A stretch of DNA of 63,193 bases, counting the filler, from Rhabdomonas costata (lineage: Eukaryota), in the NCBI GenBank assembly GCA_019059605.1. It is 49 parts of 49 records of this genome, joined end to end, with 100 filler letters (N's around TTAATTAATTAA, not from the genome) between each part and the next. Parts side by side here need not be neighbours in the genome. Positions count along the whole stretch, not along the records: positions 21,964 to 23,155 come from JAHMHO010024214.1; positions 23,256 to 24,447 come from JAHMHO010024215.1; positions 24,548 to 25,739 come from JAHMHO010024216.1; positions 25,840 to 27,029 come from JAHMHO010024217.1; 45 more parts are not named here. The stretch is one strand, 5' to 3'. Below the pieces are notes generated by a model. The model was not told the DNA's origin. It made no database searches and worked only from the letters and a program-made list of their open reading frames with translations. The position numbers were made by a program, and so were the translations under genes. This document shows, piece by piece, positions 1 through 63,193 of this stretch; position 1 is the first letter of the stretch, and each line of letters opens with the position of its first letter.

Positions 1-674
1 GTGTTGGGTGTGGTTGGGGGTTTTGGTGCTTCGTCTTTTAGCTATCCTACGTGCATTTTTCAGGCCATGTGCAGCAAACTATTTGCTACTCCTGGCAAAC
101 CGAGGAATTGATGTTTCTTAGTACACCAAAGGCGCCGTCTGTGTGTCAACAATGTGTGTGTGTGTGCTCGGACCTGCCCCGATGATGGAAATCAGAAGAA
201 ACCTAACAGCCAAAACGGCGGCAATATCAAGATGCTAAGTGTGTGCGTGAAAAGTCTGTTCAACATATGCTCTTTATGCTCTTTTATCGATCGAACGGAG
301 CTGAAGCCCCAACGTCTGGCACCGAGAGGCAGGGTGGGACCACACTTAGCGTGATAGTATTACTCCTGAATTGAGTACTCTGACAATTTCCCATTTTCAG
401 CCACATTTCCAAGGGACTGGGGCGCACTCTTTTTTTTTTGGACCCTTGCATTCTTTCGCCCCGAAAGACTTCACGCTGAAACGGAAACGGAGAGAGCCAA
501 AAAGTTTAGGTTTGAGCTGGACTCCACACCATCTTGGCCTGGGGGCTGCGGTGATGTTGCCACAATGCAGTTTGCTGGCTTGGCATATCGGCAGCGCTCC
601 CCGGGGTGCCGAACAGCTGATTTGCGTGGATGAATAGATGCGTGGGAGTGGGCGTGCGGGCGTGCTGCACAAGC

Positions 675-1192
675 CTGCTTGGCAACGGCATGGGTGATCA
701 GCACGGGCACCCCAAGTTCCTTGCAAGCGATCTTCTCCAGCGCAACGGCCTGGCTCACGGCCTCCCCCACCACGACAAACATCTGTAAGTACAACACGGA
801 TGGGTTGGGAATAATACGGAGGGGTTTCGGGTCACCACATTTGACGAAATGTCATGTCTGCGCACCTGAACGCCTTTGCACAAAAAGTGTTCGTTCCTTG
901 GCAGCCAGCTCCTTCACGCCATGCGACGGATGAGGGAGGTCTCTAACAGAAGAACAAGAGCCCGTGCTTATGACGACAGGGAAAGCTCCACCGATCAGCA
1001 CCCAGATTGATGGAAACATTTCGCTGGTAAGGGACAAGCACGCACACATACCTTCACCGTGTCGCTGCCCATCACCCCAAACGCCACTCGGGAGCTCGCA
1101 ATGCCCACCCTCAACTTGGGGCTGTTCCGCCCTCCTTGAGAAGCCCCCAGCGCAGATACAGAGGGGCCCCCAAGGCCAGGCCCAACCAACCC
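675..1192 (-). CDS. Class III nucleotidyl cyclase-like domain, catalytically degenerate (partial, spliced)
   Basis: Exon ending 1052 (..KLRVGIASSRVAFGVMGSDTVK|GT), phase-0 intron 1051-783, exon 782-675 (MFVVVGEAVSQAVALEKIACKELGVPVLITHAVAKQ). Matches the cyclase C-terminal pattern RxGIxxGxVxxGxxG..F/YxVxGDxVNxAxRLE..GVPILI. A possible further exon lies at 202-174 (VSSDFHHRG). Confidence 0.8.
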
Positions 1193-1292
1193 NNNNNNNN
1201 NNNNNNNNNNNNNNNNNNNNNNNNNNNNNNNNNNNNTTAATTAATTAANNNNNNNNNNNNNNNNNNNNNNNNNNNNNNNNNNNNNNNNNNNN
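1193..1292. other. Artificial contig linker (first of ~48): N44 + TTAATTAATTAA + N44
   Basis: An identical 100-nt spacer recurs every ~1.29 kb. TTAATTAATTAA gives stops in all six frames and flanking sequences are unrelated. ORFs ending in XXXLIN are artefacts of it. Confidence 0.99.
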
Positions 1293-2588
1293 AAGTACCT
1301 GGCTTTGATTACACTCAGCCGCCTTTCGCGGCGCGGGGCGGGGTCCTTCGCGACTCCCGCTTTTCTTCGGTGACCTGACGGTTGTGGTGCTTTCTCTTCC
1401 TGCTGGGGTGGCGGGGCTAAGAGGGTGCGAGGGCGCGCAAGCTTCAACTCCAAAACCCAAACCTCTTGGCAAACTGCCTGCGAGTGGGCTGCCCTTCCGC
1501 GTGTAGGGTGTGCTTTCGACTGCCTGATGCCTGTGGTGTGCTTTGGCTTCGCCCCTTCCAACTAACACGCGCACTTCAGGGGGGGGTGTGCCCTTTGGAC
1601 TTTCGCAGCTTTCCACTATTCCCGGCTTGTGCGTAGAAGCAAGGTGAGCACAGCAACAGCCAAACAGTACGAACAAGGCTAGTCCAGCCAAACACCGCAC
1701 GACTGACGATACACAGCTCCACCGCCAAAACCTTCACAAAACAGCTTGCGCTGCACCCTACGACCTCAACCCCTACAACCAAAACCCCAAACAAATGCAA
1801 GAAAGAGGAAATTAAACACACCAAACCTCAACCCATTGCATTACGCAATCACCAAACTCCTATTCCAACACGTCAGGTCAAAAAGCCACAAAACACTTCC
1901 AAAGCCCTTTTTGATTCTTCAACTCGATGTAGAAAGTCTTGAAGATTCCACTGAATGTAATCTTCTTCAAAATCCGCGGCAATCTCGACCAACACCACAT
2001 CGTCCCCGGAATCCCGCGAAATTATTTGCTCCACCGCGTTCTCCTCGTCGAACTCTTTCAAGATAGTTCTTGTACGAATGCCAACTCCTCTGCTTTCAAC
2101 CTTCCGCTTGCAATTTGATTTCTTTTTCCGACACGACCAGCTTCCTACTGAGCCTCCGGCGCTCCAACTCTACGAAAACCGCCTCTCACCTCAATTTCTC
2201 GGCTACTTTCTCTTCTCCTTGCTTTCCTTCATCTTACGAACCTGCAATATTCTGAGAACACCGCTTCTTCCTTTTGGCTGCCCTTCCCTTTGCCTCCTGG
2301 CTTCTCTTTCGCTCGGCTTTTTGCTCAAACTCCGCCTTTTGACTGCTGCTACTGCTGGCTCTTTTGCTTCTCTTTTGCTCCCTCCATTTTTATCCCTGCT
2401 TCTCGCTGTCTCTCTTTCTCTCCGCTTCGGCCTCCTTTGTCCCACTTTTCTCTCTCCTGATATATGCTCTCGCTCTCTGCTTCTGGCTNNNNNNNNNNNN
2501 NNNNNNNNNNNNNNNNNNNNNNNNNNNNNNNNTTAATTAATTAANNNNNNNNNNNNNNNNNNNNNNNNNNNNNNNNNNNNNNNNNNNN

Positions 2589-3240
2589 GTTGGGGGGGAG
2601 CTGAAGTAAAATGACCTCCAGATCCGAATCGCACCACTTTGTGTGGAAGGTTCGATTGCTTCCTGATCCGCGCCGTGTGGGCACACTGAAATGCATACAC
2701 CACAAATGGGTCATCCTCATGAACGGCATTGAGGTCCCATTGCGATTTGATTTCCTCAAAATTCTGGTCCACATCCCTTTCAGCAGGCGCGCAGTCCTGA
2801 TCCACGGCTTGCTGTTGGTGAGCCAGGCATTGGAATCTCCCAGTGGAAACCTCAGTTCTTGTTCCAATTCCCGTTGTTCCTCTACTTGAAGAACGGGGTC
2901 ATCAGCCTGCCCATGCGGGGGGAGCTGGCCTTCGGGGTCCAGCTCCCTCGTCTCGAAGGGGTTCAGCTGGAGTGGCCGACGGGCCTCATCTTCTTCCGGG
3001 TGCTGGCCGGGATGGCAATCTCAAAGGTGTTCTTCGTAATCTGCCTCTTGATCTTGTCAGGACCAACGGCATTCGGTGCCGGCTTCATCCCAATGGCGAC
3101 GCTATGGGGGATTTTATCCCGATCCCTTGTTGAGGATTGGAACGAGCAGCGGTCCGCATCCCTCGGTCTTAGTTTCCGGGTTTCCAGGCGGAGCAGCCAC
3201 CCCGGTATCCGGTTGCCAAGCCGGTTCGAGACACTCTAGA
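2589..3240 (-). mobile_element. Decayed Ty3/gypsy integrase C-terminus (GPY/F region) with downstream extension
   Basis: Minus-strand ~3090-2963 reads KPAPNAVGPDKIKRQITKNTFEIAIPASTRKKMRPVGHSS*, matching the GPY/F motif (KLxPxxxGP[YF]xI....xxLxLP..xHPVFHxSxL). Stops and frameshifts are present. Confidence 0.7.
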
Positions 3241-4244
3241 TCCCACGCCGTCACTAGCTGCACTTTTTCACTCTTGCATCCTTTGTTTCCTTCTCTCACG
3301 ACAGTGCCTCTCTTTTTCTCTTTTGGACGGCGAAAGCCACACCTACTTGACCTCTCTCTGGTCACACCTACGTGATTTGGGCCGTGACAGTTCACTCCTT
3401 CCTCGGCAAGGAGTCGGGCGCCAAGCGGCCGCATGGGAGGAAGCCCCTGTTTTCCATGGGCAAAGGCGCCGTTCGCCCAGCCGCCGGGGTTTGCGCGCCC
3501 CGCCAAGATTACGAAGTGGGAATAATTACCGGCACCGATAATATTTGGGGATAAAGGAACCTAGTCGTAGCCGTCATTCCCCCGGTTCTTTACGTTCTGT
3601 TCTTAACGTTCTGTTCTTAACGTCCTTTTTCAAGGGGGCGGGTGAAGCAACTTTCTGCACAAAAACCTCCGGAACGAACGGGGTGAATGGCACTCCCACG
3701 GTGGAGAGACGATGCGCAGAAATAAAAGCAAACACCCCGCGATCAAACAACCTTTTCCACACCAAACCAAACACACCCACANNNNNNNNNNNNNNNNNNN
3801 NNNNNNNNNNNNNNNNNNNNNNNNNTTAATTAATTAANNNNNNNNNNNNNNNNNNNNNNNNNNNNNNNNNNNNNNNNNNNNGGTTGGTGTGGGCGGAGCT
3901 TTTGCTTCCTCTCGCTACCCCTTTCCTGTTTCGCATCGGAAGGACCTTCGAGCAATGTTTGATCGAGTATGTCAGTAGAAGAAGAGAACGTTCTCATATC
4001 CTGATGATCCCTTTTCTTTGAAGAAGAATATTTTGTTGTTGTATCTTTATCTGTGGTGGTTGCTCTTTCGTCTCACCCGAAATCGGCTCCTGGATCCCCG
4101 GCACTCTGTTTAGAGGCAGTATTCTCAAAGTACGTGAATTGCTTTCAATCTGTTTGCCCTCTTATCTGATCCCCTTGCATTTTTCTTAACTCTCCTTTCG
4201 TTTCATTTTTTCGTGAATATCTGGTTTGACTTTCCCCTTCGCAG

Positions 4245-4542
4245 GCTTCGGGACTGCTTTGAGCTGGATGTCAACTTTGATCTCCCAGACGCCCTCCAAA
4301 CCTTGGAGCTGCTTGGGGTGATCAGGCGCGTGGGCCCTGAGAAGTGGGCCGTGGCCTCCACTGCGGAGGTGGTACGAAGCCTGCGGGACCATTTGAGACG
4401 GTTCTGTGACGCCGACGGTGGTGTGGTAGCGGGTCATTCTCAGGTGCCCGAACCTCAGCGGCACGAGCGGCTGCCGTGGCTACGGCACAAACCCCCGAAA
4501 CTACCTTTCAGTAGGGGCAGCCCCTCTACGCCGTCCGGGTGA
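4245..4542 (+). CDS. TMEM143/DUF3754-family protein, terminal exon
   Basis: Polypyrimidine + CAG acceptor at 4244, then LRDCFELDVNFDLPDALQTLELLGVIRRVGPEKWAVASTAEVVRSL, resembling the DUF3754 C-terminal xVDFDxxDALxKLxxLGLV motif; TGA at 4540-4542. Confidence 0.7.
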
Positions 4543-6657
4543 CGCCCAGTTGCGGCGGAGGGTCTAACAGTCAGTGCATTGCTTGCTTTTTATTCCTCTC
4601 GACTGCGGAGTTGGTGTCCATTGTCCGTCGGCGCTGCTCTGTTGGCCCATCGCACGCGGTGATATACGTTTCACGTGGCAGAGAATGGCTTGAGTAACCA
4701 GCGACGACGATATTGATCTCATTCAATGCACGATTCTGCGTCTCGGCGCACTGACACACAAATCGGTGGTAGGAAAAGGCTCCGTCACTTCTGAGACGCC
4801 GGATAAAAAACAAACACCTCTGGGACCCTAAAGTGGATACGTGCCCCATGAATTTCGCCTTGCTGCTTGAATTCGACAGTCCCAGGAACTCGTGTTTGTC
4901 CTGCGTACGACCGCAACGATAACCACCCCAGCCACGCCAAGCCAAATGCCACAAGACGCCGACGTGGGCAACCCAGCACGCTCTTGGTTCGAAACGTCCT
5001 TTGACGTGTCCTTTTCTTTTTTCAAGAGTTACCTTCGTCATTGTTTCCGTGGAAGGCCTGTCTCCCAAAAAACANNNNNNNNNNNNNNNNNNNNNNNNNN
5101 NNNNNNNNNNNNNNNNNNTTAATTAATTAANNNNNNNNNNNNNNNNNNNNNNNNNNNNNNNNNNNNNNNNNNNNGTGTGGGGTGAACCGGGAGCTTCGAT
5201 GTAACATTTGTAGTGTATGTACTGTGCTTGCCACTCTATGCACTGTCATTCGGACCCTTCCCCCTTCCACAAAATCGTTCCAGTGCGGCAAGCACAGTAC
5301 ATACACTACAAATGTTACATCGAAGCTCCCGGTTCTCCGCACTCCAAAAGACGCCGAAAATTGCGGAGACTACCGAAAGCTGTGCAATTGGTGGCAACAA
5401 CGCAGGCGCAGACAAGAAAAGGGTGCCACTGCTGACGAGGACAGCTGAGGCATGGAAGACGCAAAAAAATGCAACGGGCAGAGAGGAGGGAGGTGCTCTC
5501 TCGGGCCCAGTGGGCTACATTCGCTGGCTGAAGAGGAGAAGCTTCAACCCGGCCTGAAGAGCGAGTGGAGCACACGGTAAACTGTGCAAGCCAGACATGA
5601 ACCACACATTAAGACGGCTTTCAAATGCAGATGGACGCTCCATTTTGCTGACTTCAGAATTATTCAGACAAACTTAAATAAGCTTCAGACAGGGCCTCTT
5701 ATTGAAAAAAATTCCACCATAAATTTTCTTCAGTTTTTTGCATGTTTTTTTTTTTTTGCAAAATTGGAAGGGCGAACTTTTACTGGGCTGGAGAGGGGGT
5801 GGGCTCTTGTCCCGCGTCGAAAAACGCTTTTAGCACGCAGAGAAGGCGCTTAGGAGATGGGCTGCAATGTGGCCAAAGACGACCGAGTGCATGTGCCAAT
5901 GAGGGAGAATCCTTTTGCGATGGTATTCTCCACGTTGCGTTGCATGATATTTTGCGAATGTTGGGACCTCAAACCGCACGGGAACTTCGTAGGCTAGGCA
6001 CAACATGCTACCCTGTGAGATTTCCGCAAAACATAGGTTCAGTTGGGTAGATTTGTTCTGGTACAGAAAAAAGGACTGGAAATTTCTTCTCAGTTTTTAC
6101 ATAAAATAAAAGGCCAAGCACTTAAAGCACGACACAAAACAATACCAACACAATACACACCACGAAACACAGCTACATCTCCCATGCACCGTTCTAAGTT
6201 TTATGCGTTTTAACTAGAAGAGAATTGAGCAGGCTGGGGTGAGTTCCGGTAGGTAGGCGGGAGCTTGCGCAAATGGCTCCATCCCCCTAATCGGAAACAC
6301 CACTGCAAATTGGAGGGCCACAGGCAAGGTAAATTCAATTCAGCCCACACACANNNNNNNNNNNNNNNNNNNNNNNNNNNNNNNNNNNNNNNNNNNNTTA
6401 ATTAATTAANNNNNNNNNNNNNNNNNNNNNNNNNNNNNNNNNNNNNNNNNNNNGTTTTGTTTGAACGCGAGTGTGCAGAAGGTCACGGAGATATGAAGAC
6501 GTCCCATGAATGCACCGGTCCCCTCCTCCTCCTCCTCTTCCTCCCAATTGAGCCACACTGAGCTTCCGGATAAACAACACATCAGCTGAACACAAAAAAA
6601 CTGTCAATAGGTCCATCGGTCCATGGGTCCATAAGCGCAGCATTTCTGTGAAGGAAA

Positions 6658-7646
6658 TCACGGTGCATGTGCGCGCTCGACGGACGCTTTCGAGTCCCCA
6701 GCTGACACCGACACCGCGGTCACCTTAGACTGGGGAGCAGCCGCAGCCGTCACGGCGGCTCGGGGAGCGGGGGAGATCACCACGCTACCGGCAGGGCAGT
6801 CCCCTGCCGCAGGGACTACCTGCACGTGGAGGTTCTTGCCCGCCATGCGCCGCGAGACGAACTGCAGGTTTTGAGAGACTGCTTCGCTGGTGATCGTGCC
6901 TGCCAGGTAAGCCAGGGTGGGGTGGGGTGGGGTGGAGAAGAATCCCTCCTTAAGCCTGCTCTGGCTGGGATGGGGAAAACAACTCGGAATTCAATCTCTG
7001 CATCAGGTTTATTTCTCTGGATTCAGCGCTGCCAATGGCTCTTCTGTCCTACACTCACATCCACACCCACAGCCACTTGGACGGCTTGCCCTCCCACATG
7101 GACATGGTTTATGCTATTCCCGCGCAACCGATATCTATCCAGCCAAACGAAAAAATTACACAGGTTTTTTAAAACAAAATGAAGACCCATCATTGAGGTG
7201 TGACTCCCCTCCGGGCCTTTTGTTTTTTGTAACCAGGTCTGAGCCGGTAGCCAGAAGAGAGAGAGGCCAGTTAGAAACGTCAGTTATCAAACCGCTCTAC
7301 ACAAACACAGAAGCTGCGCAGCAGCTCCATTTTTCCATAAGAATCATTTGTTTTGCATTCCCAACCTCCAGAACTCACATTGGAATATGGTCCCATTTCA
7401 ACCCATCAGGGAGTGGCCTGCATAGGGGCTTTCGAATTGCAGGAGTTCACCTATGTTGGTTTCGTAGCACAGCGGGATGAACTTTCCGTGGAGAGACTGC
7501 TCCTCAATCCATGCGGCCAGAGCCTGGGCCTGCTCCTCAATCTCCACCAGGGCCTCGTTTTCCGCTTTCTGTGCGAGTACACAGCCCAAGCGACCGTTGA
7601 CGATGCAGCGCAGATTCTTTCGTGTGCGCGTCTGTGATAAGTGCAA
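6658..7646 (-). CDS. Hypothetical protein, last two exons
   Basis: Exon 7646-7451 ends phase 1 (..CYETNI G|GT) and exon 6899-6658 resumes in the compatible phase (G TITSEAVSQNLQFVSRRMAGK..*). No family recognised. Confidence 0.55.
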
Positions 7647-9582
7647 NNNNNNNNNNNNNNNNNNNNNNNNNNNNNNNNNNNNNNNNNNNNTTAATTAATT
7701 AANNNNNNNNNNNNNNNNNNNNNNNNNNNNNNNNNNNNNNNNNNNNCATTACACCAGGACCTTGCTGCTTCATCCTGGCAGCTGACATAAGCTGCAGAAA
7801 ATTCTGTGAGCAGAAACATAAAATTCCGCTTGCGCACACAGGCACGCCGTTTGCAGGCTGAGGCTTGGGCACAGCAGCGCGAGGCTTCGAGGCACCTGCG
7901 GAAATAAAAAATGAGGTAGGGACAAGGCGGTGTCCACCGGAAGGACAGCACAGAGCAGGTGACAGTGGGAGACAGGGAGCACGTGTTCACAATGTAAGAT
8001 GCCGACCGGTACAAGGAGAACCTCAATTGCATTCCTCGTCTTGGCACCACAAAATCAGACAAAATCAATGAGAGAATCCCAAGTCCTACCATCAGGACAT
8101 GTTTCAAAACCCGACGAGGAGGAAGTGAAGTGTACGCATGGTTAGATGGAGAGATTCCAAATGTCAATTACCATGGGACCCACGCCATGCAGAAGCCCAT
8201 ACATCCACTATTATACGGGTGGTTGTCGAAAGTATACAGTAACTACCCCATATCATACTCATCTTCACCGCAACCCCCCCCCCCGTCCCAACCGCTGATT
8301 TAGTGCAGTATGTGCGTGCGCACGTCACAGGAGCAAACCAGCGGCTTCGTTGTTGGAGTTCCCACTGCTGCTGCCGCTGCTGCTGCTGCTGCGGCTCTCG
8401 CAGTCCTCCGGGGTGAAGTCAATTGCAAAGGCTGCGTCTGCGGCCTGGTTGGCCAGCCTCATCCATTTAGGAGTGACTGAACCCAGGCACAGCAACAAAC
8501 AAGCATAACGCCCCACAATAACTTTGCTAACTATCCGTGTCGAAACTCTGTCAGGCGCTAAATACAAAGTGAGCAATGCAAATGGAGGACATTTCCCCTC
8601 CAACAGGCTCCATAGCAATGCGAAAGGTATCATTTACCCCTGCAGGAAAATGCTATTAGTGCAGCTTTGACCTTGTAAAGTGATTCGGACAACGGAAAAG
8701 GAAAAAAAAAAGGAAAAGGAGATCGCAGTCGACGCACGCCTTGACGCTTTGGCCTAAAAAACGCAGGCCCCGCCCAAACGCAGCGAGCGCACACTGAATC
8801 AATGGGCACAATGTGCGCGCGGAATCGGCAAAACCATGCAGGCCCGGCGTCTTTTCTATGTACAGTACGGAAGCAGGGCACAAGACAACTCGAAACTGCA
8901 ATCAAGGTGTTCCGTGGCCGATAATTGAAAAAAAACCCCCNNNNNNNNNNNNNNNNNNNNNNNNNNNNNNNNNNNNNNNNNNNNTTAATTAATTAANNNN
9001 NNNNNNNNNNNNNNNNNNNNNNNNNNNNNNNNNNNNNNNNGTTGTGGGGTGATTGATTATGAGCAAGAAAGAAATTGAAAATGAAACAAAAAGCTGCCAT
9101 GTATATTGGGTACCTGCTTTTCTTGCACTTTCACTTTCACTTCCTCTTCTCAGCGATGCACTTGAATTTCCCGTTGTAATGCGCCAGCAATTTGGGGAAG
9201 GAGCAAGGGTAGTTGTGAAAAGAAACGGGTTCTTGTCACAATACTGCACCCCCTTCCCCTCCCCAGAAGTTGCGATATCCCTCCCATTGTGCAGGAGTCA
9301 CGCTGCAGGTACTGCAGTATCCGTGCATGATGCCGGTGAGTAGTTGGTGATGCTCAGGATACGAGGCGAAGCACTTTCGGGGGGCATTGGGAGGTCCGCA
9401 ACTTGACTAATTATGAGGCGGTGCCCGGGTTAGAAGGCGATGCACTCATGTGGGGGGGCACCCCCGGCAACTTGCCTCGGCGCGGGAGGGGGGGTGCAGT
9501 ATCGTGACAATTTCCGAGAAAGAAAAGACCGCAGTGGACGGACACAACCAGCGCACACGGACACGGACACGCACACGCTCAG

Positions 9583-9956
9583 ACGGAGACGATTATCCGC
9601 TCCGGGATCAGCAAATTTCCTGCGGAGGTTGGGCAGTTGTGGTGCGCCCTGGCGGACTTCAACATTCGCCTGGGCCGCTTTGAGGTCGCCCGGGACGTCT
9701 ACGAGGAGGGCATTACATCGGTGCGAGTGCGTGAGGGAACTGTCAAAGAACTGCAAAAAAGTCAAAGAAGGGAACACCGGTGTCTGTAGCGGTAATGCTG
9801 CATGCGGCTGTCTGCTTACGTCTATCTCGGATGGCAACAACCGTTGTGGTGTGACTATCACTGCTTCTCTTGCTCAACAAGGTAACCACGGTGAAGGACT
9901 TCACTCAAATTTACGACGCTTACGCTCAATTTGAAGAAAGCCTTCTGACTGCGAAG
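9583..9956 (+). CDS. SYF1: Pre-mRNA splicing factor SYF1/XAB2 (HAT repeats), internal exons
   Basis: Exons 9583-9720 (TETIIRSGISKFPAEVGQLWCALADFNIRLGRFEVARDVYEEGITS) and 9882-9956 (VTTVKDFTQIYDAYAQFEESLLTAK), joined by a GT-AG intron. Strong match to the SYF1 LW..LADY.IR.G.FE.ARDVYEE...V.TVRDF..IFDAY.QFEES motif. Confidence 0.93.
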
Positions 9957-10413
9957 GTCCACGCTTTGGTACGCGCTGCTCTCACTTGAATTCACTCTTT
10001 TTTCACTCTTTTTTTTCCCCAACCTGCTGATGACCGGGGTCGGTTTCTCATATTTCAGTATAAGGCTGCAGCAACTTGAGTTGTGATGCCTTTTAGTTCA
10101 TGTGGATCCAAAGTGTCTTCTTCTTCATTGTACGCCTCCAGAGGGCTCTCCTGAACGGTATCGGTGGCTGAGGAAAGACATCGTTTACAGTTTGTTTTCG
10201 AGTTCACCATGGCAAGAGACACACCCAAACACCNNNNNNNNNNNNNNNNNNNNNNNNNNNNNNNNNNNNNNNNNNNNTTAATTAATTAANNNNNNNNNNN
10301 NNNNNNNNNNNNNNNNNNNNNNNNNNNNNNNNNGGGGGGGTGGGGATTTCAGTTGCTTTCTGAGTCCTTTCAAGACTGGCAGTGGGCTACATTCCCTTTT
10401 GTGGCTTTTACAG

Positions 10414-10735
10414 CGCCTACAATGATCCACGAGCAAAGCTGGTGATTGCCGACGCCCTGGAATACCTGAATAAATCTCCCGATGTACGTCTCCATTTTGT
10501 GCACTTATCTGGCGGAATTTGTTGCCAAAGGATGTATTCTCATGTCTTCCGGTGTTTCAGATGTCCTTTGATGTGATCATCTTGGACTTGTGCGACCCCC
10601 TCGAAGGCACACCATGCTGCATGCTCTACACGGAGGAGTTCTACACCATGTGCAAAAAGAAGCTCACGGACACTGGCGTCCTGATCACCCAGTCTGGGTG
10701 CGCCAGCGTGCACGAAGCCGATAGCTCCTCCGTGG
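10414..10735 (+). CDS. Polyamine aminopropyltransferase, thermospermine synthase (ACL5)-like, internal exons
   Basis: Exons 10414-10483 (AYNDPRAKLVIADALEYLNKSPD) and 10561-10735 (MSFDVIILDLCDPLEGTPCCMLYTEEFY..KKKLTDTGVLITQSG). The DLxDPxEGxPCxxLYT signature is ACL5-type rather than the DSSDPxGPA of eukaryotic spermidine synthases. Confidence 0.85.
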
Positions 10736-11868
10736 GTGCGTTCCCTTATCTGACACCCTACATTCCATTGAAGCTGTCAACGTTGGAACTTTCTCTGAAA
10801 CTTTCAATGAAATTTGTGTTTTAACTTTCAGTGAAACCTTCAATCAATATTTTCTTCGTCGTCTTTTCTCGCAAAAGAAGAAACCCAAGGTCCTGTCTGG
10901 GACCGATTCTTAGTCAGTGGTGGCAAGGTAGACGGGACCGCTAAGCCCAGGTGCAAAAAGTTATGATGCCCCTGGTGAATTTGAGGTTCTTCTTTCGTGT
11001 TTTTGTTTTGGTGACCGGGTGTCGACGAAAGGAACAGCAGGTCGACGAAAGGTTCAGCAGTCCAATTAGTTCAACGAAGTTCAACCAAGAAAAAGAAACG
11101 AAAGGAAAGAAATCCGTTTCATTGATGGACCATTTTTAGGTTGGGGTATTTTTGAGCGAGCGAGCGAGAGAATTGCAATCCTGTGATCCTCTCACTCCTT
11201 CACTCCTTATGTGAGAGAGTGTTAGAGTGTTCACTCTGCAGTTTTGGTACCCTGAAGAAGCTTTGCTGTTTTTCTGCGTTTTCTTGGGGGTTGATATCCG
11301 TGTTAGAAAAAGGATACCTGTCTCAACAATCAAGGATCCCGGAACCCGGAACCCGGAACCTCCACTACCACTAATTTCCAAATTCCTGACTCCAAGAGAG
11401 AAAATTGTAACTGAAACGAAGGAGGCTGTCCCCAAGTCAAGAATGAAAACCATGCATTGCTCGGGGTTTTCAAGGTCTTCTGTGAAGTTATTCAGACAAG
11501 CACGGCCGAATTCGACCAAAACCCCCNNNNNNNNNNNNNNNNNNNNNNNNNNNNNNNNNNNNNNNNNNNNTTAATTAATTAANNNNNNNNNNNNNNNNNN
11601 NNNNNNNNNNNNNNNNNNNNNNNNNNGTTTTGGATGGCTGTGGCGTTGTTGAGTAGGAGGGGGGGGGGTGAAGGGGCATCTGCACATGGAACAGCCCGAG
11701 ACGAAGAAAGATTGTCCTTTAAATTCAGTAGAAATGGGTGAGGGGTCTTTTTGAAACCCACACCCAGTGCCGTCCCACACATCTCATCACCCGAATTCTG
11801 CGCCCATGCGCCCATGTGATTATCGCCAGTCTCTCTCGAGGGCGCCCCCGAACCCTTTCTTTGGATCC

Positions 11869-12742
11869 AACCACGACCACAAAAGTTACCTGCTCAGCGC
11901 GGACAGCGTGGTGTGCTGCTGGGACGTCGGTGCCATGGGGGGCTCTTGCGGGGAGTCTGGCGCCCCGCCCTCTCTGAACCCAGTCTTCACCAGCTCCGCC
12001 CACACTGACAGCATCAACGACGTGGCGTGGCTCAGTGGTAGCTTATACACATATCATCACAGTGGTGGAAACACCCGGAAGGGATCGACGCAACCTAGCT
12101 TTGCTTTGCAGTAGTTTATAACTGACCACCGGGTTCATGACCGGTGGATGAGTTGCAGTTCTTGTAAAACGCAGCAAGAAACTTTCTTGGTAGTTCAGAA
12201 GCATTTTGAGCTAAACAAAAAGGTGCCGTTTGTTTTTCGCATTGCGAATGTTGGGTCCTGAATCCTAGATCCTGAAAGGCATTGCTCGCGATTATTGAGA
12301 CCGAAAAGGGGGATGTAACACCACACGCCGGGGTGGGACTGCACACCAAAAAAAATACCGTGCTCAGATCTTGGCCTCCTCTACGCTTGTAGTTTCTGAA
12401 TTTGTATTTGTAGTAGCATATGTCCGAAGCTCCCAGACCGTCATTCACGGTATCTGCGGGCTGGTTTTTTGGGGAGCTCGCACACCGGCGTCTTCTTTGT
12501 GCTCTTGCCATTGCTCTCTTCTTCTTCTTCTTCCTGTGGTTGTCCATTGCAAAGCCGACGTGTTCGCCTCGGTGTCGGACGACCACACCCTCCGGCTGTG
12601 GGACCTGCGGGCTGGCAAGGCCAGCCCCTCGCACACCGTGAACTACGCCACGGGAAACCTCAATGTAGTGGACTTTGCTCCCCAACAGGGAGCGCCCAGC
12701 TTGGAGAGCGGGAAGCTCCTCACCGGCACCGCCGACGGCAAG
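11869..12742 (+). CDS. WD40 protein, RBBP4/MSI1 (histone-binding)-like, internal exons
   Basis: Exon ~11869-12037 (NHDHKSYLLSADSVVCCWDV..AHTDSINDVAWLS) and exon 12555-12742 (ADVFASVSDDHTLRLWDLR..PSHTV..LNVVDFAP..LLTGTADGK) are phase compatible and collinear with RBBP4 repeats. The 5' boundary is uncertain. Confidence 0.8.
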
Positions 12743-12929
12743 GCGCGCCCATTTCACCTATAAATTGCGCTCCAAGCGAATGGAGCAGACGGATTCGTTT
12801 CCTTTTCACACACAAACACNNNNNNNNNNNNNNNNNNNNNNNNNNNNNNNNNNNNNNNNNNNNTTAATTAATTAANNNNNNNNNNNNNNNNNNNNNNNNN
12901 NNNNNNNNNNNNNNNNNNNGGTTTTTTGT

Positions 12930-13790
12930 ACTTTGCTCGGTATTCTCTCGGCACTCATACAACTTATTAATTTTTTTGAATTGTCTTTCAATGTGCAGTT
13001 TTTAAAAATTGGCGGGAAGTGAAGAAACTTATTATACATTTCATCATTATTAGGTACTTGTATATCAACTTCATAAAAACCATATGTAGTTTTCATCAAT
13101 TGATGAATATTTTTATCATTATCAAATTTTTCATATTTCAACATACCTGTTGGCATCTCTTGTAAAACTCCATAAATATAATGCGTTTGCATCAAAGCCT
13201 ACAATTTTTTTATCAGTTTACCTTCGTCACCCAGTGTGTATTTCCCATTTTGTCTTATAACTAGTCTAGATCTTGTCACATCTCTTTCATGATACCGATG
13301 AAAAACAATTGAAGGACCACCTACATTATTTTTTCTCAACAAATAGTCTTTGTTTTTCTCATTAATTAGGTATACCTTGTTGTTGTAAACTTTTATTTCT
13401 TTTGTTACATTTCCTTCATCCTCAACTATTTCAGTATCACATTGGACATTATCATATTTCTGTTCATTTGAGTTCTTGAACATGATTTTTTCTGCTAATC
13501 CTGATAAAGATATAGCGTCTTTGTGCATATCAAAACCTAATTTATAATAGAATTCTTTGTGCTTAGGGATTGCTTGTATTAATGGTTTAACATCTAAATT
13601 ATTATAATATTTAAGATAATCAAACATATTTTTCATATTTTCTTGTTTCCAAACATCCTTTAGTTTATTATATTCCTCTATTCTTGTTTTTGTTTTTTAA
13701 AAATATTTATAATCTGGTAGTTGTTTATCATACAGTTTATTAAAACTTGTCAAGTATCTATAAGGAAAATGAGCTTTTATCATATCTGTT
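12930..13790 (-). pseudogene. Protein-primed family B DNA polymerase (Polinton/Maverick type), disrupted
   Basis: AT-rich and intronless. Motifs in order: KAHFPY, DYLKYYNNLDVKPL, GGPSIVFHRYHE, IVGFDANALYLW (motif A, after a frameshift at ~13200), QEMPTG, GFYEVDI, FPPIFKN. Contains a stop and frameshifts. Confidence 0.85.
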
Positions 13791-14212
13791 TCACGTGACT
13801 TTAGTTATTTATCTAAACTACAACAATAGACAAAAACGGAAAAGAGAGATCAACTGGTCTGTCTTATCTTGAGTGGATTATAAAGCAGGATTGGTTCCGT
13901 CATGTTGATATCATTAAAAAGGTAATTGATGAAGTCAAGAATTTAGATATTGAGCATGATACAGAGCAAGAAGATAAACCTAAAATAGAAAAGAAGAAGA
14001 AGAAAGACCCTAAAACTGTTAAAATCAGTACAACAGAACAAGATAAGACATTACATTTTCAATGATTCATGAAAATAAAAGTGTGAGTTTATTAATATAA
14101 TGGATCAAAACANNNNNNNNNNNNNNNNNNNNNNNNNNNNNNNNNNNNNNNNNNNNTTAATTAATTAANNNNNNNNNNNNNNNNNNNNNNNNNNNNNNNN
14201 NNNNNNNNNNNN

Positions 14213-14954
14213 GGTTATTGTTGGGCCCCTTTTTGCCTTCAAGGGTTGGTGTTTTGAAGAGAAAGAACTGTAGGCTGGCACATGGGGAATTCTTTGAATT
14301 ACTCCGTAAACTCATCCCTACTCTCCTGCTCTCTCACTCTGTCACTTATATATGTACTAGTCATAACCTAGCAGAACTGTAGGGGCATTTCATTTTGTTC
14401 TAGTCCTTTCCACAAAATCACACCACAAAAAGGACAAACGCTTTCAGGTGTACAACCTGCAAGGAATGCAGGCGCGGTTTCTGTACGTCCTGACTAGTAC
14501 ATATATAAGTGACAGAGTGAGAGAGGATGAGAGCCATTGCATAAGAAATTTATAAGGCAGGGGGGGGGTCTGCGTAAGTTCTCATAGTTGTCTAATTACA
14601 GACACACAGTACTACACAGTACTGAGTGGTCCTGGCAGTACTGAGTGGTACTGGTGGTACTGAGTGGCGACTGGTGGCCTCCAAGCTGCTGCGAATGAAC
14701 TGGCCCCGCTCCACCACCACACACTCTGCTGAGCATACCTAAGGGTAGAGCCCAGAGTAATTCATGCTGGCACGAGTGGGCCGTTATGGTTGTGTGTTTA
14801 GAGCCACGCTAGAGGCCAATTTGAGGGCCATTTTGGTTATTGTTGGGCCCCTTTTTGCCTTCAAGGGTTGGTGTTTTGAAGAGAAAGAACTGTAGGCTGG
14901 CACATGGGGAATTCTTTGAATTACTCCGTAAACTCATCCCTACTCTCCTGCTCT
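14213..14954. repeat. ~120-bp perfect direct repeat (14213-14332 / 14835-14954) plus nested 33-bp inverted repeat (14331-14363 / 14491-14523)
   Basis: Identity is directly visible. The first copy begins at the contig edge, consistent with an amplification chimera. Confidence 0.85.
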
Positions 14955-17294
14955 ATGTAAAGGGGATCTCTCGAGTGCTGCTCTTTTCAAAATCGGCCTT
15001 CTATTTCTTTCAGCCTCAACTCGCTTTAAGTGGAACCCGGGCCCTACACTGCGAGCTTGAAGGCAAGCACACACCAAGGTTCCAAACGTCAAACATGCAG
15101 ACTGAGTGCCATGGACCGTCCACCCACCTGCACACATTCACTTGCGATAGCCGTCACAAAAAGACGCTAACGACATGCAAACGCTCGGATTCGCTAGATA
15201 CCCTTACGACACGTCCGCCCTCAGGGTACCGCCGCAGCTAAGTACCAATTACTGTTTACGGAGTGAGTCACCATTGTTTTGGCCGACACGCTAACATCCG
15301 GGGCAGAGCTACAGCCACGCTCATTCGCCCATATCCCTTCCCTAAAATCCCCAAGGACGACAAACATCAACCCAGAAACCAAACACCCACACGAAATTCC
15401 ACACANNNNNNNNNNNNNNNNNNNNNNNNNNNNNNNNNNNNNNNNNNNNTTAATTAATTAANNNNNNNNNNNNNNNNNNNNNNNNNNNNNNNNNNNNNNN
15501 NNNNNACTGCGGTGTGTGGTATTCCAAGTGGATGTGCTTGTGTTTAGGAGTGGCTGTGGGGTTTGGGGGTTTGGCTGCTCCCTGGATATGCGGACCTGGG
15601 AAGAAGAGCCCAAGGTAGCGTTGAGCTGAACACTGCGCTGAAGCACCCATGCGCTTTAGTTCCGATGAGTTGGTTTTTTGTTGCCCTACGTTGACTTTGG
15701 TATGCCTTTGGTTGGATTCCAGAGTACCGGCATTGTTTGGGTGAGACTCGAGGACGACGTGTCGGCGTTCCCTTTCGTTTCGATCGAGTCTTCTGGGCCC
15801 ACTTGTTTTGCTACGGTCGCACTTTGTTGTATTCCGTGGTTCACTGTTGGAACGAATTCTTCCATCGTTTGACAAATCACTTTCGAAGCAGCGGCGGAAG
15901 CACTCATTGTGTATTGTGGCACGTGTTGTAAGTTGTAATAACCGGCAACTGAACACCGGATGCGGTGGTTTCCATTCCAATGAAACTCGCCATAGAATGA
16001 AAAACGGAGGCCCTGGGACTCCGCAGGAATTCCTCTTTTTTTCGGTGTTCAGAGCCTCGTTTATCAGTGTATTGATAGCTCGTGGCAATGCTTCTTTTTC
16101 GGGAAAAGTTTTTCGATCCCTCGGAACCGTGCTGCAGAAAAATAAATGCCGGCGCAGAAAGCCCTGCCCAAAGAGTGGTGGTGGCTTCATCCTCCTCTGG
16201 AGGCCTGGAATCAGCGGCATCGACGGGTTTTTTCCTCTTTCACACATACTTGCTCTCACCGCAGCATACCTCAGCAGCTGCGGTAGGTACAGTCCTGTAA
16301 TACAACACCGGGCTGGATTGGTGTTGATGGTGGTAATGTGGTAATGGTATTAATGGTGGTAAATGTTTGAAGTATTTTTTTTAATTCCCGAGAGCTACTC
16401 GATAGAAAAATTGCAGAGGAGGAAAACTTTGAATGGATTTTCGCATGATTACAAGCTCCAACTTGTGTTTCGGCGCCCCCAGGGAGAGTTGGCGCTCTCT
16501 TCTTAAGATTTCATATTGGTCTCCCCGAAATAAGTATGTCGCACTCATTTGCACCGAAACCCCAGGCAATTTTGCTGTATTTTTTCGGGAGGGGGGGCAC
16601 TGTTGCCTTCAGCCTCCTCCTCCTCGAGACCAGGCATTTTGCTCGGGGGGCTCCGCCCCCCCCCCCACACACACATGTGCATCGCCTCCAAACCCCNNNN
16701 NNNNNNNNNNNNNNNNNNNNNNNNNNNNNNNNNNNNNNNNTTAATTAATTAANNNNNNNNNNNNNNNNNNNNNNNNNNNNNNNNNNNNNNNNNNNNTTTT
16801 GTGTTGCGGGTGTACTTCGGGAGGTTCTGCAGGTGCAGGGAATCTGCCGAGGGCAGCGAGCCAAACATCCCTCCGCTCCCTGCACTGCAGGACATCACCA
16901 AAGGCTGGTCCTCTGTCGCGGGGCCCTCAGGATCCGCCCCAGGGCGCTTGATCCGAAGCGACCGAAAGCGGTCCATTTGGATGCGGAAGAAAGGGGGGTG
17001 GGGTTGGGTGAGGAGGAAGAAAAGGATGCCAAGGAGACGAAGGAACCCGAATAAAGAGGAACGAGAACACCCACACCGGAACGGAAGGGGCTCACCTAGC
17101 CTTCCACTCCAGCGGGTCAAAATTCCACCCCATTACTGGAAAAAACCTGCTTTCTGTGTGCACCTGAAAAAGAGATGAGAAGGGTAAGAATGGAGAATGG
17201 GAGAAGTGAATTGGGTACCCAAAAACCGAAAGGTCCAAGTCCAACGTTGCAATCGCGGGTGCGTGGAGCAATTCAAAGGCTTGGGATGCTACGT

Positions 17295-17343
17295 GCACAC
17301 ACACACACACACACACCACACACACACACTCACACACACACAC
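17295..17343. repeat. (CA)n microsatellite; similar (CA/GT)n tracts at ~35119-35141, ~39496-39512, ~51954-51985 and (CGAA)n at ~45047-45077
   Basis: Directly visible simple repeats, mostly intronic or intergenic. Confidence 0.9.
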
Positions 17344-19441
17344 TTCCAGGCCAGGGTATTTCATTTCATTTTTATATCATTGAAAAATCGACTTGGTGTG
17401 TTTGGTTAATTTTCGGCCATTTCCACTCCCACAGATGCCCAGCATCGAACATGCATTCCTCTGTGCCTTCTAACCGAAACCTAAGAGCCACGTCTTTTTG
17501 TACCAACTAATTGGCTGCTTTCACGTTTCTTGTTTCTTGGTTGATGGGCTGCCAAATGACGCAGCGCCGGTCGGGCCGGTCGGTGGCTGTTTCGGACCGG
17601 CTTTTTGACTGCACCCTTTGAGCCACAGAACCGGCAAAAAAAAAGGCCCAAAGACCACTCATCCAACCACAGCCACGGACCAGTTGCTCGGGACAACGAA
17701 GTGTGAATTATAATCAGTACTTGCTTGAACAAGGAGGCAATGTCTGCCCAAAAGCGATTGGCAATGCACACATAACCACCCGTCGAAAGCATCAAGGCCC
17801 CTCCAAGCCCCACGCCACACCACCGTGGGGTGCACATACATCTAACTATACAGTCAGCGGACAACGACACCATCAGCTTGACTCTGAAGCCCAACGAGCC
17901 CCCCGATCGACAGTACACGCAAACTCCGACCAGCCCAGCGACAGAAGCCACCTATGCCAAACGTCCACCCACGAAATACCAACCCCCCNNNNNNNNNNNN
18001 NNNNNNNNNNNNNNNNNNNNNNNNNNNNNNNNTTAATTAATTAANNNNNNNNNNNNNNNNNNNNNNNNNNNNNNNNNNNNNNNNNNNNGGGGTGTTGTCA
18101 TGTAATGTGATGGTCGCTGCATGGGCACTGAGTTCGTGGTCTCATCCTGGGCTCAGAATCTGGGGTCTGTGCGTGTATTTTAGCTTCGCGGTTTGGATTT
18201 TGTTTTGGTTTTTGCATTCGAGGTCATGAATTCTACTTCTGTTTCGGTCTTAGTGGTTGGGTTTCTGAGTTGGGTGGATCTTTTGGTTCCTTGGTTCGTA
18301 GGTGGGTGTGGGTGTTGGTCCTTTGGCATTTCTTCCTCTTAACCACAGTTACTCGTGCACCCGGTATTCGTGGTTTTGGTTCTAGCGTTGGTTTTTTGGT
18401 TCGGAGTCGTGGTTACGGGTTCTCGTTCCTCCTTTATGCACTCTGTCTTTACTGTTCTGTATTTGTGGTTACGGTTCAGGTATTTGGCCTTACTTATTGT
18501 GGTGTGTGTCTTCTGGTGCTTGTGGTATCTTGTAGTGTTTGGAGGTGGGGCTGTAGTTTGGTTGCAAATTTGATCACGTTACATGTCACATATGTGGTCA
18601 GGGTTTTGCTTGCTTGCACTGTTGCTTTTTTGTGTTTTGCTTGCTTGCACTGTTGGTTTTGCATTAAGGGTAGGGGTTACGATGAAGTGGTTACGGTGTG
18701 TATTAAAGGTGCTGGGGGATGCTACACTGCTGAACTCGTGGAGATTGTATTGCCTTTCTGTGCGTTGTGGTTGCGTGTGTGTGTGTGTAAAAACGTTACC
18801 TTCGAGGAGGTTGGAATCCGGTTTCGGTGTCAGCTACGCTCGAAATTCGCTTTCTGTAAGTCCGGACACACATATAATACGTAGTTTGTTTACACGAAGA
18901 GTACCACAATGTACCAAAAGTACACATGAATGCTACTCAACTCACAATGACGCCCACCACAAATCGTAGCCAGCTAGTTCATTACACCTAAATCATAAAA
19001 CAATACCAACACATGAAAACACACCACCTGAAAATCCTTAGCAACAAAAAGCGTATCACCATCACGAGAAACCAAAAGAGGCTACAGAGTCCAACCAAAG
19101 GACGCACAAACAACACCTGAGACAACAATGCAGTCACAACACCCACAAACAACAACCACAAAGAAAAACCATTCATCCTAGGCATCAGCGGCTAGGTGTT
19201 CAGCACTATGCCGATGGTGAAGTGGGACGGCCCGGAGGCCGAAGAGCCCGCGACCTCAGCGCCCGGGCCGTCCCACCAACCNNNNNNNNNNNNNNNNNNN
19301 NNNNNNNNNNNNNNNNNNNNNNNNNTTAATTAATTAANNNNNNNNNNNNNNNNNNNNNNNNNNNNNNNNNNNNNNNNNNNNATTTTCCCTCCTGATCCCC
19401 CCCCCCTCCAACAATTCGGGTTTGTGGCTGGGCTCATTCAG

Positions 19442-20052
19442 AAGGAGCAACCTCTTCGGCACGACCTGCGAAACCCAAGAAGTCTTCCGGAGTGGAAGGT
19501 AAGTGTGCGTTGGGGTCTCTTATTGATGTGTGTACGTAGCTGTGGTGTTCTTGTTGTTGCTTGGTTTTTGTGGCTCGCGGTTGCGCACTTGGGTGGGTGT
19601 GTGTGTGGTGCAGGTTGTTGGGTCCGATTGGATGTGATTCTAGCGCAGAGGGGCCAATTCTTTGCTTCGCCGTCTTTTGGGGCTCAGTCCCATTCCTGTC
19701 CCGTCTGCTGTACTTTGAACGGAATGGCCCCCACCCTCTGTAGCAGAGTATGCTGCATTTGAATGGTCTTTTGAATCTGTGGTGGCTCGTGGTGAATTCT
19801 GATCTTTGCAGTGGGAGTCCCACTGCTGCTTATAACTGCAGCGCTGCAGTCTCCACCCGCAGCGAGCATCAGCACCCTGGAATACGAAAAGAGTTTTTTG
19901 TTCGGCTCCCCTTCTCACTTCGCCTGGCTTTGTGTTACCCCCCAGGATGCCTGTCTGTGAAGATGGAGCTGGGCAGCAAAGCGCTTTGTGGCGAGGACAC
20001 CTTCTTCTCCATCCGGTTTGCGCCGACGGGAAGACCTTCGCTGCCGCCGCAG
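19442..20052 (+). CDS. Probable WD40-repeat protein exons with an apparent 1-nt frameshift
   Basis: Exon 19442-19498 (AG..|GTAAGT) and exon 19946-20052 (CLSVKMELGSKALCGEDTFFSIRFAP/DGKTFAAAA|GT). The WD40-like SIRFAPDGKTFAAA needs one extra base at ~20023. Confidence 0.5.
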
Positions 20053-22532
20053 GTCGAATGGCCTTTTGCAGTCGAGCTTCAGTTATGATTGGTTGTGCGC
20101 CGTCAACTGGGTAGTTGCACAGCGAATAGGAAGATCTGAGCCGAAGTTGGTGAGCACACCCCACTCCTATAGGGGTAGCCCCTGACAATCGGGGCACAGG
20201 TCCGGCAGGCCGGCAGAATAGGATAATTGGGTGCTGCTTGAAGGCCCCCCGGAACGACGGTGGGCGTTGATGTAAACACTCTCCGGAGCGTAACAACAGG
20301 GTTGTTTGTAAGCGAGTGAAGTGAAAAGCAGAAATGCATCTACAGTGGGAAGCAATCGGGAGCAGAAAGGGATGAATGCAGAATCTGGCCATAAAAAGTA
20401 CAAAGAAGCAGGAAGAAGGAGCAGGAAGGATCCGATAGAGGGCAGAGGAAGAATCGGTAAAACCCTCTCCTTATGTTCTCTTTGGCCAGATTCTGCATTC
20501 ATCCCTTTCTGCTCCCGATTGCTTCCCACTGTAGATGCATTTCTGCTTTTCACTTCACTCGCTCACAAACAAANNNNNNNNNNNNNNNNNNNNNNNNNNN
20601 NNNNNNNNNNNNNNNNNTTAATTAATTAANNNNNNNNNNNNNNNNNNNNNNNNNNNNNNNNNNNNNNNNNNNNCTTCCACGGCCGAGTCATTTTTTGCTA
20701 TGTGTGTGCTTCTATGGGTATGAGTGCGACAGTGTTGCATGCGCCATTTCGGTGCTGGGTTAGGTGATGGTATTGCTGGATGGGGCTTTGCCTCGCGTGG
20801 TCATGTTGGTTCAGTGCTTTCGATGCGGCAGACTTCCAGATTGGTGCGTGCACGCGTGCGTGTGAGAAAAGACGTGTTTTTGGGGTCTGACGCTTCTGGG
20901 GACGCCTCTGCTGCCAGTCGGTGGTCCTTCAGAGACCTCTAACTGGTGACGAATAAATAAATCATAGTTGATGAGAAAAATAACGTCAGGCACGGCAGGT
21001 GACGCCAAGCACCTGGCTTCACGGGAGCAGGTTTCGAAACGGCAGTGGGAGGGGGAGAGGACGGGAGAGCTGGAACGGGAGCTGGGGAAGGGACAGCCGT
21101 GCCCACCGCTGCGGGAGGGTGCCCACCCCCTGCAGCCTCCACCTGGAGCAGCAAGTGGGTGGGGTCACACAACCACACAAATACATCCTGGAAAAACGCG
21201 CGAACGCCACCAGGGCAGGAAAATCCCTGTTTTTTTTCCACACATCTCCGCAACTCGCAAGCCACGGCCCTTCTGCAGTCTCGGATTCACGGAAAAATGT
21301 ATCGCCAGCTTATTTTTTTTACGCTTGACATCATCAAACGGCACAGTTCAGCGGCACAACCAACAGCAAAGCAAAAATGCACAATGACATAGAAGAGAAC
21401 TGAAAGGAACGGAACACCTCGGAAAAACCCTGACAATGGCGTCTGTACTGGCCTATGACTCAGCATTCATAGCAGTCATAGTGGTACGGGGCTGGGTTGT
21501 GTGGTCTGCTGCAGCCCACTGGGCCTTCCGCTCGTTCGATTCGTCAAGCACACCCGATGATATCCACCACCGTTTCCTTGAAAAGGACATTGCTACCGAA
21601 TTCAAGAAGGGCGCTGATGCTGATGAAGGCCACCACCTTGATTGACAGGAAAAATTCCCATGGCATTTCCCGGGGCATTGAAAACGTTCTACCCTGACGG
21701 CTGAACACAGTGCAGTACAACGAAGTTCCCCATAGGCAGCAAAGCAGGGAAGCGTGGACCTGCACCCCACGGCTCACCACCAGCACCACCACGGAGCCCG
21801 CCGGGGCGGCAAGAATCTGCGGGGTGCCGTTCCCCCCGGAGGTCATCGGGGAGCCACCCAACCNNNNNNNNNNNNNNNNNNNNNNNNNNNNNNNNNNNNN
21901 NNNNNNNTTAATTAATTAANNNNNNNNNNNNNNNNNNNNNNNNNNNNNNNNNNNNNNNNNNNNGTGTGGTTTGGAGCAGCAAGTGCAATGCCTGCAGGCG
22001 CTGGCGCAGAGCTTCACCGAGGGCTTTTCCTCAGACGACGACACCAATAACGCAGAGCGCCAGCCTCCCCAGGCACGTGCCTGTTCTTGTGCATTTCTTC
22101 CCCTTCCATGTTCTCTCAGGCACAGTATTGCTCGGAGATTTGCGCTAAGCGCCTCACTGGTACTGCGTTCCTCCCCAATTATGTCAAGTATTCTGCCGTA
22201 GCATGCATGGCCTCCGGTTGACCTGTTGAGGAGTTTATGTTTGCGCTGACCGATGATTTTCCAGTCTCTTTGGTCGTGTCGTTTGACTAGTCTCTTGAGC
22301 ACTCTTGCGGCTGAGTGAACCGCCTTGACCCGTCACATTGTGGTGGAGGTGGTGGTGGGGCATTCCGAAGGGTCAGCTGGGTTATAGAGGATCTTGTGAG
22401 GGAAGGTAGTGCCAATACTATGTGAATGACTTCATTTTGCTAGTGTTGTAATGGTTCCTCGCGTGAGTTCATTGCCGGTATGGATCTTACGGGGGGACAC
22501 TGTATGGGGATTCCCATCTAAGAATGTTGCTG

Positions 22533-22860
22533 TCCAAGGACAACGACTTGGCTTTGAGGAAACGAGCGGGATAGATTTGCACCACCGGAATTTAGCGGGC
22601 TGCTGAGGCAACTTGCCATTTAAAGGGAGGGGGTTGTAACCGTGTATTCTTCGTGAGCGACGAGGCAATACTGTTTGCCCAATCCATGGAATTGCCTTGT
22701 CGTCCCCTTGTCGGGTGGGGCGCCAAGCACAAAGATGATTTCCCTGAAGCAATCACGTGCGCCAAGGACAAAGAGTTGGCTTTGAGGAAACGAGCCTGAC
22801 AGAGTTGCGCCGCCGGAATGTAGCCGCCTGCTGAAGTAGCCTGCCTTTTGAAGGGGCTGT
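22533..22860. repeat. Diverged ~95-bp direct repeat, period ~230 bp
   Basis: CCAAGGACAAcgacTTGGCTTTGAGGAAACGAGC..CCGGAATtTAGC..GCTG at ~22534 recurs at ~22762 with substitutions. Confidence 0.8.
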
Positions 22861-23559
22861 GATATTTTCAAGGGGGCGGGGCGTTAAACGTTTCGAGTCG
22901 AAATTTGTCGAACTTAGTCGAAATTTGTTAAACTTTAAAAAATCGGCATCGGTAAACAGTAAACCCCCTTTCGCAAAAATAACATCATCCACGGAGTTCA
23001 GGAACAGTTAACCAAAGCTCCGTGATGAGAAAATGACTTTATTAGGAACACGACTTTTTACCGTTTGACGCCGATGAACGTTCAACACCATTAAACAGCA
23101 AAAGTCAAGTTTTTGCAGGACCCCACCCCATGACACGTCCCCGTCCCCATCCCACNNNNNNNNNNNNNNNNNNNNNNNNNNNNNNNNNNNNNNNNNNNNT
23201 TAATTAATTAANNNNNNNNNNNNNNNNNNNNNNNNNNNNNNNNNNNNNNNNNNNNGTGGTGTTGTAATTTTTAATGAATCTGTTTTACTTCCTTCATAAA
23301 GATTAATAAATTTTTTGTAATAAAAAACTTCTTGCATTTTTCTTTATCTTTATTTCACTATATATTTCATGTGATTCTAATTTCTGTAGATGGTATTTGT
23401 AAATATTTATCTAAACAACTATACTCTATATCTTTCATAAATTCTCTGTTTTTTAGATATAATTCAACCAGAACAATTATACCAATCATATAACAATGCA
23501 TTATAACTGTCAATCCATGACTAAATATCAATTGAATTTCCTGTTTGATTTCTTCATTT

Positions 23560-24196
23560 TCTTCATAAAATTTTTTATTTTTATTATTTCTATCATCTGG
23601 TATTTTTACTTTAGAATTATCTTTTGCTTCTAATGTTGTATTTGTTGCATTATCCCAGAATATATTTTGTTGATAATTCCTATCATACATCATAAAACCT
23701 ATTAATAGCCATACTTCGAAATGTAGAAGGTGGTGCTGTTAATTTGGAAGGTTCAGGACTTAGAAAATTATTACAATCATTGATATGTTTAAGACTCATT
23801 TTTGTTACGTTAATATTATTTAATCCTCCTCGTTTGCTTTTGATAATGGCATGTTACGATTTGATAATAATATAGATTCTATATCCGTAAGATCTTCATT
23901 TGGTAAAGCTCGACAGTTACATATTGTACTAACACCAACATTATCTACAGTATATTGTATATATCATCAAGAACCAATACATTTTTATTCTTTTTATTCT
24001 TAGTTGGTATGATTGGTCTATTATTAGGATTAATAAATTTTTATAGAAGAGTAAGTGCTAATTACAAAGATACACTTGAAATTGATGCTGCACTAGTCAC
24101 AAACGGTTGTTTAGCATTATTATATTGCATATGTAATTCAAATATAATGTTTGATTTTATTGTTCCCGTATCAATTACATTATTTTTATTAGCCAT
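23560..24196 (-). pseudogene. Frameshifted homolog of a conserved Mimiviridae/Imitervirales hypothetical protein
   Basis: Very AT-rich and intronless. Joining three frames gives GVST..PNEDLTDIESILLSNRNMPLSK/SKRGGLNNINVTKMSLKHINDCNNFLSPEPSKLTAPPSTFRSMAINRFYD/RNYQQNIFWDNATNTTLEAKDN. I recall the pattern D[VI]ESILSNRN..SK..C.xFL.P..S.LT.PP..R...INRFY....Q.NIF.D...NT.LEAKDN from mimivirus-like genomes; not searched. Confidence 0.7.
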
Positions 24197-26188
24197 GTAC
24201 TATTTACGCAAATTATAATGTTATTTTGTTTTCTATTAAAGTATTGGAAAACAAAAAATATAAGTGCTTGGCAAAGTTGGAGAAGAGAGGAGGATGTTTC
24301 TGTTCAAGCCAGAAACGTTTTCAACGACGATAACGTGGATTGAGAGAGGAAGGACGGCAACAATCGCATGAGCCTCGGAGATGCCCACATGAATGAACAC
24401 CGTGGCCGTCCAACGTACTTCACCCAGGTATCATCGCCACCACACACNNNNNNNNNNNNNNNNNNNNNNNNNNNNNNNNNNNNNNNNNNNNTTAATTAAT
24501 TAANNNNNNNNNNNNNNNNNNNNNNNNNNNNNNNNNNNNNNNNNNNNGTGTTGGTGGTTGGTTGACAATGAATTGACAGAGGGTGAGTGTGTGTGCGAGA
24601 GCGTGCGAGGTAGTGAGCGTGTGAGAGAATCGATGTGTCCCGTGCCTCCTCCCCCTTCCCCTCTTTCCTTCTCGTTGGTGGAGCTTGCCTTAGCTGCTCT
24701 ACCGCAAGCGCGCCCCTTGTTTGTTTCTTTGTTGGCTTTTTTGCCCTTGTGCCTTGTGCCGTGCTACTTCTTTCTTCCCCGCTTCCGGTACCGGCCGCCT
24801 GCCTATCTCTCCTTGTCTCTCGCTCTCTCGATTCGCCGCCTTTTGCTGTCCTGCACTCTTCATCTGTCAAATCCTGCTTTCACGTGATTTGTTTGTGTCT
24901 CCCTTCCTGCAAGCTTTTTTCTTGCATTTCGTACTCTCTTTTCATTTTTATGCATTGCTTATCGCCGGGGGCCGTACATATGGGGAGGAAACACGCTCGT
25001 TTGTGAGTTGTACAGTAAGGTGAGAAATGGGGGGAAAGTGGCAGGCCCTGGTGTGTTGTATATTTTCCCGGTGCTCAGTTTGCCCTTTTTTTTTTGCCTT
25101 TCTTCCTGTTTCACCTTGCTGTGCTCTGTGACTTGATGTGTGTGATCGTGACGTTTGTGTATTGTCCTTCTTTTTCCTCTGCTGGTCCACCACTACCCAC
25201 CGCACTTCATGCAGCACCGTCTGCACCACTGGTCGTTGGCCCTCCATTGCTTGCTTCATTCTTGTGGACGACTAAGATAACAAGGGTTAATGTTAGGGTA
25301 CATTTTTGTATTGGGGCGACGCCGAAGCAGGACCGGGGTCTTTTGTATGTACAGTGGGCCTGCCACCTTCTATACGGAAGATCTCCTTGCAAAGAAGTAT
25401 CAGGCTTGGAAAGTTCCACTGTATCTTTTTTTACCCTTGCCACTTCTGCCTGATTTGTTGGGCCCAAGAAGCATTCCAAGAATCACGCGCCGCTCCGATC
25501 CGCATAAGGTATTCTTCGAACGCACTTACGAGGGCAATTTGTGGAGGTTTGCAAGATAAGCATTGCAAACCTGTGCCCGACTCGCTGAGTGGGCGATTTT
25601 CCGGTTTTGCCCTTCATTGCCTCGATTTCTATGGGTTTAGGTGGCCACCAAAGCTGCCACCAGGAAGTGCCGAGAAATGGAATTGTTGAATTGTCTCTCC
25701 TCCAGGTTTTCGCTCTTTTCTTTGTCCACCCCCCCAACCNNNNNNNNNNNNNNNNNNNNNNNNNNNNNNNNNNNNNNNNNNNNTTAATTAATTAANNNNN
25801 NNNNNNNNNNNNNNNNNNNNNNNNNNNNNNNNNNNNNNNTTTTGTGGACCGGTATATACCGTGCCTTGTTTTTTAAAGTCCGAAAGAAAAAAAGAAATGC
25901 GCATAAGACAAGGGGTCAGCCGACGGATCCTCACCCGGTAACTTCAAAAAACAAGGCACGGTATATACCGGTCCACAAAATCTACTGAGTGTTATTGCAG
26001 AACGAAATAGCAACAACTTCCACGCTTGCATTGAGCTGGAAGTGAACTGGAAGTGGACGAGACAAAAATGCGCATTAATAGCGAGACGATAAGGAGCGTC
26101 CCACTGAAAGAATGACTTTTGGTGGATCAGCTTGGGTGTAAACCGAGACTAGCACGAAAGATGCGCGAAAAAGGACAAGGGAAGAAAC

Positions 26189-26352
26189 CTTAGAGGTCTC
26201 CCAAGCTGAGGCCATCGCTTTGACACGGTGCATCGTGCGCGCCACAAACAGGCACTGGTACACGATCGCCTGCAGCACCAGAGTGTGCACCGACAGCGCG
26301 CTGGTCAGGGACTCCGACATGGAGGTGCTTGCGATGCACTGCTTCAGGATTT
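26189..26352 (-). CDS. Hypothetical internal exon
   Basis: CAG acceptor and GT donor bound an open, GC3-rich frame ILKQCIASTSMSESLTSALSVHTLVLQAIVYQCLFVARTMHRVKAMASAWETSK. Confidence 0.5.
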
Positions 26353-26897
26353 CTGAGTGGGAATAGGGATGGGGACTCACAGTCCGAGAGATCAGTACAC
26401 TGAACACTGGGCAGTGCTTGCCAAAAGGCAGGGTTTGTGTTGGAAGAGCAATTTTTTGTGGAAAAACGAAAAACGGCAATGTCATAGAATGAAGTTCGCC
26501 CTCCACACCAAAGAACAAAATCTGAACTCACCTTCGCACCGTCGTTGGGAAGGCATACGAAAACGTAAAAAGCGTTACAAAGCACCATGGTGCAAAGGGA
26601 CACACACAATTCCTCGTTCCAACAAGAGCAAAATTCTTAAATCACTATATTATATCGCGGACACTTTCATTTGGCGAACTCAAAGAGAAGGATTGTGAGC
26701 ACACCAACCAACAAACATTCTCCCCTGGAAAACTCCTGAAAACCCAAATTCAGACAAAAAAAGTTAAACCTTGGCGTGAAAAGAGACTCAAATCAAGGTA
26801 CGGGCGAAGTTCATGCGCTTTGGGGTACCAAAGAGCTCGGTTGACAATGGGTACGCTTTTCAGAACAAAGACAGTCACCGCCTTTTTGCAGCTCAGT

Positions 26898-26983
26898 GTA
26901 GCTTTTTCTCCCGCCGAAAAACCGCTAGTAAGTCCGAAAGTAGCTTTTTCTCCCGCCGAAAAACCGCTAGTAAGTCCGAAAGT
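26898..26983. repeat. Perfect tandem duplication of a 42-bp unit
   Basis: GTAGCTTTTTCTCCCGCCGAAAAACCGCTAGTAAGTCCGAAA x2. Confidence 0.92.
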
Positions 26984-27152
26984 GTGTCTTTTTTTTGGAA
27001 ACAAAAAAAAACCAAATGAGAACGTCATANNNNNNNNNNNNNNNNNNNNNNNNNNNNNNNNNNNNNNNNNNNNTTAATTAATTAANNNNNNNNNNNNNNN
27101 NNNNNNNNNNNNNNNNNNNNNNNNNNNNNGTGGTGGGTGTGTTTGGTTTTGG

Positions 27153-27287
27153 TTTTCAAAACTTTTACCTAAAAAAAGTATGAAATATTGGTTAGACTTA
27201 CAGACTGAACATGACGTGGAGTATGCAACTAAAAGTTATGGTAAGATAAAAATAGAGCCTTTAAATACTAAAAAGCAAGAGGAATAG
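27153..27287 (+). CDS. Bacterial HigA-like antitoxin, C-terminal fragment
   Basis: FSKLLPKKSMKYWLDLQTEHDVEYA resembles the HigA C-terminal S..FWLNLQ..YDL motif; the 5' end is truncated by the contig edge. Confidence 0.55.
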   Translation, partial: FSKLLPKKSMKYWLDLQTEHDVEYATKSYGKIKIEPLNTKKQEE

Positions 27288-27292
27288 TAACA

Positions 27293-27625
27293 ATGGCACA
27301 TATAGATACGTTAAAAGCATATGACGACTTAATATCTACTGGAATAAAAAACGATCAAGCTAGAGCGCATGTTAGAACTTTAGAAGCTAGCTTTGATAAT
27401 GTAGCAACTAAAAAAGATTTAGACCTGCTGGAAGAAAAGTTAGAAACAAAATTAGGAACTAAAATAGATGCTTTGGAAGCAAAAATAGACTCTAGGTTTA
27501 GAGAAATGGACTCAAAGTTCGCATCCATAAAAACTATGGGATGGGCTATGTTTGTAGTTGTTTGTATTCCTATATTACAAAATTTATCTGGTTTGTTTAG
27601 TATTTGGAAACAGCTGGTGAAGTAA
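27293..27625 (+). CDS. Bacterial DUF1640/CCDC90-like coiled-coil protein with C-terminal membrane anchor
   Basis: IDTLKAYDDLISTGIKNDQARA..VATKKDL followed by a coiled coil and a hydrophobic tail; purine-rich SD-like AAGAGGA upstream. Confidence 0.8.
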   Translation: MAHIDTLKAYDDLISTGIKNDQARAHVRTLEASFDNVATKKDLDLLEEKLETKLGTKIDALEAKIDSRFREMDSKFASIKTMGWAMFVVVCIPILQNLSGLFSIWKQLVK

Positions 27626-27637
27626 GAAGTAATCCGA

Positions 27638-27829
27638 ATGAACACTATAAATAAACCAAAAAGCCACGATACTCAAGAATTTGCTGAATTAAAATCAGGC
27701 ATAGAAAACCTCATTAAAATTGATCGGCTTAAGTTCTGGCGTCAAGAAAACAAAAAGATTAGGCAAGAAAAGCTTTACAGAAGATACTTGAAGCTTAAAG
27801 AGCGACGAAAGCAAGGCGGGCGTACATGA
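27638..27829 (+). CDS. Small basic bacterial hypothetical protein (63 aa)
   Basis: Tightly packed co-directional ORF; its stop overlaps the next start (ATGA). Confidence 0.6.
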   Translation: MNTINKPKSHDTQEFAELKSGIENLIKIDRLKFWRQENKKIRQEKLYRRYLKLKERRKQGGRT

Positions 27830-27996
27830 TTTGGAAGAAACCTACTGACCAGAACCAAGCACCAATTACCCACGGCTCTCAAGTTGGTACACAACTAGAT
27901 CTAGATTCAGAAGATGAATTTACTACAGCAGACTGGGTGGAAATTGGACAATATATTGACGAGCTGAAGAAAGAAATTCTTAAGAAACCCAAATAA
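27826..27996 (+). CDS. Small bacterial hypothetical protein (56 aa), missing from the ORF track
   Basis: MIWKKPTDQNQAPITHGSQVGTQLDLDSEDEFTTADWVEIGQYIDELKKEILKKPK*; ATGA overlap with the upstream ORF suggests translational coupling. Confidence 0.6.
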   Translation: MIWKKPTDQNQAPITHGSQVGTQLDLDSEDEFTTADWVEIGQYIDELKKEILKKPK

Positions 27997-28054
27997 TGAT
28001 AAAATGTACTGAAACATTATCTGATTTTATGAAATCTACAAAAAAGGGGCTTTT

Positions 28055-28321
28055 ATGACTACTTTTACTGGCACTGAAGAAGACGTTGTAGTTACTATAA
28101 AAAATCTTGTAGAACTTGAGTATGAAACTAAAGAAGCTTATGACCAAGCTATTAAGCGGTTAGAAAACCTTGATTATAAAGTAAAACTGCGTGAATTTTG
28201 CCAAAATCATGAGCAACACATATTAAACCTGTCTAAGCTGTTGCAAAACCACAATGAACAACCACCTATAGAACCTAGCACTATTAAAAATTGGCTTACT
28301 AAAGGCAAGGTGGTTATTGCT
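28055..28321 (+). CDS. Bacterial ferritin-like (DUF2383/PA2169-type) protein, 3' truncated
   Basis: LVELEYETKEAYDQAIKRL..KLREFCQNHEQHILNL..WLTKGKVVIA fits a ferritin-like four-helix bundle with ExxH-like ligands; SD AAGGGG upstream. Confidence 0.8.
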
Positions 28322-29712
28322 NNNNNNNNNNNNNNNNNNNNNNNNNNNNNNNNNNNNNNNNNNNNTTAATTAATTAANNNNNNNNNNNNNNNNNNNNNNN
28401 NNNNNNNNNNNNNNNNNNNNNTTTGTGGTGTGATAGATATTGTATTTGAAGCTGGGGATTTAACATAAAGCTTTCGGAAATTATTAACCTTCAGAAATTC
28501 GTCTTCCCGGCAGCCATTCCAATCGATCCGCAGAGCCCCAAAACGTTCGATGCTGTTTTAGGGTTTGCTGAACCGGGGAATGCTCTAAAACACCCCCCAG
28601 TGTCCTTGGGGCCCCAAAATGTGACTGTATACAAAGGGTCGAAATCCGCTCGTTTTGATCCGAACCTCCTGCTTTCGTACAGACGCACCTTCCGTACCTG
28701 CCCCGCAATCGTCTCTGCTTGGAAATGGGATCTCCATGCCACTGATTGAAGTTCAGGTGTGCCAGTGTTTTTTTTGTGCTCCTCTTACTTTTTATTTTCG
28801 TCCTCCTTGGTCAGCATTGCAGCGTAGTTTTGGGTTTTCTTCAAGATTCCAGGTACTTTTGTAGCAATGCTCCCTGTTGCTTGTGCATCTTCATTAAATT
28901 AGTGAGGCCCCAGCGGGTTGAATATTGCACATACACGCACACACTTTGGACCGCTCTTCAATTTACAGAAATGTTCGTAAACGCTGCATCAATTCCCCCT
29001 AACAACGTTTCACCTTCTCTTCGTGTTCCGCGGCATGGCAGATCTTCAGTTCTGTTTTTTTCGTTTTGGTTTGTTGCGTGGGGCTTTTTCTCTCAGGTGG
29101 AGCTTCCCTCTGAGATCTGCTCCGCGGTGTGTGATATGTGCGTTGAGTTTCGTTCAGCTGGATGCTTCATCTGCCAGTGTCCAATTACTGCGATCCAAAA
29201 CCGAAGCCCACCCTTTCACTTCTGAACTGACTGCTCCTCGGTATTCGGCACTGCACGAGCTGTGCTGTTAACGGGCATGTGTCGGCACCGCTTTTTGTTT
29301 TTTCGTTGCCACTCGTTGCCACGCAATATGTGATCAGTAGGTTTTATCCCCTTTTTGGCAAAGCCCTTCCTCCATTCATGCCTTTGAAGCCAGGCGCATG
29401 ATTCTTTTTCACATCTTTTGATTATTTCTACTACTGCATCACTGCGCCGACTCTGCAGGCCCACTGCCATTTTTTCGTCTGAGTGAATCACATGTGCACC
29501 AAATGACGAGTGATTTTCCCCCAGGGCCCCGATACGGAAGCCCCAAGCTTCGACCTGTTCATGGGTGGACGGTATGCCAGCCTACAGCCTACAGTTCCTT
29601 CTCAAACCAAAANNNNNNNNNNNNNNNNNNNNNNNNNNNNNNNNNNNNNNNNNNNNTTAATTAATTAANNNNNNNNNNNNNNNNNNNNNNNNNNNNNNNN
29701 NNNNNNNNNNNN

Positions 29713-30820
29713 GGGTTGTGGGACAGAAGCAGGTGAGAGCGCTCCTGGATTCGGGGGCGTCAGAATCTTTTGTAAGTTAGGATGTGGTGATGGAGTTGGG
29801 GTTGAAGCAGTTTCCTTTGAAGCAACCTCTGACAGTTAGAGTGGCCAATGGTAAAGGTCTGGCTGTGACGCATTTTGTCACATTGGTGGGGAGTCTTGGG
29901 CCAATGCCTGTCAAGTTGTTTTTGAGAGTAATAAAGACTACGATTCCCATTGCTTTGGGCTACAAGTTCTTGGTGCGTGTGCAGCCGTTTGTGGAATGGA
30001 AGAGGCGATTGGTCAGAGTGGAACGGAAATGAGATACAGGCACTTTTGAGATACAGGCACTCCCAGCGGCAGAGTCGTTTCTTATAACCTGCCCCGGTAA
30101 AAAGCAGCACAGTTGGGAGAGGGGCAGTCTTGGCAACGCTGGGGAGGAAGTTTCAGCTCTTCAGTGCGTTAAGGCTTAAGGGACAGTAACGAACCAAGAG
30201 AAGTAGAGGAAATATCACCAACAGCGGCGCATCAGAGAGAGCTGGCGAGATCGCAGGAACCAAAGTGGAAAGCAGAAAATAAGTTAAATAATTCGCCTCG
30301 GAAAGTGGTGGAAACGTTAATTAAGGAAGTTGATCACACGGTCTGTGGACCAGAATGTGAGGTGCATCCCGTACCGCCGGAGATACTGGAGATGAACAAG
30401 GAGTTTTCCCATCTCTTTCCAGAGAAGTTGCCATGTGGACTCCCTCCCTCGAGACCAAAGAACCATAGGATCGATTTAATGCCGGAGAGTAAGGCCACAG
30501 CGCAGAGACTGTACCTTATGTCACCAGCGGAAGATCAGGAGCTGATGAAGCAGCTTAAGTCGCTGCAGGACTTGGGCTTTATCGAGCCGGCGACATCGCC
30601 GTTTGGGGCGTGTTGTTCGTTCCAAAAGCGAACTGGAAGCTGAGGTTGGGTGTGGACTTCCCCCCGGTGAATTCAATTACGGTGACGGACTCGTACCCGT
30701 TGCCGAGGATTGAAGAGATGATTGACAGGGCGGGGCACTCAAAGTGGTTCACGAAATTAGATTTGCATTAAGGCTTTCACCAGATCATGACCCATCCGAC
30801 GCACATTGAGAGGACGGCAT
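29713..30820 (+). mobile_element. Ty3/gypsy pol relic: aspartic protease + N-terminal reverse transcriptase
   Basis: ALLDSGASESFVS (protease), then GLPPSR..HRIDL, LGFIEPATSPFGA/VLFVPK..LRLGVDF, DSYPLPRIEEM..FTKLDLH*GFHQI..ERTAF. Stops and a frameshift are present. Confidence 0.95.
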
Positions 30821-31004
30821 TCAATGTGCGTCGGATGGGTCATGATCTGGTGAAAGCCTTAATGCAAATCTAATTTCGTGAACCACTTTGAGTGCCCCCC
30901 CCACNNNNNNNNNNNNNNNNNNNNNNNNNNNNNNNNNNNNNNNNNNNNTTAATTAATTAANNNNNNNNNNNNNNNNNNNNNNNNNNNNNNNNNNNNNNNN
31001 NNNN

Positions 31005-31460
31005 TTGTGGTGTTTTTTCACGGGTGATCGTTGGACCCTACTTTTTCTAGTGACGTGGAAGGACTGTTACTGTGGCCGGAGCCCTGTGCAAGTGGATGCT
31101 GGACGAGTTTCGTCTTGTTCCGTCTCTACGCCGACGCCATATTCCCATACACATGGTGCTACGGTGCTGGTCCCCACACAAAGCGTTGTGTTTTTGGCCC
31201 GACTTTACAGTCTCTTTCCTGGAAACGTTCTTTCCAAGTGGTGTACTGTCACATTTGACACCAATGTCACCGCACCTCTCCCACTGGACTTTTTGTTGTG
31301 GGGCCAACTTAAGGAGACCGTCTTCGCCCAACAGGTGCGCACGCTACTGCAGCTTCAAAGCCGTGTGACTCACGCCCTCCGCCACTTTCAAGAAGGCCAT
31401 GGATAACGTGGCCACGCCAACGCGGACGACACCTGGAGACAATGCTTTGCAAAGGTGATT
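31005..31460 (+). mobile_element. Tc1/mariner-superfamily transposase relic (C-terminal catalytic region)
   Basis: xGAGPH (from QDGAPPH), LFPG, PMSPHLS/PLDFLLWGQLKETVF..TLLQLQSRV match WPPxSPDLNPLDFFLWGxLK; frameshifted. Confidence 0.8.
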
Positions 31461-34086
31461 ATTATCCCTCTTCTGTTAAAGTCACTGTAACCCAACCTCA
31501 AGCATTTTACCTACTGTTATGTAACAAGCTTAAACAACTGGTTAAATATATTTTAAAAATGGGAGTGTAACAATTACATGCAAACGCCAAGAAACAACTT
31601 TTCGAATTTTATTCAAAAAGTATTGTTACATATTAACTGGGACACCCGGTATGATTCGACGGTTCCACTACCATTGCACAAAAAATGGGCTGAAAGCCTT
31701 GCATCGATATCGGAGCGGCCATGTGGAACATTGGCTTGCTCTGGAGCGTCCGGTGTTGAAAACGTTGAAGACAACAGAGCGGCCGGTGTGACGATTAAAA
31801 TTCTGTAGGTGTGTCTGAAGACAACTCTTGAGCGTCCAGTGTCGGCTTGGCTTTGACCTGGGCTTGTACAGACGGTTAGTCATGCCATTCGCTGAAGCAT
31901 TCAGCATTCTTCTGCGAGCAATCTGGTGGCTATAAGAATGAATGGACGTTCACACTGTCTCTGTACGGTGGAGTGCTCTCCGCAATCAACCTGCCGTGCT
32001 TCGAGCAAACTGATGTGTCGCTTGTCCAGGATGGAGAGAGCCTCAAGCAAAGCAACCTTCCGCTGTACCTACAACTGTGCACTAGGCAAACAGATGTTTG
32101 CACTCGCATTTGTGGTCACAAAACTGAAAACTCCCGTAGTGTTCTACTACAAAAGCTACAGACAACACACACTACGCAACACCCTACGCCACATAANNNN
32201 NNNNNNNNNNNNNNNNNNNNNNNNNNNNNNNNNNNNNNNNTTAATTAATTAANNNNNNNNNNNNNNNNNNNNNNNNNNNNNNNNNNNNNNNNNNNNGGTG
32301 TTGGGGGCGACCTCCCCACAAGGGCTGGAGGACGCCTCCACAAAAAAGGAGCACTGTGGGCGCCGGGCCATCACGTTGAAGTTTGCAAGAAAAAGAAAAA
32401 GACAAACTGTGCGCGCGTTGTGGAGAGGCTGTGTCAAAAACCGCGAAAAGGAGAAGAAACAACGCACAAGCACTCAGAAACTCCAAACGGGCACCCAGAG
32501 CCCTTTCGGGAAAACCAATGTTCGAAATGGAGCCTCTCCATGCCGCGCGAACCTCCTTCCCCCTACCTCCTGGTTGACCCTTTGTCTGAAACGACTTCAA
32601 CTGGTTCGTTGGGTGCTCGGCGCCGCAGACCTTCAGCTTTCGGAAAGGGTGAGGGGAGCTTGAATCATCCGAACTTCACCTGAAATCCGTCTGCATATCA
32701 TCGACGCTGTCAACTGGACAGCGCAGATGTTTTTGAGTTGTTGGATTTCGAATGGAAATAAGCCGAGGAGAGTGCGATATATTGCTACAGCTACAGTTCT
32801 CAACAGTGCTGCAGAGCGAAGGGTGTAAAAACGCAACCACGGTGTGCATGCACACGGAAAGGCTACAGAGGAGGAGCCGGTGACAATGCCGACGCACTCA
32901 AGCCGCTTCCATTTCCCATCGAAACCGGGACAGTCGGGGCAGGGCGACAGAATTTCACATTTTGAGATCCGAATTGTTTTCCTTTGACTAAGGAGCATAT
33001 TTCTGCGCTCGTTTGCTTCTGTACACAGTGTCACGGATTAACCCTCACTTCTCTTGGCTCTATTGTTTGTTCAGATCCCAACATCCTTGTCCTTGTGATA
33101 AATAGCATGGAAAGCTCAAATCATGTGTGCAAATACATATGACGACATGTTGGTCTCGGCGCCTATCATACCGTCGGTAACTTTTGCGAACGAAAAATTC
33201 TGGCGGGCCGCGGAGGGGGGGAGGGCACACTTTTGTATGGATGTTAGTCTCCGAGCAGTGTCAGAGGGCAGAAGTTGCTAGCAGAGCATCAGACGCCGGT
33301 TGGATATCCCAGTGGAACTGTGCGGGGGTCAGAGAATTTTGAGGGAACAGATCTGCCAGACTGGTGCGCATGAATACTTCCCGGAGGGCAGTTTCTGTCA
33401 GCTCACCTCAGGCAAGCGTTGCCTGCAACCTCAACTTCAGGGAGACTTCCGGGCGTTTTCCTGGCCACATAATTGTTGCACACAAAACNNNNNNNNNNNN
33501 NNNNNNNNNNNNNNNNNNNNNNNNNNNNNNNNTTAATTAATTAANNNNNNNNNNNNNNNNNNNNNNNNNNNNNNNNNNNNNNNNNNNNGTGGTGGTGGAA
33601 TAGCCCAGCCGCCCATGGACGGCTGGGCTATTCCTCCACGGCCGGGGTTACGTCTCGACATATATTTGGCGGTTAGAGTGCCTGTATTCCGATGACCTGC
33701 AGCGAGCACCCTGACAACGCATCACCACGGTGGTTAAGTTTCAGGAGCAGTACAGGTATCCGTCTGTGTAGTTGGTCAGCAACAGAATGAAGGGAGGGCA
33801 AAGATTCAACAAGATGAGAGAGAAAGCTCGCAAAAGGCTGGCCACTCTCCCTTCGTCGCAGTGCTCCCTTTCAAGCACAGCTGGAGGCAGTTCGACCGGC
33901 GGCTGTCTTCTTGGGCTCATGGTTGATCATGGCTGATGGGACCTGCTCACTAACGATTCCCGGGCTGGCTGCGATGCCGAAGCATGCAGACTTTCTAACT
34001 ATCGTTACGACGCAACTCAGAACGAGGAATAAGGCCTCTTTTTGTTGATCACTCGCAATTTGACTTTGCACCATCCTTCCCTGCAG

Positions 34087-34780
34087 ACACCACCTGCCGG
34101 CCCTACCGGAGCTGCGGAAGCTGCATCTCAGGCTGCGGGTGGTGCGCCTCCAACTCCACGTGCATGGCAGGCACCCCCTCGGGGCCGACCTCCGCCTTCT
34201 GCTCCGTGTGGGCGTGGACCTCCGCAGACTGCAATGCACGTATGGCTGGCGTTCTTCCTCGCTGTTTGTTTGCATATGTGCTTATGTGCATTTGGGTGTG
34301 TGTCGTCACCTTTGGGTGATGAAGGAAGGGAGGCATTGCCAGAGCTTTGCCTAGTGAAAAGTCTGATTTTATGTGCTGTTTGCCACGATCCTCGAAACTC
34401 TTCGTACCTGGCCCCACACACCCAAGCGCGCTCTTGTTCGTGCGAGGTGGTAACTTACAGGAAGATGCGCATTTAAACCAAGACCGATTTGCTGAGTGCT
34501 GCAGAGTTTTCACCGCTTCAGACTTCGCTGACCAGAACATCCATACACCTGTAGCGAACGGCAGAAAGGAGGGGAGGCAGACGACTTCCACTAAGCCCTG
34601 TGAATTATCCTTTTCTTCACTCACAGTCAGCACGTTGAGGTGCTACGTGCCATCGACACTACCGTTGGGCTACTCATACATCGGCAGTGGTTGTGGGCCT
34701 GGGAATGTCAGTGCGGCGAGCTGCACGGGTCTGACTTGTGCCTCGGGCTTCTCTGGCGCCGTGTCCATAACCACACCCCC
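34087..34780 (+). CDS. Cys-rich extracellular protein with a PSI-like domain, internal exons
   Basis: Exon 34087-34239 (TTCRPYRSCGSCISGCGWCASNSTCMAGTPSGP..CSVWAWTSADC) has the PSI C..C..C..CGWC..C pattern; phase-compatible exon from 34627 (CYVPSTLP..CGPG..SCTGLTCASGFSG). Confidence 0.75.
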
Positions 34781-36481
34781 NNNNNNNNNNNNNNNNNNNN
34801 NNNNNNNNNNNNNNNNNNNNNNNNTTAATTAATTAANNNNNNNNNNNNNNNNNNNNNNNNNNNNNNNNNNNNNNNNNNNNGCTGTTTGGGGGGGGGGGGG
34901 CAGGTCCTCTCGGGGCACATCGCCCGGTCAGGGCTCGCGCTCCTCTTCCCCGTCCTCCTCCTCTTCCCGAGAGCGGCAGTCCAACAAGAGAGGCAGACCT
35001 CCCTCGCCAGACTCTGAGCGGAGCAGGTTGGAAGGATAAGAAGAGGGGGGGAGGTGCCTCGGATGTGCTGGAGCCCGAGATGAGCAGAACGAAGAGAGCA
35101 TAATCCCAGCTGCACGCCGACACACACACACACACACACACGAAATGGAACAGAAAAAATCCCGCTGGCGCGGTGACCCCGGGCACCGCAGGTCCAAGGT
35201 TAAGGGATAGGACAACGTGACACGGGGAGCCGTGTCCTGCAGGAAAAACAACAATCCAAAAAGAAAAGAAAGGAAAGGAAAAAAGAAAGAACCTCGCGGG
35301 ACGCCACCATCACCGCGAGCGAGCCAAGGGGGCGTCAAGGGGGCGCAGCCGCGGCAACACGGCACACCTCAAGAAAGACGAAAAAAAACCGCGACTCCAC
35401 TGTATACTTGATAAACAGCCCGGCCGCCTCTCGGGGCTGAGGGATGTGGCAGCAGTGAGGAAGGTGGTATTAACCCCGGTGTGCAACGGTGTCCCTTTGT
35501 GTGCCTGAGGGAGGAGCGCCCGGCATGAACCCGCGTAGAGACGGACCCAGTGCGCAGAGGCAGAAGCGGACCATCGAGCATCACAAGAAATCCGTTACGC
35601 TACCACTAACGGGAATCGACAGAACTCGCAGACACACAATGGCAAAGATTAAGTGAGGCAACTCCGAGGTAGAGGAGATTAAGAAGGAGAAGGAGCTGCA
35701 ATGCCAACCATAGAGTGCTGGCACGGCAACGCCTGTAGATACCTGTGCTGCCCGTTCACGCATCCGAAAGAATCGTTCCCACGAGAAAAGGCCCCAGCCC
35801 CCCAAGGAAGCAGTGTGGAGTCGCAGAGACCCGAGCCGCAATGGAGCAGCGCGGGTAGCCGCTGGAAAAGAGCAGCTGCGCGACTAAGGCCCGGGAGCCG
35901 TGGGGCAGAAGGGAGGTTACCAGATGTGGAACGTTCGATGGTGAGCCGGTGCCGGTTCCGCGGCACCATTCGCTCCAGCGGCACCTCTTGCGAGCACCCG
36001 TGGCCAACGGCGCGTGTGCCCGTCAGTCCACAGTGGTCACCAACAACCAAGCAACGATCAATCACACAACACNNNNNNNNNNNNNNNNNNNNNNNNNNNN
36101 NNNNNNNNNNNNNNNNTTAATTAATTAANNNNNNNNNNNNNNNNNNNNNNNNNNNNNNNNNNNNNNNNNNNNGTTGAATGGGCCACCGCCAAGGCATCCA
36201 AAGCCAACAGCCATACCCAAACCAGAACCCTTGCCAAAATCCAAACAACAGACCATAATGGTGCGTGTATGTAGGACAAAGGGCACGATGACTGAGGCTA
36301 TATAAGAGCCCATGGGTCCGTTCGCCCTCGGGTTTGATACAGAGCAGTCGCTCGTCCATTGCCACCTGTGTCCCTGGTGTCCCTGGTGTGAATTCACGAT
36401 GACACCCCTCGGGGTAACCGCCGCTGCGAATTATGGTACAACCACTGAGAGAAATGAGCGCGCGAGGTTCAGCCGCATCAC

Positions 36482-37364
36482 CTCGTACGGGATCCCGAGC
36501 TCCGCGAGGAGACTGGTGAGCTCGCGCTTCAGCTGGGCCACGTCCTCCTCCAGGGGGGCGTCGACCGGGCCCTCTCCGGGGTACCGCCCAAGTTTCCCCC
36601 GGAATCGCTCTCCAGCCCTATGGGTGGTGGCATATTCTGCATTACTCAGTTTTTCAGTGGTGCGCGCGCAGGATGTCTGCACAAAAACGGGATGAAGGCA
36701 CACTCTGAGGAGAATTCTGTCAACATGCTGTCAATATATTAATTTATTCGAAATCAAAGGATTCCGCTCTCTGTACAAATTCGAAAACGCAGCGCGCCGT
36801 CTGCAAAGCATTGGATGACTTTCCTACAAGAAAATGCTCCAAAGGTTACACCCTCCAAATCGCCATTGAGTAGAAGAATGTTCGCGTTTTGGCACTACAA
36901 TAACACGACAAAGCACTTGGTTCGTGAAAAAGATTAGTCCAGGGCTGGGCGATATTATGGACCCTCTTATCATTAGGGTGAGAAAACACAATTATATCAC
37001 CGACGGTTTTTGTGGGATTTTCTGTCATTTCTCTTGGGCCCATTGCATTTGCCATTGACCGTTGGGCACATGCAAGGTTGGCATTGCAGACAACCACGCA
37101 GACAGACCACACACAGACCCAACTGCTGATGCACCGTAATAATCTGGTCCTCCCTCATCTCTCCATGGATACCCAAGGCTAAACCTTCGCATCCACGCGA
37201 CACACATGCAAACAGAAGGCACCTCATCAGAAGGTAACCCATCATAGCCTCCGTGTGGTTGGCCAGTCCACTGGCGACGGCCTTTGTGCTGGCTCCTGTG
37301 GTGCACTCCTCGCCAAGAGGGCGGCAGCGCAAGAACCGCAGTGCCCAAACGTTCCTCACTACCG
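36482..37364 (-). CDS. NAE1: NEDD8-activating enzyme regulatory subunit (NAE1/APPBP1/AXR1), internal exons
   Basis: Exon ending 37223 (NVWALRFLRCRPLGEE..GYLLMR) plus exon 36617-36482 (AGERFRGKLGRYPG..LEEDVAQLKRELTSLLAELGI), phase-2 GT-AG. Matches LRVVRCRSLAEEY..YLMLRAVDRF....GRYPG....EEDIxxLK. Confidence 0.88.
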
Positions 37365-37699
37365 NNNNNNNNNNNNNNNNNNNNNNNNNNNNNNNNNNNN
37401 NNNNNNNNTTAATTAATTAANNNNNNNNNNNNNNNNNNNNNNNNNNNNNNNNNNNNNNNNNNNNGGGTGGGGGGGGGAGAAATAGGAACTGCACGTTGGA
37501 AGGTGGAGGTCCAATGAATCGAGACAGCGGTGGAAGTGAGACCGACCAGTGTGTTGGAGTAGAAGTTGGCGAAAGGAGTGGAAGCGACCTTGGGGTGTTG
37601 GAACGACAACTGGGGCCAAGTCGCGATGTCGTTGACACAGTTCCACTTCATCAAATTGCCCTTTTAGCACGGGTGGGAACGCGGAAGGTGGAGAGGCAC

Positions 37700-37913
37700 C
37701 TTAAGGGTCTTGAAGTCTGGGCAATAGTGCCCCTCCGGACAAACCATTGGCTCGTAGAACCCTTGCTGCTCGCATAAATTCCGTTTTAGGCGTTGCAAGG
37801 TGCACTGTGGACTTGGGGTGCAGATCGCAGGCCATGTTCGTTCGTCCAAGGGATGGATGAACGGGCAGAAGAAGCCCGGTAAGCAGGTGGCCCACTTATC
37901 TTTATCCATGAAC
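37700..37913 (-). CDS. Cys-rich exon (CxxGFFCP / CPEGHYCP), resembling the extracellular N-terminus of ABCG24/28-type transporters
   Basis: AG..GT-bounded frame ATCLPGFFCPFIHPLDERTWPAICTPSPQCTLQRLKRNLCEQQGFYEPMVCPEGHYCPDFKTLK. Family assignment is tentative. Confidence 0.6.
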
Positions 37914-39276
37914 CTGATAACAAAAGGTAAACGTGCAAAGGGAAATGGCGACAATTCTCAAAAAAATTTGAGAAGAAACCAAACGCTTTGCCCTGTGCTC
38001 CGTGCCAGTGGACGGCATTGCAGTGACAATGCTTTGTGCTGGTTCTGCATTGACACCACCCAGGTTTGTTCTGGGCTTCCGCACTGATCCGGACCGGAAG
38101 GACGAAAGTGGCCGTGTGACTTCTTGCCCCTTGCTACCAGAGATTGGGCATTCCTTTACACCGGTCTGGTTTCGGCAGGACGGTGCAGCCCGCAGTACAC
38201 GGGTGGTTCTGCTCTGCGAAAGCCCTGGGCCGTGACCGCAGTGGTAACTTATGGTAGTTGTGAAAGTCATAGAAAGCAATGACCTGCTAGGTACATCATG
38301 TTTTTGCAAACATGCGGAAACCAATGCGCAGCGGTGGTTTGCGGAACGTCAGCGCGCAACATGCTATGTGGAGTGTCGCATATTCCACGGAGCGAAACAA
38401 AATCTTGCCAGGGGTGACACCACAGAGCAACTCAAGGAAAAAGAAGAAATCAATGGAGCATGGGTTGCATTTTCCACACCATGAAGGTCATCATTGTCCA
38501 GTGTTCAAAGTCCGGCACACAACATCAGCACAGTTCAAATCTTTATTCCATAAATCCACAAATGGAGCATGGGTTAAAAAGGGACGTCTCGTTAGGGTTG
38601 AATGTAACCAGTCCAAGTTCAATTCAAACGTGAAAACCCTTCAAAGCACACAAAACNNNNNNNNNNNNNNNNNNNNNNNNNNNNNNNNNNNNNNNNNNNN
38701 TTAATTAATTAANNNNNNNNNNNNNNNNNNNNNNNNNNNNNNNNNNNNNNNNNNNNTTGTGGTTTGAGTCAATCGTGACCAATCCAGCTCGTTTTTCTCA
38801 GCTCGTGAGCCGAGTCAGCTGAAACCCTCCAGTTACTCAAACTCAGGGTGTGTGAGAAACTGCACATCCAGCAGTCCAGCAGGAGGGAGGTGACTGGTGG
38901 AATCACCAAAAAGCCCCCGAGGTACCATTTCTCGGATACAATTTGACCCAACGGTGAATGACACCGAGTGCAGTGGGAGTAACACCGAAGGTTTGAAGAA
39001 GACGAAGATTCCTTGAGCATCACCATCCCACCAACGGCACCAGGAAGAACTATAACGACAACGCGAAGAGCGTGTTTTTTCCTGTCCTTTAAACTTTTGT
39101 ATAAAGTGACACCTTCCTGTCTCCAATTACTATCCCCTTAATTCTATTTTGGGCACCTGTCCATTCATCCTGTTAAAATGTCCAAATTTTTTTTGCAGAA
39201 GACCAAAGCCAAGCGTGCGTTGGGGCGAGAAGGCTAATTTTTTCCTTCTCAAGTTCTCTGTGTACTGTCGCAAAGA

Positions 39277-39632
39277 ATGGAGGGTCGAACCGTATTCATT
39301 GCTGGGCTTCCCGACGATGTAAAACCACGTGAAATCTACCTCCTTTTTCGCCTAACCCCTGGATACGAAAGCTGTCAGATATCTATGGACTCGATGGGGA
39401 GGCCCCTCTGTTTTGCCACCTTCGCGGACCATGCCAGCGCTCTTGAGGGTACTTTGTGTGCTTCATCGAGGGCTATTAATTTTGTTGCGGTGTTGTGTGT
39501 GTGTGTGTGTGTGGTTTTTGTTCCTCACAGCGATACGCACAACTGGAAACGTCTTTATGGATCCTGCATCGGAAAGGCCTCTCAGAATGGAACTTGCAAA
39601 GTCCAACTCTCGGAACAAAAGAGGCAGAGAAG
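39277..39632 (+). CDS. RBPMS/couch potato/MEC-8-like RRM protein, first two exons
   Basis: Exon 39277-39448 (MEGRTVFIAGLPDDVKPREIYLLFR..GYE..PLCFATF) and exon 39531-39632 (AIRTTGNVFMDPASERPLRMELAKSNS) match RTLFVSGLPxDIKPRELYLLFR..DP....LRLEFAKxN. Confidence 0.92.
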
Positions 39633-40048
39633 GTCCCTTTCTGCGTTCAATTCAGGTTCATTTTGCCGCAGGTTGCGCGCATTTCCTTTTGCATCCTTTC
39701 CAGACCTTGAATCAGCTGAAACAAGGAGGCCACTTCGAGCCTTTCCTGGTTTGATTGCCTTGTTTGCTTGGCGTTCTGCTTCCTTTTAACTTCTCCTTGC
39801 TCCGAACCACTTCTTTGTTTTACTCTTCCCTGGCAAAGCACCTACACGTGCACCAAGATCTGTGGACCTTTCTTCTGCGGTGAGCTTTAGACCGCAGTCT
39901 TGCATTGCACCTTCGCTTGCACGTCACCATTTTGGACGTCTCAGAACCNNNNNNNNNNNNNNNNNNNNNNNNNNNNNNNNNNNNNNNNNNNNTTAATTAA
40001 TTAANNNNNNNNNNNNNNNNNNNNNNNNNNNNNNNNNNNNNNNNNNNN

Positions 40049-41260
40049 TTTGTTTTTGGAACGACTCACAGAACGTTTGAACTTACAAAGCGGTGGCCAA
40101 TAACGTGTGCGGCTTTATCTCTGCGTGGTACTCCGACTCCTTTTATCCACTCTGGTGGTTGAAGAACATACTTATCTGAATGTATTTTCCGGTGTAGGTG
40201 TGTGTGGGTTCTCAGTCTCTTTAGCCGTGTGAAACTGGTCTCTTCTTCGTATTCTACTTCCTGCATAAGGGAACACCTGTAGTGATATATTGTTTCAGTC
40301 CCTACAATATATCCGCGTAAATTTCAACTCACAATGCTTCCCATTAATCTCTGTCATTTATTCTTGTAAAGCTCCCTCCGGCAAGTGACATCGGTTGTGT
40401 GCCAACTGTGTTGCACTTTGTTCCAAATCGCTCCTTATGCCTGCGTACTGGGATCAACTTGCATTAGGTAGTGATCTGGACCACAAGACCCTTCCACTGA
40501 ATTCATTACTTCTGTTGCATCTGCACTTTTCGTAACTGTATATGACGGTGGTACCTTTATTTTCACTCGGTTGACACTATCACATCTGAAATTGGAAACT
40601 GACTGTGTTCGCTGCGATCGTCCAGCTGCGGGTTTAACCGCTGATTTAGCTCCCACATTAACGTGTTGAGGCTTCACTCTCGGGACGTATTCACCACACG
40701 CTGATTGACATCTGGGTTTAGCTTCACTGTGGACTGCTCCCACTTCCTTCATCGAGTTTTGCTCTTCTCGTGCTTGTTTGAAGTCTGCTAGAATTTTAGA
40801 CAACTGTAAAACTGGGGCTTTTGGATTAGACTTTGGTGGTGGTGTTTTTTATTTATCACGACATGCCTTAGCTAGTACGTGAGCTACAATGCTCCACTGT
40901 TGGTTTGCAAACAGACACACTTCTTATACTTCTTGGATCCACACAAACAAAACGCAATATATCCAATTGCATATTCATCTTGCTCGTATAGCGCGAACTA
41001 CACTGAAAGCTTGTGATGATTCTCTGAGGCAAAAGGGTCAGTACATGGGGTCACCATTAATTTATAAAACATATCCCATGAAGATAGTTGGATCCACCTT
41101 TACATCTTCTTCTGTACCAACAAATATCGGTAACGGGATTCTTCCTTTTACGTTGCTTAACATAACTTTGCCAAATTTATCTCCGCTCTTCCCTTCTTCC
41201 GAATCCGAACTACTCTTTCTCTTCAGCTTCCAACCACCACNNNNNNNNNNNNNNNNNNNN
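40049..41260 (-). pseudogene. Long decayed intronless reading frame, possibly a retroelement gag-like relic
   Basis: One frame runs most of the contig with scattered stops (LPIFVGTEE.., ORF 40435-40803); no diagnostic motif. Confidence 0.3.
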
Positions 41261-42751
41261 NNNNNNNNNNNNNNNNNNNNNNNNTTAATTAATTAANNNN
41301 NNNNNNNNNNNNNNNNNNNNNNNNNNNNNNNNNNNNNNNNTTTTTTGGTGATCTAATATTAATGTTAGTCCTGGTCGAAAGTTGCTTTCCGCCAATTTTT
41401 ATCCAGAACCCAGAATGTATCGAATTGTTTGTTTGACTTCGGAGGTGACCAAATTGTTCCAGTTAAACGTTCAGCACCCCACCCTCCAAAAATACTTGAA
41501 GGGATTCCGGCCTCCCCATGTGCACACAAGCGCACTCCCTTGCACAGCGTGACCACGAGCACCGTCATCTCTCAGAACAACACCAATGTCACCCAGCAGG
41601 GTATGCCGGTGGTGCCACGTGTCAGTGTGTATGCGAAAGTCTTGCAGCAAAATGCGGCTGAAGCGTGCTGTAGTATGGTGCAGTATTGTTGTTTGTCAAT
41701 GCTTGTTGTAGAGAGAGTCGATGGAGAGTCGATGCCTCTGCCGATTTTGGTGGCCGAATGCTTCCAACTTACAAGCAGTCAACCTGGATAAGTCGGCTGA
41801 TAAGGAGATTGAGTATGTAGGGTCCGCCATGAAAAGCACCCGAGGACTCCAAGCAAAACCCCAAGCAGGAAGCAGGAAGCATTTGGCAATAGCGAACTGT
41901 GGTTGTGTATAAAAGCTATGAGTGTGGTGGGAACAAGCCCGCTTTGATGTGCGCAGGAACGGCCCCCGGGAGCGTGCTGGTCATGAAGGGCCAGGTATGT
42001 TGGTTTGGTTTCCGCCCGCGCGGGTTTTGCTGCACGGTCACTTATTGAAGGGTGCCCTCAAGTCTTTCGGGCACGCAGGGAAGGAGGAAGTTGTGGTATC
42101 TTTCGGAATTTGGGGGGCTCTCGCGAATACACGGTTGCGCGAGTGTGCACATGCGCACTCGGGATCATGCATCCATGGCGGGCTTAAGGGCACTTTATCC
42201 GCCAAATACGTCTCGAGACATACCCCCCCTTTTGTGTCGATATATAAATGGCATAGGTCTACTTGACCGGCCAAAGGCAAAGGCAGCAAGGGGGCGACAA
42301 GTCACTGGAAGCAGCCTCTAGCTTCTCCTCATCACCCATATAAATTTGCATGGGGTGAGGTGGCGAGGTGAGGTTCTTGGTCTCGCAGGGGGTTAGGTGG
42401 CGATTGACGTGTCCCTAGCGCTTAGTGCCTAGCGCCTAGTGCTTCACCTGGAGACACAGCGAGACCTAGTTTGTGTGGGGGAGTCATGTCTCGAAACATA
42501 GGGGGGGTGTCTCGAGACATGACCCCCCACACNNNNNNNNNNNNNNNNNNNNNNNNNNNNNNNNNNNNNNNNNNNNTTAATTAATTAANNNNNNNNNNNN
42601 NNNNNNNNNNNNNNNNNNNNNNNNNNNNNNNNGGTTGGGTTTTTGTTTTGGGCAAATGCCGTTGGGCGCTGTACTGATTTTCCTCTGCTCATCAAATTGG
42701 TTGCGGGGGAGGGGGGGCACTTCTCTCGTGCTTGTGTCCATGTCCCGACAG

Positions 42752-43451
42752 GTCAACGAGTGCAAGTGGGACAACACGGGGAGGTACCTCTTCATGACCA
42801 CAGAGCTGGGCACAATTGAGATCTTCACTCACGAGCTGAAGCGTCTGGTCTCGATCCACGCCCACCCCTCGAACATCTACTGCATAGAGTTCTCCAAGTG
42901 CGGCAGGTAACTGGCGTCCACCTTTTGTTGCTTATCTTGTGTAGCAAGATCCCTTTATCTGTGATTGTTGCATTTGGTACATGAATTGTTCTTTTTTGGG
43001 GGGGTCTTTTTAGCACCCGTTTAGCGTCCTCAGTGGGCCTCCGGACCTGCACCAATCGTCAAGGATCACCCGTAGGAGGGGGGCTCAGTCAGTTCGTTGA
43101 TTTTAATTTCATGTTTTGGCATCTTGATTGAATCTTTTGGCCCGTTTACGGAGCCACGTTTCTAAAGGGGTGGGGTGTTCGAGCGCTGAAGGTTGGACTC
43201 CCAGAAACAAATCTCGAGTAAACCAGTCAACCTGGCTGCTCTTTGGTTTAGGCTTTCCCTCTGGAATGGTTGCGGTGCTCAGAGATGAAAGGGGTGGGGG
43301 CTCTTTGCCATTTGTTTTCCTTCGAAGGACTTCTCGTTCTGTTTCTCGGGGCGTGCGCGCATAGGTTTTTCGCTGTGGGCTCGGCGGATGCCATTGTCAG
43401 CCTGTTCTCCTTGCCAGAGATGATCTGCGTGAGGACCTTCACTCGCCTGGA
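42752..43451 (+). CDS. THOC3: THO complex subunit 3 (Tex1), internal exons
   Basis: Exons 42752-42906 (VNECKWDNTGRYLFMTT..SIHAHPSNIYCIEFSKCGR) and 43365-43451 (FFAVGSADAIVSLFSLPEMICVRTFTRL) match THOC3 AHPSNC.CI.F...G.YFA.GSADALVSLWD..EL.CVR.F.RL. Confidence 0.93.
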
Positions 43452-45297
43452 GTGTGTAGCGCGGGGGTCCTGTGGGGGTCGTGCAGCGCGTAGAGCAGCG
43501 TAAGGCTGGAATTGATTTGTTTAAACTGTAGCAAGGCCACTCCGTCTCAGCTGCGTATAACAGTGTATGCATGCTGAAATCTTCTGCCGACCGACCGATG
43601 CCACCTTCGGCACTTTTTGGGGGCTAGGATAACCAAGATATTGCATTGCCGGAACTTCAGCGTTGTTCCGGTTGTTCACCACTGGCAGTTGGAAAGTGAT
43701 TTGCCCACCCGCCGGACTTCAATTTTTGAGATTTATATCAGTCTTATCCCCGATCCCGGATCCAAGCTTATTTCACAACAACCCTCAGTAAAGCGTGGCC
43801 TCCTGATCGTATGACAACCACCCNNNNNNNNNNNNNNNNNNNNNNNNNNNNNNNNNNNNNNNNNNNNTTAATTAATTAANNNNNNNNNNNNNNNNNNNNN
43901 NNNNNNNNNNNNNNNNNNNNNNNTGTGTTTTTTTCATTCGGGTTTTCTCTTTTGCTATTTCTCTTCAGCGCAGCTCACTGAGGGAGCCAATATGCGCCCA
44001 CTGTTGTGAAGTAAGAGAAGGAAAACCCGTGCCTGCTCTGTCCGTGTGCTGGGGTTGCGCATCAATGGTGCAGAACTGGGGTGGTCCCTCTACTCGGGGT
44101 GGAAGAAGACTTTTCTTCCGCGGCGGTGTGGGCGGCATTGGTGGAAGATGCGCGGCCGCAGTACTCTCAGCTGGCCTGTTGGGAGGTCTGGCGTGGGGGC
44201 TCCTGAGAACGTCCTCCCGAAGCTTTTCCCTGCCGTTGTGGGCGAAGGATGCTTTGCAAGTGGGGAATAATTCTGGGATCGCCCATGCACACGGCCCTGG
44301 CTCCACCGAAGGTCGGTGCTTCGTATGTGGGGTGTGTCCACGCCTGATGCTGTCCCCTTCACGGAGTCTATGCGCCCCGATGGTCCATTACATAGGGAAA
44401 CAAAAAGGGTGCCTACATCTGCATTGGAAGGTGCCTTCCCTGTGTATTTCGGTTTCGTATTAGCGCCTCATCGGAACCCACTCGCACCGCCTTCCAAATG
44501 TCAGTCCAAATCGAAGAAAATCCTCCTCGCTTCTTGCTACGTATTCCTTTGAATCCCAGGGCGTGATGTGCCCCGCATTTCAACCCCACATCAGCAAACT
44601 GCCATCATCGCTGCTGGCGTTCCCTCCCAGTACATCCGGTGTTGAATGCCTGGGAAAGCATGGCGGCTCCATATCCTCGTTGCCTGGCACATGGAAATAG
44701 CAAAATTTTGAAATAGAGGCTTCTGCTCTGCATCCACTGCGGAGGTCCGAGAGAAAGCTGGTAGTTATAAGAGAGCGGTACCCACCACCATTTTTTTCGG
44801 TGCTGCCGCACCTCAGGACGGGCCCTCCCTCCCTCTCATTGTGGAGGGGCCGCGGACTGCGCGGAGCGGATCGGTCAGCTTCGCGCCAGACTCGAGAGCC
44901 ACGGCGGAGTGCTTCCCTCGGAGTGGGCAGGTGAGCCCGTCGCACACCCCACACGCATAGCTTAGCCTTCCACATTTCCTCTCACCTCGCCCACCTCTGT
45001 GCCTCAGCCGCTCTCATTTCTCAAGCTCTCCCCTCCACACCATACTCGAACGAACGAACGAACGAACGAACGAACGAGCTCTCCGTGATTGAACATTCTC
45101 GATTCCCCTGAGGGNNNNNNNNNNNNNNNNNNNNNNNNNNNNNNNNNNNNNNNNNNNNTTAATTAATTAANNNNNNNNNNNNNNNNNNNNNNNNNNNNNN
45201 NNNNNNNNNNNNNNGGTTGTGGGGGGAAAAGATACGCTTCATCACTAACTGGAAAAAATATATTGTATGTTACACCTTATAATCAACTATGTCTTGA

Positions 45298-45610
45298 CAT
45301 AGTTGATTATAAGGTGTAACATACAATATATTTTTTCCAGTTAGTGATGAAGCGTATCTTTTCCCTCCACGTGCATATTCACTCCATATCATAGTTAGTT
45401 GATGTTTATTTAAAATATCTTTGATTTCATTGTTATGCTTCTGGATCTGCAAAAAAAATGTTCTTCAGATTTAAGATAATATGTACTTACATCTCTTGAA
45501 TTGTATTTCAGATTATCTACGTATTCAAATACTATAGGTTTACCGCGTATTTCCTTTTGATATTCTATTTTTAGTCCTCCTATTTCATTTTTTAATTCAA
45601 AATGTGAGAC
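45298..45610 (-). pseudogene. AT-rich viral-like fragment: possible PolB C-terminus fused to a superfamily 1 helicase (Polinton-like virus type)
   Basis: EIGGLKIE..(frameshift)..LTMIWSEYARGGKRYA..KNILYVTPYNQL gives a degenerate Walker A (AGxGKS/T) and motif Ia (VTPxNxL). Abrupt GC shift at ~45610. Confidence 0.55.
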
Positions 45611-46847
45611 AAACTCACGGCACTGCGGCACAGCCATCACAGAAAGAGGTACGACACAGACATTGATCACTTGACTTGTTCATCAAATTGGAGCAGTTCA
45701 GACCGCAATAGTGAAAAAGGAAAAACGAACTGAGACTGGAACCTTCTTTACCCTGTCCGCTTTGTTGTTATGCTCGGGTTTGTACACCCTCAGGGTGGTT
45801 AGGGCGTTGTTGTCGACCCCACCCTTGCCATGTCCTTAAGCTGCGCAGTCACATGCCTTTCGTAGGAATACTGTGACGCAAGCATTTGGGTGCGATTCGC
45901 TTTTGGGGGCTTAGTATGCGTGTGTGTTTGTGTGTGCGTGCGGTGCTAAATCGGTTCAGTGTTATGGCCCGCTTTGCATGAGCCATTCCATGTCAGAAAT
46001 GGATTCACTGACATGTCTTTCTTTGGAAGCATCAACGAAGGCTAATAACAACGATCATTGTGAAGCTGGAGTCTGCAGCGAGCCCAAAAGGAACTCATGT
46101 GCACGAATACTAACGAAAAGCTGATAAAACCGCAGACACCCACTCACGCTGCTCAGCTGTCGTTCAAGGAGCAAAGACAACGATAAAATAAGCACACCCA
46201 CACAAAATCTGAAACCAAAACAACTCATTTGTGGCAGCAGGAAGGGGAGGAAGGAGCCAGCTCTCTCATAAACGGCACAGGGCAGTCAGGCCCTCCATTA
46301 TGTATGGTATGGAATTCACTCACAGTCACGCAGACCCTCAACTAAAGAAAACGAGTGAAGAACAGAGAGTAGAGTACGCTTCGATGAGATTTTTACCCCA
46401 AACCCCNNNNNNNNNNNNNNNNNNNNNNNNNNNNNNNNNNNNNNNNNNNNTTAATTAATTAANNNNNNNNNNNNNNNNNNNNNNNNNNNNNNNNNNNNNN
46501 NNNNNNGGGTTCGGTTTCGGTTTTTGTTTAGGTTTAGGTTTAGCATTTTTCTTTCCGCTTTGCATCCGACTTCGGGAAAAGTTACTAATCTGACCACATT
46601 TGGTCTACGGTGATATGGATGCGTCCCGGCAACCCGGTTACCGGTTACCGGGGAACCAAAGGTCGGCTTCAATCGACAGCATGTTTACCACCGTATTCTT
46701 GTTTTTAGTCTACACGCTTCTTTAACAGTTTCTTTTTCTTCGCCACGAGGATTTCACGTTTTTGAATGAGACTTAGTGGAAAATCGGTATAACTGCATTG
46801 CGGGGGAGGGGGGGGGCGTGCTGGGATAAATCCCACCCCCAGCACAC

Positions 46848-47042
46848 TTCATGGGCCCCGTCGGGGAGCATCTGCTCCGCGAGGTACTGGAGAGTGACAG
46901 AGCCGTCACAGTGCTCTACGATGGGTGCTGGCGCCTGAGCTCGCACCACGCTGCCCTCGCTGAGGTCAAACTCGGCCAAAACCAAGTGCAGGCCAGAGAG
47001 GCCTGAGGCGCTTTCCTCACGCCCCATGCCGTCCGATGCCAT
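46848..47042 (-). CDS. Afi1/MesA-like (uDENN-type) protein, first exon
   Basis: MAS..HLVLAEFDLSEGSVVRAQAP..YLAEQMLPDGAHE|GT matches the Afi1 N-terminal AEFDIDxGS..QYP..LAELMLPDGAH motif. Confidence 0.8.
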
Positions 47043-48099
47043 ACCAACGGCCCACGTTCCTCAGAAATTGCTTCGTTCTCAGGAAAGAGGATCCTGTAGC
47101 GCACAGGATGTCCGCATCAGCTGACGCCCACAAGGTCAGCAAGTTTTATTGCATCACAGACAAACACATCAACAGCCGGCAACACATCAACAGGCGGGGG
47201 CAGCGACGGACCACCTCGTGTCCGGAGAACAAAAGTGTAGTTACAATGAAGAGCGCCGAAAACCAAAGTTCCTTTGACACGTGAAAATATAATGGCGTCT
47301 TACTTGGCCTGTGGGCGATTCTTGTTCTGAGGGACGTCCTATTCCGAACCCTCACAGCACCACAAAAGGCGCCTCCATTCAGCAGAGATTGAGCTTCATG
47401 AGCAGACTACGTCGTAAATCGATCGTTTTGCCTGTACGCAAAAAAGAACATTATACACAGTCTCGGTTCCAGTGGCATAAATACAGGGTACAGGGTTGTT
47501 CGGATAGACACGTAACGTCTCTCCTCAAATTCCGGCGTAACTAGCCTCACATAGGAGCCCCAAAAAGAAATTCCGGTTCAAAAAAAAACACAGGGCAGGC
47601 CCAGGCAAGGACCACGATCAAAGAAAAGTCAAAACTCAACAGCCCTCACGCCTGACCTCCATTCGAGCGGCCAGATTGACCGTCTTGCCCCACACCCNNN
47701 NNNNNNNNNNNNNNNNNNNNNNNNNNNNNNNNNNNNNNNNNTTAATTAATTAANNNNNNNNNNNNNNNNNNNNNNNNNNNNNNNNNNNNNNNNNNNNAAA
47801 ACGTTCCCGCCTCAGCCGCCCGCTCCGGCCGCACCGAGGACTCGCCTCAGCGGCAGCGGCGCTGGCCTTCGCCACAAAAATAACTCAAACCGTTTTCCGT
47901 TGTTAAACCGTGTAACGAAGTAAAACCGTTTACCACCCCTCTCCCAAATATATCGGACCGCCTCCATCGATTGAAAGCATTTTTCCAAGTCGTCCAAAAT
48001 CATACCACAGCAGCATTCTGCATTCTGCATTCTCACTCCAACTGCTGCGTGACACACCAGCGCTAAAGAAAAGATGCCCGCACGGCGGGTCACACATAC

Positions 48100-48820
48100 A
48101 TCACGAAGAGGATGATCCCGATGCTCCACAGGTCCACGCTCTTCGTGTAACCCACCGAGCTGCCCGTGGCCTGCGCCGCAGTGACCTCAGGGGCTATTTT
48201 GCGAGGTGTGGTTGGGGAAGAAAAACACAACGCACAGCACACAAACGTAAACATGCGAGGCGCCAGCAACTCAACTCTGGTGTCCAGATATCGACTCGCC
48301 TCTCATCATGGTACACCAGCATCCAAAAGGGTTACTCTGAAGAGACATACGGGTGGGCGGCTTGAAAACGTATCCACAAAAACTCCAGAAAGGCATTGGA
48401 ACCACAGCCACACTCATACGCTCCATGAGACAACCACAGGCGTAGTGACTCATCAGAAGCGCCAGTTCCAGGTGTGGGTGTCACCACAACGAAGGGCAGC
48501 AGTTCACAAGAGTCAGCTCCCAAGTGGAAATGCGAGATGAACTTACGAGATTGACGAGTCCATCCAGTACGAAAAAAGTGCAAAAAAAAAAAGGGCGCTG
48601 GCAGGCTCTGGTGAGACACGCACCATGAAAGTCTTCAGTGCGCACCGGATCGAGCGAGGAGGTGGAAAGAAAAGGAAACGGGTGTGTACCCGCAGTGTAT
48701 TGCATCACCGTAAGCGGGCGCACACATACCTAGGTACAAAGGGGTCCCACACACAGTGCTCATCAGGGTGGAGTCCCCGCAAGGCCGGGCCACCCCAGAG
48801 TCCGTGAACTTCAGCAGGAT
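48100..48820 (-). CDS. Ser/Thr protein kinase (CAMK/CHK2-like), subdomains VII-IX
   Basis: Exons 48820-48730 (ILLKFTDSGVARPCGDSTLMSTVCGTPLYL) and 48193-48100 (APEV..VGYTKSVDLWSIGIILFVM), phase-1 GT-AG. DFG reads DSG. Confidence 0.9.
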
Positions 48821-49362
48821 CTGCTCCGCCCCACCCGCAGACCCTTTTGAATTTTCCACCACCAAAAAGAAACATAAAAAAGGGCTAAACTACATAACGA
48901 TAGATACACCCCACAACTCAGAAGAACGTATGTGACGTATTTCAACCTGGTCATCAGACCCTATATAATTGCCATCGTCACCACCCCCNNNNNNNNNNNN
49001 NNNNNNNNNNNNNNNNNNNNNNNNNNNNNNNNTTAATTAATTAANNNNNNNNNNNNNNNNNNNNNNNNNNNNNNNNNNNNNNNNNNNNGGGTTTGGGGGG
49101 GCTCCGTTATCTCCATCGCTGTTGTTTTGAATCTCGCTGGATTCTACGCCAGATTCCGGGGATCCCTCATTTATAGTTTGTCTCAAGAAGCCATGCGGGA
49201 GGGGGAGGGGATGCGATACTTGAGCCATACGTTTTAATTATGTCATCCGTCTGGCCCCTAGGATGCCGCAACTGGTGCACCTTTTGAGTATGCATCCCAA
49301 TATGGATCTCTAACTTCATTGCTGTCCACATACGGGTTCCCATTGCCGCGCTTGCCCCTGCA

Positions 49363-50132
49363 GTCTTCCCGCCCGGCAGAAGGCCCTGCAAGAGCTTTTC
49401 CTCTGCTTCAGTCCGAGAGTCGAGTTTTTCCCCTCTGCTGGGATGCTTTCCTCGGCTCGGCTTGAAGAGTACTCTTTGCTGGTGGTTTTGCCAGAACCCG
49501 ATCCCCTGCTGTGGTCCGAGCTTAAAGATAACTTGTCCCAGGCACTGCTGACATCTTCAGAGCCCCTCAGGGTGTTGGGTTTTGTAGCCGTGAACGAATT
49601 ACAGAAGGCTGAAGAGTTCTTCAACTTTCCCATGTTTCCGAAGCCACCGACGTTTGCGCAAGTCTTGGAATTCCTGGAGAACTTTTCCGAAGCCCCCGCA
49701 CCCGATGGTCCCCACCTGGATGGTTCCAGCAGTGCTGTGGAGCCACGGGTTGCCTCCATGCAACCAACGAAGAGGGTGCTCGTCGCCGACGACATTAAGC
49801 TCAACCAGACCGTGTTCAAGCATATGCTGAAGCAATGGAACATCGAGGCAGATATTGCGGATAACGGGCTAGAGGCGATCTCGATGTGCGAGCAGCATGT
49901 GTACTCGGCGGTGTTCATGGATTGCCACATGCCCTTTTGCACGGGGTTTGAGGCAACCAGAAGGATCCGGCAGATGGATGGTTACCGGAACGTCCCGATC
50001 ATCGCGCTGACGGCCGCTACCTCTGAAGAGGATCGGGACGCTTGTGAGCAGTGCGGGATGTCTCACTTTCTTGCCAAACCGGTGACGTTGGCCTCACTTC
50101 GAGCTGTGCTTGGACATGCCTCGATATTATGA
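49363..50132 (+). CDS. Terminal exon with response-regulator receiver domain (hybrid histidine kinase type)
   Basis: RVLVADDIKLNQTV..ADNGLEA..VFMDCHMPFCTGFEATRRIR..VPIIALTA..GMSHFLAKPV has the acidic pair, phosphoacceptor Asp, Thr and Lys intact. Confidence 0.93.
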
Positions 50133-51815
50133 GTCACTCATGTTCTTGCTGTATAGGGTTCGTTGTACTGGTGATGTGATGTACAGTGGGTTTCCTCGAT
50201 GAGGGGTGCAACCACAGCATATATTCGTCTATCTATCTGCAGGTCTGTGGGTTGCTCCCCTCATCGAGGAAACCCACCCNNNNNNNNNNNNNNNNNNNNN
50301 NNNNNNNNNNNNNNNNNNNNNNNTTAATTAATTAANNNNNNNNNNNNNNNNNNNNNNNNNNNNNNNNNNNNNNNNNNNNGTGGGTGTGGACGAAGTTGCT
50401 GTGTTTGGTGGAATTGATGGCTGGGTGGCGTGAGTCTCACCCTAATCTGTGTGTTCGATATTGAGGTGTAAGAGGTTGCTGATTTGTGGGCTGTGTGTCG
50501 AAATGTTTGTGGATGTTGGTGGACGGTGATGACTTTAGTGTTGTTTCTTGGAGCGCTGGTTTAGGGAGTTGGAGATGGATGTGTGGGAGGTGGTGTATGG
50601 GTGAGTGGTGCTTGCGATTCGGTTGGGAATTGGAGTGTAGGTGTATCGGCCTCAACGACTTCCGTTTCGCGTTTCTAACTTGGGGTGTGGTTTGGTGGTA
50701 GTGGTTGAGTCTTGGCGTTGGGTCTTGTCTTTTGGTGGTTCTTTTTATTCTAGAGTGAGTGTTTGTGTTTTTGTATTTAGGCTTCGTGTAATTGGTCCCC
50801 TCGGTGACATAATTGAACATGGAGAAGGCAAAAAAGGTAAGGTAATAGCTGAACCTGGTCATGAGCAGACGACTGGCAATCACGTACTTGTACTAAACCA
50901 GACGGAAGTATCACCGTTTCTAAGGAGTGGAACAACTAGGCCCATGAAAAAATTATTAACGGATTTAATAGACATATTACCCATGTCCCATGTCGATAGA
51001 TGTGTATGCGTTGGATTTTTACAGTGTTCTTGTAGCTTGGTTGGTCGGAGAGGCATTTTTGGTTCAAGTGGCGGTAATCGTGCGTGTTGGACCTTGTTTT
51101 GTGGGTAGGTGTAGACGCGGTGCTATGTGGTGTGCGCTGGACTTGTTTCTGTGAGAGCGCTTTGTGTGTATCATTGACAGGTGCTGTGTGTGTATCTGTT
51201 GTGTTGGGTCTCTTCCAACCATGCCTTTCCTTCTTACCCATTCTGTTTTCGCTCGTTTGCGCGGATTTTGGGCCTCCATCTGACATTTTCTTGTGATTCC
51301 AACGTAGCACACATCGTTCTAGAGGAGTATATCACGCTGTGATAGGCTGCCGGTTTGTGAAGGAGGAAGGTATGCTGGGCCTGTTCGCCCCCATCCTTCC
51401 ACCCTACCCCCTCCTTTCAATCCCCTTTGGAGATTCAAAAAGTACGTTGAGTTATCCACACCTCCGGCTGTCTGTGGGTTCTTTTTACCCCATTTTGACA
51501 TTCTGGTGCACCGAATTTGCCACAAGATTGCGTCCTTGCTACCCGCAAAATGACGCATTTCTTCTTTCTTGNNNNNNNNNNNNNNNNNNNNNNNNNNNNN
51601 NNNNNNNNNNNNNNNTTAATTAATTAANNNNNNNNNNNNNNNNNNNNNNNNNNNNNNNNNNNNNNNNNNNNGGTTTGTGTGGAAGGGCGGTTTGCTGTTT
51701 GCCGAGGTTTGCGGTGTGCAGAGGCCCTTTTGGAGCCTCTCTTTTGTGCGTGGGGTAGGGGTTAGGGTTAGGGGGGCGTTTCTATGTGTGGTGGTGGTGG
51801 TGGTGGTGGCTGCAG

Positions 51816-51952
51816 GTACGGACCCCTTTGAACGCCTTGCTGTCGTGCTGCACACTGCTCGGGGACACTCCCCTGACCGCTGAGCAAGCGGAGTACGTGG
51901 ACATGATGCTGGCGTGCGGTTCGCAGATCACGAACAACGTGGACTTTGTGCT

Positions 51953-51988
<36 letters not shown>

Positions 51989-52710
51989 ACCCTTCCCAGT
52001 AACCATCCAACATTTCCCCACGGAACGAGACTCCTGCCATTTAAGCGCGCCGAGGCAACTGTCCTCAACTGTCCAGGCACCTGCTGGTCTCCATGTTCCA
52101 CAGGGGAAGACCTGGTTGGTTTGGCTTAGCGCCTAATCGAGACTAGCGTGATAGATCGTGATATGGATTCGAGCCAACTTCGCTGCCGTGCCAGTGTTTA
52201 CCCTTGAAACCCAACACACTGTGTGTGCGGGCGCGCGTAGCGGGCTCCCGTCTGGGAAATTGGTTCCCCTTTTGCAACCTTTATCATTTCACTGTCGGAG
52301 CTCTTGGGAGGGGGGCTGGACTTTGGCTGGACTTTTCAGCTTCTCTTCAGGTTGCATCCCCATTCCGTCAACTTGGACGGTCGCACATCGCGCTTCTTTT
52401 CAAACAAATACGCACGCTCCACGTTTTCTGTGGTTTCTCATGTTTTTCAGTGTAAGTTTTCGGTAGCTCGGCATCTTCTGGCCTGCTGTTCGTGGTTGCT
52501 TGTTACCTCTTCTCAGGAGAACGCACGGCTGAGCCACAACCAGGTACTTCTGCAGCAAATGCCCTTCTCGCTGCGTACGGTGTGCCAGGAGGCGCTGGCG
52601 ATGGTGCAACACGTGGCGAGCCGGAAGGGGGTGGGTCTGGGTCTGGAGTGCCCGCCACAGCTGCCGCTGGTGGTGGGGGACCCCTCGCGGCTGAAACAGG
52701 CCCTTCTGAA
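51816..52710 (+). CDS. Histidine kinase HisKA to start of HATPase, internal exons
   Basis: Exons 51816-51953 (VRTPLNALLSCCTLLGDTPLTAEQAEYVDMM..) and 52517-52710 (..PFSLRTV..VVGDPSRLKQALL N); spliceosomal GT-AG introns show it is eukaryotic. Confidence 0.92.
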
Positions 52711-52968
52711 GTACGTACGTGTATGTGCGCTCGCTCAACTTCCAGTGGAATTAGAGATGTGCGTGGTGAATATGTGTGGGGCTTAACACAGTTATAGAAG
52801 GAGAGCAAAAAAATATGAAACTTGGAAAATGGGTTCGGGTGCAAGAAGAATTCATAGTGAAACACAAANNNNNNNNNNNNNNNNNNNNNNNNNNNNNNNN
52901 NNNNNNNNNNNNTTAATTAATTAANNNNNNNNNNNNNNNNNNNNNNNNNNNNNNNNNNNNNNNNNNNN

Positions 52969-54159
52969 GAATGGGAGCGTTGAAAAAGGTTCTTCGGTTC
53001 ATTTGAATTCGAAGAATTTGTCGAACTTGCAGAGTTACACCACCTAGGCAGGAATCCCCGGTGGACAGTCAAGTTGCCCCGACAGTATGCATGGGAATTC
53101 AGGTCACCTGATGGTTCAACCATCAAGTTTGAAGTTTATGACGTGAATCCATTATTGTCGGTTGTAAAGTTTTTCAGCGGGGACGCAGACTTGCAGATCA
53201 ATGAGGTGGACCGTGAAAGGTAAATCCACCAGCTGAGATTTGAACCTAGTAACGCCGGAATGTCCTTTGAAGCTATGTTGCAGAGGTTCCTTGGAGTCCT
53301 CGGGCAGCTGAAGCCCAACAAAATCCTCGTTAAATGGAACACTGAGGAGGCTGAGCTGCTGAGCAAGTTCCTCCATTTAAATGCCAGAGTTGCACATCCT
53401 CCATTCCCGCCGATACTCCCCTGTCACAGGGTTCGAGTCAAGAAGCCGTGAGCCCTTGGCCCCGAAGTACAGAAGACCATCCCTGGCCATCTCAGTCAAG
53501 TTGTAAAGGCCACATGTGGATGTCACCGAGGACAACACTGCGGAAATCCGAAAAAGCCGAAGCCAGAAAATGTGGACCACTGCAGCCTTGTGGAATATTT
53601 GTACTACGCCCTGTACGGGTTACCAGGGGCAAAGTAGGTCCGTTTCCTAAGAGCAAGTACCCCTCGTTTATGAGATACTCATCCCGTGAAGACCAGGAAT
53701 GGGATCCCGCTGAGTATGCGCGGTTTATAGAAGACGTGTACCGACAGTGAAGGGGTTGAAGGAGAAGTGGCATGGATGGTGGTCATATATACTGTGTGAA
53801 TCCCTGTTGAACTTTCTTCCCTTGAGCCGCATCGAAAGAGAGAATAGAAGAGGAGTTGCATGGTTGCAGCGGATGGAGACTGGTATCACATTGCATTGGA
53901 TTGAAGAATAATTGACTTAGACTACAAAGTTTGCATGGTGAGCAGTAGGATAAGGTGAGCCGTTAGGTGATCGGAAGTTTCGTCGGTTGTTGAGTACACC
54001 TCCTTCCTAGCAGGGGATGGTGTAACGGCTCAGGACGGGTAGGTATCACGTATGCAAGAGAAGTTGTTTCGCGACAGCTCGGTGGTTTTGAAAGAGATTC
54101 CGTAAGGGAATGTTGAGCTCAGAGCGGGCTTTACCGGCTCTGTGTCTTTACACAAAACA
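52969..54159 (+). mobile_element. Probable 3' end of an LTR retrotransposon: decayed extra ORF (52969-~53750), PPT (~54009-54020), LTR from 54021
   Basis: Intronless frame with scattered stops, followed by AGCAGGGGATGG|TGTAAC, the usual PPT-TG junction of Ty3/gypsy elements. Confidence 0.6.
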
Positions 54160-54356
54160 NNNNNNNNNNNNNNNNNNNNNNNNNNNNNNNNNNNNNNNNN
54201 NNNTTAATTAATTAANNNNNNNNNNNNNNNNNNNNNNNNNNNNNNNNNNNNNNNNNNNNGGGTGTGGGGGTGTGGGGTTCAGATTCTCCTCTCCCATTCA
54301 GCCCACCACATCTCCACATCTCTTGATCTCCCTGTGTGTGGTTGTGGGACTTGCAG

Positions 54357-55171
54357 TACACTCCGCTTACGTTTCTCCCGCTGAACTTGCTGGAGCAGTT
54401 TCACCGGCTGGCGAACTTCTTCTTCCTCCTTGTGGTGATTCTGAACTTTGTCCTGAATGTGTTTGGAAAGGAGCTCGGGGTGTTCCCTCTGGCGTTTGTG
54501 CTGGCGTGCACCGCAGTGAAGGACGCATACGAGGACTGGAGGAGACACAGGTGCACGTTGGAGCACAATTTTGACCCAAGTTTTATCCTGATGTTTCGAA
54601 ACTATTCCTTTCGCTCAACCTGAAAATTACACCATTCACAGCATATGCCCTTGCGGCATATCCTCGGGCTATTTGCTGCGGGATGTTTCAGAAAATCCTA
54701 TTACATGCTCTCTTTCTGTCGCGGCTAACAAGCAGATGCAGCGTTGACTTGCAAAATGGGATGAGGGGAATGTCTTGGACGTTGTGGTAGAAGGTCGGAG
54801 AAGGTTGCAATTTTGGAATTGTGTCACCCCCCCCCAATGCTCGTATTGCACAACGTGCCTAAACTGCGTTTTGTCCATGAGGGGATCCTTCTGAGAGAAC
54901 TCGGCCGCAAAGTTTCGTTTGCTGCTGGGATAGGGGGATACGGGGACTCCCTGAAAGCACTCTGGCAGCTGACAGTCAGAAACCAAGAATTGACGTGCGG
55001 TTATGGGCGAATCGGAAAAAACTACGGCCACTCATTGATCTCTTTTCCTGCAGGTCGGATCGTGAGGTCAACAACCGTCTGTGCGCCCGCCTCGGTAAAA
55101 ACGGCGAGGAAATGCCGTGGAAGTGGCACAAGCTGTGCGTTGGGGACTTGGTGAAGATCCGCAGGGATGAG
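54357..55171 (+). CDS. P4-type ATPase (phospholipid flippase), N-terminal exons
   Basis: Exons 54357-54550 (YTPLTFLPLNLLEQFHRLANFFFL..PLAFVLACTAVKDAYEDWRRHR) and 55054-55171 (SDREVNN..WHKLCVGDLVKI). Confidence 0.95.
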
Positions 55172-56050
55172 GTCGCCGAACATCGCGTTTCCTTTCGCAC
55201 AGATAAGGACACAATCTAAATTTGAATTTTCTACGGAGAGGTGAGGGAGTGAGACATAGCCAACGTGGAACTCTCAGGGTATGGACTGTCGGGGGGACAG
55301 GGATGGAGGGAGAGAGCCAGGGAGGGAGAAAGTAGACTCTTTCCACTTGGCCAGAAAGTTGGAAGTGAAAATTGTTTCCGAAACAAAATTGTGTCGCCAC
55401 CGCCAGTCCATACCCTGAGAGTTCCACGTTGGCTATGTCTCACCCCAACANNNNNNNNNNNNNNNNNNNNNNNNNNNNNNNNNNNNNNNNNNNNTTAATT
55501 AATTAANNNNNNNNNNNNNNNNNNNNNNNNNNNNNNNNNNNNNNNNNNNNTCATCCGTTTGAAAACAAACAATGATCTGAGGGGCGAAAACGAAAGCGAG
55601 GAGCTACATGTATGAAGGCAAACGGGATAGGACAGGGCATGAATTAGGGAGGGGGGGAGGGGTCACATAGAATCGATCTTATCCTTCGTTACATAGCTTC
55701 TCTGCAGTTTGGAATGAAGTGACAGCCCGCTGCTCCGCGGCTCCCTTATTTGACGCGAGTTTAAGGAATGAGGGATATTCACGAAATTTTAAAACAGAAG
55801 GCTCGTTGTGGGAGAAAGAACACGCATCTGGTCTGCTCAACAAAGTGTTCGTGAACAAACAATCAATGAACCCCCATAACTCAAATTAATCGCAAACGCC
55901 ATGTGCGAGACACACGGACAAGACAAAGCAACGACACAGGGGTGGATTCTACACCAGATATCTCGAAAATACTCGGCCTGCAAAGCGGGACCAGGGTGGA
56001 AGATGCAAGGGAAAGCAAAGCCCAGCCCAGCCAACCCAGCTCCCAGTTCT

Positions 56051-56741
56051 TCAGCTTCCCCTAGGGCGAGCCCGTGCTTCTGCAGGAAGTGCAGCTTGTG
56101 AGGAGCTTGGCTGAGCTCGTTCCAGTTGCTCCTCCCAAAGATTGTCCGCAATCGTCAGCTGAGACAGCAGAGCTCCCATGAAGTTAATCAAAGCCACGGT
56201 GGTCATCAGCACCCCCACCCCATAGACGCGGCTGTGAGATTGGAAATTTGTAATATTGGAGAAAACCAAAGTAAAATGCCCGTGGCTCTGGATTGTACCA
56301 TTGGAACATGGGCATTGAGGTGGTATGAGGTAACTGCAGAGACCCTCGGAGAGGTGTTCCCGCCCCCTGGGAAGGCCGCCCCCCTGTGGTGCCCTTCCCT
56401 TTGATGATTAGCCAACATAATACATTCCCCTTGAAAACGCCCTTCACGGCATGCGGATTTTCTCTCTGCTCGCACTTGTGCGCGGCAGCATTGCTTATCC
56501 AACGCCAGTTAACAGTTGAAAAAAGAGTCAGGCGTGTCAATTCTGAAAATTGAAGCCCGTCTGTCCTTCACCGGGCTGGAAAAAGTGAAACCGAGGGCAA
56601 GGTCCTGAAAAGAGAGAGCAGAAGGAAGAAAGGCGGGGCAGGGCCCCCGAGGCTCTTGGCATACCCCATCACTTCGAAGATCCAGATCCCACAGACCGCG
56701 CCGAGCTTCCCCATGGCCGCCGCCAGCCCACTCAGGCTGGA
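56051..56741 (-). CDS. MFS transporter, PHT1/PHO84 phosphate-transporter-like, last two exons
   Basis: Exon ending 56665 (SSLSGLAAAMGKLGAVCGIWIF) and exon 56231-56051 (YGVGVLMTTVALINFMGALLSQL..*) match the GISAAxGKxGAIVG motif and final TM helix. Confidence 0.75.
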
Positions 56742-57687
56742 NNNNNNNNNNNNNNNNNNNNNNNNNNNNNNNNNNNNNNNNNNNNTTAATTAATTAANNN
56801 NNNNNNNNNNNNNNNNNNNNNNNNNNNNNNNNNNNNNNNNNTGGTTTTGCGCCACGTAGCACCACGCTATTCGTGCACTGACTCCAGCTGTGCTGGGCCA
56901 AAATGCCATGAATCCCAACTTTGGCGTCACGGAACCATCACATTGTCAGAGGAAGCACGAGCCCACCCTCAAACACGAGCAGAAGATATACATGACAGCA
57001 ATATAACAGCCATGGTAATGCTTTGGCTTTGGCTGGGTTGGGTTTGGTAGCGGAAGTTGTTGACATTAGAAAATGATGTTGCGGTACGCAAGGGGAAATA
57101 GAGATTTTCATGAAGAGGGGGGGGGGAGATCGACAGGACATCCACAGTACACAGGGGCACAGCTAACAAAACACCACTGCGGCATGCCTGGTTTGCACAC
57201 GTTAGCGCCAGGCTGGCGTGCAGGCTGTGCTCGACGTTTGGGTGGTGCGTTCTTTCAGGTTGTGCTGTTGCCAACGGTGCCTTCAAGCCAAGATTGGCTT
57301 CATGAAACCACCACAACATACGCCAGAGGATGAACAAGCCAACCCTCAAGCACAGCCAAGAGATTAGCATACCGGCAACAACGCACTTGTGGTATTGGTA
57401 GTCCTATGGCGTGGCAAGCAGTCACATTTAATTCAAGAACCAGCCCACCGCAACCAACGACCCCCCCCCAAGAAAAAAAACAGCAGAAGAACAAAAGACT
57501 CTTTTCAGTCCTCCAACAAAGGCAGCACAGAAATAAAGGGTCTGGAATCCACACCCCTCCCGCTGCGTGGAAACAAAACGCCGTCAATGAAACCCAGCTG
57601 CAGGATTCTTCCCAGTTTCCGGAAAGCAAATCAAGATTTCCTGGCACAACGCCTACCTTACACCTTTGCAACTCTGCAGGAGCGCAC

Positions 57688-57953
57688 CTGTTTTGCGACG
57701 GCCTCCGTGATCAGCAAGGGCACCCCAAGCGCCTTGCACGCCACCTTCTGCAGCGCTACCGCCTGCCCCACGGCCTCCCCCACCACAACAAACCACTTCA
57801 CCACATCGCTCCCCATGTTCCCAAAGGTCACCATGGAGCTGGCGATGCCCACCCGCAGACCCAGCAAAGAGTCCTCTGCAGCCGCGGGAGGCTCCGAGGA
57901 AGGCGTTTCGGGGCGTAGCGGAGGGGTGGTCACGAGGTATGCCAAATGTCGCC
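57688..57953 (-). CDS. Class III nucleotidyl cyclase-like domain, catalytically degenerate; paralog of 675-1192
   Basis: LGLRVGIASSMVTFGNMGSDVVKWFVVVGEAVGQAVALQKVACKALGVPLLITEAVAKQ|GT aligns without gaps to the contig-1 copy. The 5' boundary is approximate. Confidence 0.82.
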
Positions 57954-60715
57954 CTGGGGAAATCTCCCCTGAAGAAAATGCTGCCCTTCGCGAGGTGAAG
58001 GGGGCAAGCTGAAACGTGCTCCACTGCGACANNNNNNNNNNNNNNNNNNNNNNNNNNNNNNNNNNNNNNNNNNNNTTAATTAATTAANNNNNNNNNNNNN
58101 NNNNNNNNNNNNNNNNNNNNNNNNNNNNNNNGCGAGTAAAACATGATGGAACATGTAACATCGATATGGTGTGTGCTCATATTATTTTGAAGTTGATGAG
58201 TGTCACGTTGAGTTTGTATTGAGTCGAATCTATTCTAACTAGTTCACTCTGAGTTCCTAACAACGATAGAGTGTTTGAAGGTCTAAACAGTTGTCCGAAA
58301 GAGTTTGTTCCCATAAAAACACCAAATAACAGGAGAAAGGTTACACACAAAAGAACGTGTTTCGAAAAATAAACAAACCAAACCAAACCAAACCAACACA
58401 AAAACAAGCAAGCAAGCAAGCAAGCAAGCAAACAAACAAACCAATTACACAAAGTCGAAACATAAATGAGCGCTGGAAAACAAAACGACAGCTAGATGTA
58501 GCAACGACTTTAATCACACGTCTTGAAAATACGGAAGGCTCCGCGTTTAGTGAAAGCATTCATCTGCAATATATTCCACTCTGAATGATACATTTGCACA
58601 GAAAAACACATATCAAAATGATACTAAAAATAACCCTCCGCTCTGCTGTGAACCATTGCGTTGTGAAACAGCAGGCAAATCAAAAAACACATATTGCAAC
58701 GTCCACTGTTGAGGTGTATCCTTTGTCGAACATTAAAGAAGGCAGGAATCATTAGTGAACATTTTATAACTACGTAGATGAGCAGAAGGAAAATGATGGA
58801 CGTGGTACCGAAACAATATTTCCAGGAGACAGAGTCAGCGGCTGAGTTTATGCCAAAATACCGGAAATAGAAATCGATACATCGATACATCGATACATAT
58901 TATGTCGACAAACAGAACACACACGTCATCAAACTGTCAGGTGCATTCCGCTGAAATTTGGATGGAGAGTGAGAGAAATAGTGGACAATAATAAAAAACA
59001 TATATTGATGTGTTTCCACAAAAACTAAACCATATTCAACTTCAGAACAAGTAAGGTGCGTTCAACAAATTCTCCAAGTTAGGCAAACGATGTTGAGCGC
59101 GTCCAGCATTGTTTGCTACCGAACCGTAAACATCAATAATCAGACTAAAGTCTAAAAACACTGCTGTGAAATATTTCTACGCTTATTTATGCATGTCAAA
59201 AAACACTTCCAAAACGAAACATGGTACACTCAAACAATAACACTGAAGTCTTGCACTGGCAGAAAGCAAACGTCAAACGCTTCCAGTACTGTAATTACGC
59301 TTATTGTTTCATCTACACACAGGANNNNNNNNNNNNNNNNNNNNNNNNNNNNNNNNNNNNNNNNNNNNTTAATTAATTAANNNNNNNNNNNNNNNNNNNN
59401 NNNNNNNNNNNNNNNNNNNNNNNNGTTTTGGTTTTCTGGGTGTGGGTGTTGACAGGTTGACTCATGTGGGTGTCGTATATATACCCTCCACTGTGCTGCG
59501 CAAGGATGATTTAAAAAAGGGAAGGGCACGAGTGCCGCCTGAGGGTAAAAGGTTTCACTGGTTACGAAGCGCTTCGAGAGGCCCATTGTAACCAGACATC
59601 ACGGCTTTGCCCTCACTTGTTTTGGATGGTCCTCCAGCACACCGACGGAGAGGCTCCCTCCTGCGCGAGAAGATGCGAAGCCTGGCGCCTGCTTTGGCGC
59701 CCGTCTGGAACCCGAGGGGTGGGGGTGCGGTAGTCCCTGCGCCGCCGTGAGAACGAACAAAGCCCAGGAAGCCCAAAAATGCACAGATTCTGCCGTAGTG
59801 ACCTCATCACTCACACCTGCTGCAGCTCCCCGAGTAGGTAGATGGTACTGTTCTTCCGTCCTGCATTTTCCTTCGGACCAATTAAGATTGCGGGGGCGGG
59901 GTGGGGTGCTACTTGTTAGCGATAGTGATCGACCATTCTCTTAGTGGGTGAATCAAACGTAACGGCGGCGATAAAAATGCGCACACCATTCAAATCGTAG
60001 TTGAGGGGAAGGAGGATGGGTAGGAGGCGAATCCACGCAGAACCCGTGCTACAGTCCCGAACGACAACTGACATATGCCGGAAACATTCAAAGATTAAAT
60101 CCATGAGGTACCGAATAATTGTCTTCTAAAGTCTACTTGCGTAGTTTTTTGTGGTCGGAAGAAACATACAAATGCTCACTATTGCCACTATTGAGGCGAA
60201 AACCACACCAACCCGATGTCTCGGGCGGCATTCAAGGGCAACATACACCAGTACAGATGTACTTACACAAGTAGACATGCACTCGCATTCACACAATGTA
60301 CCTCAGAGAGGGCTGCAGGGAATGAGCCCTCCGCAGGGGTGCTTCAGCCTCCAGCCTCACCACAGAGGCGCGAGGCCCCTGCAAAGGAACAATCCAAGAC
60401 CACCTTCTCTGGTCAGCACACGAACCTCTCGATGCTTTAGTTTCTGTCTGCTTTACCTGGCTGCGACTGCGCAACTTCCTTTTGCCTCCCTTCGATTTCC
60501 TCCCCCTTGCCGTATCAGCTGGAACATTTTGACTGCAGCACCACTCACTTCTGGACCCACCGCCAGTGTCCATCTTCCGTATTTCTTTCCCCTTTCTTTC
60601 TCATGCACCCCCCCCNNNNNNNNNNNNNNNNNNNNNNNNNNNNNNNNNNNNNNNNNNNNTTAATTAATTAANNNNNNNNNNNNNNNNNNNNNNNNNNNNN
60701 NNNNNNNNNNNNNNN

Positions 60716-61775
60716 GTGGGGGATCTTCTTCTACTGGTGGCTGGTATTCTTGCTGTACACCAGCTTCGACACCTTCCTGGGGGTGATGCTGGTCGTGCTG
60801 ATGCCCAACGAGCAGGCCGCTAACGTGCTGGGCATTGGGCTGACCATGATCTGGAACATTGGCTCTGGGTTCATGATCCCCTACGACCAGATGCCCAAGG
60901 CGTGGCAATGGCTGTACTGGATCTCTCCTCCGGGCTACGCTCTGCAAGGCGTGCTCTCCACTCAGTTCTACTGCGAGGGCTTGGGATGCCCTACGATGAC
61001 GGTGCGCGTGTTTCCTTGCTTCCTCCCGAGGACGCACGACCTTGCATGACATCCGCGCGGTGTTGACGTTGTATGTTGCATCCGAAATCTGTTCGTGCAC
61101 TTTTTTCCATCAATGGATTTTGTTGTCGGTGCATATGTGATTATTATTAGGCCAATTGCTTTGAAAAAAATCGATTTTACGCTGAAATACACGTATTTCT
61201 CCCAGAAGGCATTGGTTTATTGCAGGTGCTCAGACAGGTTGAAATTTATTCTCCCCAGCCTAAATCTAGCCCTTTCAGGATGCTTGGACGAGAAGCGGTT
61301 TATACAAAAACGCGGAAGCGGCAGAACTGAAGACCCCGTCACAGTGCCACAACCCGTCAGTGCAGCAGCCGGGACCGCCGCCCAACCCTAGTAGTCCAGT
61401 TCAACCTCAATCCAATTCAGAGGGAGTGTCATCTGGCATTGACAGCCTGTCCGCTTAACTAGTTTGTCAATGCTCAGCAGCTAAAATTACTGAGGTCGTA
61501 TTGCTCAGGGCAATGGGTTTTGGTACCACTTCTGATCCAGTTCCCCCCAGCAAGCCAGCCGAGAATTATTCCTTTGTTGCGGCGCTTCTTCCTGTTAGGT
61601 CGTGAACTCCACGGGGGACTCCTCGACGACCAGCGTGTGGGAATACACCAGCTCGAACTTCGGGTTGCACTACGACCGCCGGTGGATTGCCGTGGGCGCG
61701 CTAGTCTTCTGCTTAGTGCTGACCCGTGTGCTCACCCTTCTGGGCCTGCGCTTCGTGTGTCACCTCAAGCGCTGA
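60716..61775 (+). CDS. PDR-type ABCG transporter, C-terminal exons
   Basis: Exon ending 61001 (..MPNEQAANVLG..SGFMIPYDQMPKAWQWLYWISPPGYALQGVLSTQFYC) and exon 61599-61775 (..YTSSNFGLHYDRRW..LLGLRFVCHLKR*). Confidence 0.93.
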
Positions 61776-62002
61776 GAAATTAATCATCCAAACAGACGCG
61801 TGCGCACTTCACAGACTCACAGACACCACAGCTCTCACAGGCACGTACTACCACCGACACCTTAGCTACGCACCCACACGATATATGCCCGCCCAAAAAA
61901 CANNNNNNNNNNNNNNNNNNNNNNNNNNNNNNNNNNNNNNNNNNNNTTAATTAATTAANNNNNNNNNNNNNNNNNNNNNNNNNNNNNNNNNNNNNNNNNN
62001 NN

Positions 62003-63053
62003 TGTGGTGGGTGTGTGTGGTGTGTTGTGTAGGAGCCAGTGTATTGGAGTTTAACCTTGTGGGGAATGAATTGCTATTGGCCGGTTGATGAAGAGAAACT
62101 GAATGCAACGGAGGCTCAAGACGGTTGTTTCCTGCATGGCGGGATTCCAGGTACTCTCCCCAGCGGCTCGTAGAAGGGAAAGTGGGTGCAGCGGGGGTAT
62201 CTCCCACTGCAAGGGAGGGAGTAGGGCAACGTAACTTTCCAAAGCTAGCACTGGCTGGTGACATATTTGAGGGCGTGTTCGTGAATGAGCATGAAGCTGA
62301 GGGCTCTCGGGAGAGACCAGCGTCGGAGACCTGAAGGTTAAAAGTGGAGTCTTCCGCGGCCATTGGAATGCCTACCACTCCTTCAGGCGAAGCCTTAGGC
62401 CACCGGGTCTCTAATGCACGCTGAACCTCTGGGCGTCTCAGAATGCTGCGGCTGAGAGCATCCGTGGGACTGCAGGGTGACTGCAAGCGCCGTGCAGTGT
62501 CAGCTCCACCATGACCGCATGGTATACCCAGGATCGGCTTCTCTGTGCCTTTAACTGAAGAGCAGCCTTGTGAGTCACTTGCACCTTGACCATGCGTAAA
62601 AGCGTGGGGTCTCAAGGAACAAGAAGAAGCGGCATCGACCGGCACTGGCGACTTGATGAGAGTGGGGAACAGGGATGGTGGACTGCGAGGGCTCATCGGA
62701 AAGCTTTTGTCCGCTCCTTTGTTTTTCTTATGTACAGTGGGGACGCCCTGGACAGATGAGTACAGCGCGGGGGCCTCCGCGTTTAGCAGGTTGTGATCAG
62801 TGACACCGTTCCCGCTCGCATTGGACAGTCCTGGTGTACCGTGGTGCTCGCTTTCTCTTCTCGCACCGCATGTCCATGACAAGAGAAGCAGGTCACAAAC
62901 ACGGAGCATCACAGTGCGGAGTGCAACGACCAAAAGCATTGCAGTGAGGAGCTGCAACGCAAAGCTCCAGTGACGTCCAGATGAAAGGTAGTCCTCCACC
63001 AGGATGCTTGACAGAGCGCAACACAGCGCACCCAGCAGCAGCCGAGATGCCAT
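62003..63053 (-). CDS. Hypothetical protein with N-terminal hydrophobic segments and a long Ser/Pro-rich tail (3' truncated)
   Basis: Uninterrupted ~350-codon frame from ATG 63053; longest ORF in the window; no family recognised. Confidence 0.65.
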
Positions 63054-63193
63054 TCTTGCGCGGTGAGGGCAGGAGGGCCAAAGTGCGCCCAGAGCCAGGG
63101 ACGACCGCAACCCGCAAGCTAGCAGCTCTGCAAACGGCTGAGAAACAATGGACGTAGGCAGTCCTTCCCCAACACCCCAAACACACCCACCAC

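What the first reader, a model, noticed from the sequence alone, without database searches (positions are those of the whole stretch)
23256..24447. Fossil giant-virus (Mimiviridae-like) gene joined to host-like DNA
Seen: ~1 kb of very AT-rich DNA whose minus strand, across at least two frameshifts and several stops, spells DLTDIESILLSNRN..CNNFLSPEPSKLTAPPSTFRSMAINRFYD..QQNIFWDNATNTTLEAKDN. At ~24265 it switches abruptly to ~50% GC. The ORF track shows only the last piece. Recalled, not searched: this motif series belongs to a conserved hypothetical protein of Mimiviridae/Klosneuvirinae-like viruses. Inference: an endogenised, decaying Nucleocytoviricota segment that records a giant-virus host relationship for this protist lineage.
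Basis: partly seen in the sequence, partly recalled or inferred. Interest (0 to 1): 0.75.

Follow-up and report, generated by a model that had tools for sequence, protein, structure and literature searches.

The report
Broken giant-virus gene, host junction unproven

Summary
The finding is one whole contig, 23256-24447, one of 49 contigs of about 1.19 kb joined by spacers. Its minus strand carries three colinear pieces, 23945-23850, 23841-23686 and 23684-23586. They match residues about 62-182 of a roughly 200-aa protein family. The only named member is Indivirus_1_24 (Klosneuvirinae). The family lies on giant-virus metagenome contigs that carry NCLDV capsid genes. The frame moves by one base at 23833-23843 and back at 23682-23689. 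The family's first 55-60 residues, its start codon and its C-terminal cysteines are absent. GC jumps from 24% to 51% at 24264, and the last 173 bases resemble the bulk contigs in oligonucleotide usage.

The "decaying endogenous fossil" reading is not shown. The contig ends are degenerate whole-genome-amplification primer remains. All 15 covered invariant family columns are kept. Two open frames, 123 and 103 codons, are longer than chance gives. The second is followed by a strong AT-rich hairpin, a Mimiviridae-type transcript end, whose foot sits at the GC switch. Read-level checks were not available.

I rate co-amplified virus DNA in a chimeric amplicon at about 0.47 and a recent true integration at about 0.37. 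Interest is modest, because both kinds are already known.

The parts
23256..23265 (+). G/T-only 10-mer at the contig start. It is the remains of the degenerate part (K10) of the amplification primer, not genome sequence.
   Evidence: 36 of 49 contigs start with a G/T-only run of 7 or more, against an internal 7-mer frequency of 2.4%. The primer ...KKKKKKKKKKNN is quoted in PMC10781638 (passage).
23370..23585 (-). Open C-terminal tail of about 72 codons that matches no family member and contains a hydrophobic stretch. The stop codon is at 23367-23369. The family's C-terminal Cys pair is not found.
   Evidence: ORF 23367-23738. The HMM match ends at family position about 182-192. C194 and C202 are not covered.
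23586..23684 (-). Piece C, DRNYQQNIFWDNATNTTLEAKDNSKVKIP..., corresponding to family positions about 146-182.
   Evidence: tblastn and HMM alignments.
23682..23689 (-). Second frame change. One base too many relative to the family's spacing, and not in a homopolymer.
   Evidence: Piece B ends at RFYDV (23686) and piece C starts at D (23684) in the other frame.
23686..23841 (-). Piece B, KSKRGGLNNINVTKM...RSMAINRFYDV, corresponding to family positions 94-145, in a different frame from pieces A and C.
   Evidence: 52% identity over 52 aa to Indivirus_1_24. 61.3 bits against the 122-protein HMM.
23833..23843 (-). First frame change. One base too few relative to the family's spacing, inside aaagcaaa.
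   Evidence: The conserved S-K is read in frame A and the following K-R-G-G in frame B.
23850..23945 (-). Piece A, DNVGVSTICNCRALPNEDLTDIESILLSNRNM, corresponding to family positions about 60-90. There is no start codon upstream in this frame.
23931..23940 (+). C/A-only 10-mer AACACCAACA, which forms the VGV codons on the minus strand. The homology to the family stops just beyond it, and the expected N-terminal 55-60 residues are absent.
   Evidence: It is one of only two internal G/T-only or C/A-only runs of 10 or more in the contig. No HMM match to positions 1-61 in any frame, with filters off.
23946..24215 (+). AT-rich stretch with no detectable relative. It carries a 103-codon open frame on the plus strand (23907-24218). 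Read from the first ATG at 24009 it gives a 69-aa hydrophobic protein.
   Evidence: In resamples, P(second-longest ORF >= 103 codons) = 0.0005. No hits.
24218..24261 (+). AT-rich hairpin starting at the stop codon of the plus-strand ORF. Its 3' arm holds the C/A-only run 24248-24258, and its foot lies at the GC switch.
   Evidence: -12 kcal/mol, z = -5.26, and 0 of 200 shuffles fold as well. Inverted repeat I2. Mimiviridae transcripts end at such palindromes (PMC4402537 abstract).
24264..24436 (.). 173 bases of 51% GC DNA that resemble the bulk (host-like) contigs in oligonucleotide usage.
   Evidence: Change point. The Markov score of 0.031 is the 48th percentile of 264 held-out host pieces, and 1 of 500 shuffles reach it. 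The two AT-rich parts score below 98.9-100% of host pieces.
24437..24447 (+). C/A-only 11-mer at the contig end, the complement of the primer's degenerate part.
   Evidence: 36 of 49 contigs end this way.

Best explanation
The AT-rich kilobase is genuine giant-virus DNA of an Imitervirales-like virus. It holds the central two thirds of the long paralogue of an unnamed, conserved, roughly 200-aa NCLDV protein. It also holds a second small gene with a Mimiviridae-type terminator hairpin. The DNA most likely came from virus DNA present with the sampled cell or cells, through infection, ingested particles or attached particles. It was then copied by degenerate-primer whole-genome amplification. 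On this reading, the link to 173 bases of host-like DNA at 24264 arose during amplification or assembly. The break at about 23940 that removes the gene's N-terminus probably arose the same way. The two one-base frame changes are either copying or sequencing errors, or belong to a broken paralogue in the virus itself. Shown: viral homology, the frame changes, the missing N-terminus, the primer ends and the host-like flank. Inferred: that the joins are artificial.
For: Amplification signature. 36 of 49 contigs start with a G/T-only run, 36 of 49 end with a C/A-only run, and 27 have both. This matches the primer quoted, so the contig is an amplification product bounded by primer sites. The sample is mixed: contig 27130-28321 is bacterial-like (DUF2383).

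The viral part shows no long neutral decay. 15 of 15 covered invariant columns and 19 of 29 near-invariant columns are kept, 34 of 44 in total, against a minimum of 29 among real members. There is no in-frame stop in the matched pieces. ORFs of 123 and 103 codons are both beyond chance (P = 0.006 and 0.0005). The terminator-type hairpin is intact. GC is still 24%, like the viral loci at 21-36%.

Both discontinuities lie next to the only two internal C/A-only runs of 10 or more in the contig. My rough, after-the-fact estimate puts the chance of this at about 1e-3.

Another AT-rich contig, 12920-14112, also seems to change frame at an A7 run. The one GC-normal coding stretch I could check stays in one frame for 258 aa. 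This fits indel errors concentrated in AT-rich DNA.
Against: Four separate anomalies in one 1.2-kb product (two joins and two indels) are many for artefacts; a single hypothesis, decay in a host genome, covers all four. I found no published chimera rate for this amplification type: PMC4527218 (passages) measures chimeras for MDA only. I cannot give a clean mechanism that leaves a join at a primer-like run without the universal adapter. The run at 24248-24258 is one arm of a natural hairpin, so it is not a primer scar. The second frame change is not in a homopolymer. The frame reading of contig 12920-14112 rests on a motif I recognised by eye and on a feature-based hit only, with no Pfam support.
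Confidence: 0.47

Rival explanations
1. True endogenous viral fragment. A piece of Imitervirales-like DNA integrated into the nuclear genome of this eukaryote. It was rearranged, losing the gene's N-terminus, and picked up two frameshifts. The integration would be recent, because composition and conserved residues are untouched.
For: Viral and host-like DNA lie in one continuous contig, and the flank scores as typical bulk DNA. The gene lacks its start codon, the first 55-60 residues and the C-terminal Cys pair, and it changes frame twice. The neighbours conserved in viral genomes were not detected: the ubiquitin-conjugating enzyme expected upstream and the protein of about 1000 aa expected downstream. 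One hypothesis explains all the anomalies. Eroded giant-virus insertions are known in protists (PMC12455990 abstract).
Against: The only link to host DNA is an amplification product, and no read-level check was possible. There is no sign of substitutional decay, no stops in about 200 codons, two long ORFs and an intact hairpin. If integrated, it is very young and not a 'fossil'. The flanks are too short (about 100 and 317 bases) to judge synteny.
Confidence: 0.37
2. The AT-rich block is natural as it stands inside a virus genome: a truncated, frameshifted extra paralogue lying next to a small gene. Only the join to host-like DNA at 24264 needs explaining, either as a chimera or as an integration.
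For: The family already has two paralogues per genome in 29 of 33 loci, so extra decayed copies are plausible. Both AT-rich pieces have the same composition. The small ORF with its hairpin looks like an intact viral gene.
Against: None of the 33 loci showed a third, truncated copy. No relative of the small ORF was found in viral collections.
Confidence: 0.1
3. The AT-rich block is not viral. It is a cellular or organellar gene of some AT-rich contaminant, or it reads as open under a different genetic code.
For: The sample is mixed. AT-rich DNA opens many frames under the ciliate code.
Against: The nearest ESM Atlas clusters are 100% viral with Nucleocytoviricota commonest. The family sits on contigs with NCLDV capsid genes in a conserved viral gene cluster. 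Codes 4 and 6 do not remove the frame changes. No tRNA or Rfam hit was found.
Confidence: 0.04

Closest known systems
Hypothetical protein Indivirus_1_24 (ARF09401.1, 204 aa) of Indivirus ILV1 (Imitervirales, Mimiviridae, Klosneuvirinae), with its unnamed family of about 200-aa proteins on giant-virus metagenome contigs
   Same: The central block is colinear. There is 52% identity over 52 aa in piece B and 31-40% over pieces A and C. All 15 covered invariant columns are kept. The DNA has the same low GC.
   Different: The window copy lacks positions 1 to about 60, the start codon and the C-terminal Cys pair. It changes frame twice and has an unrelated 72-codon tail. Its best relative is only 45% identical. 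The family has no Pfam model and no usable structure model (pLDDT 43.8), so its function is unknown. It lies in a conserved cluster with a P9-type minor capsid protein, a TBP, a resolvase and an E2 enzyme.
Giant endogenous viral elements (GEVEs) and smaller NCLDV-derived insertions in protist genomes, for example in Euglena gracilis (PMC12455990, abstract seen)
   Same: A viral gene fragment with disabling changes lies next to host-like DNA.
   Different: Published cases rest on long assemblies or many genes. Here there is one amplified 1.2-kb contig, one gene fragment, no substitutional erosion and no independent support for the junction.
Giant-virus sequences co-recovered with single amplified protist cells (PMC12644861, abstract seen)
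   Same: This is a low-input, amplified, mixed sample that holds bacterial-like and virus-like AT-rich contigs beside the eukaryote's own DNA.
   Different: Co-recovered virus contigs are normally purely viral with intact genes. This one is joined to host-like DNA and is out of frame twice.
Mimiviridae 'hairpin rule' for transcript 3' ends (PMC4402537, abstract seen)
   Same: A strong AT-rich palindrome starts at the stop codon of the 103-codon ORF.
   Different: No transcript data were available here. The family gene's own downstream region has no significant hairpin (z = 0.13).

Membership tests
Unnamed NCLDV family of about 200 aa (Indivirus_1_24-like, long paralogue) | Significant sequence match to family members and to the family profile | tested here: met
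   phmmer best E 2.6e-12 against 1.84 billion proteins. HMM scores of 61.3 and 51.3 bits in two frames. The long-paralogue HMM matches and the short-paralogue HMM does not.
Unnamed NCLDV family of about 200 aa (Indivirus_1_24-like, long paralogue) | Conserved N-terminal block (Y18 D19 D25 ... C46 C49 L50 S51 G54 P55 R56) | tested here: not met
   No match to profile positions 1-61 in any of six frames with filters off. 7 invariant and 13 near-invariant N-terminal columns are not covered.
Unnamed NCLDV family of about 200 aa (Indivirus_1_24-like, long paralogue) | Central-block invariant residues | tested here: met
   15 of 15 covered invariant columns and 19 of 29 near-invariant columns are kept.
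Unnamed NCLDV family of about 200 aa (Indivirus_1_24-like, long paralogue) | One uninterrupted reading frame of about 200 codons with the C-terminal Cys pair | tested here: not met
   Two frame changes. C194 and C202 are not covered.
Unnamed NCLDV family of about 200 aa (Indivirus_1_24-like, long paralogue) | Conserved neighbours: E2 enzyme upstream and a protein of about 1000 aa downstream | tested here: inconclusive
   Only the gene itself matched the 33 loci by tblastx. The 23-codon downstream ORF does not resemble the neighbours' N-termini. The flanks are only about 317 and 100 bases.
Endogenous viral element | Sequence of viral origin | tested here: met
Endogenous viral element | Physical continuity with host chromosome, confirmed independently of amplification and assembly | not testable with these tools
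Endogenous viral element | Flank is host DNA | tested here: met
   By composition only: the Markov score is at the 48th percentile of host pieces, and 1 of 500 shuffles reach it. The flank is 173 bases and no homologue was sought.
Endogenous viral element | Erosion (stops, substitutions at conserved sites, drift of composition toward the host) | tested here: inconclusive
   There are two frame changes and a truncation, but no in-frame stops, all invariants are kept, GC is 24% and long ORFs remain.
Amplification or assembly chimera | The molecule is a product of degenerate-primer amplification | tested here: met
   Primer-type runs at both ends of this contig and of 27 of 49 contigs. Primer sequence quoted.
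Amplification or assembly chimera | The junction is absent from unamplified DNA | not testable with these tools

The most novel reading that the evidence does not exclude
A very recent integration of Imitervirales-like DNA into the nuclear genome of this unidentified eukaryote, caught at the first steps of inactivation: one rearrangement and two frameshifts, with no substitutional decay yet. It would record a direct giant-virus-host link. The AT-rich contig 12920-14112, with a protein-primed-polymerase-like gene, might be an integrated polinton- or virophage-like companion.
Probability: 0.35. Interest if true: 0.45.

Novelty: new member of a known kind. Interest (0 to 1): 0.3.

Why it matters
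If the junction is real, it ties a Klosneuvirinae-like giant virus to a particular eukaryotic host. Such links are hard to obtain for uncultured protists, and this one would show an insertion at the very start of its decay. If the junction is an artefact, the contig still shows that giant-virus DNA accompanied the sampled cell. It is also a cautionary case: in assemblies made from degenerate-primer amplified DNA, short contigs that join viral and host DNA cannot be read as integrations without read-level or PCR support. In passing, the work defines a widespread, unnamed NCLDV gene family with two paralogues flanking an E2 gene in a conserved cluster.

Tried and rejected
- **Alternative genetic codes.** Codes 6 and 4 do not remove the frame changes. 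Under code 6 everything opens, as expected for AT-rich DNA.
- **Pfam.** On the three pieces and the plus-strand ORF: no family. On six family members: none.
- **Single-piece scans.** Piece C against IMG/VR, the plus ORF and the ORF of contig 12920, and piece C against metagenome contigs: no close relative. Word-based search for longer relatives of piece C: none.
- **RNA genes.** Rfam and tRNA scans of the window: none.
- **Structure.** AlphaFold2 on a 42-sequence alignment of the family gave mean pLDDT 43.8. That is too poor, so no fold search was run.
- **NCLDV records.** The plus ORF and an ORF of contig 45215 gave no match in three NCLDV records.
- **Downstream synteny.** No resemblance.
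- **Promoter motif.** The Mimivirus early-promoter octamer, recalled from memory, is not in the contig, and its 3 window hits are at chance level.
- **Host identity.** A receiver-domain ORF gave mostly bacterial hybrid kinases at 33-49% identity and one unnamed EukProt protein. This was not informative.
- **Indel errors in the bacterial-like contig.** The genome contigs machine gave no answer three times. NCBIfam found nothing.
- **Primer-scar idea.** I considered and dropped the idea that the C/A run at 24248-24258 is a primer scar. It pairs with a G/T run 15 nt upstream in a natural hairpin.
Full report
**What the window is.**
The 63,193-base window is not one stretch of genome. It is 49 contigs of 1179-1197 bases joined by runs of N around TTAATTAATTAA. 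The finding's coordinates, 23256-24447, are exactly one of these contigs, with GC 0.288.

36 of 49 contigs begin with a G/T-only run of at least 7 bases. 36 of 49 end with a C/A-only run of at least 7, and 27 have both. The usual run length is 10, while G/T-only 7-mers occur at 2.4% of internal positions. Some contig ends still carry a near-copy of an adapter.

A passage in PMC10781638 gives the universal single-cell amplification primer as that adapter followed by KKKKKKKKKKNN. PMC4833346 calls the same adapter WGA-specific. The assembly therefore comes from DNA amplified with degenerate primers. In the target contig, bases 23256-23265 and 24437-24447 are primer remains.

The sample is mixed. 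Contig 27130-28321 has a DUF2383 match typical of bacteria. No whole genome is held for the window.

**The observation.**
- ORF 23820-23963
- ORF 23683-23853, in another frame
- ORF 23367-23738, 123 codons, in the frame of the first

I translated 23367-23963 with stops as X and searched 1.84 billion representative proteins. Six proteins scored E<=0.001, the best at 2.6e-12 with 45% identity.

One of the six is hypothetical protein Indivirus_1_24 of Indivirus ILV1. That virus belongs to Imitervirales, Mimiviridae, Klosneuvirinae. The other five are unnamed metagenome proteins.

tblastn of the six proteins against the window's contigs shows the three pieces in colinear order. Five of the six gave a separate alignment to 23841-23686 in the second frame. 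For Indivirus_1_24 this was 52% identity over 52 residues. No other contig matched at E<0.01.

The frame moves by one base inside 23833-23843 and back inside 23682-23689. The matched pieces contain no in-frame stop.

The maximum-likelihood GC change point is 24264 (support 24260-24279), with GC 0.243 on the left and 0.509 on the right.

**The family.**
- A profile of the six proteins finds 512 proteins at E<=0.001 among 3623 candidates.
- It finds 33 loci in IMG/VR. 9 of these have GVMAG names, the contigs reach 481,715 bases, and locus GC is 0.21-0.36.
- Of five records asked for, three were held. All three carry 5-7 matches to the NCLDV capsid family above the curated cut-off.
- The nearest ESM Atlas clusters are 100% viral, with Nucleocytoviricota commonest.
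- There is no Pfam family.
- In the 33 loci the gene sits in a conserved cluster. The order is polynucleotide kinase, a serpin-like protein, two unknown proteins, a short paralogue of about 130 aa, a ubiquitin-conjugating enzyme, the long paralogue of about 200 aa, and a protein of about 1000 aa. Then follow a TBP-like protein, a resolvase, and nearby a P9-type minor capsid protein.
- The window copy matches the long-paralogue profile (positions 54-192 of 202) and not the short one.
- An AlphaFold2 model of the family was too poor to use (pLDDT 43.8). Its function stays unknown. The poor model and the virion-gene neighbourhood fit an extended structural protein, but that is only a guess.

**What is missing or broken.**
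With filters off, no frame matches profile positions 1-61. The N-terminal block, which is the part shared even with the short paralogue, is therefore absent. There is no start codon upstream in frame. The C-terminal Cys pair is absent too. In its place is an unrelated open tail of about 72 codons.

**What is not decayed.**
- All 15 covered invariant columns and 19 of 29 near-invariant columns are kept. The total of 34 of 44 lies inside the range of 42 real members, whose minimum is 29 and median 43.5.
- In 2000 first-order Markov resamples of the AT-rich 993 bases, the longest ORF averages 66 codons. P(longest >= 123) is 0.006 and P(second longest >= 103) is 0.0005.
- Both the 123-codon minus-strand ORF and the 103-codon plus-strand ORF (23907-24218; 69 aa from the first ATG at 24009) therefore look like coding sequence that is, or recently was, maintained.
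- The plus-strand ORF's stop codon is followed at once by a hairpin at 24218-24261: -12 kcal/mol, z = -5.26, and 0 of 200 shuffles fold as well.
- Mimiviridae transcripts end at such palindromes (PMC4402537 abstract). This suggests that the unmatched 317 bases are also giant-virus DNA.
- The hairpin's foot coincides with the GC switch.

**The flank.**
A third-order Markov model trained on 44 bulk contigs scores the last 173 bases at 0.031. That is the 48th percentile of 264 held-out bulk pieces, and 1 of 500 of its own shuffles reach it. The two AT-rich parts score below 98.9% and 100% of bulk pieces. 'Host-like' is therefore fair, on composition alone.

**Integration or artefact.**

*For integration.* One hypothesis explains the junction, the truncation and the two frame changes together. 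Such insertions are known in protists (PMC12455990 abstract).

*For an artefact.*
- The only physical link is an amplification product.
- The viral DNA shows no substitutional decay or compositional drift.
- The two discontinuities lie beside the only two internal C/A-only runs of 10 or more in the contig, at 23931-23940 and 24248-24258. I estimate roughly, and after the fact, that this has a chance of about 1e-3.

The second run, however, is an arm of the natural hairpin. I also cannot give a clean mechanism for an adapter-free join, so I weigh this point only moderately.

*Indel errors.* Another AT-rich contig, 12920-14112, appears to change frame at an A7 run. It is protein-primed-polymerase-like by ESM Atlas features at 0.96, with no Pfam support. 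A polymerase-like motif that I recognised by eye lies in the other frame. A GC-normal coding stretch keeps one frame over 258 residues. This hints at indel errors in AT-rich DNA, but the argument is circular if that contig is itself a decayed element.

*Chimera rates.* The only paper I read on this (PMC4527218, passages) measures chimeras for MDA, not for this amplification type.

**Verdict.**
The observation and the viral origin are confirmed. 'Endogenised, decaying fossil' is not shown.

My estimates:
- about 0.47 for co-amplified virus DNA in a chimeric product
- about 0.37 for a very recent true integration
- about 0.10 for a naturally broken paralogue inside a virus genome, with the host join still unexplained
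- about 0.04 for a non-viral source

In any of the viral cases it is a new, divergent member of known kinds, and interest is modest.

Noticed in passing
whole window; contig ends listed: The window is 49 contigs of about 1.19 kb, each bounded by degenerate amplification-primer remains (G/T-only starts, C/A-only ends). A few still carry near-copies of the universal adapter, for example the starts of 1-1192, 27130-28321 and 62003-63193. Any feature that spans two compositions within one contig needs read-level support.
   Followed up: yes
12920-14112, minus strand: A fully AT-rich contig (GC 0.28) with ORFs of 165 and 108 codons in one frame, separated by a stop next to an A7 run. A short polymerase-like motif, recognised by eye, lies in another frame between them. 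The nearest ESM Atlas clusters carry DNA_pol_B_2 in 13-22% of members and are eukaryotic (score 0.96). There is no Pfam hit and no IMG/VR relative. It may be a polinton- or virophage-like element with frame errors or decay.
   Followed up: partly
45215-46406: A second composite contig: about 380 AT-rich bases (GC 0.2-0.35), then GC-normal DNA from about 45600. Two minus-strand ORFs overlap at a T8 run near 45450. No family or NCLDV match was found, and there is no primer-like run at the switch.
   Followed up: partly
27130-28321: A bacterial-like contig (GC 0.34) with five small plus-strand ORFs, one of which matches DUF2383 (E 9.9e-08). It shows that non-host DNA is present in the assembly.
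   Followed up: partly
49089-50279, plus-strand ORF 49314-50132: A receiver domain of a hybrid histidine kinase. It is 42% identical over 258 residues, in a single frame, to an unnamed EukProt protein. All other hits are bacterial kinases.
   Followed up: partly
L001-L033 (IMG/VR loci): The family has two paralogues, of about 130 and 200 aa, that share an N-terminal block. They flank a ubiquitin-conjugating enzyme gene in a cluster conserved in most of the 33 loci, alongside kinase, serpin-like, TBP-like, resolvase and P9 minor-capsid genes. Neither paralogue has a Pfam family.
   Followed up: partly
all contigs; for example 14243 and 14865: Internal G/T-only or C/A-only runs of 10 or more occur at 4.1 per kb (233 in 56.9 kb), more than I would expect for random 50% GC sequence. 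One 14-base G/T string occurs twice in contig 14213-15405. It is not resolved whether this reflects host microsatellites, preferred priming sites or concatenated amplicons.
   Followed up: no

Follow-up and report, generated by a model that had tools for sequence, protein, structure and literature searches.

A dead copy of an unnamed, repeat-borne gene, possibly an accessory gene of a retroelement, on a 1,191-bp contig

ORF3-type accessory genes of LTR elements are already known. In the sections of Rodriguez et al. 2017 that deal with them, the Vesta and Juno LTR elements of bdelloid rotifers carry ORF3s strongly homologous to DEDDy exonucleases, DEDDy ORF3s are also found in Penelope-like Athena elements, a Maelstrom-like Cys-His-Cys motif is remarked on in connection with the rotifer ORF3s, GDSL-esterase ORF3s likewise occur in bdelloid Vesta/Juno elements, and extra ORFs in plant Ty3/gypsy elements are mentioned (PMC5408684). 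An earlier note on the contig described here proposed an LTR-retrotransposon end carrying an extra DEDD/Maelstrom-like nuclease ORF and took this arrangement to be undescribed; for DEDD-type ORF3s that claim is wrong, the arrangement being in print for bdelloid Vesta/Juno in those same sections (PMC5408684).

The contig is part of a 63,193-bp window, the whole stretch of DNA that was analysed. Its ORF resembles the Vesta/Juno ORF3s, as those sections portray them, in being a separate non-env ORF between the element body and a polypurine-tract (PPT)-like/TG junction, in having no membrane segment and in occurring as many decayed copies. Unlike the contig's family, the rotifer ORF3s are strongly homologous to DEDDy exonucleases or SGNH hydrolases and directly follow a demonstrated pol, whereas here no known domain is matched and no pol or LTR pair is seen. 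The family differs, too, in having no detectable relation to any exonuclease. Extra ORFs of plant Ty3/gypsy elements are lineage-restricted, fast-evolving, of no assignable function and located near the retroelement 3' end. The family is like them in its lineage restriction, fast evolution, lack of an assignable function and 3' position, a likeness of description.

The decayed reading frame and its protein family

The ORF lies on exactly one 1,191-bp contig between 100-nt artificial spacers (52869–52968 and 54160–54259). Altogether, 48 such spacers (N-run/TTAATTAATTAA/N-run) occur in the window, and the 49 segments that they delimit measure 1,179–1,197 bp, with G+C contents from 28 % to 60 %. 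As the window is made of 49 unrelated ~1.19-kb contigs joined by spacers, neighbourhood-based readings across the spacers are void, and for the ORF contig the window supplies neither a pol nor an LTR pair or target-site duplication. On a contig of this size an apparent element end is also the end of the data, which comprise 15 nt upstream of the main frame and 139 nt downstream of the PPT/TG junction. The features of the contig are listed in Table 1.

Table 1. Features of the ORF contig (window coordinates)
Feature	Position	Strand	Basis or remark
Whole contig	52969..54159	.	49 segments, 48 spacers
Main part of decayed ORF	52984..53634	+	217 codons, X at stops; homologues
First in-frame stop, TAA	53221..53223	+	Translation, homologue alignment
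Second in-frame stop, TGA	53449..53451	+	Sense residue in homologues there
C-terminal 38 codons, shifted frame	53634..53750	+	Aligns with C-termini of P0002/P0015 and L002; stop 53748–53750
Non-coding spacer, ORF to block	53751..53991	+	Not alignable with L002
Conserved 42-nt putative cis block	53992..54033	+	Versus L002 1827–1869, 77 % identity; core GGATGGTGTA.CGGC.CAG
PPT-like run AGCAGGGGATGG	54009..54020	+	10/12 purines (two non-purines in 12); by pattern only
Putative 3' LTR start, TGTAAC...	54021..54159	+	TGTAAC at 54021–54026; ends with the contig after 139 nt

The peptides quoted in the earlier note (FGSFEFEEF, PRQYAWEF, R*IHQLRF, GMSFE, KILVKWNTEEAELL, CGCHRGQH and DHCSLVEYLYYA) do all lie in one plus frame, and this frame is interrupted by stops as the note had said (the TAA and TGA of Table 1). 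Both stop positions are sense residues in the homologues, and at the first stop the window copy is short of ~6 codons of the conserved GW..CQ[KR] stretch that the homologues possess. A further in-frame TGA (52981–52983) stands directly before the main frame, which has no start codon before residue 93. The ORF end previously placed at ~53750 is indeed reached at 53750, but only in another frame: the quoted frame stops at a TAG (53635–53637), and the stretch 53634–53750 translates in the shifted frame as VGPFPKSKYPSFMRY...VYRQ*. Since the homologues run colinearly into this stretch, a one-base frameshift near 53634 is indicated; homologues and shifted frame share the motif VG.F....[FY]P..MRY...W.P.E. 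The ORF thus amounts to ~255 codons as far as the contig extends. Two premature stops, the one-base frameshift, a short deletion and the missing start make the window copy a pseudogene: judged by its sequence, the ORF is a real gene in a dead copy, and this copy itself does nothing. That the stops reflect introns or an alternative genetic code was rejected, because the stops of the window copy and of L002, a related locus described below, fall at different alignment positions; wherever either has a stop, other copies carry a sense residue or are shortened by a small deletion. With the contig masked, blastn and tblastx detected no other copy of it or of the related loci L001–L003 in the window. 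Rfam has no match on the contig, no tandem repeats were found, and a dinoflagellate spliced-leader relic gave 0 matches.

A phmmer search of 1.84 billion representative proteins with the read-through translation (X at the stops; cut-off E ≤ 0.001) gives 13 matches, 12 of them judged real (E 3e-19 to 1e-3, identity 29–51 %). P0011, a 1,943-aa repetitive protein that aligned in six short stretches, was left out of the relatives. Four more were added, three by a profile search of a 5.8-billion-protein collection and one by cluster look-up. All 16 relatives are metagenomic fragments of 93–191 aa, on contigs of 544–1,512 nt in the 13 cases with a reported size; all lack a name, and no Pfam domain is precomputed for any of them. 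A single-sequence word-index protein search passed 0 of 102 candidates, and a search for longer or fused protein forms, weak in itself, passed 0 of 8,000 scored candidates. The relatives from the protein searches and the metagenome loci described below come from across samples, which bears out the expectation that the sequence is multi-copy.

The conserved motifs of the family are LAE.H, PRWT..LPRE, W.[FY]R..DG.K.Y.G.[YW]D, GW..CQ[KR], KI.IK[GW]N..EA.LLSKF, HPPI, H..QH and HC..VE.LYY. Conserved Cys/His positions fall in W..C, H..QH and HC..VE.LYY. The proteins are basic (pI mostly 9–10), and no membrane segment is predicted in them. Pfam, NCBIfam and PHROGs give nothing meaningful for the family, and none of 21 members matches an RT or integrase Pfam family at E ≤ 10. 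The empty Pfam result and the missing membrane segment agree with the earlier statement that the ORF is not gag, protease, RT, RNase H, integrase, chromodomain or env. A GIY-YIG reading of the N-terminal W.[FY]R..DG.K.Y[FC]G hairpin was dropped, the libraries having given it no support.

Three related loci, L001, L002 and L003, were found in a second metagenome scan. A first scan yielded 0 of 38 candidates, genome contigs 0 of 26, and viral contigs 0 of 39 and 0 of 69. Identity is 88.5 % between L001 and L002 (1,130 nt) and 99.4 % between L002 and L003 (877 nt). L002 carries two in-frame stops and a frameshift, L001 a frameshift. The ratio dN/dS between L001 and L002 is 0.19 in the correct frame of the ORF (124 codons, 6 skipped; Sd 18, Nd 16), against 0.64 and 1.52 in off-frame controls (113 and 121 codons). 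The value indicates that the protein was under purifying selection while the two lineages diverged. Taken at the level of sequence, this is a previously unnamed, repeat-borne, real protein family; it occurs now as many diverged, mostly broken copies.

The selection record, together with the own start codon present in the homologue ORFs, would also suit a host multigene family of which the contig holds a pseudogene, with no mobile element involved, and no transposition gene has been found next to the ORF. That reading is nonetheless quite unlikely, since most copies are broken and show sharp homology boundaries with unrelated flanks, the contigs that bear them are all very short, which is typical of repeats in metagenome assemblies, and the 16 fragments are uniformly nameless and free of Pfam domains. 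The strand is also purine-biased, with sense-strand purines at 61–64 % in L001–L003 and 54.5 % in the window contig.

The 3' block and the carrier of the gene

The junction of AGCAGGGGATGG and TGTAAC that the earlier note read as PPT and LTR start is present at 54009–54026, and it falls within the only non-coding block conserved in the distant copy L002. The proteins of the window copy and L002 are ~35–48 % identical over their aligned pieces, and elsewhere the two contigs have no non-coding similarity. The block is detected by blastn at E 0.004. Its local-alignment score of 34 compares with 20.7±2.2 (maximum 29) in 500 dinucleotide shuffles, 0/500 of which reach it. In both copies it is colinear, 240–300 nt after the ORF, and it straddles the predicted junction, a G-rich purine run being followed by TGTA[AC]CGGC. 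A PPT followed by a putative TG-starting LTR is recognised at 54009–54026 by pattern and conservation only. Conservation across the junction speaks for a 3' element that acts in cis and is of the retroelement kind. RNA structure predicted for the block is not significant (z -0.44 and +0.37).

Within the block, GTACA stands 22–23 nt upstream of TGTA[AC] in both the window copy and L002 and forms a short inverted pair with it. The pair flanks a pyrimidine run followed by a purine run, and no significant RNA structure is predicted there. A 19-nt pattern of the block has 7 matches in bacterial genomes, where ~17 are expected by chance (an estimate); no family ORF lies beside those 7, and viral contigs give 0 matches.

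The best explanation, to which we give a probability of roughly 0.45, sees in the contig one dead copy of a gene that sits close to the 3' end of a repeated sequence of retroelement type, with an LTR element as the likeliest kind. Its repeat nature is supported by the high identity and sharp homology boundaries of L001–L003 and by the stops or frameshifts in several copies. The purine-rich sense strand also speaks for this reading. The 42-nt block, which follows the ORF at a distance of 240 nt, would comprise the polypurine tract and the opening bases of the 3' LTR, and its conservation would reflect the demands of plus-strand priming and integrase recognition. In that case the gene itself would be an ‘ORF3’-type accessory gene with its own start codon, and its product most likely a zinc-dependent helper that binds or processes nucleic acid in the element's own replication, and probably not an envelope protein. 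We infer this role solely from composition and the conserved Cys/His, that is, from basic proteins with conserved Cys/His positions and no membrane segment. A retroelement accessory gene of this kind would add one more unannotated ORF3-type protein to an already diverse list. The family opens no new question by itself, and the window copy is dead; its clear selection record nevertheless makes the family worth a structure determination and a Pfam-style entry.

Several observations stand against an LTR element. Neither the window contig nor L001–L003 show a pol, an LTR pair, a primer-binding site or a target-site duplication. No linkage to gypsy pol or paired LTRs, which the nuclease proposal had asked for, is seen. 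L001–L003 have no pol within 650–730 nt upstream of the ORF. Over this stretch, and for that subfamily only, neither RT, RNase H or integrase nor any Pfam domain is found. Similarity between L001 and L002 is lost upstream of ~L001:80 / L002:84, ~650 nt before the ORF, and the shared boundary begins with GAAGAGGAAGA. This sharp limit looks like a repeat terminus without pol.

The same limit, with nothing alike beyond it, is one point for placing the ORF on a small self-contained or non-autonomous ~2 kb repeat without its own pol, either a non-LTR-type retroposon that relies on mobilisation in trans or an element with the ORF protein only, in which the conserved block would act as a 3' UTR recognition element. 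The ~650 nt upstream of the ORF look non-coding in the L001/L002 subfamily, judging by dN/dS over ~430 nt upstream, where the three plus-strand frames (136–141 codons) give 4.38, 0.64 and 0.85, and the search for longer protein forms returned no fused form. L003, one locus of three, joins L002 only from L002:404 and looks 5'-truncated, and L002 has an (AAG)8 run (2143–2166, ~45 nt before the contig end) that would suit a non-LTR tail; neither feature is confirmed in a second copy. The (AAG)8 run and the GAAGAGGAAGA boundary could represent a simple-repeat tail or target. Even so, a small repeat remains a doubtful carrier, if one to be taken seriously: it rests on three loci on short metagenome contigs, which can be chimeric at repeats, no second copy confirms a tail or 3' boundary, and the block, a G-run and then TG, has the form classically seen at a PPT/LTR junction and shows no significant RNA structure. 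L002 contains no internal direct repeat of at least 17 nt.

Carried further, the ~2-kb L001/L002 unit could be a complete mobile element, with the ORF protein, which matches no known family, as its mover, a new small eukaryotic transposase or recombinase. The sharp 5' boundary, the 650-nt non-coding leader, the single ~280-aa basic Cys/His-rich ORF and the conserved 3' block would fit such an element, and the copy in the window would then be one of its dead relatives. We regard this as highly improbable.

Positions 1–136 of L003, which have no match in L002, read ...LLKVDISNAYNTV... in one frame, which we take to resemble reverse-transcriptase motif A; Pfam gives nothing for this part at E ≤ 1. 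Should the motif be genuine, L003 could either derive from a longer element by deletion or have inserted into another retroelement.

The nuclease reading

The earlier note likened the ORF to a DEDD-derived, zinc-binding, Maelstrom-like domain of RNase H fold, which could be used for counter-silencing or RNA/cDNA processing. DEDD exonucleases have an RNase H-like alpha/beta fold with a five-stranded sheet, whose first strand bears a conserved acidic ExoI (DxE) motif, and the Maelstrom domain has a zinc-binding Glu/Cys/His/Cys set. The family is like Maelstrom (MAEL) and DnaQ-like DEDD proteins in a loose pattern only: it conserves H..QH and, near the C-terminus, H-C-x-x-V-E with an H-x4-acid spacing. 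The confidently modelled core, a predicted helix-strand-helix-strand arrangement, would also be compatible. Two further hints of an RNase H-like fold are at noise level: Pfam UvrC_RNaseH, found at E 0.091 in a single member of the 21, and RuvC, which Foldseek places at ranks 2, 4, 10 and 46 (E 0.56–2.1, TM ≤0.24).

No sequence or profile match links the family to these proteins, the fold searches give none above noise, and the proposed first acidic motif is not conserved. The ‘xExE’ segment, described earlier as an acidic strand, varies and is not acidic in the homologues, the FEFEEF of the window copy aligning with HEFWEL, YSFDTI, RMGIVF and VESFIK. At E ≤ 10, 0 of 21 members match Maelstrom, RNase_T or any exonuclease Pfam model, and no similarity to DNA_pol_A_exo1, RNase_T or Maelstrom was found in these 21. 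The family profile searched against all PDB sequences gave three unrelated matches (E 0.68–0.9). Against E. coli templates, hhalign probabilities are 0.07 % for DnaQ, 0.16 % for RNase T and 0.58 % for RNase HI, no better than the SodB control (0.35 %); because the templates are single E. coli sequences, this is a weak negative.

Structurally, AlphaFold2 gives mean pLDDT values of 52.3 for the window copy and 54.9 for P0004, the latter with a helix-strand-helix-strand core of ~55 residues above 80. With these poor query models, the best Foldseek match in PDB has E 0.43, the best VIA match in a wide search has Z 3.3, and nothing rises above noise. Since both models are poor (pLDDT 52 and 55), the fold searches speak neither for nor against a DEDD fold. 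The ESM Atlas model of P0004 (pLDDT 0.36) gives TM values all ≤0.36 and no feature match, and the N-terminal half scores 0.77, below the lead threshold. The DEDD/Maelstrom proposal thus draws no support from Pfam, the PDB profile search, hhalign or the fold searches. We consider it very unlikely, and the nuclease and counter-silencing interpretation is unsupported.

Other segments of the window

Several segments contain pieces of eukaryotic genes: a P4-ATPase N-terminus, a receiver domain, spermine synthase and RRM. The first is a PhoLip_ATPase_N match (phospholipid-flippase N-terminus; 54327–54623, +, E 2.1e-12) and the second a Response_reg match (49314–50129, +, E 1.4e-23), both ordinary eukaryotic gene fragments. 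Given these gene pieces and the spread in G+C, the source of the window looks like a fragmentary, eukaryote-containing and possibly mixed assembly.

Three AT-rich segments (12920–14112, 23256–24447 and 27130–28321) have 28–34 % G+C versus ~50 % elsewhere and may be of organellar, viral or foreign origin. A 165-aa ORF in one of them (13202–13696, -) has no Pfam match. Near-perfect inverted repeats, or foldbacks, occur at 20302–20572, 45219–45370, 5177–5342, 55246–55446 and 25840–25980, mostly near segment ends, and may be amplification or assembly artefacts. A 107-nt direct repeat, 83 % identical, is common to two segments (674–780 and 57687–57793) and represents a dispersed repeat.

In segment 29713–30904, the frame 30173–30640 (+) resembles, by eye only, a Ty3/gypsy protease-to-RT junction (LPPSRPKNHRIDL...SPFGA); Pfam returns no match for this frame. 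The same segment ends with an 82-nt inverted repeat whose arms (30728–30809 and 30821–30902) are 99 % complementary.
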